Program-made: the position numbers and the translations under genes | Assembly: GCA_021613535.1 (NCBI GenBank) | Contig: CP075495.1 | Span: 7,750,001-7,814,000, forward strand | Length of the DNA: 64,000 bases | From: Adineta vaga | Taxonomy: Eukaryota; Animalia; Rotifera | Direction: 5' to 3' | Notes under the pieces: model-generated | Seen by the model: only the letters and a program-made list of their open reading frames with translations | What the model was told of the DNA's origin: nothing | The model's database searches: none | Shown here: piece by piece, positions 1 to 64,000 of the stretch | Layout of the letters: every line of letters begins with the position of its first letter | Numbering within the stretch: position 1 is the stretch's first letter

Positions 1-1507
1 TATATAGAGTTTTGCACTGATCTTTCCATTATTTGAAAACCCCCAAGAAGCAACACGTGCTTGAGCAAGTAATTTCTTTCGTCCATTGAGTTTAAATGTG
101 GATTTTTGTTGAGTATACAAGATATAACGACCGCCAGCATTTAAATTTATATCTGCTTTCAAACTTTCAGTTGATCTAACAACAAATTCATTGGATTGCC
201 ATGGACCACCGATAACATTAGTTCCTTTCCACTCACCAATACCATTCGAAAAATTATAAAGAATTGCACTCGATGATGGTGATGCTGTGGCTGTACCAGA
301 TCCAGTATTACTTTCACCATTTAAACTAATTTTTCCACGATTAATTATTTTTGCATCATTGAAAAAAGCATAAGCATTTTTATTTCGAATTGGTGACCAA
401 CCATCATTCCAAGCTAGGAAATACGCAACTCGAGGAAAAACTGATTGTATTGCTGATAACCTTGAACAGATTACATCCATTGAAATCCAATATTTGATCA
501 AAAAATACGACTTACCATCGAGTGTAATCAAATTGACCATTAGTATTTTGTGGACCAACTTCTGCTAATGCAAATGGTTTATTTAAACGTACCATTTCTT
601 GATAACCTTTCATGGAATTCTAGAAAGGAAGATAGTTTATATTTGAATATGATTTATAAATGAGATAGGCCAATTTTACTTACTGGATCATCGACATAAA
701 CATCAAGTGCAACAATATCAACATATGCATCACCTGGATAAAATTTCGATGGATTGCTTCGACTTTGATCAGGTGAATAAACCCATAGAATATTATGTAA
801 ATTTTTAACATTTGTTAAATAATTGAACATATCTTTCCAAACATTCTTGAATGTATCCGGATTCTAAAAGGAAAACATCCCAAAATGATCATTGATGAGT
901 AAAGAAAATTGATTTCTTTTACCTGATTACACCAATAGAACCAATCTCCATTCATTTCATGTAATGGACGAAATAGAACAGATACACCAGCTCGTTGTAA
1001 ATCATCTAAGCCTTGTGCCATTCTATCGAGAAAGAGACGCCACCGATTTCCAGTCTCAGTAGTAGGCTTAGTTAAATCGGCAAAATTTAAATTCATTCGA
1101 TCTTTATAACCACCTCCATTAGCTGAAACTGGATTTGGTAAATGCATATTTATTGTTACAAGACCACCTTTATTCCAATGATCTTTTAATGCAGGATTAC
1201 ATGTATAATCAATGATATTTTGTGGTGGAGTTTTATAATTCCAACCACAAGCATAATCACAACCAAGTATTGCAGGTACTTGACCAGTTTGTCCAGCAAT
1301 TTCATTGATTTGTTGAGTATTGAATGTGTCAGGACTATAACCGGCAAACTGACCCGATAGAATTTTACCTTGTTTTGGTAAATTTGCTATATAAGCAAGA
1401 ATTTGTTTTGTTTTTCCATTTGCTGCGCCATCGGCAGTTTGCTGTGCAAAACACAAATTAATTGTCGCTAACCCCACGATTTGAATGAAAAACACGGTCC
1501 AATACAT
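1..1507 (-). CDS. Secreted GH26 beta-mannanase with C-terminal CBM59-like module; 4 exons visible, 3' end outside window
   Basis: Signal peptide MYWTVFFIQIVGLATINLCFA; GH26 acid/base motif VLFRPLHEMNGDWFYW and nucleophile motif KPFALAEVG. Exons 1507-923, 863-684, 619-516, 460-1 are joined by GT-AG introns that keep the frame. After a Ser/Gly/Thr linker comes LYNFSNGIGEWKGTNVIGGPWQSNEF..SLKADINL..ARVASWG..SAKLYI, resembling CBM59 of Bacillus mannanases. Confidence 0.92.
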
Positions 1508-2296
1508 TTTTATCAAATTAAATACGGCTTTTCGATTTACTACATGTTGCTTATATAGCAGACAGTCACTTGATTATATCACAATAGTAACAAGGTCAAT
1601 CGATATCATATTCGTTCTTTTTTTTATATATTCATTGAAATCATGCTTATTGGCTTAGTTCTCTGCATGGTTTCACAGCTCGATAGAAGACTCCAGATGC
1701 ACTTGTGTATTATATAAGCATTATATGAAGTATTAAAAGCGTAGGCTTCTGTTTTTAAAATCGATCGCAGGGATTTTCTCATGAATATTTTTAACTGATG
1801 GAAAATAAAGACACAATGCACTTGTTTATATCATATCACAAAAAAACAACAACATATGAAATAGTTGCTGAAGAACTTCATTTTAAAGAAGAGTCAGAAG
1901 TCTTAGAAATACTGGTCGGACTTTTTTTTTAGACAAAAACAAACAAAGAAATTTATATTCAAGTTTTCTGTATAGTAAAGAAAAAAAGGCAAATTTTATT
2001 CTGTTGTTTCTTAATTCTGAGTTTTTTTCTTATTTCTTTTTTTGCCTTTCTTCACTACCGTAGGCATCACGTTGTCATTGTGATGTTTGTTTTACGTTGT
2101 TAGCTGTTTGTATACTGTCTCACTTTAATTTTAAGAAAGTAATAAACAACACACCTGTGTACAAATTATTTTTCTTTTTCTATCAAGAAAGCTTTAGATA
2201 TTCAACTGTGGATATCTAAATCAAAGAGAAAAGAGGAAAATACTATCAACTATTTTCATAGATAAGTTATTATTCACTTTCATATCCGGTGTACAA

Positions 2297-2950
2297 ATGC
2301 AGTTCTTTCTGTTACTTCTTAAAGTGGTAAGTTTATGATAACATATCAAATGTTAAACACATGTATAACATATTTTGATCTCTAGGCTTTCGTAACTTCA
2401 CAAATAGCATGGAAAAATTGTCATGATAATTCTAAGACGATAAAATTATTAAATCTAACTATTCATCCCTATCCAATTGTTGCACCTGGATCAATAACTG
2501 TCAAACTTACTATTCATAATGAACAAGAGATATCAAGTCCTCTGAAAGTTTGTTTGGATTTTTTATTTCGATGACTTTTCATTATTAGACTAAAAACTTG
2601 TCTTTTTATCTTTTGAATATAGGTTGATTTATCATTACATAAGAAAATTTTATTTGGTTCCATACCGGTTCCCTGTATCAGTGGTATTGGTTCATGTAAA
2701 TACGACGATCTTTGTAGTCTTTGTCCACAATGTGGTTGTCCAATGGCAATCGTAAGTATTGAAACCTATCGAACATAGATTTACAACTATGCGATTTTAG
2801 GGCGATCATATAATCACTTTACCAATTACGATTGATACGACTTCATGGGCATTAGTTGGTAGTTATCAAGCACAGGTTGATGTGGAAACAAATTCAGGAG
2901 AGAAAGGTTGTGTTACACTTAGTAATATACATATTGAATCAAGCAAATGA
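2297..2950 (+). CDS. ML-domain lipid-binding protein, GM2 ganglioside activator-like (4 exons)
   Basis: Not in ORF track. Spliced: MQFFLLLLKV|AFVTSQIAWKNCHDNSKTIKLLNLTIHPYPIVAPGSITV..SSPLK|VDLSLHKKILFGSIPVPCISGIGSCKYDDLCSLCPQCGCPMAI|GDHIITLP..LVGSYQAQV..KGCVTLSNIHIESSK*. WxNC, PxPIxxPG and PCxxxIGSCxYDDLC are GM2A/ML hallmarks. Confidence 0.85.
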
Positions 2951-3365
2951 TATAAAAAAGTTTTAACTCATAATAAAATCTTTCAAAGAATATCATCATC
3001 AAGATAGAGTTTGTCTAATTCAAATATATTAGATGAATCATCTTCCATCCAATCAGAGAAATCACATATAAATCCAAACAATTACATATGCATGAGAAAT
3101 TCAAAAAAAATGATCAAATCTTCTATACTATTATTTTCATAATGTAGTATATCATCGTATTTTCTTACTCTTAAAGTCATATGGGAATATATGTATGAGA
3201 TGAGAGCGTAGGCGTATATTCTTTCGATTGGCATAATCTATTGAGAATACAAATTGCACTCGATAATTCTATTCATGAGTTTTGATCAACTATTTAAATA
3301 CACTGAAAAGAAATCGTCAGATAGTTATTCGTATCCTTCTTTGTCTTACTACACTAGTATTCATC

Positions 3366-3659
3366 ATGTCTCAACGTTATCTATTCTTCATATGTATGAT
3401 CTATACATTTCTCTTTCTGGCTGTTCAAATGTATAGAATTAATAATGATTTTGATGAATTTCAACGTTATCAACGTGGTTTTGGCAATCGTCGATCTTTA
3501 TCTATGCACCATCTAAGACATCATCATCCAAAAGATATCCTGTATACATTCGATAATCAAGATGATAAATATTTATTCGTAAATCCTTCTGAAACCAATG
3601 AACAAAACGACCTTACATCTCAACAACAACAACAACAATCATCTATCCTGTACCATTAA
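3366..3659 (+). CDS. Small single-exon secreted protein, putative neuropeptide precursor (97 aa)
   Basis: First ATG in ORF 3282-3659 gives a hydrophobic N-terminus (MSQRYLFFICMIYTFLFLAVQMY), then NNDFDEFQRYQRGFGN-RR dibasic site and a His/acidic/Gln tail; AATAAA follows near 3713. Confidence 0.55.
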   Translation: MSQRYLFFICMIYTFLFLAVQMYRINNDFDEFQRYQRGFGNRRSLSMHHLRHHHPKDILYTFDNQDDKYLFVNPSETNEQNDLTSQQQQQQSSILYH

Positions 3660-3725
3660 CAAAAAAAAAGAAAAGAGTTAGATATATGTGTATTTATCGA
3701 GATGAAATGATTTAATAAAATAAGT

Positions 3726-6383
3726 TTAACATTTTCCACATCGATGAAGACATTCGAAAGCAAATGTTTCACTTTCTTGACATAATGATTGATTTTCCAA
3801 ACTACAAACTTCAGAATCGATATCCGGTTGTGCACAATCAACTAGATAGAAGAAAAATAGAATAATATTGTATAGAGAGAGATAGAGAAAATTTATTTCA
3901 CCATTTTCACATTCACGTCCATATGTATTTTCTAAACAATAGCAAAAGCAACCATCTTCTGTTTCAGGTGTACCACCATTTCGACAATTGAGTGAACAAC
4001 TTCCTGAAGATGATGTTACAGTAGTTGTTAAAGAGGCTATCAGAACATATTTTCATTAGATAATAAAATGAAAAGTTTGATTTCTGATTCTTACCCATAG
4101 TGCTAAAAGTACTAGTGGTAGTAGTAGGTCTGGTAGAAACAGTTGTTGTTGTAACTGTATATTATTTAGAACGAAACAAAATTATCAATTTCAATAAATC
4201 TATTATTACCTGGAGGACTAAGAACAGATTCCGCTGCATATCCATTACATTTATGACCAGTACAAAAATATGTTTCAATCCCATTATAAGTGCTTACAGC
4301 TTTCGATGGTCCACAATTCCACCAACAACAACGTCGTTCGATTATTGCTATTCATTTTATAAATACATAATAATACAATGATATCTCAAAGATTACTTTG
4401 ATCATCGGGATTTCGATAAACCATACATTTTGGACAATTCATAGACATTGATGAACCTTCTCTACCACAATCAGATCCGGAACAATCGAAACATTGTGAT
4501 GATGATGGTTCAGTAGTAATGGTAGTAGTCATAGTTGTCGTTATGGTGGTACTCATTGGAGTCGTTGTTATTGATGGTGCTCTTGTTGTCGGGGTGGTGG
4601 TGGTGGTGGTTACTAGTGTAAGAGGTTGTACAACATAAGTTCCATTTACTTCTATTCAATGTTACCTGCAGGACTGAGAGTAAATTCTGCACCGTATCCA
4701 TTACATCGATCACTGGAACAAAAAAATGTTTCAATACCATTATAACGACTAACAGAATTCGATGGTCCACACGACCATCGACAACAACGTCTTTCGATTT
4801 TTGCTATAAATATGATCGATAGAAAATTATTTATTTGTCATTCAATTTTTACTTTGATCACTTGGATTTCGATAAACCATACATCTGGGACAATTCATGT
4901 ATATCATAGAACCATCTCGACCACAATCAGCGCCTGAACAATCGTAACATTGAAATGATGTTTGCGCAGTTGTAGTTATGGTAGTCATCATTGTTGTTGC
5001 GGTTGTTACAGTTGTAACTGTTGTCATCGGTACTGTCGCCTTCGTTGTTGTAATCACTAACATAAATAAGAACATAATAGTTACGAATTTTATCTGCTAA
5101 AACATTACCTGCAGGACTGAGACTAGATTCTGCACCATACCCATTACATTTATGACCAGTACAAAAATATGTTTCAATCCCATTATAAGTGCTTACAGCA
5201 TTCGATGGTCCACAACTCCACCAACAACAACGTCTTTCAATTTTTGCTGGAGAAATTATGAACAACGAGCTGGTATGCTTCAAAGGTTAATTTATATCTT
5301 ACTTTCATCATCGGGATTTCGATAAACCATACATTTTGGACAATTCATAGACATTGATGAACCTTCTCTACCACAATCAGATCCGGAACAATCGAAACAT
5401 TGTGATGATGATTGTTCAGTGGTAACAGTAGTAGTAATGGTTGTTGTTGTTATGGATGTTGTGGTCATAGTTGTAATTGATGGCGTTGTTGTTTCTACAT
5501 AGTGTATAAAAATCGATATTATATTCACGTTTTGTCTTTTCTAATTATTACTGGGTACACCGAGTGCATACTCTGCTCCATATCCATTACATTTGTGACC
5601 AGTACAAAAGTATGTTTCAATCCCATTATAAGTGCTTACAGCATTCGATGGTCCACAATCCCACCAACAACAACGTCTTTCAATTTTTGCTGGAGAAATT
5701 ATCAACAACGAGCTGGTATGCTTCAAATGTTAATTTATATCTTACTTTGATCATCGGGATTTCGATAAACCATACATTTTGGACAATGCATAGACATTGA
5801 TGAACCTTCTTTACCACAATCAGATCCGGAACAATCAAAACATTGAGAGGATGATTGTTCAGTGGTAACCGTAGTAGTAGAAGTAGCTGTTGTTGTTGTC
5901 GTCATGATCATCGTCGAAGATGTTGACGTGGTTTTACTAACCGATGAATCTAAATAATCGACATGATTTCATGAGTAATTTATGAAGTCATTTCTTTTTA
6001 AATATATGCTTACTAGCAGAAAGAAAAATTTCTTCGCTACCAAGTCCATTACATTCATCAGTATCGCAAAAATAAGTTGGTCGACCAGCATGTTCAGATA
6101 TTTGATTTGGAGCTCCACATCCCCACCAACAACAGCGTCGATCAAATTTATCTTAGGAAAAAGAAACAACAAGAAATCAATCAGTTTTGATTCTCATTTT
6201 ATTCTATCTACCCGGAGTATCTTCATTACGAAACACCATACACATCGGACAATTTGATGCAGTTGCCGTACATGATTGTTCATTCCAAGCTGAACATTCA
6301 TAACATTTTAAACCTTCACATGGTATTGGAAAACTTATGAAAGTAACAAAGAATAGAGCAATCACAGCTGAGACAAACATCAT
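3726..6383 (-). CDS. Secreted multidomain protein: signal peptide, five 10-Cys Ly6/three-finger-like repeats with Thr-rich mucin linkers, EGF-like domain, C-terminal ShKT-like domain
   Basis: Signal peptide MMFVSAVIALFFVTFISFPIPCEG then LKCYEC..; repeat consensus QCFDCSGSDCGREGSSMSMNCPKCMVYRNPDD|KIERRCCWWxCGPSNAVSTYNGIETYFCTGHKCNGYGAE; EGF CSLNCRNGGTPETEDGCFCYCLENTYGRECE (~3905-4000); last exon 3841-3726 DCAQPDIDSEVCSLENQSLCQESETFAFECLHRCGKC*. Confidence 0.85.
4210..5850 (-). repeat. Intragenic tandem duplication of a ~440-bp exon+intron module (four closely related copies)
   Basis: Near-identical blocks such as tcgggatttcgataaaccatacattttggacaat and tttcaatcccattataagtgcttacagc recur at ~440-470 bp spacing; the introns at ~5250-5302 and ~5690-5745 are almost identical. 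Confidence 0.9.
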
Positions 6384-6518
6384 GTTTTTATTTCTATGTT
6401 GCAATATTCGATTAGCATCATTCGTTTTATTTTTATTTATAAAATACTAAGCTCCACCTCCATTTTAATTGTTTTTCAGTTTTAAAGAGAGAAAAAAAGG
6501 CGTTTTATTGACATATGC

Positions 6519-9500
6519 TTAAAAAACGATATCAGGACTATAGTCTTCCGTTTTTATATCTGCTTCAGAAACCGGTAGAACAATGCTGGATGGAAGACTA
6601 TAACTTGGTTGTTCAGATACTGATATAGTTGTCGTCGATTCATCTGATAGAGTTTTTTCGTTAGCAAGTCGATGTCGTCGAATTTTACCAGTTTTACTAT
6701 CTGAATGCCATAATTCTGGTGTCCAAACTTCAGGTTTTGAATTATTATCGGCTACATTTTGAATATAATGTGTTAAGCTTGTACTAGATTGAATCTCGAT
6801 TTCAGCATTTATTGGTGTTGATGGCTACAAAAAATACAATAATATTCAATTATCGAAAATAGCTATGGAAAGAAATATAATATAGGGCAGATTGATCTTC
6901 AATTGTTTTTGAGATAAAAATAATATTGAATTTCAGTACGATTATATTTCTAAGTTATTTTATCTAATAAAAAGATTTGTCTTGTCTTACTTTATCCAAC
7001 ATCGGCGCAATTAATCGTTCTAAATCAGTTGAATAACGTAAGTCTCTTTCTAAATTCATGATCTTTTCCCAAATGATTGCTTTTGTATTTAATTTTCGAA
7101 CTTCATTTCGAATTTCTTGAATAATTGGAACATCTTGACTTAAATTACAATGATAAGCTTCTAATGCTTCTTTCAACGATCTACATACGAGAAGAAATAA
7201 TGAAAGATAACTTTCAATATTTAAGTATTCCCCTGTAGCTTACTGAATAACAACAGGTTGTTTTTCTACTAAATATCGACTTTGTAAAGTATCGATGATA
7301 TCTTCATGAGGTTTTTCTAATAAAACAAGTGCATTGGGTGCTGCTGATCGTACTAATGGACTTTTATCATATCGAACACTCCATAAAAGAACATTTCGAC
7401 ATTTTTCATTTGTCATTCCATACAATCCAAGTGCTAAATATAGATTATTAAAATTACTTCTTTCATTAGAATTCGTCAACAAATATATTCTCACCTTCAA
7501 CAGCTGCATATCGAACTTTTTCTACTGGATCATATTCAATAAGTTCTACTAGTAAATCGCGAATTGTTTCATCACGTATTTGTAATTTATACGTTGTACG
7601 ACATGCACGAATACGTACAGTAACTCGATCATCTTTAAAACATTTCATAAATGGTTGCATTAATTTTGCTGTTAGAACACCTAAACAAAAAAATGTTCAT
7701 TAGTCAATATTCAATCAAATCATTCTCGAAAGACGAAGAAAATAAAACAAACCAAGATAGCTTATAAGTTTTAATGCTTCAACACGATCTTGCCAATATT
7801 GACTTTGAAGACGTATTACAAGTTCTTCATGTACAGCTTGTCCACAACCACATTTACCCAAAGCTTGTCCTGCTGCACGACGAACACTACTAGTTAAATC
7901 TTCCCACATCAGATGAATTAATTTTTGTGTAATATCCTTTTTTTTTATTTGAAAAAGAGAAAACAACGATAGAAATATTTCAGAGAATTTTTCAAAATGA
8001 TTTACTCTATTTGGTTGAGATTTAAGTAATGGAAAAAGTTTACAAGCAATTATTCGTTCATTAGCATCAGCAGAATTTAAATATTCACCGGTTAAACTAT
8101 GTACCAAATTCTATTTTAAAAGACAACAACAATTAGTTTTTCGTTAATTTCAAATTTTATTCTCTACCGTTCCTTGACTTAGTTTTGCAAGAGAAAAAAT
8201 CAATGGTTCACGTGTTGTATCATGTTTTGCCTCAAAATAATTCTTTAATAATTCATGTATAATATCTGATGTAGTGAGATTAACACTAGCTAAACATTGT
8301 GCAGCAGTTAATTTATCATCAGGATGACCATTCATAATACATAGACGAAGAATACTTTCAACCTAAATATTGAATTGAATTAAAGTTTTTCTTTTTTAAA
8401 TATGAATACTTTTGGAGAGAAACGACGCAATGTAGTCAATGTAATTGCAGCCGCTGTTCGAATACGTTCTTGTAGATCATCGAGTAAATCTTCAATAGAA
8501 CGAAGTAATCGTTCTGGAAGAAGACGAACTTTTAAACCACTTTCTATAAAAGACGAAAAGAATAAGAGCGATTTCATTTCTCTAGGTAATCTAGTACCGA
8601 TTTCTTTCTTAGTAAGATACTGCGATGCTCGACTACAAATAACTAATGCTGTAAATTGAATCTAAAGAACAAATATTCTAATAAAACAAGTTTGATCTAT
8701 GATAGAAGAAAAACAAACGTGTGGATGACTATCATGTAAATCTCGATATAACTCTTCAATATCAACATCCAGCCATTGATGATTAGTTTGCCATTTTCGT
8801 CTCCATTCTTAAAAACAAAATAAAAAAGAAATAGAAATACAATTTCAACAAATCGTTTGGTTACTTACCTTCAATAATTCGACTGATAGTTGTATTTAAT
8901 TTTAATGTATGATTTCCTCGAGAATCAGCTGTTGGTGGAAGAAGCCATGAGAGTAGTAAATCATTAACATCAGGTGGACGAGGAGTATGCTAGACAAATT
9001 GAATAAAGATTTTCTGTAATTTTTATCTAATAGATTGAAGATGTTAATATTAATACAATCAAAAGAAGAAGAAGAAGAATACGGGACACACAAACACCAG
9101 TAAAACCTGATCAAAGAAAGCTTGAATGACATCTGTTCTATTGGCTGTATCGTCTGATGTGTACATTGAAAGGTAAGGAGTCTAAATAGGAGTGCAAAAA
9201 TAAAGTGATTTATGTGTAAAAAGCAATGAATTTGATCTGTGTTCGAAATGAAAAAAAAAGCATAACTATACCGTATCCTTGATTCCAGGTAAAGTTTTCC
9301 AACGACGTAAACCTCGTGATGGTATGGGTCGATCAAATGTAGCAGATGAACCAATATCAAGAGCTAAATTCGTTCAAGAAATTATTGATTCATAGTTGCA
9401 TTAAGGAAAAAGAAAATTTCTACTTGTCGCAATGGAATCAGGATCCGGTGGAAGTTGCTTTTGAAGAACTTTATCAAATTGAAGTTTATCCGAAAGCGCA

Positions 9501-10999
9501 ATAACACCAGGTTCATCTATTCGTTTATGTTGATTATTTCCTTAAAAAAAATATGACGTATTGTATTGTTTTCTTCTCCTCAATCATTTTCTTCTACCAA
9601 GAATCATTGCTTGTTCATATGGATGATCAGTTTGATAAACTGTATTTGTTATTTTGTCTGACATTATATCATAAAACGTAGGTTCTGGACGTATAAATGA
9701 GTTTCCTGTGACTATTTGCTGAGATGGACGAATATTTGATGTGACTAATTCAATGAAATAAAGGAATCAAACTTTAGAAATGAAATATTCTACCATTATT
9801 TTTCATATCTTCTCTATTGCGTTGTTGCTGTTGTTCTTGTGCAGTTCGAAGTGATTGATGCGATGAAATATTTCGATTGGATGTATTAGTATCTCTATCT
9901 GTTATTTGATTTTTTAATCTATAAAGTAGATAGTAGTGATTCAAGGCTTATGCTCAAAGTAATGACTAGTTGTACTTTTTTGGATGTCTTTGATCAAGTT
10001 TGTGATCTTCATCATCATCTGTTGGAATCTAAATGGAAATGATTGTTATTATTTCTTTTTGTAGAATAAGAAAAAACATGGATCGAATGAAACATTCTTA
10101 CCAGTTCCATTTCTAATGGATTGGGTAATTTCACGATATGATATGTTCTCTTTAAATATTCAATCAATCGTGCTTGACGTTCTTCTACAAATAGAAATAA
10201 AATATCGAATTGAATTGAATTTTATCTCAAGAATTCATTTATAAAAGTTGTATTGAATCAATTATACTATATGAACATACCATCATGTACATGTTTTAGA
10301 ATAATAAATGTCGCTGTATTTTCATCCATATGTTCAAACATATATTCATCCCAATTTCGTTCCATTTGTGCGAAATCTCTTTCGGCAATCATGTGTGCTT
10401 GTCTTTCGATTGCATCATGGCCAGGTCGTACACTAAGTAAATTTTCATCGGTTTCTTCACTTAAATCTGATTTTATCGTAGGTAAAACAAGATGATCATA
10501 TCTCGTCGATAATTTAGAATCTTTGATGGGTTCGCCTTCCTCATTAACTTCAGTCATATAAAATAATGATTGTTGTGGTCGAAATTTTGCTGGTTCAATA
10601 GCTAAAGGTTTCTGTTTTAAAATTCGACGTGCATGTTTCCATCTTTCTTTCGGTAAAGTTAATGAAAGAGGTTGTAAGCGACGAGGTGGCCGTGGTGAAT
10701 GAACAATATCTGCGGAAGGAACATACAAGGATCGCCCATTATAATTATCAAAAGATATAGCTGCTGGACATAATTTTTGTACGACATCAACATCAAATTC
10801 GAGACCATTACTAACAAATGCAAGAAGATTTGATTCAACTGGTTTTTTATCATTGAGAAAAGGATTTGTTTTGATTAATTTCTAATAGTTTGAAGAAGAA
10901 GAAAGAGATATTAATAAATTTACAAATGAATTAACAAGTTTTTTCTTTTACTTCAGGAAGAGTAATATTTGGTAGAGATTTGATTTTTGTTGTAGTCAT
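6519..10999 (-). CDS. HEATR4: HEAT repeat-containing protein 4-like (multi-exon)
   Basis: HEAT-repeat exons LIHLMWEDLTSSVRRAAGQALGKCG, DRVEALKLISYLG|VLTAKLMQPFMKCFKDDRVTVRIRAC..LQIRDETIRDLLVELIEYDPVEKVRYAA match the HEATR4 C-terminal region as I recall it. Start MTTTKIKSLP at 10999; stop inferred at 6519. Confidence 0.75.
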
Positions 11000-11296
11000 T
11001 TTAATCAGATAAATATCAAAGATCTCTTTCCTATTTATAATTACAATTAAATACAAATCATTTTCGAATTCATTCCTACTCTAGTTACCTTAACAAATCC
11101 TCCATCGTATCTGTGAAGAAGAAAACTATTGGTCATTATACACCAATCTTTATCGTCAGAACGAAGAATGATGCTAAAAGACACAATCTTATGCAAGATC
11201 AACTTGTTTTGCTACGATATGATTTTGTCTATGAAAAAACTATTAAAAAAATTCGAAATATCTCGTTATTACTATTTATTTAGTCTTTTTAAAAAC

Positions 11297-11900
11297 ATGG
11301 CTGATTATATGGACACTAGTATGGATACACCGTCGTTTGATGCACAATCCATTCACTTATCATACGAAGTAAAATTTAATAACTTGATTAAAGATGAGTC
11401 GAACAAATACGATTTAAATGATTTATTCAGGAAAGACGATGGTTATGGATACAAAAGACAATACATAAACTCGATCAAACATTACAAACAGTTGTTGATC
11501 TACACAAAACAATTCGAGATTATCAGAAATGTGAGTGTATATATTTCATTACAGATGTTTTTGATAGATTAGTAGAGATAAATAGTTTTTCGACGAAAGT
11601 AAAAGATAGATTTCAATCATTGGATAACGTATAAATATAAAATATTTAAAAAAAAATGAAATTCATATGCTAAAAAAGTATGTCGAAATGGGAAAAGATA
11701 TTTGTAGAAGAATACATATTAAAATAAATTGAAAAAGAGATTTCGAGTATTCTGACAGAAGAAACTATTCTTTAACTATTCAAGATTATTTAATAATCGA
11801 CTAAAGATTCCCAAGAACTCATTCTCTTTCAATCAATATCTTACAAATAGATTATGAACTATAATATCAACTATATGTACAAAGAAATATTCTCAGGAAT
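11297..11900 (+). pseudogene. Coding-like but interrupted segment upstream of the PARP exons (possible decayed 5' exons)
   Basis: ATG 11297 opens MADYMDTSMDTPSF..FEIIRN before a gtgagt donor whose phase does not match the next clear exon at 11954. Downstream reads VEEYILK*IEKEISSILTEETIL*LFKII* with in-frame stops. Confidence 0.35.
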
Positions 11901-11953
11901 AGTTGTATTTACAATATATATCCAACAATTGATTTGATCTCAATTTTATTTAG

Positions 11954-13508
11954 TGTCAGCTGTTCTGTCCACAATCTCATCTTCATCAATTATTCCCAAA
12001 CCAGTTATAGACGATAAATTTCAACTATATTACGTATGTTTATTTTACCTATGATTGAACTGTAATTTTTTGACAAAATTTTTATTTATTTTAATTAGTC
12101 TTCTACTATAAATGGTAATAACAGTCAACATATCGATGAATTTCGTCTTCATCATCAACAATTATTTCAGTCAACGTTCTCTGATATTTCTTCGAATCCA
12201 AACTATTATTTATTTATCATTCTAGTAGAAGGTATCATCTTCTATTCTTCTGAAATAGCGGTATACATATATCTTCATATCTTTCTAAACGAAAATTTTC
12301 TTTGAAATCCTTTAGAAAGATTATACAGCATCAATGATTAATGAAATGCGAAAGTTTTTATCAACATTTCATATATATATACGAAAACGTACAACAAAAT
12401 TGATTGATGTTATATCATTCATTTCCAAAACATCACTTCCATCGTATACAATCGTTCATACAGCCCAAGGAAGTAATGTCGGAGTACTTTTTCAACATTG
12501 TCCAAAAATAGAATATTATCTCAATTCATCAATGCCTTTCAATTCCATTCTGGCTACTTCTGAATATTCGACATATTCTATCTCACCCGAAGAACTTCGT
12601 TATTCTGATTATTCATTGAATGTGAAATGTCAAAATCATGTTACTGGTGGACTTTCAACATCTCTACATGTATCACAAACACCACTCGGAATAAATGGAC
12701 TCAGACTACGTACATCTATATCTTTTCCTACTTTACATTCATCACCAATTGTTTATCCACATACGGAAGGTAACTAGAAACAATTGAAAATATATCAATA
12801 GATGAAAGTGTCATTTTTCTAGATATGATCTATCGTCAAACTTATCCTTCATTTTGGAGCGTTGATTTCAATTTAAATGAAAACAATGATGCTTTATTCC
12901 ATAGTACATCACTTGACAAATCTACACCAGAATATTTATTTGTTGAACGTACATTTCATCGAACTCTAAGTGATAAAGAAAATCAAATCATTGCTGTAAG
13001 TACACTTTGTCATAGGATCAGATCAATACACTTATTCTCTGATTAGATTGAACGAATACAGAATCTTCATTTATGGGAAAAATTTCGTTCACATCGTGGA
13101 TATATGCGAAGAAAGAATGGTCAAGATAATATTAATGAAGATTGGTTATTTCATGGTACAAATTCTGACAATCATCATCGTATAATTTCTCATGGTTTCA
13201 ATCGTTCTTATTGTCGAGAAAATGTTTTCTATGGTCGTGGTGTCTATTTCAGTCGTTTTGCAGCTTATTCAAAATCCTATGGTGATCGTCAAGATGTGTC
13301 ATATCTTTTCCTATGTCGTGTACTTGTTGGTTATCATACATATGGAGAAAAAAATATGCAATTTCCTCCACAAATTACTCTATCAAAAGGTACACAAATT
13401 CAAGCAGATTCAACAACTGATCATCAAAAACCTTATGGAATTGTATGTACATTTCATGATGATCAAAACTATCCCGAATATATCATAACATATATGGATA
13501 AAAAATAA
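11954..13508 (+). CDS. PARP-family (ARTD) ADP-ribosyltransferase, probably mono-ART (PARP11/12/14/TIPARP-like); 5' end uncertain
   Basis: Exons from 11954 splice in frame to IERIQNLHLWEKF..WLFHGT..GFNRSY..FYGRGVYFSRFAAYSKSY..LFLCRVLVG..YGIVCTFHDDQNYPEYIITY. The triad is H-Y with a hydrophobic residue instead of the catalytic Glu. Confidence 0.85.
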
Positions 13509-15486
13509 GTTTGTGTAATATTTTTATGTTTTCAAATGTCATTTATTATAAATCACTCAAGATAAAAAAGTACAAATTGTTGACAGGTTGAATGTCAACA
13601 TTAATAAATTAAAAAAAAGAGAACCGGTTTTTTTTTCTTTCTCATCAAAATTGATTTTTAATATAGAATTATTTTATGTAATGAATTTTTTATTGTTATT
13701 GTAAATACTGATTATAAAAAAATATCATCTTATTGAAAAGAATTCTTATTCGTTCATCTTTTAATTTCAACATGATTTATTATTCTTTCCACAATCGTCT
13801 TACGATGGATAGTAAATATCTTTCTTTGTTTTTCGTTCATTTATATTGAAAGTGACAAGAATATTGTTGAACTAGGAATATGACAATTAACTAATAGATC
13901 TCATCTTACCAAGTGATGATGGCAGGAGTAATTGTTGTTGAATGACATTTATGTAAATGTTATAAATATGTTAATTATCAATATGTATATGTATATTGAA
14001 TAGTAGGAGATCATTAGAAGATAGAAAATCAACTCCATAAAGAAAATTTATTGAATACTTATAGTTCTATATCAAAGAAAACCTATAAAAAAAAGAAATA
14101 ATTTGTGGAAAGTAATATGTTTATTTTTAGTTTGCTTCTTTTATGAAACTAATATATTATGTGTTTTCTTTGTTTAAAAAGCATTATTTCAAGAGTTTCG
14201 ATATTCTTATATTTTGATATCAATCATGAAAATAACAATTATCATCAATAAGGAAGAAACACTTAAGATAAAATTTTGTTTACATCTTCGTAATAAGATA
14301 ATTACCTTTTCTGGAATCTAACCGGTCGACTAATTCTTTTTCAATTATTTTTTTGTCGTTTATTTTCTAATCAAACTAATAAGAGACGAGATTGAAATTA
14401 GACTAGAAAAAGAAATCTTATTTTTCTCATTATTCTGACTTGAATTTGTCTATCAAGAATCTTCGGATTAGAAACACAAAGCAAAACTATGATCAATGTC
14501 GATCATTTTTAATACACATATATTCATATCTTGACGTATATAAATGATTAAATTCAATATCTTGTTTTTCTTTTCCCTTGATGTTAACGAAGCATACATC
14601 AAAAACACTTTAGTCATACATAATTCCCTTCCTTCTTGTTCATCATTTAATATGAAACTATTTTCCTAACGAATATCAATTTCTGTAAACACTGTGTATT
14701 GAGAATGATCACCAACATCAACATTGCTCTCAGTTTATCTTCTTCTAAACTGCGTGTGCTTTTTTCCTTCCCTCTTATTTTTCCTTTTTCTTCTTCTTCT
14801 TCTTCTTTTTTTTTCATATTTTTAATATATGTGTATGTGTGTGTGTGCGCACTCGGGAAATTATGTCATCGGAACGCATACCAGCAAGAAAAAAAAAGAC
14901 GCATGCGGTCTAAAAAAAATAAGCCATATGATTCTGTTGTTACTATTATCTTTTTCTTTGATGTGAAGGAAAAGAAAGTTGCTTTTTATTCATTTAGATT
15001 TTTTCATTTCCTTCTATTATTACTGTTCAAGAAAAAACAAAGTAAGGTAAATAATAATTTTGACTAGAATTACACAATCTAACTGACGGTTGTCTATTAT
15101 AATCGCTTCACTAATTTCTTTTTCTTAGATTAAAAAGAAGAGAAGGCACCGTTTTTCTTGTTTTTTTCTTCTTCTTCGTCGTCTTCTTCTTCTTTGATTC
15201 TAATTATTCTTTATCAATGTTCAACTAATGTTTAGATAGATTTATAGCATAGAATCAAAAAGTTATAAGCGTTATTCATTGGTAAGAAAAACGAGTCTTT
15301 TGACAATTTCCTTGTCTTTTGTTTCTTTTACGTGCATTCTCTAAATGCACCAGATCGTTTACATGAAAACATGCAATATAGTCGAGACGAGGACAATAAT
15401 ATTGATGTAAAAAAGAAAAACTAGTTCTTTTTTTTTTATCATCATCATCATCGTCGTCGTTTTCTCTTCTGCTTTTATTTACTTCA

Positions 15487-15487
<1 letters not shown>

Positions 15488-15518
<31 letters not shown>

Positions 15519-15522
15519 CTCT
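15488..15522. repeat. (CA)n(TA)n compound microsatellite in long intergenic region
   Basis: acacacacacacac atatatatatatatatat ctct seen directly. Confidence 0.8.
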
Positions 15523-17430
15523 CATTGTATAACAATCATTTTTCTAGTTAGTAAGTAGAAAATTCTTGTAATTAAAGAAAGAAAAAAACCGACAATAACA
15601 TTGAGTTTTTTTTTGTATCATTGAACAATAGATAAGAATCGAAAAGAAATCTTTTTTTATTGATTATTTTATTAATAGATTTTTCTTTTTCTCTTTTGTT
15701 TCCGGTATATTTATCCGATTAGGAAGTAAAGAATCAAATGTAAAAGATTTTATTTCTTGAAGAAATTTTGACTTAGTCGCTCATAATTTTTTCTTGTGTT
15801 TGACAAAGAAATTCAGAAGAAGATTTAGTTCTATACTGATATAACTATGTCTTAAGCAGTTCGAAAACTTATGTGAAGAATTCGAAAGCGAGAGAGAACA
15901 ATTGTTCGTCAATGACGAAGAGTTTTCGTTAATAATAATGATAATAATAATAATAACAACATTCGAGCAAATATTTATTATCATCCAATAAAACTTTATG
16001 AAGAGGACATACTTTCAGTTTTTCAAGTGGACCAGAATGAGCTCAATAATCAGAACTCAATTACATTCGCTTGGTTCTTTTTTCTCTTCTTTCTGATTTC
16101 TAGCGAAGAAATCGATGTTTTTCTTCATGAAAATTTGTTACATATATCACCTAGTCGTGTCATTCTCTGTTCGTTTCTTCTAATTACAATTATTCTTCTG
16201 CAAATAATATTCATATCCTTGATATTATATTTATATACATATCACATAAATGCATTTCCTGTTGTCAATTATATTCAAGAAGATGACATTTTTGTTTCTT
16301 ATTTTGTCAAGTGTATTAAAGTTAGATACGGATCTATAAAACAACTGGTGTGTTTGATTCGTTGAATTCGATGAACTTTCATATGACTAGATAGATATAA
16401 AAAGTGACAGGAAAGGAAACAAAGAAAAGAGAGAAACCAAGGACAATTTGTACCCAATAACAGCGCTTTTACCACTATTACTAGTCGCCCATAACTAACA
16501 AAACTACAACGAGCTCGATCGAATAATCATAATCGCATTCTTCTTCTTCTTCTTTTCTATCCTATTCCTTCGCTTCTAACATCATCATCATCATCTCATC
16601 ATCGTTTTCAGATGAAGTGTATACAGTCATCGATGGCATAGACTCTTAATGATATCATAGAGAAAGAACCCGAATCTGTTTAAACTCTAACATATAAACT
16701 AAAGCCTGTTTAGGAATATTAGTTAACTATTTATAGTAATGAATCTGAATGAAAAAGCAAGCACGAATGTATATACATATATATTTATATGATGACAATT
16801 TTTTCCGAATGACATTACCTATATTATTACTGTAGTTTGTATGCCTTGTCATGTTAATTAGAGAGAAAAAATTAAAGATCTTTTCTCGGCAATAGAAGAA
16901 GAGAACCTCCCTTCTTTCTTTTTCGTCTAATTTCAGAGATGAAATCAAACAAATGAACATTGAATCGGTTGAGATAAAAGAAGTCGAGAGTAATTGCTAG
17001 ATAGAGTTGAAATTAAAAACACACGCACACACAGACAATCTCTCCTTAGTATCCTTATATGCATATAGATATATAGCATCAAACTCTATACAGAGTCAAA
17101 TTGACTTGCCGAATGATAAAATCAGTAGAGTATTACAAGAAGAGAAGGATTAGCATTTTTTAGCACTCCGACTAGTCCGTGAGTGCGCATGTGTGCATTC
17201 ATTTGTGTGCGTGCTCTAATAAAGAATTTGCATGTTTTTCTCCCTCGTCGTTCTTTCTTCTTTTCCTCAAAATAACAGCACCTCCCTCTGTCTTGTCTAA
17301 TTGGAAAGTAGCTGAAATCTTTATTTCAATGCACTTTACACTTATTTTATTTTCAGAAAAAGCAACATTAAAATAACGTACAACGACGAGCTAGCTTCTT
17401 GCTAAGCTCTTCTATTCTATTCCATTCAGT

Positions 17431-20400
17431 ATGCGATGGTGTGTAGTAGTCATTTCAAAGCTAAGTAAGTGAAAACGATTCAATTAGTCTTTTTTTTCGA
17501 TCGAACGCATTTTCTTTTTGTTTTGTTATAGATACGTTCGATTCCTAATCAAATATCATTTGCTCATATTTATCTGTGTACTTATTATGACAATTGTTTC
17601 TATTGGATTTCTAATACATAAACGTCATCAAATTGATCATAAACATTTATTACGAGTAAAAGATATTTACATTGTTTTAGTTTCATCATTCTTCTTTTTC
17701 AAATCAAATTCAATAGGGCTTTCAAGCACATGGAACAAATACATCAGATGAATATCGAAAATTTATTGCTCTCATACGTGAAACTCGAATAACACATTTA
17801 TATCCTAATCCAGTTAGTAATGAAGTAAGTTGGTCAATATTTTCAAAATATATATTCTAAACAATATCATTCTTTAAGATATTTCAATCAACACCGTATT
17901 CGTCTTTCAATCCAAATATCAATCCTTGTATGAAACGATTTTATTTATCGACATGTCCAATTCGTAAGTCAACTTCTTTTTTTTTGGTTTTTATTCAAAA
18001 ACAAAAATTGATCTATTCACTCATCAATTAGTTCCGTATACTGAATTAACATTTGAATTCAATCAAAATAATTCGAAATTATTCGATGATTTGAATATTT
18101 TCAAATCCATTTGTAAACTTGAATGGAATTTACGTGCTAAATATACAAATTGTTCTATAAATCATTCGTGTTGTCAATTGATTGGACCAGGTAAGAATGA
18201 TTTTCTATCCGAGAATTATCATCAACTATTTATCTTCCAGTCAGTCTACTTTTTCATGATAAATTCATTTCATCTGAACAATGTGATAATATCACCCAAG
18301 ATGAATTCAATGAATATTATCAACAATGGTTTATATGTTCACAAACATCATGTTCAAATTCTAAACTTAAAACATATCTTACTTATCTTAATTCAAACAC
18401 AATGTTTAAAATTTATATATCCATTGAAAATAATTTCACCAATCTTATACATCTTTATGAACATATTCATAATTATAAATATCAAGAAATATTCTTTTTA
18501 AAATTTCTACATTTCAATTCCAATGATGAAGAAATTCTTTTCAGTTATTTTCTTAAAAAAAATGAAATCTTTCTCTATTGCACTTTAATTCTTTATTTTC
18601 TTTCTCTATTCTTCTTTGTCAAAAATTTCTTCTCAATTCTAATAATTACTTGCCATATCTTCTTAACCATTTTATCTTGTTATATTATCTATTTTTATTT
18701 GTTACATTTTCCCATTACAATATTAAATTATACAAGTCTAACATTATATTTATATTTATTACTTATGGATTCATTCTTATGGTATACATGTTGGTTTCTT
18801 AATAATCATCGACGAGATGATTGTACAATTGAACGTATTGTTGACAATTTGCTCACTCAAACATTTTTTTATTTAATACCAAAAAATTTAACAGCTATCA
18901 TTGCACTTGTTATTACATTTACTAATCAAATTATAGCAATACAATGTTTCATTGTCTTTTCATTTCTACTTATATTAATATCATTTTTGATTTCATTTAT
19001 AGTCTATCCAGGTAACAAGAAATAGAAAGACATAGAAAAGTTTTGTTAAATCTCATGAGAAAGAAAATCAAGTGGACATATCTTTTTCTCTCTCTCTCAA
19101 CGTCTGATTCGATTAATCCTTTGAGTATGAACTAAAGATTGTCTTGAAGATAATTACGTTTTCTGATAAGACAAAGATTCTTATATCGTAATACATTTTC
19201 TTATTCAGGTAGAAAATCAGATGAAGTTTATTGATTAATATGATTGAATAAGATTAGCAAAAGAAGAAAAGAGATATTTGTTAAGAATATTTTCATTGAA
19301 ATTCGTTTTTCATTCTCGTTTTAGCTTCATTTATATTTATTATTCGTTATAAATCATCGATTCCAACGATCGAAAATCTGTCTTATAGTTTTCTTACAAA
19401 TACAACTGAATGTCTCATTGATCGTACAATACCCTGGTTAATTGTACGATTAAAAGGTATATGGATAATTTTATTAACTTTGATATCATGTTTGGCATTT
19501 ATAATCATATTTCATCGACCTAAATTACAATTCGATGTATGTCATTTAACATTTGATACATTACCAATTCATTCTTCGACTAAATTTGATGAAAAATCTT
19601 TGAAAACAATCGATATAGATGTGACATATTATATTGGTTCTTCTTGGGATGTACCATCGGAATCTTTAATACCACTCAGGGATATTCCCATTCTTAGTTA
19701 TACTTTCGAAGATAGTTATGCATCCAAACCAGATGATACTGATATATTTTCATATGTATTAAAGAAGAATTTAACAGAATTGATACAATTTTGTACCTCA
19801 AAACAATCCGAATCGATAACATATCACGAAAATAATGGATCACAAATGATTTCAAATCATTCAATGATAAGGTAAAAGTACTGAATTCAAATAAAAAATA
19901 TGAAATCGTCTTATTAATGATTTTCGTGTCAGTTCTATAATTGACTATTAAATTGACAGTGCATGTTGAACTTGATTAGTTTTAAGGACTTATGTAACAT
20001 GAAAGAATTTGTCGGTAAAGATCAAGGGCTTTTCTATCTGTAATTAATTGGTCGAGAACACAAAATATCAACTAAAATTTTCGTTTTTATCTTTCTATTT
20101 CATAGTGCATCCATTATTTCTACTCAGGGTAACAATCTAATTCAAACAAATTTTCATTGTTTTGGTAATTTAACATACTTATCATTAACGGATTCTTTTT
20201 CGGAAACAAATTCGAAATTTTCTCCTTACATTCATAGTCGAAGTAATGAAACATATAATTGTACATCGATATGTTTATCAAATATTACAGAAACAAAATA
20301 TGAATGTATAATATGTTTAAATTCTTTCTATTATTTATCTCATAAATATGATGATTTATTTCTGATAAAAAATGGTTTAAGATTTAAAAATGATGGACAA

Positions 20401-22033
20401 CTTCCTCGATATTTACTTCAAACTATAAGTTATAAATGGTCGCCAAAAACAAGTTTAAATAATTTTCTTGAATGGCAATATTTAATGGAAGATTTAAAGA
20501 AAAATTCTATAGGAAATTTCTATTCAAGAATATTTCCAAACCAATCTTTATGGTCAACAAGTGAACTATTTTCAACTTTTACAATTATGACACAGTTATC
20601 TCAAGAAAAATATCTATTTATTATTATTAAATTTCTCATTATACTATTTTTTCTTACTTTGTGTACAGGTATCTTAGGTATTTTTGTTACATTAACGACA
20701 TTATTAAATTTTATTACATGTATTGCAACATTAACTTTATTAAATTTCAAATTAACCGTTGAAAATGTTTCATATTTTCTTATTGTATTAATTATATGTT
20801 TGCAATATTCTGTACTCTATTCCATCAGGTAGTTTCTAATCTTTTGTTTCTGTTTCATTTAAATCGTTCGAGAATATATCGTTTTTTAGTTACAAATTAG
20901 CACCAACATTCTTCTTTCAACGTGAAAATCGTACGATGTATTCTCTTAAACAATTATGTACAACACTATTTCATTTAACATTTTCTATTATGATTATTTG
21001 TACACCTTGTCTCTTTTCATCAATTCCATATCTATCAAAATTAGCCATGGTCTATACAATATCATCAATAATTAGTTTGATTTATTCAACATTTTTTCTT
21101 CAATCACTCCTCTATTTTCTTGGTCCACCTGGTCATTTATGTTTTTTTCTTCCATGGCGTTTAACATTTATCCATAAATCCAATGTTCATCAAACAAACC
21201 ATACAGAAACATCCATACGAAGTTCAACAAGTGGCAGTGGTTCTCGACGACATCATCGACATTTATCACATCATCGTATGTCAACATCATCACATTTTGC
21301 TTCGTCATATTTCTCACAAATTTTTACTGGTTCAACATATTTTGAAAGTGAATATGGTGGTATCAATGAAAATTCTATTATAGGACCAAGACGACGTGAA
21401 AGTTCACGTAGTCATCAAACATCACATCTGATCAAACAAAGTTCATTAATAACAGGAGAATTAATTGAATTATATACACCACGTGCTAGTTTAGCACCGC
21501 ATTCACATCATTTACATTCGACTCGTTATTCAAGACAATCATCTGTGACACGTGCAGTTACATCAACAACACCAGCACGACCACTCTATATATCTCCATC
21601 CATATCACCCTATTCACAATTAAGTATACATTCACAAATTCCTAGTCGACAACATTCACCATCTCTTCATGTTTATCGACCATCCCGATCACCCTCACCA
21701 TCACCACGTTCATTTGCACCAATAACAACAAATTCACTTCGCCCATGTTATTCAGCACCTCGTCTTCATGTACCTGTACATCGAGGATTAACAAATAATG
21801 TACGACCAAATGATATTCTTTTCGAAGAAACACCAAGTCCCAGTGTACCACGAACGAAGAAAACAGTCATAATCGTTCAACGACAAGATGCTATATCATC
21901 AACTGATGAACTTGAACAACCATCATCGATTCAAAATTCTTCATTATCAGCTGCGACAAGAAGAAGTATGTTAAAAGCAACAACTATGGAACGGAATGAT
22001 CTTGTTTGGCTTAAACGATCCAATAGTAGTTAA
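17431..22033 (+). CDS. Dispatched-like multi-pass RND/sterol-sensing-domain membrane protein, divergent, with long Ser/His/Arg/Pro-rich C-tail
   Basis: TM1 followed by GLQAHGT (cf. DISP GFEPRGT), FKSICKLE..CC, a hydrophobic SSD block at 18402-19010, and a C-terminal block SYKLAP..RENRTMYSLKQL..LSKLAMV..STFFLQSLLYFLGP matching DISP1 AYRLAP..REGKVIFSL..ATFFFQCMCRCLGP. Confidence 0.75.
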
Positions 22034-23360
22034 TTTTCAATGATTAACTCATATCTGTATGTGATCTATTCTTCATTTCACTCTCTATCTCTTTTTAATT
22101 GTATACATAATTCTACTCTTAGTACTACTTCAACAATTGTTTCTTATTCATTTCTGAGTACATGTGTACGAATGATCATTTCCTGTATCAGATAATTATT
22201 GAACTAAATATTGTTGAGCCGAAATATAGTCATAATTATAATTTGTTTATATAAAAGAAATGATCAAACATTTTATTTCTTTTCTTTTGCTGTCTTTTTA
22301 GGTTACTATGATTTTCAAAGAATTCGAATATGAAGAAATGATGATTTTTGTTTGTTTTGTTTATTTGTACGGTCAATTTTTATTTGTTAATGAATAAAAG
22401 CAAAAAAAAGAGAAAATACAAAACTCATATATGATCCCCAATATGTATGCTTGAAATTTATTTCTCTAAGTGGGAAAGTTATAAATAAAAGAAATATGAG
22501 TCTGTCTAGCGTATCTAGTCATTTTTATGCTTATGATAACTCTATTTTTAGATATTCTGTCTGTTCAAACTCTTATTTATCTTACTAAAAAAAGATCAGA
22601 GAAACAGAGCATAATGCTAATAGTAGTTATTTATAAATTGTAATATGATTTTTAAGACAAATACATATATTTATCTTCGATCTAGAAACTATTTTATATA
22701 TTAAACTAGAGTAAACATTCTCTCGTATTTCATATATATATATATATAGAATTACTTTTCTATTAAAGAAAAGAGCTATCTATATATCATCATAATAAAT
22801 CTTGTCATTTTATTTATGATCTAATTGTTTATAACAAAAGAAATACAATGAATTCAATAATAATATGATACAATTGTTGCTACACCTCTTGAGGGTACAT
22901 GACGTTTTTGAAAAATGTTAAAAATGGATTCTCTCTATGAATTATTACTTCTTCATCAATTATTATTATCATTCTAAAGCAATATTTATGAGTGTCTTCC
23001 ATAGATACAATAACTACGTGAGTTTTCTAAAGTATCTAAAAACAGAAAACGACTAATTATTCATTTATTAATTAAACATGATATTGAAGAAGTCGTGTCG
23101 ACTCTGAACGTTTTTAACCCTGTCGTTAATCCGACCCCATCTATACCATCTTTAAGTTATTGCTTACATAAATAGTTTATCAAATCCATATTCTGTAAAA
23201 CCATGAACTAATATTTTAATCAACAGCCAATATTAGAAAAAAAAGAGCATTCCATATCACCATCACACAAATAGACACAGTCCCATCGATCGATTTATTT
23301 ACTCTCTTTCTAAAAACTTGAAAAAAATCACAAATAAATAAAAATACTACATTCATTTCT

Positions 23361-24343
23361 TCATGCTTTTGCCGATCCCATTGCACCAATCAGTTCTTTC
23401 AATATTCCCATCAATGCAACAAAATCTCGAAATTGAAGAACACCATCATGATCTGTATCCACCATCTCGAACAATGCTTTTGCAACATATTTACTTACAA
23501 AATTAAGTCCCATTTCTTCTAGCATTATCTCAATATCTTCCACTGTTATCTTTCGATCATTGTTTTTGTCCAATACTTTCCACTACAAATAAAATGACAC
23601 AGATGCAAAATGAGAAGCATTAGAATAAGTCAACAGATACTCACAAGAAAATACATTTGTTTCACATTTCCAAACTTTCCACTTTTCACTTGAACGTTTG
23701 CTGCTGATGATGATGATGGCTTGGCTTGAGTGGAAACATCATAGCCATGCTGTGAAAGAACTTGTTGAGCTGCATTGAGATAAGTATTGAGTCGACCTTT
23801 TGCTGTGTTTGCTTTGGTAAGTGGTTCATGAAGATCGTCAGGAACGAGACGCTTAAGCCAGTTGTCAAGTGAAGTAGGTGGTGGTTGTTCGGTGAGATTT
23901 TTGGACCAATCAGTGAGCCAAGTGGAGAGATTGCCTGATAGAGCATCATTAGTGATGGTTGTATCAGGTATGACATTAGTATTGATTTCATTCGACGAAT
24001 GAAGACCGATGGGAGTCATATGTTGCATCCAACTTTTGACATCGGTTGGAATATTTCGTTTTGGTAGTTGTTGTGGCTCAGGTACTGATGCTGGATTTGG
24101 ATCGTCTAAATGAAGTCGTAAACTTGTAATCCAGTTTTGTACATCACCCGGTGGAATGATTTGTTCATTGTTATCTGTTTTATTTGGATCAGGATGTTCA
24201 AATTCTTCAATAATCAATGCTTCCGTATCCTGATGAAATTTTTCTACGTATTCATGGACGTCAGCAATTCCTGCATTGACAAGCATACGATTGAGTACAC
24301 CATTGTTAATATCTGTTTCAGTTAACTTTGCTAAATTTTCCAT
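23361..24343 (-). CDS. EF-hand protein paralog A (306 aa): Trp-repeat N-terminal region plus two C-terminal EF-hands
   Basis: Exons 24343-23645 and 23582-23361 (62-bp GT-AG intron); loops DKNNDRKITVED and DTDHDGVLQFRD; no signal peptide. Confidence 0.85.
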
Positions 24344-25264
24344 TTATTTAAGAATAAGAAAAAGTCAATGAAATAATTAATGTAAATTTGTATATGAAAA
24401 AATGTTTGATTGTTTTGTCACAGAAAGATAAGAAAATTGTGTGCACCAACACGTGATACGTTGTAGGCAAGCAAAGACAACGAATAATACTTCAAAAGAT
24501 ACTCTATAACTTATATAGCGAATCATTGACTTGAATAACACAAAACTTACATATTTGTTTTTCGTGAATCAAACAAGCAACTAAAATGCGAAAGCCAATC
24601 ATAGTGCATGCTTGTCGGGACGTCTTTGTAAATAAGATACTAGGACATAAATTGATGAATGCAGCGTGTCGATCAAATATCTTATCCAAAGAATGGTTTC
24701 TATATATGTTTCGTGGGTTTCATTTCTCTGTATATCAATGATCTAAATACATAACGGTTATAATTTAGGAAAGACTGCTAAAATATTATTTTCAATGCAA
24801 GTTAAAGTCAGTAAAGGAAGATCAAGAATTAGAAATACATACTTTTATCTTATACACGTTGCCCTAATGATACAATTTCATTTGTAGCTATTAACGTGTA
24901 CTCTTGTACTAGGAAGCGTCTCGAAAGTCAAATGTAAATCATGTTATCTCATTTTGATAATTTCAACAAAAAGCTTTACATAGCACCCTACATATTCCTG
25001 CACAATAATTATTTCTTTTTCAATTTTAACCGTTAACATATTTACATTGTTTAAATAAATAATTATTTAAATCATATTCATATCGTCATGATACCCGAAT
25101 GATTTGATTCGTTATAAAAACAAATAAGAAATAGATTCTTTATTTTTCGATAGAATTCAAAAAACATGAGAAATAACAACAGATCAATGATGATGTAAAC
25201 ATATATTCATATCTATAATTAGCGTTATATTGCATTGAAAATGTATCTTTGAGTAAATGTTTTT

Positions 25265-25522
25265 CTATTGACATGCAGTTAGAAACCTTTTGGGACATTT
25301 CATTGATGCAATGGAACATTTAAGCCAATTCTTCGATGCGAAATCTACAATGAAATTGAAAGATGTATGAAAAGAATCTAAAAAAGCTCCATTTAATGAC
25401 TTACATTCTTTACATTCTTGTTCAGAAAATGAACTTAAACTTCCTCCTTCAACAAACTTTGTAACTTGCATAATGATAATTGACAACACGATAAATAATA
25501 GAAGACGAGAGTAGATCGACAT
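25265..25522 (-). CDS. Secreted C-x18-C peptide 1 (65 aa precursor)
   Basis: Exons 25522-25405 and 25344-25265, phase-1 intron in a Tyr codon: MSIYSRLLLFIVLSIIIMQVTKFVEG-GSLSSFSEQECKEY|FASKNWLKCSIASMKCPKRFLTACQ*. Confidence 0.8.
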   Translation of the reverse strand: MSIYSRLLLFIVLSIIIMQVTKFVEGGSLSSFSEQECKECKSLNGAFLDSFHTSFNFIVDFASKNWLKCSIASMKCPKRFLTACQ

Positions 25523-25581
25523 AGTATTATATTATTAATACTGGAAATAAGTCGTAAATTTCAACGATAAGAAACGAATAT

Positions 25582-26055
25582 ACGTCTATGTCTACAATTT
25601 AGTAGCTTTTATATGATCAAACTCTGACAGACGAATAAGAACCTTTTACGTGATTCATACGTCCATGTTGAAAAAATGCATTTCCTACAAAATAATTACA
25701 TTAAACTGGTCACCTTTTGACATTACGTATTCAAACGTTTTGATATATGATATTTGAAATTCTCCAAGTAATATGACTTACCTTACGTCACTTTTTTATT
25801 GATTAAGCTGATTTTATGTAATGTAACCTGATCAAGTTAACGAAAGAAACATGATATTTGTCATATTGACAGTTTCGGGCGAAACAAAAATTATATATGA
25901 TTTTTCAGGTGAAGACGTAAATTATTACTCGGAATTCGCTACATGGCAATTAAAGAAAAAGAGTGTAGCTAAACAAAAATCATGACTACTTTAAATATAG
26001 TGTAAATGTCTGGACGTTAGTATAACGTCGCACAAATTTGTGAACCAGTCGACGT
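25582..26055 (-). promoter_or_regulatory. ACGT-core (bZIP/CRE/PAR-like) site cluster and TATA-like box upstream of peptide 1
   Basis: Ten ACGT cores (25582, 25648, 25659, 25725, 25735, 25785, 25915, 26014, 26025, 26052), four as TTACGT; TTATGTAA near 25814; minus-strand TATAAAA near 25607-25613. Confidence 0.5.
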
Positions 26056-27095
26056 TTCCTATTGGTAGCATAGTGGTAATTTCGACAGTCAAGTATCACA
26101 AGTGAAGAACATATGAAACGAAATCAAATGAAACCGTACCATTGATATTTTGATTTTCTTGAACGCTCATTCTATACTGTAATAGATTGGTCTCTCAGCA
26201 GTAGGGTTTTGTGTGATGTAGAATGAAGTATGTAGTAGTTAAATACCATCTGAAAGTAAATTCTTCGCACAATTACATTTCAAACAGCTATGTGAAGTAA
26301 TACCATATCTATATAGCAATATGCAGCGGGAAAGGGTGAAAGTAACTTTGATTCTTTCTTTTAGGATTTGCTACTAACCAATAGTTTCATTTTGTAATCA
26401 ATCAAAGAATATTTTTATAAAAATGTACCTCGAGTTTCATTACTTAGCTGACTTCTTACAGGCAATGCTATTTCACGCGTCTGGAGAAACTGCTCGTTCG
26501 ATTTCATATTATCGGACAAACATTTTTTAAACGCTCAATGTAATCGCATGTGCTGGATTAATATAATTTCACAGAGAGCCTTAATGATTAGAAGAGAAAA
26601 AGCACATCGGATGTCGTACAATGAATTATTCCAACTTTTTCTCTTTGTTCGATTTCTCCTCAAACAGTAATATCATGAATGCACGTCTATTCAAAGTATT
26701 CAATATGACTCATGTTTTATACTTTCCCTATCTCTTTTCTTCTATCATTAATAATATTCCTATTCATATCAAAGGAATATGTCATTACCATAAAATATCA
26801 TTCATGACTCATGTGTTTTTACTAGTTTTCTCTCATATTTCTAAGTAGTTATCTTATCCATAAGCATCTCAAGTCAAGATACTTACAAACATTAATCAAA
26901 TAAATACTACTATCTGCTTTGGATAATATTAAAGAAGTCCTATGCATAATATTTGTTTTGTTCATTGCACTTGCATTTTCATTATTCCATATCACCATCG
27001 CACAAATAGACACAATTCCATCGATCGATTTATTTACTCTCTTTCTAAAAACTTGAAAAAAATCACAAATAAATAAAAATACTACATTCATTTCT

Positions 27096-28198
27096 TCATG
27101 CTTTTGCCGATCCCATTGCTCCAATCAGTTCTTTCAATATTCCCATCAATGCAACAAAATCTCGAAATTGAAGAACACCATCATGATCTGTATCCACCAT
27201 CTCGAACAATGCTTTTGCAACATATTTACTTACAAAATTAAGTCCCATTTCTTCTAGCATTATCTCAATATCTTCCACTGTTATCTTTCGATCATTGTTT
27301 TTGTCCAATACTTTCCACTACAAATAAAATGACACAGATGCAAAATGTGAAGCATAAGAATAAGTCAACAGATACTCACAAGAAAATACATTTGTTTCAC
27401 ATTTCCAAACCTTCCACTTTTCACTTGGACGTTTCCTGTTGATGATGATGATGATGATGATGATGGCTTGGCTTGAGTGGAAACATCATAGCCATGTTGT
27501 GAAAGAACTTGTTGAGCTGCATTGAGATAAGTATTGAGTCGACCTTTTGCTGTGTTTGCTTTGGTAAGCGGTTCATGAAGATTGTCAGGAACGAGACGCT
27601 GAAGCCAGTTGTCAAGTGAAGTAGGTGGTGGTTGTTCGGTGAGATTTTTGGACCAATCAGTGAGCCAAGTGGACAGATTGCCTGATAGAGCATCATTAGT
27701 AATGGTTGTATCAGGTATGACATTAGTATTGATTTCATTCGACGAATGAAGACCGATGGGAGTCATATGTTGCATCCAACTGTTGACATCGGTTGGAATA
27801 TTTCGTTTTGGTAGTTGTTCTTGTTGTTGCAGTAACGTTTGTTGAGCAACACCATCTACTTGCGGTCGTATTCGTTTAATCCAATTTTGAATATCTTCAG
27901 GAGTATTTTCTTTTCTTTGTTTTTCCTGTTCTTTTAGTACCGATAGTTGATTAGAGTTGCTAAGGTTAGGTCGAAAACCACTAATCCATTGTTGAATTTC
28001 AGCTGGTGGAATGATTTGTTCAGTGTTCTCTATTGTTTCACCGCCAGAAAGTTGAAACTCTTCAATGATCAATTCTTCTGTTTCATGATGAAAATTCTTT
28101 ACATATTCTTGAACATCAGTGATACCTGCCTTTGCCAACATATGAATAAGTGCACCATTGTTAATATCTGTTTGAGTTAGATTTTCTAACTTTTCCAT
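27096..28198 (-). CDS. EF-hand protein paralog B (346 aa)
   Basis: Exons 28198-27380 and 27317-27096; EF-hand exon encodes the same protein as paralog A; ~40-aa insertion carrying an extra PEDIQNWI repeat. Confidence 0.85.
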
Positions 28199-28522
28199 TG
28201 TTTATTGATGATCGATAGATACTAAGAAAATTGTCTTAAAAAGAAATGTGAAGATGTGTTTCTTTTATACTTTAAAATAACGCAAATGTATTTATCATTC
28301 TACTTTCTAACGTCACGAAGAAACGAAAACAAAAGAGTGCACTACAACTCCTACATAAGTATTACTGATGAGTCATACATTTTAGCGATACTACATATAC
28401 TATATTTTATTTATTATTCAAAGCAGTAACTAAAGATAAGAAAAAGAAAACTACTGTGTGATTAGATATTGTAAATATGATCAGGAGAGCGCTACGAATG
28501 TTTATTTTTTTAGTTCGAAGAT

Positions 28523-29322
28523 TTATTGCTGAGCACCACCAAATTCGCCAGAAAGTTTGTTTAAAATAGTAACTAATGCCATAAGATCAGTGAAATCAAG
28601 TGTACCGTTATGGTTTTTATCAACTGCTTGAAATAAAGCTCGTGCTAAATCTAAACACAAAGAATTCAATATGATAAGAACAGATTGTCAAATGAATACT
28701 AACATGGTGAAACAAAACCAAGTCCTGTTTCTTTCAGATAGATTTCTATATCTTCAACAGTTATTTTTCCATCTCCATTTTTGTCAAATTGTTTGTACAA
28801 AGCATACATCTTTTGAGCATTTTGATACGTTGATCCTTGAAGAGAAAAACATGCACGCGATATAGTGTTTGTTTTTGTAATCATTTTTTTATTGCATACC
28901 GATATTATCAAGAAAATTGCCACCACCACCACCACCGCTGCCACTTTGATCACCGGAAAACATTTTATAAGCTTTCATTGCACCTTGTACCATATCAAGA
29001 GAATTATTATCACCGCTCCTACCACCAGAAAACTAAATGAAAAATCGAACAGAATGTTAAACTTAAAGTTAAAGATTATATCTGTTTATTTATTTACTTG
29101 ATTTAACATTGAACTTCCCATAGAAAATAGATTTGCTTGTTGACCCGATGCATGACGAACTGATGAGTCTTCATCAAAATCACCATCATTATGACTTTGA
29201 GCAGACGCTTCGTTACGAAATTGTTGTACAAACGAACCAACATCATCGATTCCTACTTGTTCGAGCATATTATTTAACATGCCTTTTTGTAATTGTTCAC
29301 GACCGAAATTAAATAAATTCAT
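28523..29322 (-). CDS. EF-hand protein paralog C, Gly-rich middle region (4 exons)
   Basis: MNLFNFGREQLQKGMLNNMLEQVGIDDVGSFVQQF..|FSGGRSGDNNSLDMVQGAMKAYKMFSGDQSGSGGGGGGNFLDNI|GSTYQNAQKMYALYKQFDKNGDGKITVEDIEIYLKETGLGFVSP|xLARALFQAVDKNHNGTLDFTDLMALVTILNKLSGEFGGAQQ*; aligns with A/B at both ends. Confidence 0.85.
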
Positions 29323-29760
29323 CGTATTTTATTTTTATCTAAAAAATACGATATATTGAAACTGAATAATATGCAATGAAGGAGAAGGAAAACGAGCCGA
29401 GAAACAACAAACGATCTATCTGAATGTTTTGCATGTTGTTAGAACACGTGCGTTGAATGATTATTTTTTCGCATTACGTTTCTACAATGAATAATAACAA
29501 ACAAATACTTTTCTCGAAATAAAATGACTCGATATTACGACTGACATATATCGATTACTAATGCACACCTGTCAGATTTCAATGTATACTTTACAATAAG
29601 ATGCTGTCTTTCTTTCTGTTCTTTACTCTAGAAGCGTATGAAAAACGAGAGAGAAATTTTAAAATTTATTTCTTGGTTGACAGATACAATGAATGAAAGA
29701 GAATTCTGCGATACAAATGCATTTAGATAATATATTTATCATCCGATTCTATTGTTTTTT

Positions 29761-30021
29761 TTAGTTCAAAATCGATTTTGGAGGAGTAAGCATTGCTTTT
29801 AATGCTTTTTTCGCTATGCCGTGACATAAGATAAAAGCCAGGCCCATAGTCTGAATATCTTTTGAGTTCACATCTAGAAATAAAGATACTCAACGAGAAA
29901 CAATGTCACAGTATGACTTACAAGCGATACATTCTTGTTCTGTAACAGTTCCAGAACCAAATGAAGCACTATGTATCAATAGAAGACAAGAGAGAAGTAT
30001 CAAAATATTGAATAGTTTCAT
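29761..30021 (-). CDS. Secreted C-x18-C peptide 2 (70 aa precursor)
   Basis: Exons 30021-29922 and 29873-29761: MKLFNILILLSCLLLIHSA-SFGSGTVTEQECIAY|VNSKDIQTMGLAFILCHGIAKKALKAMLTPPKSILN*. Confidence 0.8.
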
Positions 30022-31471
30022 GATTGAAGATTCTAAAATGAAAGAAATGGTGATTTTATTTCTAGTATACAGGCTGTATATACATATATATATATACAAT
30101 GAATGACTATGTATAGGAATTAAAATATGATGAAGAAGACCTTTTAGTTGGAAATTTCGTGCTTGAGTGAAGAAATTTGAATCTGTATAAATATTATATC
30201 GTATGAATAGGTTAATTACTTCTGAGTCCTAATTCAAAGGTACGTATTAAATTTCATTCTGAAAACAGAAAATTTTGGAGTATTTGAAGTAGTTGGAGAA
30301 ATGGGAGAGAAAATAATTATCTCAGTTTGAGAAATATTCACACTAAAACAGATCTAACAAAACTGTTTCTTCTATAAATATCAAAGTTTAAATGTCTGAT
30401 AATTATTCATGGGGAAACGTAGAGAATATAGTGGGAAAATATAAATAAAACATATTGCATTGTAAAATATTATTTACAAGTTCTTTTTTCCATAACGATA
30501 TCTAATCAGGTAAACAGAGATACGGTTACAAGAAAGTATTCGGTTGAAAAGGTTGAGATTACTAAAAATAAATTTTGTTTTCTTGACTTTCCCATATGTA
30601 TATCAATGTATTGAGTTCATTTGTAAATCAATCTCAGTGAGATATTCCCATCAAATTATCATTCATACCTTATGATCTGGATTTTTTTTGTGGAAACTGC
30701 CAACACAGACTTCCGTACTAAAATCGAAGTATGTTTCATTGGATTGTTGTATTGATTTGTTTCAATCCAATTGTAGGGACGAAGAGATCAGTTTCGTCAT
30801 GCTTCAATGCAATTTATGATATTTTCGAAAAACACGTTCTTTCAATGAGAAGTTGTTGTTTTCGGCCACTTCTATCATTGGACATCTACTTATCCTATGA
30901 GAAGAAGCGCAGATGTGTAAGAAGATAGTTGATGAAGTGAAGATTGAAGTACAATTACAAAAATACGAATCTCGACACAATAGTTCTAATCAATCTATTT
31001 TCATGATAGATTCGATGACATTTTCAAATCAATGAACGTCTTCTGTGCTATATGAACTTATCTATACTTATTACAAAATTCAATCAATTTTAATATTCAA
31101 AAATTTCCTTTAAAATGATATGTTCTCATATTTAATAATCTTTCGAAGACACTTGACCATCCTTGTTCATGCTTTAAACAAGTCCATTTACTTTTATCTT
31201 GGCTTCTTGCCAGTTTATCGAAGTGTATTATAACGGAAGAATAAGAAGAGAAAAGAAATGAGGTTGTTTGACATTGAGACATGTTTTCATTACTATTTTG
31301 TTAATTAGTTTATCATAACTGTTTTTCTTTTGGATTTTACATCATTCAACGAATATTTATTTTTCCTTCGAACGATATAAGATTACAAAAGAAACGACTT
31401 GTTTTCGGTATATTAAGTAACATAATCTAACCTACGAATGTGAAATTTTGAGTAGTTTTGTTTTTTTCATT

Positions 31472-31804
31472 TTACCAAAAGACATAAAAATCATCGAGTT
31501 CTTCATCAGCATATTCTTCTTCGAGTACAGATCGTTTGGCGATTGAAGATTTCATTGTTCTAGTGCTTGGTCGCCACTTTTTTGGGCATTCAAAAAATGC
31601 TCGTATTCGTTGATTAATGTCATCCGATTTCAAATCTAATAATAAACAAATAGACATTACCAATTAGAGGATCTAAATTAGGTTTCTATCAGTGTACTAA
31701 CAAGCTTTACATTCACGTTCGCTTAATGTTTCCATTATTGGTAAACTATGAATAGTCACTACGATCAAGACCAACAGAACAAACAATTCCAAACGAATCG
31801 ACAT
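31472..31804 (-). CDS. Secreted C-x18-C peptide 3 (88 aa precursor) with KR site and acidic C-terminal piece
   Basis: Exons 31804-31702 and 31635-31472: MSIRLELFVLLVLIVVTIHS-LPIMETLSERECKAY|LKSDDINQRIRAFFECPKKWRPSTRTMKSSIA-KR-SVLEEEYADEELDDFYVFW*. Confidence 0.85.
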
Positions 31805-32877
31805 TATAATTTTGTATGTATAGATTAGATCAAAATAATGAGAAGTATTTGAATGTTACTCACGATAGTTCGTATTGTTGCTGAGCTATCTGATGTAGTG
31901 ACTTGTATATATAGGATTACTGTATTATTTATATTCTACGTTAAAGCAAAGCGAGAACGCATTGTTGAAGTGCCATTGTTTTCAATAGAATATGTGAGAA
32001 ATATACTGCGAAGAAAGAAATATGTGCGTATAAGAGATAGAAATTGAAAAGAAAAAAGAACTAACTGTTCGTTGTCTAAAAATACTATTTTCCCATTAGA
32101 ATTCAATGTGTGGAAATGAAAAAAGCCGAAGGGAATTTTTCAAATGTTTTTTGAAAACAATTCATTTCTTTTAATGCTTTTTTGTTTTCGACGAAGAATA
32201 CTGATAAAATATATTACTGAGAGATACTATTTAGTTTATTCACTGATATTAACTCGTCTGATTGAAAGAAAGCACGAATTGAAATGAACATTGTATTTTC
32301 TTCTAACAATAGGAACGAATCAATCATTCTTAGGTCTGCTCGGTTAGTTTTTGGTACATATAGTTATCAGTTATAGATCAGAACAAACAACAGATACACG
32401 AAAAATAGTTCACATTCTATAAGTATTCAGTGCAACTGACAAAAAGAGATATCGATGATTTTCACAAGATCGTAAAAGTTTGAAACTCAAAACATCTTTG
32501 TTAATAACAATGAATTTCAAAAGTTAACGAATTCTCAAGCCTTTCACTACAATATTGGATTTTGTAGCATAAGAAGACAAGTATCTTACGATTACTATAA
32601 ATAAATGCATAAGACATTCTTTCATCTATCAGTAGTCGAATGAAACATTTCATACTTCCTTCCATTATTACGCAGTACTTGAAAACGGCACATATTTTAG
32701 CTAGTAACCACTCTGGTATTTGTCTCACATTGTTCTATCTTTCATTTATGCATATATCATCACCTGAAATGACCGAGAATAAAATTTCTATTTAGTATCG
32801 ATATTTTATTTGAATTTCAGTTTAGTCATGTAAGATACAATATTCAAAAGACAGATAAATCTTATACATAAACATAT

Positions 32878-33211
32878 TCATTGAAAACCTGAATGATTTC
32901 TGAGAGAGTGGAATTTTCCATTGGAATAAGGAAGTGATTCTTTTATTCGACGAATATATCGCTTTTTTGTTTTGATTCGCCATTTTTTTGGACAACTAAA
33001 GATTGCTTGTAATTTTTGGTTCAAATCATTCGATGCAAAATCTAATATAAAATAAACAACCAAAGTTCATCAATTCAAATTGAAGAATATGTTTTTTGAA
33101 ATACTCACAAGTTTTACATTCATTTTCTGTTAATGGACTGATATAGTTTGAACTATGAAGAGGAGCAATTAATAGAGTAAAAATAATTAAAAGATAAAAT
33201 TTTGAATACAT
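32878..33211 (-). CDS. Secreted C-x18-C peptide 4 (88 aa precursor) with strongly basic tail
   Basis: Exons 33211-33109 and 33041-32878: MYSKFYLLIIFTLLIAPLHS-SNYISPLTENECKTY|FASNDLNQKLQAIFSCPKKWRIKTKKRYIRRIKESLPYSNGKFHSLRNHSGFQ*. Confidence 0.85.
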
Positions 33212-34313
33212 GTTAACTTCTGAAACAGAAAGGAAATATCTAATGTGTATTCAGGCATGACATCAAAACATCTTCGACTATCTATCTCTTTGCTAAAGAA
33301 CAGATATGTGATGAGAAAAGAATAACGTAACTTAAACTATGTCTATTTGAGATGAAAAGAACATCCGTATTTATATTAATACATATAATCATAAGCACGA
33401 TAGGGCGTTTGTTTTCCGTCGTAAAAATGAGCTATATGAAAAACGATACAATATAGAGAACTCATTAAAGAAAAATGTGGCTTTCCTCCTACACAAAACT
33501 TTTTTCGACGTAAATGATGTCATGCTTTTACAACGTCTTTTCCTTTTTATTTATCGCGTCGAAGTCATTGTGACTGTTTATGATATGAAATAAATTGAAC
33601 TACAACTGAGATGTTTCATTATACAATTCTTTCCTTTTTGTGTCGTAGAAAAAAGAAATAAATTGAAGAATCATTTCTGTTTCTTTGTCAACGTAATAAC
33701 ACTTTTTCTTGTGGTGTTGTGAATAAATTTCTACGCAAAACTAAATGTGATAATCGGAATAATGCCAACTGAATTGCAGACATGTTTTTGATCAATCTCA
33801 AGAACAAAATGTCTGTATTTACAAGGTCACATGTACAAGCAACGGTTTAACTATCTTTAATTACTGAAAACTTTTAATTAGAAAATAAGTTTCAACTCGA
33901 ACGATAAGTTCTAGCTCAGAAAATTTCATTCATTCTTATCTCTGGAACATGTTTAATGAGTTTGAAGTGTAATGAGTACATATGTACATTTTTCTTTCGA
34001 TTTGAAAATCAAGACAATGTTTCAAATTACAGTATAAATATATGATAGGACCTTATCAATGTACGTCGTAAATTTTATATTTACTTCTATGACTTCATTC
34101 ATAATTAAAGGTATATTTTAAATGCACTTTTAAAAATAAGCGTTTGTATGTATCTACAACAACTTGCGCCATCCATCTGTTAGTTATACACACTGGTTTT
34201 TTCGATTCACCTATTGGAAGTCGAAGATGACGAATGAATGAAAGAAAGAAAAAAAGTTATTTGATTTGATGAGATTTTGCAAAATATCGATTTATCGTGT
34301 AATCTAACAAACA

Positions 34314-35183
34314 ATGAACGAAGTAATTTGATGAATCGAATCGAAAATGATTTTGTTTATTTCTCAATTTAGGAAGAACGTGAAGTACTCAAATCGATCT
34401 ATGAATCCGATACGAATTTTTCTGTTGTCAATGATAATACTTTTCAATACAAAGTGAGCTAGGAATGTAGGTTTGATTGAAATCAAACCAAACGTTATCC
34501 CATATATCTCTTTTTCTTTCAAATTTATTAAGAATATAATCGATAATGATCGTTTTTATATGGTTGAAATTCATTGGCCAGATAATTATCCAGATGTAAT
34601 TCCTGTTATTAATCTTGATCTATTTAGTAATCGTTTGTTGTAAGTTTTATTATTTATTAATTAATTCATCGTATAGATTCTTATGTTATATTTGTGTTCT
34701 TTAGAACAAATGAATTCAAAACTAAACTCAAAGAGAAACTAACAGCAGATGTAGGATTTTAAAATCTTGATCAATTATGTAATTTACAAAAAATATCTGT
34801 TTAGGCGAATGAACAATTAGGTATGCCAATGACATATACGTTGTTTGAAAGCGTAAAAGATTTCTCTTTCGATGGTGATATGTTTCTAAACAGTTTGGTA
34901 ACTATGCTGTTTTCTTTAAATATTTCTAAAAGTTTCTATCATACATTTCATTTTTGAGGTATCTAATGCATTTGCAGCATTACCATCATCAACGACGGCT
35001 ACTACAGCTGTGAATCCTACTTCAATTGCATCAACTGTGAAAAAGGAACAACTAACTAAATCACAAAAACGTCGTCAATGGAATCATCGAACTGGCGGCG
35101 ATGATGGACAGAAAGCTCGTGGTCATGATTGGGTAGATATTATTCGACATTTATCTCAGTCAGGAAATAAAATTGAAACTTAA
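34314..35183 (+). CDS. RWDD4: RWD domain-containing protein 4 (6 exons)
   Basis: Not in ORF track. Spliced MNE|EEREVLKSIYESDTNF..FQYK|..VEIHWPDNYPDVIPVINLD..|..|ANEQLGMPMTYTLFESVKD..|..KKEQLTKSQKRRQW..RGHDWVDIIRHLSQSG; both ends are RWDD4 signatures. Confidence 0.9.
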
Positions 35184-35272
35184 ATGTTTTCATTTCATTT
35201 TATTTAATAAAAACAACAAGTTAATATTCATTTTCTTTATTTTCACACAGAACAATAATATACTACAGTAAT

Positions 35273-38200
35273 CTATTTCAAAACGATTTTCCAAATAAAA
35301 ATTTCATTCGATGACGTACTTATTAATAAATTATTTGATTTAGTAAATTTTATGTTTGATATCATATCACTATGACCAACAAAATCCTGAAATGTTTCCT
35401 GAGTATAATCTTTTAATTGAACTAATCGTTCTTTAGTGCCAAGTGCAATAAAACGATTTGTAGATTTTCTATTTGATAGATCAAAAGATGAACACCATTG
35501 GTGTAATCCCATAGTTCGGATGATTTGTTTCGTATCGATATGATAAATTTGAAGACATTTATCAAAACCATAGCCAGTATATATAATTAAATTCGTATCA
35601 ATAAAATGTGCTAAACTAGGTGAAAATGATTGCCAGTCATCATTTGAATCACGTGCAGTAAATTTTAACCAATCAGTTAATGAGCATATATTAAATTCTG
35701 AGTTTGATTTCCATAAACTAACACGTCGATCATGACTTGCAATTAGCCATAGATAGGAATTGTTTTCTGATGATTTCATTGAATCAAGACTACAAATTGA
35801 TGCTGGACCACGATGTTCGTTGAGAACACGTAAGAGAAGACCTTGAACTAGATTCGATATTGCTATGGAACCATCAGATGCACCAGAAATACTGATGATG
35901 GCTAAAAATTATACATAAAGAAGAATGTTGTTCTTGATTTTTAGGATACAAACTGTGAGAAGGAACATGGACGGCGGTCACTGAAGATGTATGTGGTTGT
36001 AATTTTCGTATCATTTGCTCATGTGCTATATTAAAAATTCGTAATGTACCATCATCGTATCCAGCAACGACAGATCGTGCCGATGATTTGATGTTTTTTG
36101 TCACATCTGATGAATGTGATGAACTTAGTATTGTTACGATTGGATTATCCCATGATGTTAAACATGTGACTTTCTAAAATATATTACATGAAAAGTATGA
36201 AAATTTATTTGGATCCAACAAACATACTAATCCATTAATATTGAAACGAAGAATTTCATTTCGATTATTCAATTGAAAGATACGTATTGTACCATCAAGA
36301 CTACTAGTAACAATGTGAGTATCTTCAATGGAAATAAGACCAGTTATTTGATCTGTATGTGATGTAATAAGACGTGTTTTGGATCTATCCGTCGTCCAAG
36401 AGATATACCATAAAGATCCACATAATGTTCCAACTATTCCCATATCAAATACATTATCGAATGCTGCACTTATAATCCCATCATCTAATTGAAATTCGTC
36501 TTCCATCGTTATTCCATAATTACTAAAATAAGAGAGATTTCTATTCTACTCTAATGAATGTGTTTGAAAGTAGGAACTCACGTATCGGTTGTATTCGATT
36601 GTCCTAAGTTCATTTCAAGATCTTCTGTATTCCATAATTTTAAACATCCAGTTGATGAGCCAGTCAATAATTTATGTTTAATCGTTGCTATATAGGATAT
36701 TTCAGTGGAATCCGCTTTCCAATGGAGAACACATAAACATAATCGACTATTCCAACAAGTGATAAATCCGTTGTTTGTTGCACATAAAACAAGATTTACA
36801 GTTGATGATGTTAGATAAGTACATGCAGTTATTTCACATGATTTTTTCGTATGTTCATTTAAGATTATTGGAATAGTTCCACTAACAACTTGTAAATTTA
36901 TATCATTTTCATCTGTTTGTTCATTGACATTGATAGTACAAATACGAATAGTACTATTTGAACCACCAATACAAAATTCATTTGAACGAATTGGATTCCA
37001 TGAAAGGCAATTTATATAAGTTGTAGAGAAATCATCTTGCCAATTGAGTAAATGAGAATAATTCTTGGTTGACCAAATAGCAACTATTGGTTTCCGATAA
37101 TTTCCAATACTAATCAGATAACAATTATCTCTATAAACCGATAAATTATAGTAGAAAATAAAAGATCTTCTCAAATGATTTTACTTCGAAAATGCCATTG
37201 TTTGTATCGCTTGAACAGAAGAATGAAAAGAGCATTTTTGTTGAAGTTTATTCGTGTCCCAAATAATCACCTTCGTTGATTGTGATTTTTCTGCTTTTTT
37301 TGCCGGTGCACATTGAGCACTTGCTAAGATCGTTCCATCGTTGGATAAAGTCATAGTTGAGATTTCTTCTGTATGTCCTATGGAAAATGAAATTTTGAAG
37401 ATAAATAAGTAATTATAATATTTAATGTACCTGTTAATATAGTTTGCTGATTACTATTCAGATCTTCTGCAATAATATTACAACCAACTGTATATGCAAA
37501 GAAACCGGTATGCGGATACCAGACAAGATTTTCTCTTCCATTACCATTATAACCAATAATTGAATGAAGTTTCATACTTTCTTGATTTGTCGCAGCAAGA
37601 TATCGTTTCTAAATGAATGAGGAAAAAAGATGAACTTCTCGTTTGTATATGAAAACCAATCGATCGAATTACTTTGGCTAATTGAGAATGATTAGTACGT
37701 TGTACGAAATGACGTCGAACGGAAATAGGAAAAGAAGAATCTTCATCAGAAGATTGTTTTGTTAAAAATTGCTTTTTATTCATTTTCCTAGAAAAAAGAA
37801 GTTGTTGTTGAAACTTTTTTCAACGAAATTTGACAATTTATTGATTTACTTTTCTCCTTGAATAATAATGATTTTTTGATCAATTTCTGATGTTGATAAT
37901 GAACGTGTTATTGCTCGAGCAGTATATTCACCACCTATTTGCTGAGGATAACGAAGAATACCTGGTCGATTTGATTTTGATTGTACTACTGTATTTTCAA
38001 GAACTTCAAAAACAAACTTTCAATGAACAATTTTCAAGCTTTCTATATTTACTTTTTGTCATGACAGATTGTGGAGGAACAATACATTGTGCATCACTAT
38101 AAAATCAGATTTTTTTATCCATAAATACATGTCTACAGATTTCTTTTTCGATTAAATTCCTTACTTTGGCATTGCGGGTTGCACAGTATTCCAAGCGAGT

Positions 38201-41200
38201 ACATCCCAAATTAAAATGGAATTTCCAATACTAATCACATGCATATTATCATCCGTAAAAAGAATCTTCCGTACATGATCTGAATGACCAACAAAACTCT
38301 AAAGTAAATGTTTGTTAATATGTTTTTCGTTTTCAATGAAATAGTTTTTACCTGAAAATTGACATCTAATTCCATATTTGCATTCCAAAATTTTAATATC
38401 TTATCACCACTAGTTATGAGATACTGATTATCAGATGATATTGCTAAACAATCAATTGACTGTTTATGTACATTCTCAATCTAGAAGATATAATAAAATG
38501 GAAAGATCTATAAAAATAAAGCTATCTTACAATATTTAATAGTTGTCCACTATAAGAATCGAATTTCAACAATTTGAAATTTACTGTTGCTACTAGAAGT
38601 TGATGATTAGGTGCAAAACGTGCATATAAACCTGATTCAGCCGATGTTATCGTTCGTTGTTCAGCTGTTATAAATGTACAACTACTAATATCGATACGTA
38701 ACAATTGATTCAAAGAATTTGTTTCAATAATTGTAACGATATATTCAGTCGGTCCAATATAAACAATATATTTGCCATCTGAACTAATAGAAAGTGGCAT
38801 TGGACTTTTCTTTGAAACTATTAGCGCTTTATCAATTGCTTTTAGTAATTTATAATTATTAGTTGCATCTGATAGACATAAATCACCTTCTTCATCACAA
38901 CTTACTAAATACGATCCATTGAATGAATAGAGTACACCAGTAACATTAACGGAATGATGTCTACAAGAAAAACCTAGTCATGATTCAATAACATAAAGAA
39001 GCTCTATTTTTACTTTATTTCATTTGTTATAATTGATGTATTCAAATCAAATATTTTGATTGTTCCATTATTAAATCCACAAGCAAAGGTCTGTCGATTT
39101 GGTGTATATACAATAACAGTTGGTACTTCTTTTTCCGAAGAAAATTCTGATAATTGTTTTCCTGTACGAAAACACCAAATACGTATCGTACCATCTTGAC
39201 CAACACTAATCATTTGTTTTCTAATATGATCATAATCAATATCAGTAATATATTTTGTATGTGTTCGAATTAAATTTAAATGTGCTTTCGTCACAAGATT
39301 TAATACATTTATCGAGTCAGATAATGTGGAAATTAAAACACGAGTTTGATCAGATGAACATATTAAACCACAAATAGCTTGATCATATTTAGCTTCAATA
39401 TAAACTTGAGAGAAATCCGTTGACCAAACGCGAACATAACCATCATAGGAGCCTGTGATACAAAATTGATTGGTACATGTTAATTTCGAGATAGTAAATG
39501 TTGATTCTTTGTTCATGGTTAGCTTATCAGATAGAGAATGCATTCGAATGATTCGTTTTTCATCATATAATATTTCAAGAATTTGACCAGATTTTGTCGT
39601 GATATAAACAATGATTTCATTCATTTGACTATTTGTAAAATTATCAAATTGTAAATCAGAATATTCGAAATAATCATTATGGTTGACAGGTATGTTGATT
39701 GATTTGAAATCATTCTCATTCGTAATATTCCAAAAACGGATGTTATTCAAACCAACTGATATAAAATTTGTTGTACTATTGGGAAGAAATCGTATATGTG
39801 AAATAGATATATCGGTTGTTGCTCGAGATAATAATTCAATGGAACCTTTCGAAGCATTGGAAGTATTATAAATACAAATTACTGTACGAGATTGTTCATC
39901 ATAACCGATCAGAATCAAACATGAAGATGAATTCATACTGCCAAAATCCATTGCATAAAGATTATGTGTATTTAAAACACGACTAGCATGAATACAACGA
40001 CGTGTTTCAAATTTCCATATACGAACGATAGCTAGAAAAATATAGAAAACATCATTGTGATAAACTATTCCATACATTGCTTACCATTTATTCCTGTTTG
40101 TATCGATGCTAATATTGATGAATGATTATTGTATGCAATCGCACTTATTTGATCTGTATGTCCTATGAAAAACCATTGTTGTTGTGTTTCAACATGCATT
40201 TGAATAATGATAGCATTCGATGGATATAGAACATAATTACTATCATTTGTCCATAATAAATTACTGATACCATCGCTTAGACCGATAGATGTACGTAAAC
40301 GAAGAATCGGATCAGGTAAAAGTGTTCGTTGATGAGGCTGTTGTTGACGATCGATTGTTAAAGCAAGATCATAATTAGAATCATCTACGATCGATGATGA
40401 TGAAGGAAGCTTTTGTGGATTAACAAATAGATGAACACCATCATTATGATCGTGTATTGCTAACGCAGAAGAATCATTCAGATTAGGTAATGTTGAGAAA
40501 TGATCAACTGGATTAGGATAAGTTCGCCAATTGAGCTAAATAAACGAAATAAAAACAAAGAGTGTTTCAAAGGTATAAAAGTTTTAAAAAAAAGAGTATA
40601 CTTGATTATCCTTTGTCGATGCAGATCTTTCTGTAATTCGTGCAAAATCAGTTAATGATCTTGTAATTTGTCCATTAATGACTGTTGTTTGTGCTGTCAA
40701 TGGTAATATTTCATTATTTTTAATATCATCAAAATTTTCATCAGTATTATCTAATTTTCTTGGTGTTGGTAAACGAACATTACCGACTTTATCAAATGGT
40801 TCGTTTTGATTTTTTCCCATCAATGAAGATGTATTAGGAAACATGATAAAATCATATTTATCATGCCAAGATTCACCTTTATCAAATGGATAGGATAATT
40901 CACGTGGTAATGAATGTATTCCAGCACGTACTAAACCTGTTCGTTTTGCTGTATCATTATCAATACCTGGTTCATATAGAAATTGTGACGTAAAACAATT
41001 CTTTACAAACATATTTCCACATAACTGAAATGATTTAATCATTTGATAGTGTTCATTAGCCATGTAAGTTAATAAAATCACATGTAAATCTAAACATAAT
41101 ACAGACCAATGAACATCAGTACCTGTTGTCATATATGGAAATTGAATTGTTGTTTGTGTAACTTTAAATTCTCGATATAGATTCGATAATGATATTCGTA

Positions 41201-41568
41201 TAAGATGTTGTTCATGTGTAAGAATATCGATATGTATACAAAAGTATTTATCAAAAGTCGGTCGAAATAGAACATAGAATAAACGACCTGTTAATGAAAG
41301 ATTTTGGTTTGGTGATTGAGATGGAAATTGTATATAATTATTTGCTGGTACTAAACCACGTATACGATAAACAGTTGATTTTATATCACGGTCCTTATTG
41401 AAGAAAAAAGAAGGATATTTTATAAATAAGATTTCTTTTCGAAAAAAAACAAATTCATTCTACCATGACTGGGGAAATGTCTCCTTGTTTCACACATTTT
41501 TTTGCTGAATTTATATCAAAATGTTTGAATATATTAACATATGGATGTTGCCAAGAAGTACTATTCAT
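35273..41568 (-). CDS. WDR90: WD repeat-containing protein 90 (POC16), N-terminal CFA20/DUF667 domain plus many WD40 repeats
   Basis: N-terminus MNSTSWQHPYVNIFKHF..KQGDISPVM|DRDIKSTVYRIRGLVPANNYIQFP..LSLTGR..; LCGNMFVKNCFTSQFLYEPG; LLPDPILRLRTSIG; IIGYNGNGRENLVW; FQDFVGHSD. Confidence 0.9.
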
Positions 41569-42133
41569 TTTGTTAAATCAAGAAAAATTAAATTCGTTAT
41601 TTCTTCTTCTTCTTCTCGTATCCACCATGACTCATGAACCAGAGAGGTCAAGTCGCCTAGCAGACCATCGTCATTATGTATTGAACCAGGCATCGATTGG
41701 AGAGACATCTATCATAACAAAAAGCTACGGAGCAATTTTTGGCAATGCTCTCTTCTGATAGTATAATAGTTTCAGATATACATGTTGCATGCTATAGAAA
41801 AAGGTTTCTATGTCCTACAATACGACTAGAGTTGAAGTCCATGAATTTAACTGATAACAAACGAGAAAATTATATATTTTATTTATACAGTATATATTAT
41901 AAAACAAATGCCTTTTTACTACAGGAAATATTGATGTCCATACTTTTACTCAACAGGTATCTTATCATTTAATGTACAACGAAGTTTTAGTAAAAATTTT
42001 TCTTTCATTATATCACAGGAGGAAAAAAACAAGAGTTTCATCGTAGATTAAAAATAAACAGGGTCCAGTTCTCTTGTTTATACTGAATTTTAGGTAAATT
42101 ATGATGATTGTCTGATAATGCAAGTGTAAAAGT

Positions 42134-43600
<1,467 letters not shown>

Positions 43601-44437
43601 GTTATTTCGAAAACAAATTGACTAGTGTGAAGTTTTATTGCTATGTTGAATGCTTTGATAATGTCTTGTCAGTAGTTTGACATTAAAATATATTACTTAC
43701 ATTCGTTACATGAATACGGCGTTTTTATATATTGGATTTTATTGCATCATCACTGTGATTCATTCATGTTCTGAAACGAAGGAAAGAACAGAGAGAAGGT
43801 AGACAAAAATATGAAAATATTCTTGCACATGTATGCCAACAGAATTAACACATGATGAATGAAATATATAAGCATAGAAATTAGAAATGCTATTGTATGC
43901 TTAAATGAGCAGTGTCTTTATCTAGGAAAATATGATTTGAGTTTTAGAGATCAAATTGAAAATAGTCACAAAAATATCAACAAGAATAAACGTAACAGTC
44001 TTTCATCTCATTATCTATGAAATTTACTTAAAAAAGGATTTTACATGTCGTCATTCCACAGTTGCAATCATTATCTATACACCGCAACTCCTTTTGTTAG
44101 TCATATCTAAGTGAAAATATCTAGCGCTAGAAAAGATATATCATGTCATGTTTTAGAGCGTCGGAATTATTACAATGATTATGAAATATCGCTGAGATCA
44201 ATACTTATCTTCATAGAGATTCTCTTGTCTATGACTAACTTCTGGCCTTGACACTTCCTAACGACATCTACTATTGAGATTTATCATTCGTTCTTTTTCT
44301 CATTTGCAGTAATTTACAGTCCAGAAGTGGTATAATTCTAGATAGTTAGATGTTGTTGTTTTGTATGAAAATTCGTCTTCATATTGACTATATTTCTAGT
44401 TTTAGATTAAATTGTGTCAGTGAGTATCGAAAGTAGA

Positions 44438-46120
44438 ATGTCATCTGTAGTATTACGTCGTTTGGCTATAAAATGTCGTCCATCAACGTCTATTTTTCAT
44501 GGACGAAGTTTCAGTACTAGTTCATCATCACTTAAGGAAACAAACACTAGTCAAAGTAGCGATACTGATACTACTACTCATTCAGCGGATACTCCACGAA
44601 CAATCACATTAATACCAGGTATGTAAACTTCAAATAAGAATCTAAATAATAGTTCGAATTTGATTTACACTAGGTGATGGTATTGGTCCGGAAATTTCAG
44701 CTAGCGTTCAGAAAATATTTGAAGCTGCAGAAATACCAATCAATTGGGAATCTGTTGATGTTACACCTGTCAAATCTGTAAGCAATAGTTTCCTAGAAGA
44801 TATTCTCTTTTATATATCTATGATTTTATTTAGGCTGATGGCAAATTTCGAATTCCTGCTCGAGCAATTGAATCGGTAACAAAAAATCGAATTGGTCTCA
44901 AAGGACCTTTAGCGACACGTAAGAAGAAGAAGATTTTCAAAATAGAAAAGAAAACTTCTTTTTATTCTATTCAGCTGTTGGTAAAGGACATCAATCACTT
45001 AATCTTGCTTTACGTAAACAATTTAATCTATTTGCAAATGTTCGACCATGTAAAACTCTTGAAGGTGATTATCCTCTTTTTAAGTTTGGAATATCGTTAA
45101 AAAAAATAAAGAAATTTCTGTATATTAAGGTTACGCAACACCGTATACTAATGTTGATCTTGTCACTATTCGTGAAAATACTGAAGGTGAATATTCAGGT
45201 ATTGAACATACAATTGTACCAGGTGTTGTTCAAAGTATTAAACTTATTACGGAACATGCATCTTTACGTGTATGTGAATATGCATTTCTCTATGCGAAAC
45301 AACACAAAAGAGAAAAAATCACTGTTGTTCATAAAGCAAATATTATGTAAGAAGATAGAATATGTTCTATTCAAATAATTCATTACGAAAAAAAATGATT
45401 ATTTTAGGCGTTTGTCCGATGGTTTATTTCTTCAAAGTGCACGTGATGTAGCTGAAAAATATCCCGAAATTAAATTTGAAGAAATGTATCTTGATACTGT
45501 CTGTTTAAAGGTTTGAATTTTCTTTTCTTTTCTTTTTCGAATGACAAATCAAGAATTGTTGATATTTTTTGTCTATAGATGGTTCAAGATCCAACTCAAT
45601 TTGATTGTCTCGTCATGCCTAATTTATATGGGGATATTTTAAGTGATCTTTGTGCTGGTCTCATTGGTGGATTAGGTTTAACCCCAAGTGGTAATATTGG
45701 TGAAGGTGGAGCAGCTATTTTCGAAGCTGTCCATGGTACTGCACCTGATATTGCTGGACAAGATTTAGCAAATCCAACAGCATTACTTTTAAGTTCTGTT
45801 ATGATGTTACGTCATTTACAAATGTTTGATAAAGCAGAACGAATTGAAAAAGCTTGTTTTGCCACAATTAAAGCGGGAAAGGTACGCTATGAGAAAATGA
45901 AAAGATCATTTACGTCATTCTCTAACTGCGAATTACCCTTGAACAGAATCTTATTTTAAGCTGCTGAAAAAAAACTTCAAATTTCAGAAATTTCTCTTTT
46001 TTTCTAATCACTAAAAACTCTATTATTTATATTTAGGTACTTACTGGTGATTTGGGTGGTAAATCAAAATGTTCAGAATATACTGCAGAGATCTGCAGAC
46101 ATATTAAAGATTCATCTTAA
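44438..46120 (+). CDS. IDH3A: Mitochondrial NAD-dependent isocitrate dehydrogenase subunit alpha
   Basis: Arg/Ser-rich transit peptide; [14 protein letters not shown]; [15 protein letters not shown]; [14 protein letters not shown]; [30 protein letters not shown]; [13 protein letters not shown]. Confidence 0.95.
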
Positions 46121-46467
46121 TCTCTTCTACACATTATAAATCTAGTCGAATGAATAGAATTAGTCACTTCTATTTGTATTTTTGTTCATCAAAATATCAA
46201 CTTATCCTTCTATTTCTTTTTTTCTCTCACTAGTCATTGACAAATCTTTCTATATAAACATACTCTCTATTTTGCTACTATCTCATAATATGTTCGAAAA
46301 ACAAAATCTTTTCTGTTTTGTTTTGTATGTTCATTTAGATTAACTTTTATGTTTTACGTGCTTTTTCCTTTTATTCTCTAACCTTTATTTTCTCGTACAG
46401 AATAAAATAATTTTAATAGAATGAAGAAAATAAAAAACCCATGAACCGTTCTTTTTCTAGAATAAAT

Positions 46468-48345
46468 ATGTTAACTTTACGACGTGTTTCAACTGTTTAT
46501 CAATATCTCTATCCCTTCTCATCGTATCAATATCGATTACAATCAAGAAAATCAGGCAATGATGATGATCAATTCATATTGACACATTCGAAGGAAGAAA
46601 AATCTATTAATACATCAAAAAATACATTTAAAAATAAAAGATCATATGCAAATGACAATAGAATAGAAAAGAAACAATCAATTCCTAGTAAAGAAAAAGC
46701 TTTTGATTTCATTTGATATAATATAAATTTTATTTTCAAAGATGAATCATTATCAAACAATAATGAAAAAAATCCTGCAGAAGATTATCGAAATTTGAAC
46801 ATTAAAAATGCGAATCAACGAAAAAAATTTGTTGAACAACGAAATCGATCACCGTCAAATGATAAAATGAATCTTGCTAAACCATTTAATATAACAGAAA
46901 AGAAACAAAAAAGAGAAGGACAACAAAAGTAAGAAAATAAACAGCAGTTATGATATATATATATTTATTTTCATCTTTTCAGAAAACTTCATCCACAAGT
47001 TATTCTTGATACGGAATCGAGTGAAGTAAAAAATTTAACTCGTCAAGTTGCTGATTCACTTACACCATCAAATACACCTATTGAAAGTAGTAATATAGAA
47101 CAAGAACTTCTTGATGTTCTACGTGGTCATCGTATTGTTAGTAAAAATACGCGACGAATGGAGAAAATGTCTGAACAACCTTCAGAAAAAGAATATTCAG
47201 AACAAAAACAATATCATAATCAGGAACGATCATCAACACGAAGACAAGCTCGTGTAACACCAGATAGTAAAATTGAAAACACAACTGAAGCTTTCTCGTA
47301 AGTTTAATAAGTTTCATATTAAAATTCTTCCTTTCATTGTTTGTAGATCTTTATTACGTGATATTAAATTAAATCCAACTCGTCCTACATCAAGATCAGC
47401 ATTGGAAGATGATTTTATTCGAGATGGTATGTAATTATAGATAAAATCGTCTCTAATGTGATATTCTATTTCGAAATAGCAATCGATGGATCTAAAGTTC
47501 AGCCAAGATTTAATGATAATCGTGAACAAAGACGTGATAGTAGTGACTCACGAAGACCGATGCGTGACAATAGACGTCGACAAGAATTTATGAGGTAAAT
47601 GGATATTTGACAGTGAGATATTTGTCATTTGAATTAATTTTGAATTTTGAATTCAAAGACCATATCAATTATGGAGTGGTGAACCATTAGGTATATTCAA
47701 TTCAAAAGGTATTTATCGTTTATTTAGTATGAAAATGAATTTTTTTATTCTTGAATATTTCTAGAACCATTCTCGAAACTTTCTGCGTTATGGGATAAAT
47801 ATGAAAAGGAAGAATTACTAAGAGTATCATCTATTCCACCAAGAAATGCTTTTGAAGAAATGATTCAATGGACTAAAGATGGTATTCTTTGGAAATTTCC
47901 AGTTGATAATGAACAAGGTTTGTTTATTCAAGAAACGAGAAAAACAAGATCAAATTAACATTCTTTTTTAGATATTGGTTCGGAAGGTGATGTTCCATTT
48001 TATGAACATGTTTTATTAGAACGTCATCTACATGATTTTCCTGCTTCTCCACTTATCCGCCAATTCATGGAACTTGTGTGTATTGGTCTCGGTCGAAATC
48101 CTTACTGGACAGCAGAACAAAAACTCGAACATATTAATTGGTTTCGAACATTTTTTAATGAAAAAATGCATATTTTGAATGAAACAGTTCATACAGGTGC
48201 ACTTAAAACATCAACATCACCATCAACTTCAAAGCCTGTTTCAACTTTTAAACCGAAACCAGCGCCACCACCACCACCACCGAAAGTTGTTCCAATTGTT
48301 ACTCCACCGCCGGCTGTCAAAACATCGACGGCGAGTAAAAAATAA
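46468..48345 (+). CDS. MRPS31: Mitochondrial small-subunit ribosomal protein mS31
   Basis: PPRNAFEEMIQWTKDGILWKFPVDNEQ|..VPFYEHVLLERHLHDFP..IRQFMELVCIGLGRNPYWTAEQKLEHINWFRTFFNEK is the MRP-S31 signature; Pro-rich C-terminal extension. Confidence 0.92.
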
Positions 48346-48364
48346 ACCTTGTATTGTTTTTGAT

Positions 48365-49321
48365 CTATTTGGTCGAATTAAAAAGATGTTCCTGAAGTTT
48401 TCTTTCACATTCATTTAAATGTGCGTAGAGTAGACAATGAAGTGCACGTATACGATATGGATCGAGTTGAGATTTGTCGATTTGTGGAAGAAAATAGGGA
48501 TAACGATTTCCGACACGAAAACCAAATGTTATTTCATCTCTGAATGTACGAAGAAATGTTTGTTGGTTACTATAAAATGTTTTCTCGAGATGCGAATGAA
48601 AATGTTCGTTTTTTGTTAAGGTAATATTTAAATAACCATGTAAAAGAAAACCTAAGTAGATATCATCATGATAATTTTCTCGTATACAACCATCAACATA
48701 TTGTGAAGGATTTTGAGTAAACGGTTTAAGAAGTTGAATCGTACGCTTTGAAAGACATACACCAGCACCTAATGTAGCAAACCAGAATGGATTAGGGTAC
48801 GGTTCTTTCGATCGTTTCACTGTGTCAGGCCATGAGTTCCGTCCAATATAATATGGAAAAGTTGAATCAAGAGTCGATAAATATTTTTGTAAATTATCTA
48901 CGTTGACATATTGATCATCATCAAAATGACAAAACCAATCATATCTTGACAAATGTTTTTGAAATAAGAGAAAATCATGTGCAGTTTTACAACATAAACT
49001 ACCCATTGTATGAGCATCAATTCCACATGTTTTTTTCGTTAGTATCATTCGACTTTTTGATATATTCGGTAAAATTGTATCCGTAGTAAAGAAGACATCA
49101 TTTTTTGCTAACGTTACCCATGTTTCGAGAAGATATATAAGACGTTTCTGATAAAAACGTGCACTAGTTCGAATAAGATAAAAAATGCGAACAGAATTAG
49201 ATGTTGGCGTATTCACGTGACCATGATTAGTTTGTTTTAACGAATGATAATAAATAGCAAGAGAACATAAAAAGATAATTAAGATATAAGTTCGATATGA
49301 ACAATGATTCAATAGGAACAT
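48365..49321 (-). CDS. Fringe-like beta-1,3-N-acetylglucosaminyltransferase (GT31), single exon
   Basis: Type II anchor; LLETW, LCCKT, WFCHFDDDQYVN, YIGR, FWFATLGAGVCLS, DDIYLG and FHSHLE Fringe motifs. Confidence 0.9.
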   Translation of the reverse strand: MFLLNHCSYRTYILIIFLCSLAIYYHSLKQTNHGHVNTPTSNSVRIFYLIRTSARFYQKRLIYLLETWVTLAKNDVFFTTDTILPNISKSRMILTKKTCGIDAHTMGSLCCKTAHDFLLFQKHLSRYDWFCHFDDDQYVNVDNLQKYLSTLDSTFPYYIGRNSWPDTVKRSKEPYPNPFWFATLGAGVCLSKRTIQLLKPFTQNPSQYVDGCIRENYHDDIYLGFLLHGYLNITLTKNEHFHSHLEKTFYSNQQTFLRTFRDEITFGFRVGNRYPYFLPQIDKSQLDPYRIRALHCLLYAHLNECERKLQEHLFNSTK

Positions 49322-50279
49322 TCGTCGACAATAATGACGACGGCAAAGTAAACAATAACAACATGAGTTGCGACCAACGTCAGGATATTGTGCTAGAAGA
49401 AATAGTTCTCATTTATCATCATGATATTACTAGAAATAGAAATAACTTTCTCATTGTTCTTTTGTCTGCTTTTTCTCGCTCTTCTTCGTTAGAAAATATT
49501 ACCCGACGGAGTTGATCTTAAACATTGCTGTTCTGATGGATTTGTCCGTGAGAGAAACATACAAACGAATGAGTAATCGAGAAGAAATAATTCACTCGTA
49601 TGGTAACATTCTTTCGTACGTTAAATGCCGTAAAAGATTTTGTTGAAAGAGAAAGAATACGAGACGAACAGAGCGAGAGACATTGATGTATTTATTGAAG
49701 GAAGAAAAGAAAGCATATGTCTGAATGTAAGAAGTTTTAAATTACACCATGATTTCTTTTTTACTGACGCTTAATTATAGTGAAGGAAAAAAAAATCAGA
49801 TTCTCGCATAACCGTCGTTATAATATGGATTTTATATATAACCCTTTTAAATGTATTTGCATTTGGCAAGCGATACGTTATGGAACCAGTTTATACTATA
49901 GCGAAAGATTAAAATAGAATTTCGTTGATGACAAAGATAAATATGTTGTGCTTTTAAAAAATTAATTAACGCAATACATTTAGAACTTTTAATTTCTAAT
50001 AAATAAGTCATGAAGAAATATTGTAATCAAGATTAAATTCCATATGAAAAAGAGTGATGGATTTTCAAATTTACAAAAGATTCTTTATTATTTTAATCAA
50101 AAGGGAAAAGAAGAAAGATATAAATTGTATTGAATATGATAGATAGAATGTTATGCATCGTTGCTTTCTCCTCGTGATATTTTCTATTCGCAGACTCTAC
50201 ATGAAATATTTCATATATTTATCACTGAACATAAATATAATTTTGTTTGATATATATATATATTGTAGATAAAATCCAA

Positions 50280-53164
50280 ATGAAATTTTTCTGGTTTATT
50301 TTTTTACTACTTTCAAAATTTGAAATCAAAGCCGAATCTTCATCTCTATCATTTGTAAATCTCATTCCAAGTCTTATTATTAATGGTCGATATATACTTG
50401 AAGAGAATATTGTCAATTCAAATGTTGCATTTAAACCAACATTTTCATCCATCAATATTCCATTAGTATTCAATATTAATCAATCAAATTGTAGTCGAGA
50501 TCTGCAACTATTTTCAAATGATTTAATTTCTCGAAAAATATGGGCATTAAAAAGTAACGTCAATTTATTTAAAATCGAATTTCAATGTCGTATTTTTCTT
50601 TTAGCATTCGATGCTTGGGGAAAATTACCAAGTGGATTAATGCATGGAAATATCTATTGGATTGGTTCAGTTTATGAATGTCAACATCATTTACGTGGTT
50701 TTAATAATACAGTTATTGCACAGCCATTTAAAACACGTACATGTACAATTGGTAATGGTATATCAACAACAATACGACCTGTCTATGGCATTTGTGTACC
50801 ACAAAGTTGTAATACGAATGATATTGTAAATTTTGTTAATGCGCGTATGTAAAACAAAATTCGAAAGAATATGTTTAACAAACTAATTGTTTGATATTTA
50901 GGTATTATTGAAATTCCATTTATTAAAAATCTAAGTAATCTAACAAATAATAGTGTTCACTGCATTGACTATCGGTCTCTTGATACAGGCGCGATTTCAA
51001 CCATGTAAGAATACATTTTATCACTTTATGTCAAATTTTTATGAAGATTTATTATTTAGTGTTCTGATTTCAATCATTGTTCTTCTAATTCTTCTAGCTA
51101 CAGGATTGCATATTATATATGGACATAAACAGGATATAAAGATGAATGAAACACAAACTGAATCAGCACCTGAAACTTTAATGAGTCGAACAACAATCGT
51201 AAATTCTTTATCAACTGGTAATCGTGCTGATGAATATAATCAATCGACATCATCATCAGATGAAATAATCCCATTAGTTGTTACACCCAAAGAACGTCTT
51301 GATTCAGGTATTAATCTATTCAAAGAAAAAGAAATGCAAATTTCGTTTAATACATTTGAATAGTTGCACAAAATCTTATCAATTGTTGTTCATTAACCAA
51401 TAATTATCAAATCTTAAAACATAATAATTATCCAGACAAATTAGCATGTCTCAATGGTATTCGTGTGCTGTCATTTTGTTGGATTCTTCTGGGACATACT
51501 ATTATTTTTGCTGCTTACTATTCTGGTAAGTAGAGAGGAAAATTTGCTATTGAACTGATTAGAATTAATTAGATAATTTATTAACGATTTTCAATTGGTC
51601 TCGTCTACTTTGGTTTCAATTTATTATACAAACATTCTTTAGTATTGATTCATTCTTTGTATTAAGGTTAGTTTTTATTATGATGAAGATCTGGTTATAA
51701 TTATCTACTTTTTCAGTGGTCTATTAACATCATTTACATACTTTATTTCGAACGCAGAAACCGAACGATTTTCACTAATTAAATTTATTCTCAATCATTA
51801 TATCTATCATTATTTAAGGTAAGATTATTTTTCTTTTTCCTATGAAATTATTCGATTGGCCATTGTAGATATACAACATTGTATGGAATTATTTTACTTA
51901 TTTATATCACCCTATCACCCTATTTGGGACAAGGTGGACCAGTTTATCCACTCGATGGTATTGAATCAGAATCGTGTCGACAAACATGGTGGCATAATTT
52001 AGTTTATATAAATAATTTTTTTGATATGCGATCTGGTTGTATGCCGGTAGGATATTCGAATTCTGGTGTATGATTCTAATAAAACGAGATTATTCTTTAG
52101 GTTACATGGTTCTTAGCTGTGAACATGCAGTTTCATTGGATTGCACCTTTATTTCTATTAATTGTTTCTTGGTAAGATTTCTGATGCATGAACTAATCGT
52201 AAAATAATTGAATTGCATTTTTTTACAGGAAATGGGTACTTGGGATGTTGGTTGCTATTGCTTTTGTCATCGTTGATGTAGTTACAACATCCGTTATAGT
52301 ATCCAAAAATGATTATGACTATGGTTTACTAAGTGATTTCTATTCGAATAATAAGTATGGATAAGTATTTCCAAGCATTCTATTTCCTATTTAAATCTTC
52401 TATTTAGATTTAATTCATCGAATACAACAAACGGTTATTTACAAGATGTATATATTAAACCATGGTGTCGTATAGCTCCTTATGCAATTGGTTTATCAAT
52501 TGGTTATATACTTTATGAAGTTTATCAACGTTCAAATTCATTATCATGGAATACTCTAGTGCCACAAACAACATTTGCTTCTCGATATTATCGTTTCAAA
52601 CAAGTACTAACATGGACATTTGCTTTGATTATCTTAGCACTTTGTATATTTGGTACCTATGGTGATTATAGTGGACATCCATTAACTCGTCAAAATCGTA
52701 TTGCATTTTTGACTCTCTCAAGACTTGGCTGGTCAATTGGACTCTCTATGATAATTATTGCTTGTTTTGCTGGACATGGAGGTAAACAAACGAATTTGAA
52801 TAATCTTTCTTCTATCATTTATTTTTCTTATTGGATAGGTGCTATTAATCGATTGTTAAGCCAATCATGTTTTTATAAATTATCAAAATTAACCTATGGT
52901 GCTTATTTATGGCATTCATTAGTTATTTTTGTTAATTATCTTGGTAGAGAACAACCAACACATTATACCATTGCAAACATAGTATGTTTAATTTCACGAA
53001 GAATTTGAGATAAACGAACGAAAAATATTTTATTTTAGATTCTCAATTTCATTTGGTATACAATCCTTTCATATCTCTTATCATTTGTCACATTTATTTT
53101 GATTGAATTACCTGTCATTCAATTACTCAAATTTTGCTTTAAGCGTCCTACAAAATTTCATTGA
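50280..53164 (+). CDS. NRF-6 / O-acyltransferase-like membrane protein (NRF domain + Acyl_transf_3)
   Basis: Signal peptide; CSRDL..WALK..DAWGKLPSGLMHGNIYWIGSVYEC; GICVPQSC; LACLNGIRVLSFCWILLGHY; IDSFFVLSG; WWHNLVYINNF; TWFLAVNMQF; YIKPWCRIAPY; LSKLTYGAYLWH; IELP. Confidence 0.92.
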
Positions 53165-54763
53165 ATATTCTGATACTTTATCTTTGTATAGAATTATTTT
53201 TTTTGTAAAATCTCACAATATTTCAAAAATATACTCAAGCACCCTGATCAATATTTACCAGTAATTCTGTAAAATTTTATCTATACACAACTATCGCTGA
53301 CTCCATCGCTTTTTCGTTCGAATCAAATGCATCTAGAATTTTTTTTCGTTTCTTCAGGCAATGCATAATAATCGTACTCTCTGAGATATATATAAACATC
53401 AACATTATAGGAAATTGAATTTCTTAATTATGAAAGTAATGAATACTATATTAGATTTTCTTGGTAATATATTATTCATAAAAGGATAAATATCACACGA
53501 GCAAGAGTTTTGCTCGATATATGTCAAAACAACAATCAAATTTTCTGTAAACCTTTACTTGCGCACTCGATGCCCTCTATCATACAATCATGTACAATCA
53601 AATTACCTGTCATTTGTAATTAAACTGATGACTTCATAATGAGATAGACTTTTCTCTCTCTCTCTTTCTATAATTTGATTATTCTTATTTTGACAAATGT
53701 TATCCAGTGGAAAGAATTACCCATTTCAAATACATGCAAATGATACGTCAATATTCTATCGAATATAAATATTGAAAAACCTGAAAAAATTGTATTCAAT
53801 TTTATATATAGTTCGTTATTCTGTCAGTCATAATATAAACAATATCCGAACAGTTTTCCATGGATGAGACATAATTCTCTTCGTCTTATCTATTCTTTGA
53901 TGCTTCTATTTTCCAGTGATTAACATCCAGGGTATGTTAGACTTATTCTTCTTACAATAACAATATATAAAGACCTTGATAGCAGATGCATTTTAGACAT
54001 ATAATCAAGAAAATACTGATAGGAAACTGTTATATAAAGAAGTGGATACCCACCTACAAACAGAGACGAATAACAAATAATCCAAAAAAATAAAAGTTCG
54101 CTGGAAGTTTATCTAGGCTTTTCTTATCAAATTGATATTCTCATGGTTTTATATATAGATATACGATAAATCAATAATAATAGGGCCATTTTTCTAACTG
54201 CAAACAGTACTTCATTATTCGTTCTTGCATAGATAATTAATAATACAGTTAAAAGCACAACAAACTCATATCAGATGCATATCCTTATCAAAATATTATT
54301 TCATTGTCCAAACGATTTTTTTTCTTTCTATACATATAACAATAATAATACTATATCTATTTCTTTTTTTTTTGTACCCATTAAAAATCTATACTATCAG
54401 TCATTAGGACTCTATTCTTGACTCATACAATACAGTTAAATATAGTTTTTGATCTTCAATGTTAATACGAATTGTTATTTCCACGACAATGTCAGTTTCT
54501 CTCTGAGTTTATTCGTTCGAAAAACTAGTTTCATCATTCATTATTCTCAGTCAAATAAAAAAAAATCACAATTTGTAATACAAGCATTCATTATGCACAT
54601 AAACGAAGATAAAATAATAAGCTGGAAAGATCTTGCAAGAAAAACTTCTCAAATAAAACAGAGTTATTCAATGAAAAGAAAACACATATCATATACTGGA
54701 TTTTGATCGCTATCTGTACAAACAATTTTTGAATAAAAAAGAAAAGAAATAAAACAAGAAATT

Positions 54764-57587
54764 CTATGTATGACCAAGCATCGTTCTTGAATAAAGACGG
54801 TTACATTGAAGACATAAAACATGATCATCGATTGGATAACAACCTTCGTCCGTTGTAAATTTTACGTTACATTGCTAGAATAAATCAAACATTCAAATAA
54901 AGCATTTTCCTCTATTATTGTCTTACTTACTTCACATCGATAACATTCTACATGATAATTTCGATCAAGTGCAACAATTCGAATTGTCTCTTCTTGACCA
55001 TTGTTAGGTAATATAGCTCGATGACAAGCATAACAACGTGGAGCAAATTTTTGATGAAAACAATCTATACAATGTACTTCCATCGAGGCATCAATAGTAA
55101 ACGGTACACCATCGAGACTTTTACGACATACAAAACAACAGAAACATGCAGCATGATAAGGTTTACCAGTTGCACGAAGAATCTAATAATACGAAAATAG
55201 ATCTTGAATAAGAAGCGACAATTGTTCGACTTACTCGATCAGTAATTGGTTGAGCACAAGCAACACATTTTTCTAAAGAATTCTAAATACAAATAAATAT
55301 AGACTAGATAAATAAATATCTACTGAGTTATTTACTTACAATATAACATGATTCACAATATGGTTTATTTTCCATTGAATAGAAATGCATTCCACGTAGA
55401 CGACAACCACACATGGTACATGTAAAACAAGAAACATGATACATTCTATCCATAGCTACAAGTCCATTTTCTTCACCAACAATTTCATCATTACATCTTG
55501 CACACATACCTTATCAAGTAATAAGAAAATACTTAATAAGAAGGAGAGGAAGATATATTGGAACTAACCAAAAAAATTTGGTTCATTCGAAGAATGAATA
55601 CTTTTCATTAATAAACGTGCTAAATGATCGACATCGGTAGAATCTTTTTTCATCATATGTCCAGTACGCATTGTGAATGGTGTCGAATTTGAATGTGAAG
55701 ATGTTGGAGGAAGATTTACAACAGATGGTGAACGATGTTCTGAATTATCGAAGATTGGAGAGTTGTTACTATTTGGACTTGTATAGGCTAGGAGAGGTTT
55801 AAAACGATTTGCAATTACATTTGATGCATAGCGATTATCAGTAGGAGCATCACGATGCATATCCGTTTGACGAAATGGCTAGAAAATGAACATAATAAGA
55901 TATTTTGTATTTATATTTCATTCTTTCTAGTTTACTGATGGTGCTCGTCCAAAAATTTGAATTGCCGGCGGCGGCGGCGGTGGTGGTGATGTGACAGGCA
56001 ATTCTCTTTGGTTTGTTGTATGCGGTGGTGCACCATGAGATGCATGAAAATTATGATCATTTCCATTTGTATAAGGAGTAATTGATGGATTATTAATTCC
56101 CTGACGATTGATTGAAGTTGATGGCGAATCAGGTCGAGAGATACGAAATTCTCTTATTGTTGATTTTGGTGGATTGGGTGATGGTGAAAAACGAATTTCA
56201 GATCGATTAGGTGAACCTCGAGCTGTAATTGTTATTAGCGGTGATTGAGAGGCACTAAGATTGATGACAGCTAAGACAATAGAAGGAAAACAATATCATA
56301 TTATACGATAGTAGACTTGAAACATACGACGATGATTATTGTAATTAGCTGCTGTCGGTGTCGTAGATCGATATGGTAGATATTGCGCATGTTTTGCAAT
56401 CGTTGGTGATGATGGTTCATGTTCTGACAGATATGAATTCGAAAGTGAAGAACCTAAATAAGAAATAGTGAATACATAATTAGTTCGATACATATTTTTG
56501 TTGTCATTATTAGACAAACAAAACTAACAGTTCATTGCTCATTTGGGAAAAGAAAGAGAGAACGAGATAGAAGCCTTGCTCGCTTCATTGAAGTACATCT
56601 TCAGTACACACATTCATATATATTTATATGTATGTATATGTATATAGTCGTTTACTATTTCTGACGATGATTGGCTATGTTAACAAGAATCGTTCTTTAG
56701 GTTGTCATCAGAAGATCGTTATGTATGCATATGTAATCATATTGAGAACATGCCAACATTCTTATGACCTTCGATATATCAGTTAGTTTTTTATGCTGAA
56801 ACGACTGTATAGTTAGTTTGATACTTTCAATCGAACAACAGACATGTATGACTAAAGACACATTCAAATGCAGTCATTACAAAACATGCAACAAACGAAA
56901 CATTCAAAATCCTACGAGTTTTATGATGATGATTGAAACTATAAAATAAATTAAAAGTGTTGAAAAGATAAGATTATATTGATTTTCACGATATACCTGA
57001 ATCTGATCGACCAATCGTTGCTTGAATAAATGGATTTTTAACAGGTACAAATTGATAAGTATTATCAATAGGTGTTGGTGTAGAAAAAGCTGGTGGTGGT
57101 GGTGGAAATTCAATCGAAAGTGATTCGTCAGATGATGTCAATTCATTGTAATCGTCACCATCATCATTATCATCATCGTTATCGTTTGCTAAAATAAGAA
57201 ATTAAGCCACACATTTGACATGCGACATGCTCGGAAAGAAAATCATCATAATGAATAGCAAACGACAAATCAATTACATGCCTTTTTCATTTATGTCTCC
57301 TTACCGTTTGTTTGATTGACTGAAAGACGACGTTGTGATTGATTTTGAGAGTATTGTTGATAATCATTCTGTCGACGATTATTATTTGTATAATCAAATG
57401 GATCGGGAGTGACTTGAGAACGATAGAATGGTTTTGGTCCAACTATTCGCGTTGCTGTTGATGCTAGATCTGATGAATATCGATTGATATTCATTGGTAA
57501 AGGTAAATTATTATCGTATCGATTAAAATATGGAGTTTGAGTTTGAATAAATGTATTATTCTTTGATGATAATGGCGACGAAGACAT
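54764..57587 (-). CDS. Zyxin-family triple-LIM protein (LPP/TRIP6/zyxin-like)
   Basis: Pro-rich N-terminus including IEFPPPPP (Ena/VASP-type); VDHLARLLMKS..FFG|MCARC; three LIM domains including ILRATGKPYH..SLDGVPFTIDA..KFAPRC..GQEETIRIVALDRNYHVECYRCE. Confidence 0.9.
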
Positions 57588-59120
57588 CGATATTTATATT
57601 TATCTTCAGAAAGAACAGAATGATGCGTATGTATGTGTGTGTGTATGACAACAGCGACAATCAGAATTCACCCACACAATAGAATAGTCTGAGAGATAGA
57701 GAAGAAAATGAAGGAGAAGAGAAAAAAGTGGAGATGGAATTAGAGACGAGAAAGAATGGAGAGGGAAAACAAATAACGTTGTATCATCCAAACCGGTGGT
57801 ACCAATATAGAAAGAACGAGAAAATACTAGTGTATGTCTATTTGTTCTGATTTTATCGTATCCTTTCGGATGTTCAGCTATATGATATGTTTCAGTAGTC
57901 CGATTGTCTGTCATAAACAGATCAAAACAAACAAGATAGTGAATTCGATATCTATCAACTTTTTCTATCAATGCTACTTCAAATGCACGTTTTTTTTTCT
58001 TCAGAAAAAGATTACTTTAGGTTCATAAAAATGCAAAAAAGAACGAAAAAAATCAGAGAAAATGATGAAAGATTTTACCTTACAAAAAAGAAATCATATA
58101 ATATGTGAAGTATTTATCGAACTAAGAAGAATGAATAATCAATCATGTCTAAAATAGTTAATAATCATGAAATTACTCATGATTATTACACATTTATTCT
58201 AGTTTGATCTATACTTTAAATAGATTAAATTGAAATTGTAATCTTTTTTTTCGATCTCAATCGACAACTCTTCAATTTTACACATAAAGGTTGACTCAAA
58301 TATTCGCTTATTGGATGAAATATTATTTATTATTACCACTATTAGAAAACATGATTTCTAATCTTACGTATAATTTTCTCTTTTCCCTCTCTCTCTCTTT
58401 CTGTCAATATTGACTGATCGAAAAAACGAAACTTTCGTCAATATAATTCTTTTGATGATCATATGAAATATATGTTCTTCTCTACTACATTTTTATAAAC
58501 GATCGATCACACGCTTGCCTCTCTTTCTCCTATAGAGACAAATAACAATACGTATCGAGATAAGACCATATACGACATCACTGACTGGTTTGAACTGAAT
58601 ATATATTCTCTAATAATGTGCTTGACATTTGACACACTACGATTAGTCTTTTATGGTCATGCCGATTCTTTGCGCTGTTTCACTTGGATTAATATTGTAT
58701 GTTGATGAGAAAATAAAAGAAGATTAAAAGAAAATTTATTCACCTATACAAAACAAAACGAAAACATATTTTTTGCATAAATTACAACGAACAGTTAGTA
58801 AGCAAGTAGTAATCATCAGTAAGTTTATGGTCCATCGTCCACACTCTACTCGTATTGTAAAGAAACAATTCTTTTTATCAATAGTTGTCAGTAGTTGTCG
58901 AGTAACTCTACTCGATTCATTAATACATACATATAATTCATACATACTCATATCATCAAAAGAATAGAATTGATAACTCTATCATATAATAATATTTCTT
59001 TGCATGTATTCGTTTATAAAGATGAAAACGTTTTTTTTTCTTGAGTTTAATCTGATCACAAATTTTTTAAACAGTAATACATTTACAAAAAAAACCTCAG
59101 TCAATCGAAACATCTATCGA

Positions 59121-62100
59121 TTAGACGGCTCGTCGAATAAGATCATTCAATCTCACGGGAATCCATTGACCATTATCAAAAATAAATACAACATTCTTAT
59201 CAATATAGATGTTTACTTTGCCAAACTGATACACTTGTTTGCCTTCGAATGTTCGATTTGTTATTGGTATGAATAAAACATTCTGTTCAGCTGCTTTCTT
59301 CTCAACTAAATCTTTAAATGATGAGACGACGGTGGAAGTTGATGATGCTACACCACGATTGAACAAAGCCTAGAAAAATAGAAACAAAATATAATTATTT
59401 AATTAAGAACTATTATTCGAATCGTACCTCATAATTAGCATTTGCAGGTGGCAGTGGAGGTGGAGATGGCATTGGTTGAACATTGACTGGACCTGATATT
59501 CGTCGATCAATCATCATTAAACCTTCAGTTAGTTTTTCTTTGATATTTATATGATTGATAAGTACAGGAGGAAGTAATGAACGCCATCCACTGTACCATC
59601 GTTGAATTTCTTGATAATTTGGATTAGTATTCAACCATGTGTTCAAAACCTAAACATACATATATGCCTTATACATCCATCTCTACTCGTGAATAAATGT
59701 ACGTACCTGAAGCCATTTGGGAAAGAATGTTTTTTCTAAAATTGCGATCGTACTCGACAATGGTACCATGTCAATCCAGCTAATAAACCAATTCCAAGGA
59801 TCTAAATATACATAAATATATATTGTTTTATAAGAAAATCTCTTCTGACATATACAATATCTTACCTATCACTTGTTGTCGAGGATCGATTACGAATTGT
59901 TGCATTAACGTAACTAATTTAGGTACAATATGTTTGTTCATATAACCATCCCATGTTGATTGTGGAAATACTTTCTGCCAGGGAAGTAGAACTGCTTTTG
60001 CCGATGAATCCGATGGTTGCCAGTTTTGTAAAGCTTGTGCAAGTTTTGTTCGAATCGGTTGGTATAATGGTTCAAGACGTTCTTTCATCAGTGGCAACCA
60101 TGGATGTATCCATGAATGAATAGGTATTGAATCAGTCAATGGATTCCATGCATCTACTTCACGATGAAGAACAGGCAGCACCAATTGATCGAGAATATTG
60201 TCCAAAATCCACCGAGGTAGTATTGATTTCCATCGTTCGATCGTATCTATGAGTTGATCTGGATGACGTGGATTCCAATCACTAAATCAGAAAAAGTAAT
60301 CAAATTCATGGTTTTGTTATCTCGAAATATATATATATATATATTGACTTACAGAATTGCTCGTCGAATAAATGGCATCCACACTTCCCAGATGAGTCGA
60401 TGATACGGATCCATATTTTCTTTCATTGGAATCGAATTGTCTGAAGTTAAATCAATTGTATCATCTTCAAGTACATCCTTCCATTTAGCAAATATGTTAA
60501 TTAATTCTTGGTCATGTTCATGATCACCATGAGGAACATTCCAATTAGTAGCAAGATATTGCTTGAGTTGATTGTGTAGAACAGGAACTGCAATATCCCA
60601 TAAACGATATGTTTGATATTCTTTAGAATAATTTCTTTTCAATTCTCCAAAAACACGTTGAAGAAAAAATAGATCATTGATATTACCAATTTGTTGTACA
60701 CATAGTTCGCATCTAAAACCAAGCGTAATTTGTTTTTAAAGAATAATTGGTAATGAAATCACTTACTGTTCAATCATATTAAGAAGAATATTCAATCGAT
60801 TCATTTTTGTTTCTTCGTCTGAAATTAATTTTTGTGTATGTGATAGATCATATTTCAATGCAACTGTTGTATCTTCATCAAATTTTCGTCTAAAAAAATT
60901 TCTTCATTACATTTTGCGGCAGGTGAATGCAGATATCTTACCGTCGATGAGAACGAATCATTGCTTCTTCACATGACTCAATTACCATGTCAAGATTATG
61001 TGTCAATTCTTCTAATGAAAACATTTGTTCTTGATCAAAATGTTTAGTTGAAATAGAATCATAATTCTGAAGTACACGTTGTTCACGACCAGTCATATCA
61101 ATTATCTTTTCTCGATTTTGTTCGCCTGCCTTTTTATTTTGAAATTTTGTTGATTGTTCTTTAAGCACATCGTCCATTGTTTTATAGATATACTGTTGTT
61201 TTGGAGCTTTCTAAACAAAGAAAACATATATAATTTATGGTTTTTATATTAATTGTTTTACTTCTCGTTGCTGTTTTCTCCATTGTGGCATATTGGAAGC
61301 AGCATTTTTTTTCGATGATTTCGATGATGAACCTGGTTCTGATTCTAGAAGAAAAGAATTGTAACGTTCAATCATATTAGATAAAAGACATTACCTTCAA
61401 TAGGCTTAGCAAGATTAGGATCTTCATGTCCATATCGACCAATAGCACCTTTGCCTTGACGTTTTTGAACTTGAATCGGTAGTGCTCGACCTTGAAGATT
61501 TTTTCCCAAACCATGACCTTCTTTGTAACCCATCTAAATATATCACAATTAGATAATGTATATATATATATATATATTCATTCATCAGAATAGAGTCAGT
61601 CAGATTGTAGCTTTAAATGTAATAGAACGTACCTTCGTCAATAGTTTCATACCAATACCTTTTGTATGTTTTTCGAATGCACCAAACTCTCTGAAAGAAA
61701 AAAGAAAACCATCGTACAGATGATCTAATTAAAGGAAGAAAATTTCAAATACTTGTCTCGAATCGGTGCTGAGTTCATTGGTGGTGGTCGTTGATATTGC
61801 ATATTTGGTGGTTGACGTTGAGTGATTGGTCTTTGAACTTCTTCATCACTCTAAAAATAATTACATAAATAATTCCAATCCGTTTACAATGTCATTTATC
61901 TTACCGATCCACCACGTTGATTACTTTCTTCTCGTATTTCTTCGATATCACTATCATCATCAGAATCATCGTCGTCATCATCATCATCATCATCGTCCAT
62001 ATCTCTACGTTTTTTTCGTTTTTTTCCAATTATTTCAACTTCATCATCATCGTCATCATCATCATCGACTCTTTCATCACTATCTTCATCACTAATATAA

Positions 62101-62455
62101 TCTTCGGGCAAGATTGATTTCTTTTTTGTTTCTTTTCTTGGTGGTTTGTTCTTTTCAACTTTTGATCCTGATTTGAAACCACCACTAACAAAAGAAATTG
62201 GTTGAGCTATACGACTATAGGATGATGATGCAGTTGTTGTAGGACGATTCGATGCACGTTCTGAACCTGTTGCCCAAATACCTACAATAAAAAACATATA
62301 TTTAAATTGAAACAAATTTTAATCGATGAATATGACATCTTACCATAGATAGATTCTTCTTTACTTTGTCGTCCTCGGCGGCGTGTTGGATTAAATGCAG
62401 AATCTAAATCGCTTTCTGTAATATTGAAGTCTTCAATAAAATCATCATCAGCCAT
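59121..62455 (-). CDS. TFIP11: Tuftelin-interacting protein 11 (G-patch spliceosome disassembly factor)
   Basis: MADDDFIEDFNITESDL..FNPTRRRGRQSKEESIYGIWA; PISFVSGG; G-patch FEKHTKGIGMKLLTK|MGYKEGHGLGKNLQG; WNPLTDSIPIHSWIHPWLP; FFPKWLQ; EGKQVYQFG. Confidence 0.95.
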
Positions 62456-62763
62456 TGATTATGTTAATATTGAGAAGAATGATGGAAAACAAAGATATAT
62501 TTCGTAAAAATACGCATTCTGTTGAAAAAATCAATAAAAATGAGTCACAGTTAACTTTTATTGGTTTATTCTGAGAACCAGTTATATCATTTAAGAATAT
62601 TTCTGTCGTCGTCAGCATTTATTTTTAATGATACACATTTGTTATAACATACCATACCATACCATACCATATTTTTTTCAAACTTAGAAAAGAAGAAGGA
62701 CAAAATAATACTTTTTTTTGTAGATATTTCAGAGTAGAACGTCTTTAGTTTTGATTTATCAAT

Positions 62764-64000
62764 ATGGCAAAGGTAAAATAATTGAATTCTTCTTCATTCA
62801 AACGAAGAGAAGAACTTTTTAGGAAAATGATGGTGTAAAACAAAATAAATCTAACGGTCACACAATGCCAAGAAATGAACAAAGACCAAAAGGTCGTTCA
62901 TCATGTTGTTCAATATGTATCTATACATTTATTTTTGTTTCCGGTGTCATTGTTGGTAAGATAACTTTAATAATTACAACTGAAGATGAATATCTCGTTT
63001 CGTCTATTTAGCAACAATTTTACCTGATTTAGCTGGTCATCAATTTAAACAACCTTATGGAAAAGAATACGGTATGGTTTGAATTAGAAATTTTCATTTA
63101 AAGAGATTCTTTTGTATTTGAAGGTGTAATGCTTGAACAAGCATTTAAAGATTTACCAAAACACATGACTACTTTAGCAGAAACAGCAGTCGTCGTTGGT
63201 CGTGATCTAATGAACCGATTTTGGAAAATGAAAGCAGAAATTGATCGTCGTGTCGCTGACATACAAGCCAAAGAAGGTGATAAATCATCATCGTCATCGA
63301 CAACAACAAAACGTACTGCAACAACAAGTAATAATTAACATATACAAATAACTAAAAACAAAGTAATTTCTCGTATTTTTAGCGAAAGGTACAACCCAAC
63401 GTTCAACAACAACCAAAACAACAACAGCTGGTTTGTATTTTTGTTTTATTTTTCCACTTGAAATTACGAGCAAAAAAATTCGTTTAGCTACTACAAAACA
63501 AACAACTACTACTCAACGCACAACACAAACAAGTTTGTAGATGCATTTTTATACCTAAAATTCATTTGTTTCTTTTAGCAACGACAACACGTCGACCAAC
63601 TACAACCACTACCAGCACCACCACTACTACCCCACGTCCAACTACTACCACTACCACTACCCCACGTCCTACTACTACTACCACCACCACTACTACCCAA
63701 CGTCCAACTACCACCACTACCACTACCCCACGTCCTACTACTACCACCACCACCACCACTACTACCCAACGTCCAACTACCACAACCACCACTCAACGTT
63801 CAACTACTGCTACAGAGACAACTACAGCAGCAACTACTCAACCAACTACTACTACCACCTTCACTGAAGCAACCACGCGTGCTGCAACTACTCAACCAAC
63901 GACAACAACAACAACCACTCCTACAATTCAAACAACAACTATTCCTCCTGCTACCACTCAAACAGCAACGACTCCTCCTACTACCACCATCACCACTACC
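62764..64000 (+). CDS. Type II membrane mucin-like protein with Thr-rich stalk; 3' end outside window
   Basis: Spliced MAK|ENDGVKQ..GRSSCCSICIYTFIFVSGVIV|ATILPD..|GVMLEQAFKDLP..|short Thr exons|TTTRRPTTTTTSTTTTTPRP...; single N-proximal TM segment. Confidence 0.7.
63580..63800 (+). repeat. Coding minisatellite encoding (T)n-P/Q-R-P repeats
   Basis: About six imperfect 27-39 bp units ending actacccc/aacgtcc; produces spurious poly-Val and Gly/Ser ORFs on the minus strand. Confidence 0.9.

Follow-up and report, generated by a model that had tools for sequence, protein, structure and literature searches.

The locus examined here raises a two-part question: are the four short genes that an earlier note proposed within the 64 kb window (the whole stretch of DNA analysed) real spliced genes of one family, and what might their products do? 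The first part can be answered in the affirmative, from RNA joints, a shared cysteine frame and a ranking based on homologues.

Gene models and splicing

The four co-oriented two-exon genes, here called g1 to g4, check out in their coordinates, ATG-to-stop spans, introns and minus-strand orientation (Table 1), and they encode products of 65, 70, 88 and 88 aa, respectively. As had been proposed, a phase-1 GT-AG intron splits a Tyr codon (T|AT) in each of them, exactly 18 residues separate the two frame cysteines in all four products, and PK[KR][WF] follows the second frame cysteine in three (g1, g3 and g4). A hydrophobic 11-mer (Kyte-Doolittle 2.9-3.6) starting at residues 5-8 was present in 9/9 full-length proteins. 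After its leader, g1 has four cysteines (37, 49, 56 and 64), a feature missing from the earlier note, which had also missed the 5'-UTR introns of g1 and g2 and the KR site and acidic tail of g3.

Table 1 Features of the four genes in the window
Feature	Position	Strand	Characteristics
g1 non-coding 5' exon	25643..25683	minus	joints in X4 and X5
g1 coding exon 1	25405..25522	minus	hydrophobic leader, [ST]ExEC, Cys1; RNA contigs
g1 intron	25404-25345	minus	60 nt, GT-AG, phase 1
g1 coding exon 2	25265..25344	minus	loop remainder, including two additional cysteines; CPKRF, stop
g2 non-coding 5' exon	30669..30762	minus	636-nt intron; joint 30032/30669 in X1, X2 and X5; 5' limit provisional
g2 coding exon 1	29922..30021	minus	leader and Cys1
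g2 intron	29921-29874	minus	48 nt, GT-AG, phase 1
g2 coding exon 2	29761..29873	minus	loop, Cys2; without PKKW, without KR
g3 coding exon 1	31702..31804	minus	leader and Cys1
g3 intron	31701-31636	minus	66 nt, GT-AG, phase 1
g3 coding exon 2	31472..31635	minus	conserved loop, CPKKWR, KR site, acidic tail; subfamily A
g3 KR site	31537-31532	minus	
g3 acidic tail	31531-31475	minus	19 aa, ends DDFYVFW
g4 coding exon 1	33109..33211	minus	leader and Cys1; outside RNA contig coverage; junction matches annotated homologues
g4 intron	33108-33042	minus	67 nt, GT-AG, phase 1
g4 coding exon 2	32878..33041	minus	conserved loop, CPKKWR, KR site, basic tail; subfamily B1
g4 KR site	32964-32959	minus	

For an independent ranking, a score matrix was built only from homologues lying outside the window, combined with the intron geometry and run over the 64 kb. 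The four genes took ranks 1-4 (86, 77, 21.5 and 8.5 bits), the next candidate scored -13, and the top score of the same matrix in 20 shuffled windows was -20.3. The four-gene pattern exceeds chance.

Are the predicted junctions used in transcripts? Contigs came from sequencing runs that are presumed to be RNA, although none is recorded as such; their GT-AG joints and poly(A) ends are consistent with this. Exons were joined exactly at the predicted sites in g1 (25344/25405, in three of the four runs covering the locus: X1, X4 and X5), g2 (29873/29922) and g3 (31635/31702), the latter two each in five of eight runs (X1, X2, X4, X5 and X6; two studies). In run X12, the g2 and g3 introns were retained, unspliced. 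The g4 junction was bridged in 0/8 runs. Contigs of g4 exon 2 have poly(A) at 32785 and carry three unaligned letters beyond 33041, equal to the distance between the predicted donor and an allelic difference at 33112, which gives indirect support for use of the predicted g4 junction.

The non-coding 5' exon of g1 is separated from the coding exon by a 51-nt intron; on its other side, a 1202-nt intron leads to position 26886, in the 3' UTR of an upstream EF-hand gene, whose stop codon precedes the donor of that intron by 210 nt.

Family membership and conservation

Database searches gave 43 matches. The six that carry species names come from three Adineta species and from Rotaria, and with species known for these 6 of 43, the peptide family appears from its sequences to be bdelloid. 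All five annotated spliced homologues have 18 residues between the cysteines, and seven read-through ORFs carry extra residues at the corresponding spot. Gene finders overlook or wrongly model most members, correctly spliced full models accounting for only 5 of the 43 matches. The exon 2 of g4 as a lone query returned 0 candidates, and profiles were required; single-protein queries of prokaryote genomes and viral contigs, sensitive to close relatives only, returned 0 relatives. The ESM Atlas gave no usable match, which indicates neither absence nor novelty. Two metagenome loci (L001 and L002) were rejected as relatives, since both are bacterial DNA of high GC content in which the match fell on the antisense strand, the cluster member P0049, an unrelated 489-aa bacterial-type regulator, was dropped from the set, and P0065 was left out of the members examined.

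In the tree, the family forms three stable subfamilies instead of a burst of variants, of which only B1 is strongly supported. The g1 and g2 sequences lie on long branches without a settled placement; g1 is a divergent member of the family and g2 its most divergent one.

Does the family belong to one already described? Pfam, PDB sequence and fold searches were blank, in line with the earlier view that it is undescribed; the best E values in the PDB sequence searches were 1.2 and 0.11. Foldseek gave no match at E<=0.001 and VIA wide a best Z of 2.4, although with models of low pTM such blanks do not prove a new fold. Defensins, macins, mytilins and ShK peptides have frames of 6-8 cysteines, and all were rejected, as the products have two to four cysteines and no Pfam match. 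The DnaT DNA-binding domain (PF17948), scored by g3 exon 2 at 25.9 (cut-off 25) over 36/69 positions, was rejected as a chance hit: homologues reach about 13 bits, and a bacterial intracellular domain stands against a spliced, secreted animal gene. The family is unmentioned in the literature searched, and its sequences resemble those of no known neuropeptide family. The C-x18-C loop is not among the rotifer families named in the NP-HMMer preprint text; motif searches of the De Oliveira and Thiel supplements gave 0 matches, as did a motif and accession search of 12 of the 16 pathogen-challenge supplements of PMC11258130.

Among seven full-length g3/g4-type proteins (21 pairs; three named Adineta species, Rotaria sordida and the window), the 30-residue core has a mean identity of 70%, compared with 31% for the leader and 27% for the tail, which is the prohormone pattern, in which the mature region changes less than the leader and the linkers. 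The earlier description of the remaining positions as highly divergent is correct among the four genes (core mean identity 39%) but not across species, and "hypervariable" suits the fast-diverged g1 and g2 but not g3 and g4, whose core is the most conserved part across Adineta and Rotaria. With Cys-Pro as the anchor, the exon-2 core of 35 homologues has Ser in 35/35, Ala in 35/35, Asp in 33/35, Phe in 33/35 and Asn in 30/35. Such strong conservation shows only that a partner or a fold is constrained; the partner need not be a receptor.

Predicted processing, structure and function

Of 41 homologues, 37 have a KR or RR site <=25 residues beyond Cys2, and g3 and g4 also have one. A KR followed by an acidic stretch ending in [LIVPF]DD[FLS]Y[LIV][FY][WR] was found in 24 of 42 matches, in 22 of them at the very C-terminus; subfamily A, to which g3 belongs, closes its acidic tail with this conserved DDFYxFW-type motif (g3 tail charge -8). 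The conserved dibasic sites and the conserved C-terminal motif suggest processing of the prohormone type. The family resembles neuropeptide and peptide-hormone precursors in having a leader, a mature core and a dibasic site that are both conserved, looser linkers and paired cysteines, but differs in having no homology to a described family and mostly no amidation signal (a G before the dibasic site in 2 of 41 homologues), a feature that is frequent in such precursors without being obligatory.

The helical hairpin envisaged earlier agrees with AlphaFold, which predicts two helices (helix-turn-helix) for both subfamilies, at residues 30-37 and 42-51 in one model and 29-36 and 41-50 in the other. 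Core pLDDT is about 70-78 with low pTM (0.34 and 0.27), and the tail is disordered in the model (pLDDT <50).

The conserved two-cysteine core together with the basic sites makes a secreted signalling peptide likelier than a fast-changing antimicrobial, and the best reading of the sequences, to which we give a probability of about 0.5, is that the products are convertase-processed, disulfide-stapled signalling peptides. Of "defence or signalling", both left open earlier, signalling is now preferred, and the argument from antimicrobial and toxin arrays is not supported: the supposedly cationic sequence has a disulfide-loop net charge of -3 to +1 (neutral to acidic), and mature forms obtained by a crude leader cut carry +2 to +4 (pI 8.5-9.5).

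In a signalling peptide of this kind, the hydrophobic N-terminus would act as a signal peptide, the two frame cysteines would bond, closing the two short predicted helices, and a prohormone convertase would cut at the KR downstream of CPKKWR. The product would be a disulfide-stapled helix-turn-helix peptide of ~40-48 residues, probably a ligand (hormone, neuropeptide or waterborne cue) acting on a conserved receptor. In subfamily A, the same cut may also free an acidic peptide of 19-24 residues, whose fixed aromatic C-terminus could mark it as a second ligand or as a sorting or masking piece. The g3 and g4 genes would be long-established members under constraint, whereas g1 and g2 would be tandem copies that have diverged, perhaps with another role. 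We tentatively consider a wider proposal, possible but well short of probable: a peptide hormone system peculiar to bdelloids and built on a fold frame of its own, comprising the stapled ligand and, in subfamily A, an acidic ligand ending in FYxFW, with g1 and g2 as young copies recruited to new roles.

Several observations count against signalling: the rarity of amidation signals, the lack of KR/RR in 4 of 41 homologues and in g1 and g2, a layout like that of myticalins, and tandem clustering with two fast-diverged copies, which fits defence genes as well. It is rather doubtful, but conceivable, that these are defence peptides, in which a stapled hairpin with a basic KKWR patch would hit a conserved microbial target (lipid or wall glycan), the acidic tail would block it until cut, and g1 and g2 would be diversifying variants. 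The second helix is amphipathic (moment 0.33-0.57 in g3/g4 types), the uncut form of g4 has a charge of +10, and, besides the long branches of g1 and g2 in the array, six of the nine allelic differences listed for these two genes change a residue, a number too small to test selection; a fixed aromatic C-terminus would, however, be superfluous in a purely charge-masking tail. Myticalins, antimicrobial peptides of mussels, consist of a signal, a basic region, Lys-Arg and an acidic C-terminal extension, and, with modiocalins, share with the rotifer family the layout of subfamily A, a 5'-UTR intron and multigene organization (PMC5577615). Their dibasic site with an anionic C-terminal extension is present here in subfamily A only. 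Myticalins and modiocalins are linear and cysteine-free, with pI >11, a hypervariable mature peptide and a conserved leader, whereas the rotifer mature core is conserved and cysteine-framed, so that the pattern of variability is reversed.

A conserved surface on a small stapled helical hairpin would also suit protein binding of another kind. Some protease inhibitors are small helical hairpins held by disulfides, and the products could be secreted modules that bind something other than a receptor, whether as protease inhibitors, as carriers or as constituents of mucus, glue or the egg coat. We regard this as unlikely, since sequence and fold searches (the latter with low-pTM models) gave no inhibitor match, the products have no repeats or low-complexity sequence as in structural secretions, and the conserved dibasic processing and C-terminal motif would be left unexplained.

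Could the family instead be a degenerate known hormone, either an insulin/relaxin-like one whose A chain has no cysteines or one akin to CRF or egg-laying hormone? A B-chain-like helix before the cysteine, a basic linker, KR and a ~19-residue chain of A-chain length are reminiscent of insulin, and there is a short helical likeness to egg-laying hormone. The insulin/relaxin superfamily has a six-cysteine B/A-chain frame, against which stand the x18 loop spacing, a tail that lacks cysteine and is disordered in the model, and the absence of a Pfam match to such families in 27 members. As an amidation site is also absent and the intron interrupts the loop instead of following it, this origin is very improbable.

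Rotifer signalling and other hairpin peptides

Peptide signalling in rotifers is sparsely sampled, according to PMC8557429. Nearly all that is known of rotifer peptide signals comes from their homology to families of arthropods and molluscs, and lineage-specific signals are therefore invisible. The present family is short, intron-split and mostly overlooked by gene finders, yet strongly conserved across two genera, and it offers candidate ligands that can be synthesized and used in receptor screens and physiological work on an animal of interest for its desiccation tolerance and asexuality. A bdelloid hormone system, if real, would be the first signalling family specific to this lineage to become known in it, and would open a way to study the control of dormancy, feeding or reproduction; if the products are defence peptides instead, their scaffold would be new and the face that binds the target unusually conserved.

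Disulfide-held helical hairpins are also found in plant alpha-hairpinins, which have four cysteines and two bridges (PMC13357843) and in which no sequence likeness to the family was found. The hairpin loop peptides (HLPs), reported also in Adineta, are, according to the same source, secreted precursors of ~85 aa with two predicted helices and a loop, held by disulfides. Their cysteines number six in a mirrored arrangement, and 58-75% of their residues are hydrophobic, whereas the family described here has two frame cysteines (four cysteines in g1), 35-48% hydrophobic residues and a dibasic site.

Gene models and splicing of the peptide genes

The four small two-exon genes, g1 to g4, lie on the minus strand, and the coordinates, the phase-1 GT-AG introns splitting a Tyr codon and the C-x18-C frame ascribed to them by the earlier note hold for all four (Table). 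After removal of one intron each, 18 residues separate the frame cysteines (Cys1 and Cys2) in every product; the C-x2-C seen in the unspliced reading frames was rejected as an artefact, since it arises from the T/GT donor. The g1 product has two extra cysteines downstream of the leader. A scan of the window with a score matrix from non-window homologues plus intron geometry, controlled by 20 shuffles, returned g1 to g4 as the top four scores (86, 77, 21.5 and 8.5; next, -13; best shuffle, -20.3), and no fifth copy was found within the 64 kb.

Table. Peptide gene introns and neighbouring genes (window coordinates)
Feature	Position	Strand	Characteristics
g1 intron	25404-25345	minus	GT-AG, phase 1, splits Tyr codon; product 65 aa
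g2 intron	29921-29874	minus	GT-AG, phase 1, splits Tyr codon; product 70 aa
g3 intron	31701-31636	minus	GT-AG, phase 1, splits Tyr codon; product 88 aa
g4 intron	33108-33042	minus	GT-AG, phase 1, splits Tyr codon; product 88 aa
EF-hand gene copies flanking g1	23361-24343 and 27090-28204	minus	long unassigned N-terminal region, C-terminal EF-hand pair
Third EF-hand gene	28518-29340	minus	spliced, Gly-rich stretch; between g2 and g1
Glycoside hydrolase family 26 gene	815-1573	minus	leader; Pfam E 3.7e-38
Multi-exon gene(s)	3700-6450	minus	repeated cysteine-rich modules split by Thr-rich stretches; mucin-like, Ly6-like by eye
PARP catalytic domain gene	12316-13508	plus	Pfam E 1.8e-18
Ordinary metazoan genes	35273-62318		WDR90 (CFA20 + WD40 domains), isocitrate dehydrogenase, Fringe-like glycosyltransferase, LIM protein, GCFC-domain protein

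Splicing was judged on contigs from eight of 19 sequencing runs, which carry no RNA label in the records and were taken to be RNA; GT-AG joints and poly(A) ends occur in these contigs. The predicted junctions stood for g1 (exons joined in three of the four runs compared there) and for g2 and g3 (five of eight runs, two studies; run X12 is unspliced across both introns), but the g4 junction was bridged in none of the eight. The contigs of g4 exon 2 have poly(A) at 32785 and three unaligned letters past 33041; likewise, three bases of exon 1 separate the predicted donor from an allelic difference at 33112, so that these contig ends back the junction indirectly. Introns in the 5' UTR are present in g1 and g2.

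In the region 25523-27317 (minus strand), the EF-hand gene upstream of g1 contains the first g1 exon in its 3' UTR, and a 1202-nt intron links 26886 to 25683 in two runs. A single contig spans the upstream EF-hand coding exons through g1, and its 320-nt spacer contains 13 ATGs. Expression of g1 from a read-through (bicistronic) transcript or from an internal promoter fits the contigs equally. The main expressed g2 allele differs from the window by ~4% in the coding part and is sharply unlike it in the 3' UTR (29653-29760; many insertions, loose ends).

Relatives, conservation and subfamilies

A profile of the exon-2 pieces retrieved five proteins, and a second profile including them retrieved at least 43 among the best 7992 candidates scored, five of the 43 being in the query or nearly identical to it. 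Six carry species names (Adineta steineri, three; A. ricciae, A. vaga and Rotaria sordida), all annotated as unnamed or hypothetical proteins, and restriction to bdelloids is shown for these six only. Translation of a loose contig end present in runs X12 and X10 gives the ten residues after the core of A. vaga UJR22260.1; the window therefore probably comes from A. vaga or a very close relative, whose genome would contain a fifth member outside the window. The x18 spacing is kept in all five spliced annotated homologues, and an insertion of 17-22 residues occurs at one common place in seven read-through ORFs, which indicates that these ORFs share the intron position of the window genes.

Mean identity among seven full-length g3- and g4-type proteins is 70% in the 30-residue core, 31% in the leader and 27% in the tail, and among the 35 homologues whose exon-2 core is complete, several core positions are fixed or almost fixed. 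Core identity among the four window genes averages 39%; thus, the divergence outside the frame described earlier holds within the window but not across species. The proposed hypervariable cationic character was not upheld for the g3 and g4 types: the core is the best-conserved part, and the loop is neutral to acidic, with basic residues located past it. Crudely cut peptides have charges of +2 to +4 and a pI of 8.5-9.5.

Three groups, A (g3), B1 (g4; support 96/97) and B2 (UJR22260.1), appear in a tree built from 53 columns of 39 exon-2 regions with rough support values. The bdelloid genome duplication, mentioned in the available passages of PMC5818035, may have given rise to B1 and B2 as homoeologues. 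The long branches of g1 and g2 have no settled placement, no close match to either was found among the family profile matches, and both genes may be on another evolutionary path than g3 and g4. Six of the nine allelic differences listed in g1 and g2 change a residue, numbers too small to test selection. KR or RR follows Cys2 in 37 of 41 anchored homologues, and in group A the acidic stretch after KR leads to a DDFYxFW-type end in 24 of 42 matches (C-terminal in 22).

Novelty, predicted structure and proposed function

The family is real and apparently undescribed, and the earlier failure to recognise it is borne out within Pfam and the literature covered. No Pfam family fitting g1 to g4 or their homologues was found; a DnaT match was discarded, as it was not repeated at the cut-off in homologues. 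No description was found in the literature on neuropeptides and on antimicrobial and secreted peptides of bdelloids or rotifers (few subscription papers included), in the available passages of PMC13357843, PMC5577615, PMC5818035, PMC11258130, PMC8557429 and PMC6425005, or in the available text of the NP-HMMer preprint, whose figures and supplements may hold rotifer precursors. The motif was not found in the supplementary files covered (12 of 16 for PMC11258130, the single file of PMC8557429 and all six of PMC6425005, one in part). The genes form a conserved bdelloid family of likely propeptides of a generally known kind, with a cysteine frame of its own.

In the AlphaFold models of both subfamilies, a helical leader precedes two short helices linked by a four-residue turn; Cys1 lies inside the first short helix, Cys2 just past the second, and the tails are disordered (core pLDDT ~70-78; pTM 0.34 and 0.27). 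The helical hairpin suggested earlier is thus borne out as a prediction, and a Cys1-Cys2 disulfide is plausible in these models. Fold searches with the models gave no match, a blank that is uninformative for peptides this small.

We favour, with a probability of about one half, a signalling peptide that would be secreted, cut by a convertase, stapled by a disulfide and bound by a receptor. This reading is preferred because the core is conserved, the leader variable, the dibasic site conserved and the C-terminal motif fixed, the pattern that prohormone biology expects of a receptor-constrained ligand. The peptides may bear some likeness to insulin and to egg-laying hormone. The main rival, a defence peptide, seems rather unlikely. 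In its favour, the genes stand in tandem, the g4 tail is very basic and the layout of subfamily A is common to myticalins, mussel antimicrobial peptides, yet in the latter the mature peptide varies and the leader is conserved, the opposite of the present family (available passages of PMC5577615).

Neighbouring genes

The EF-hand genes are interleaved with the peptide genes on a common strand. The two copies flanking g1 are 96.5% identical over the 3' 836 nt and 76% over the 5' 230 nt, a difference that suggests partial gene conversion between them. No Pfam match was found in two exons of the cysteine-rich multi-exon gene(s), and the family 26 gene is likely a horizontally acquired mannanase.
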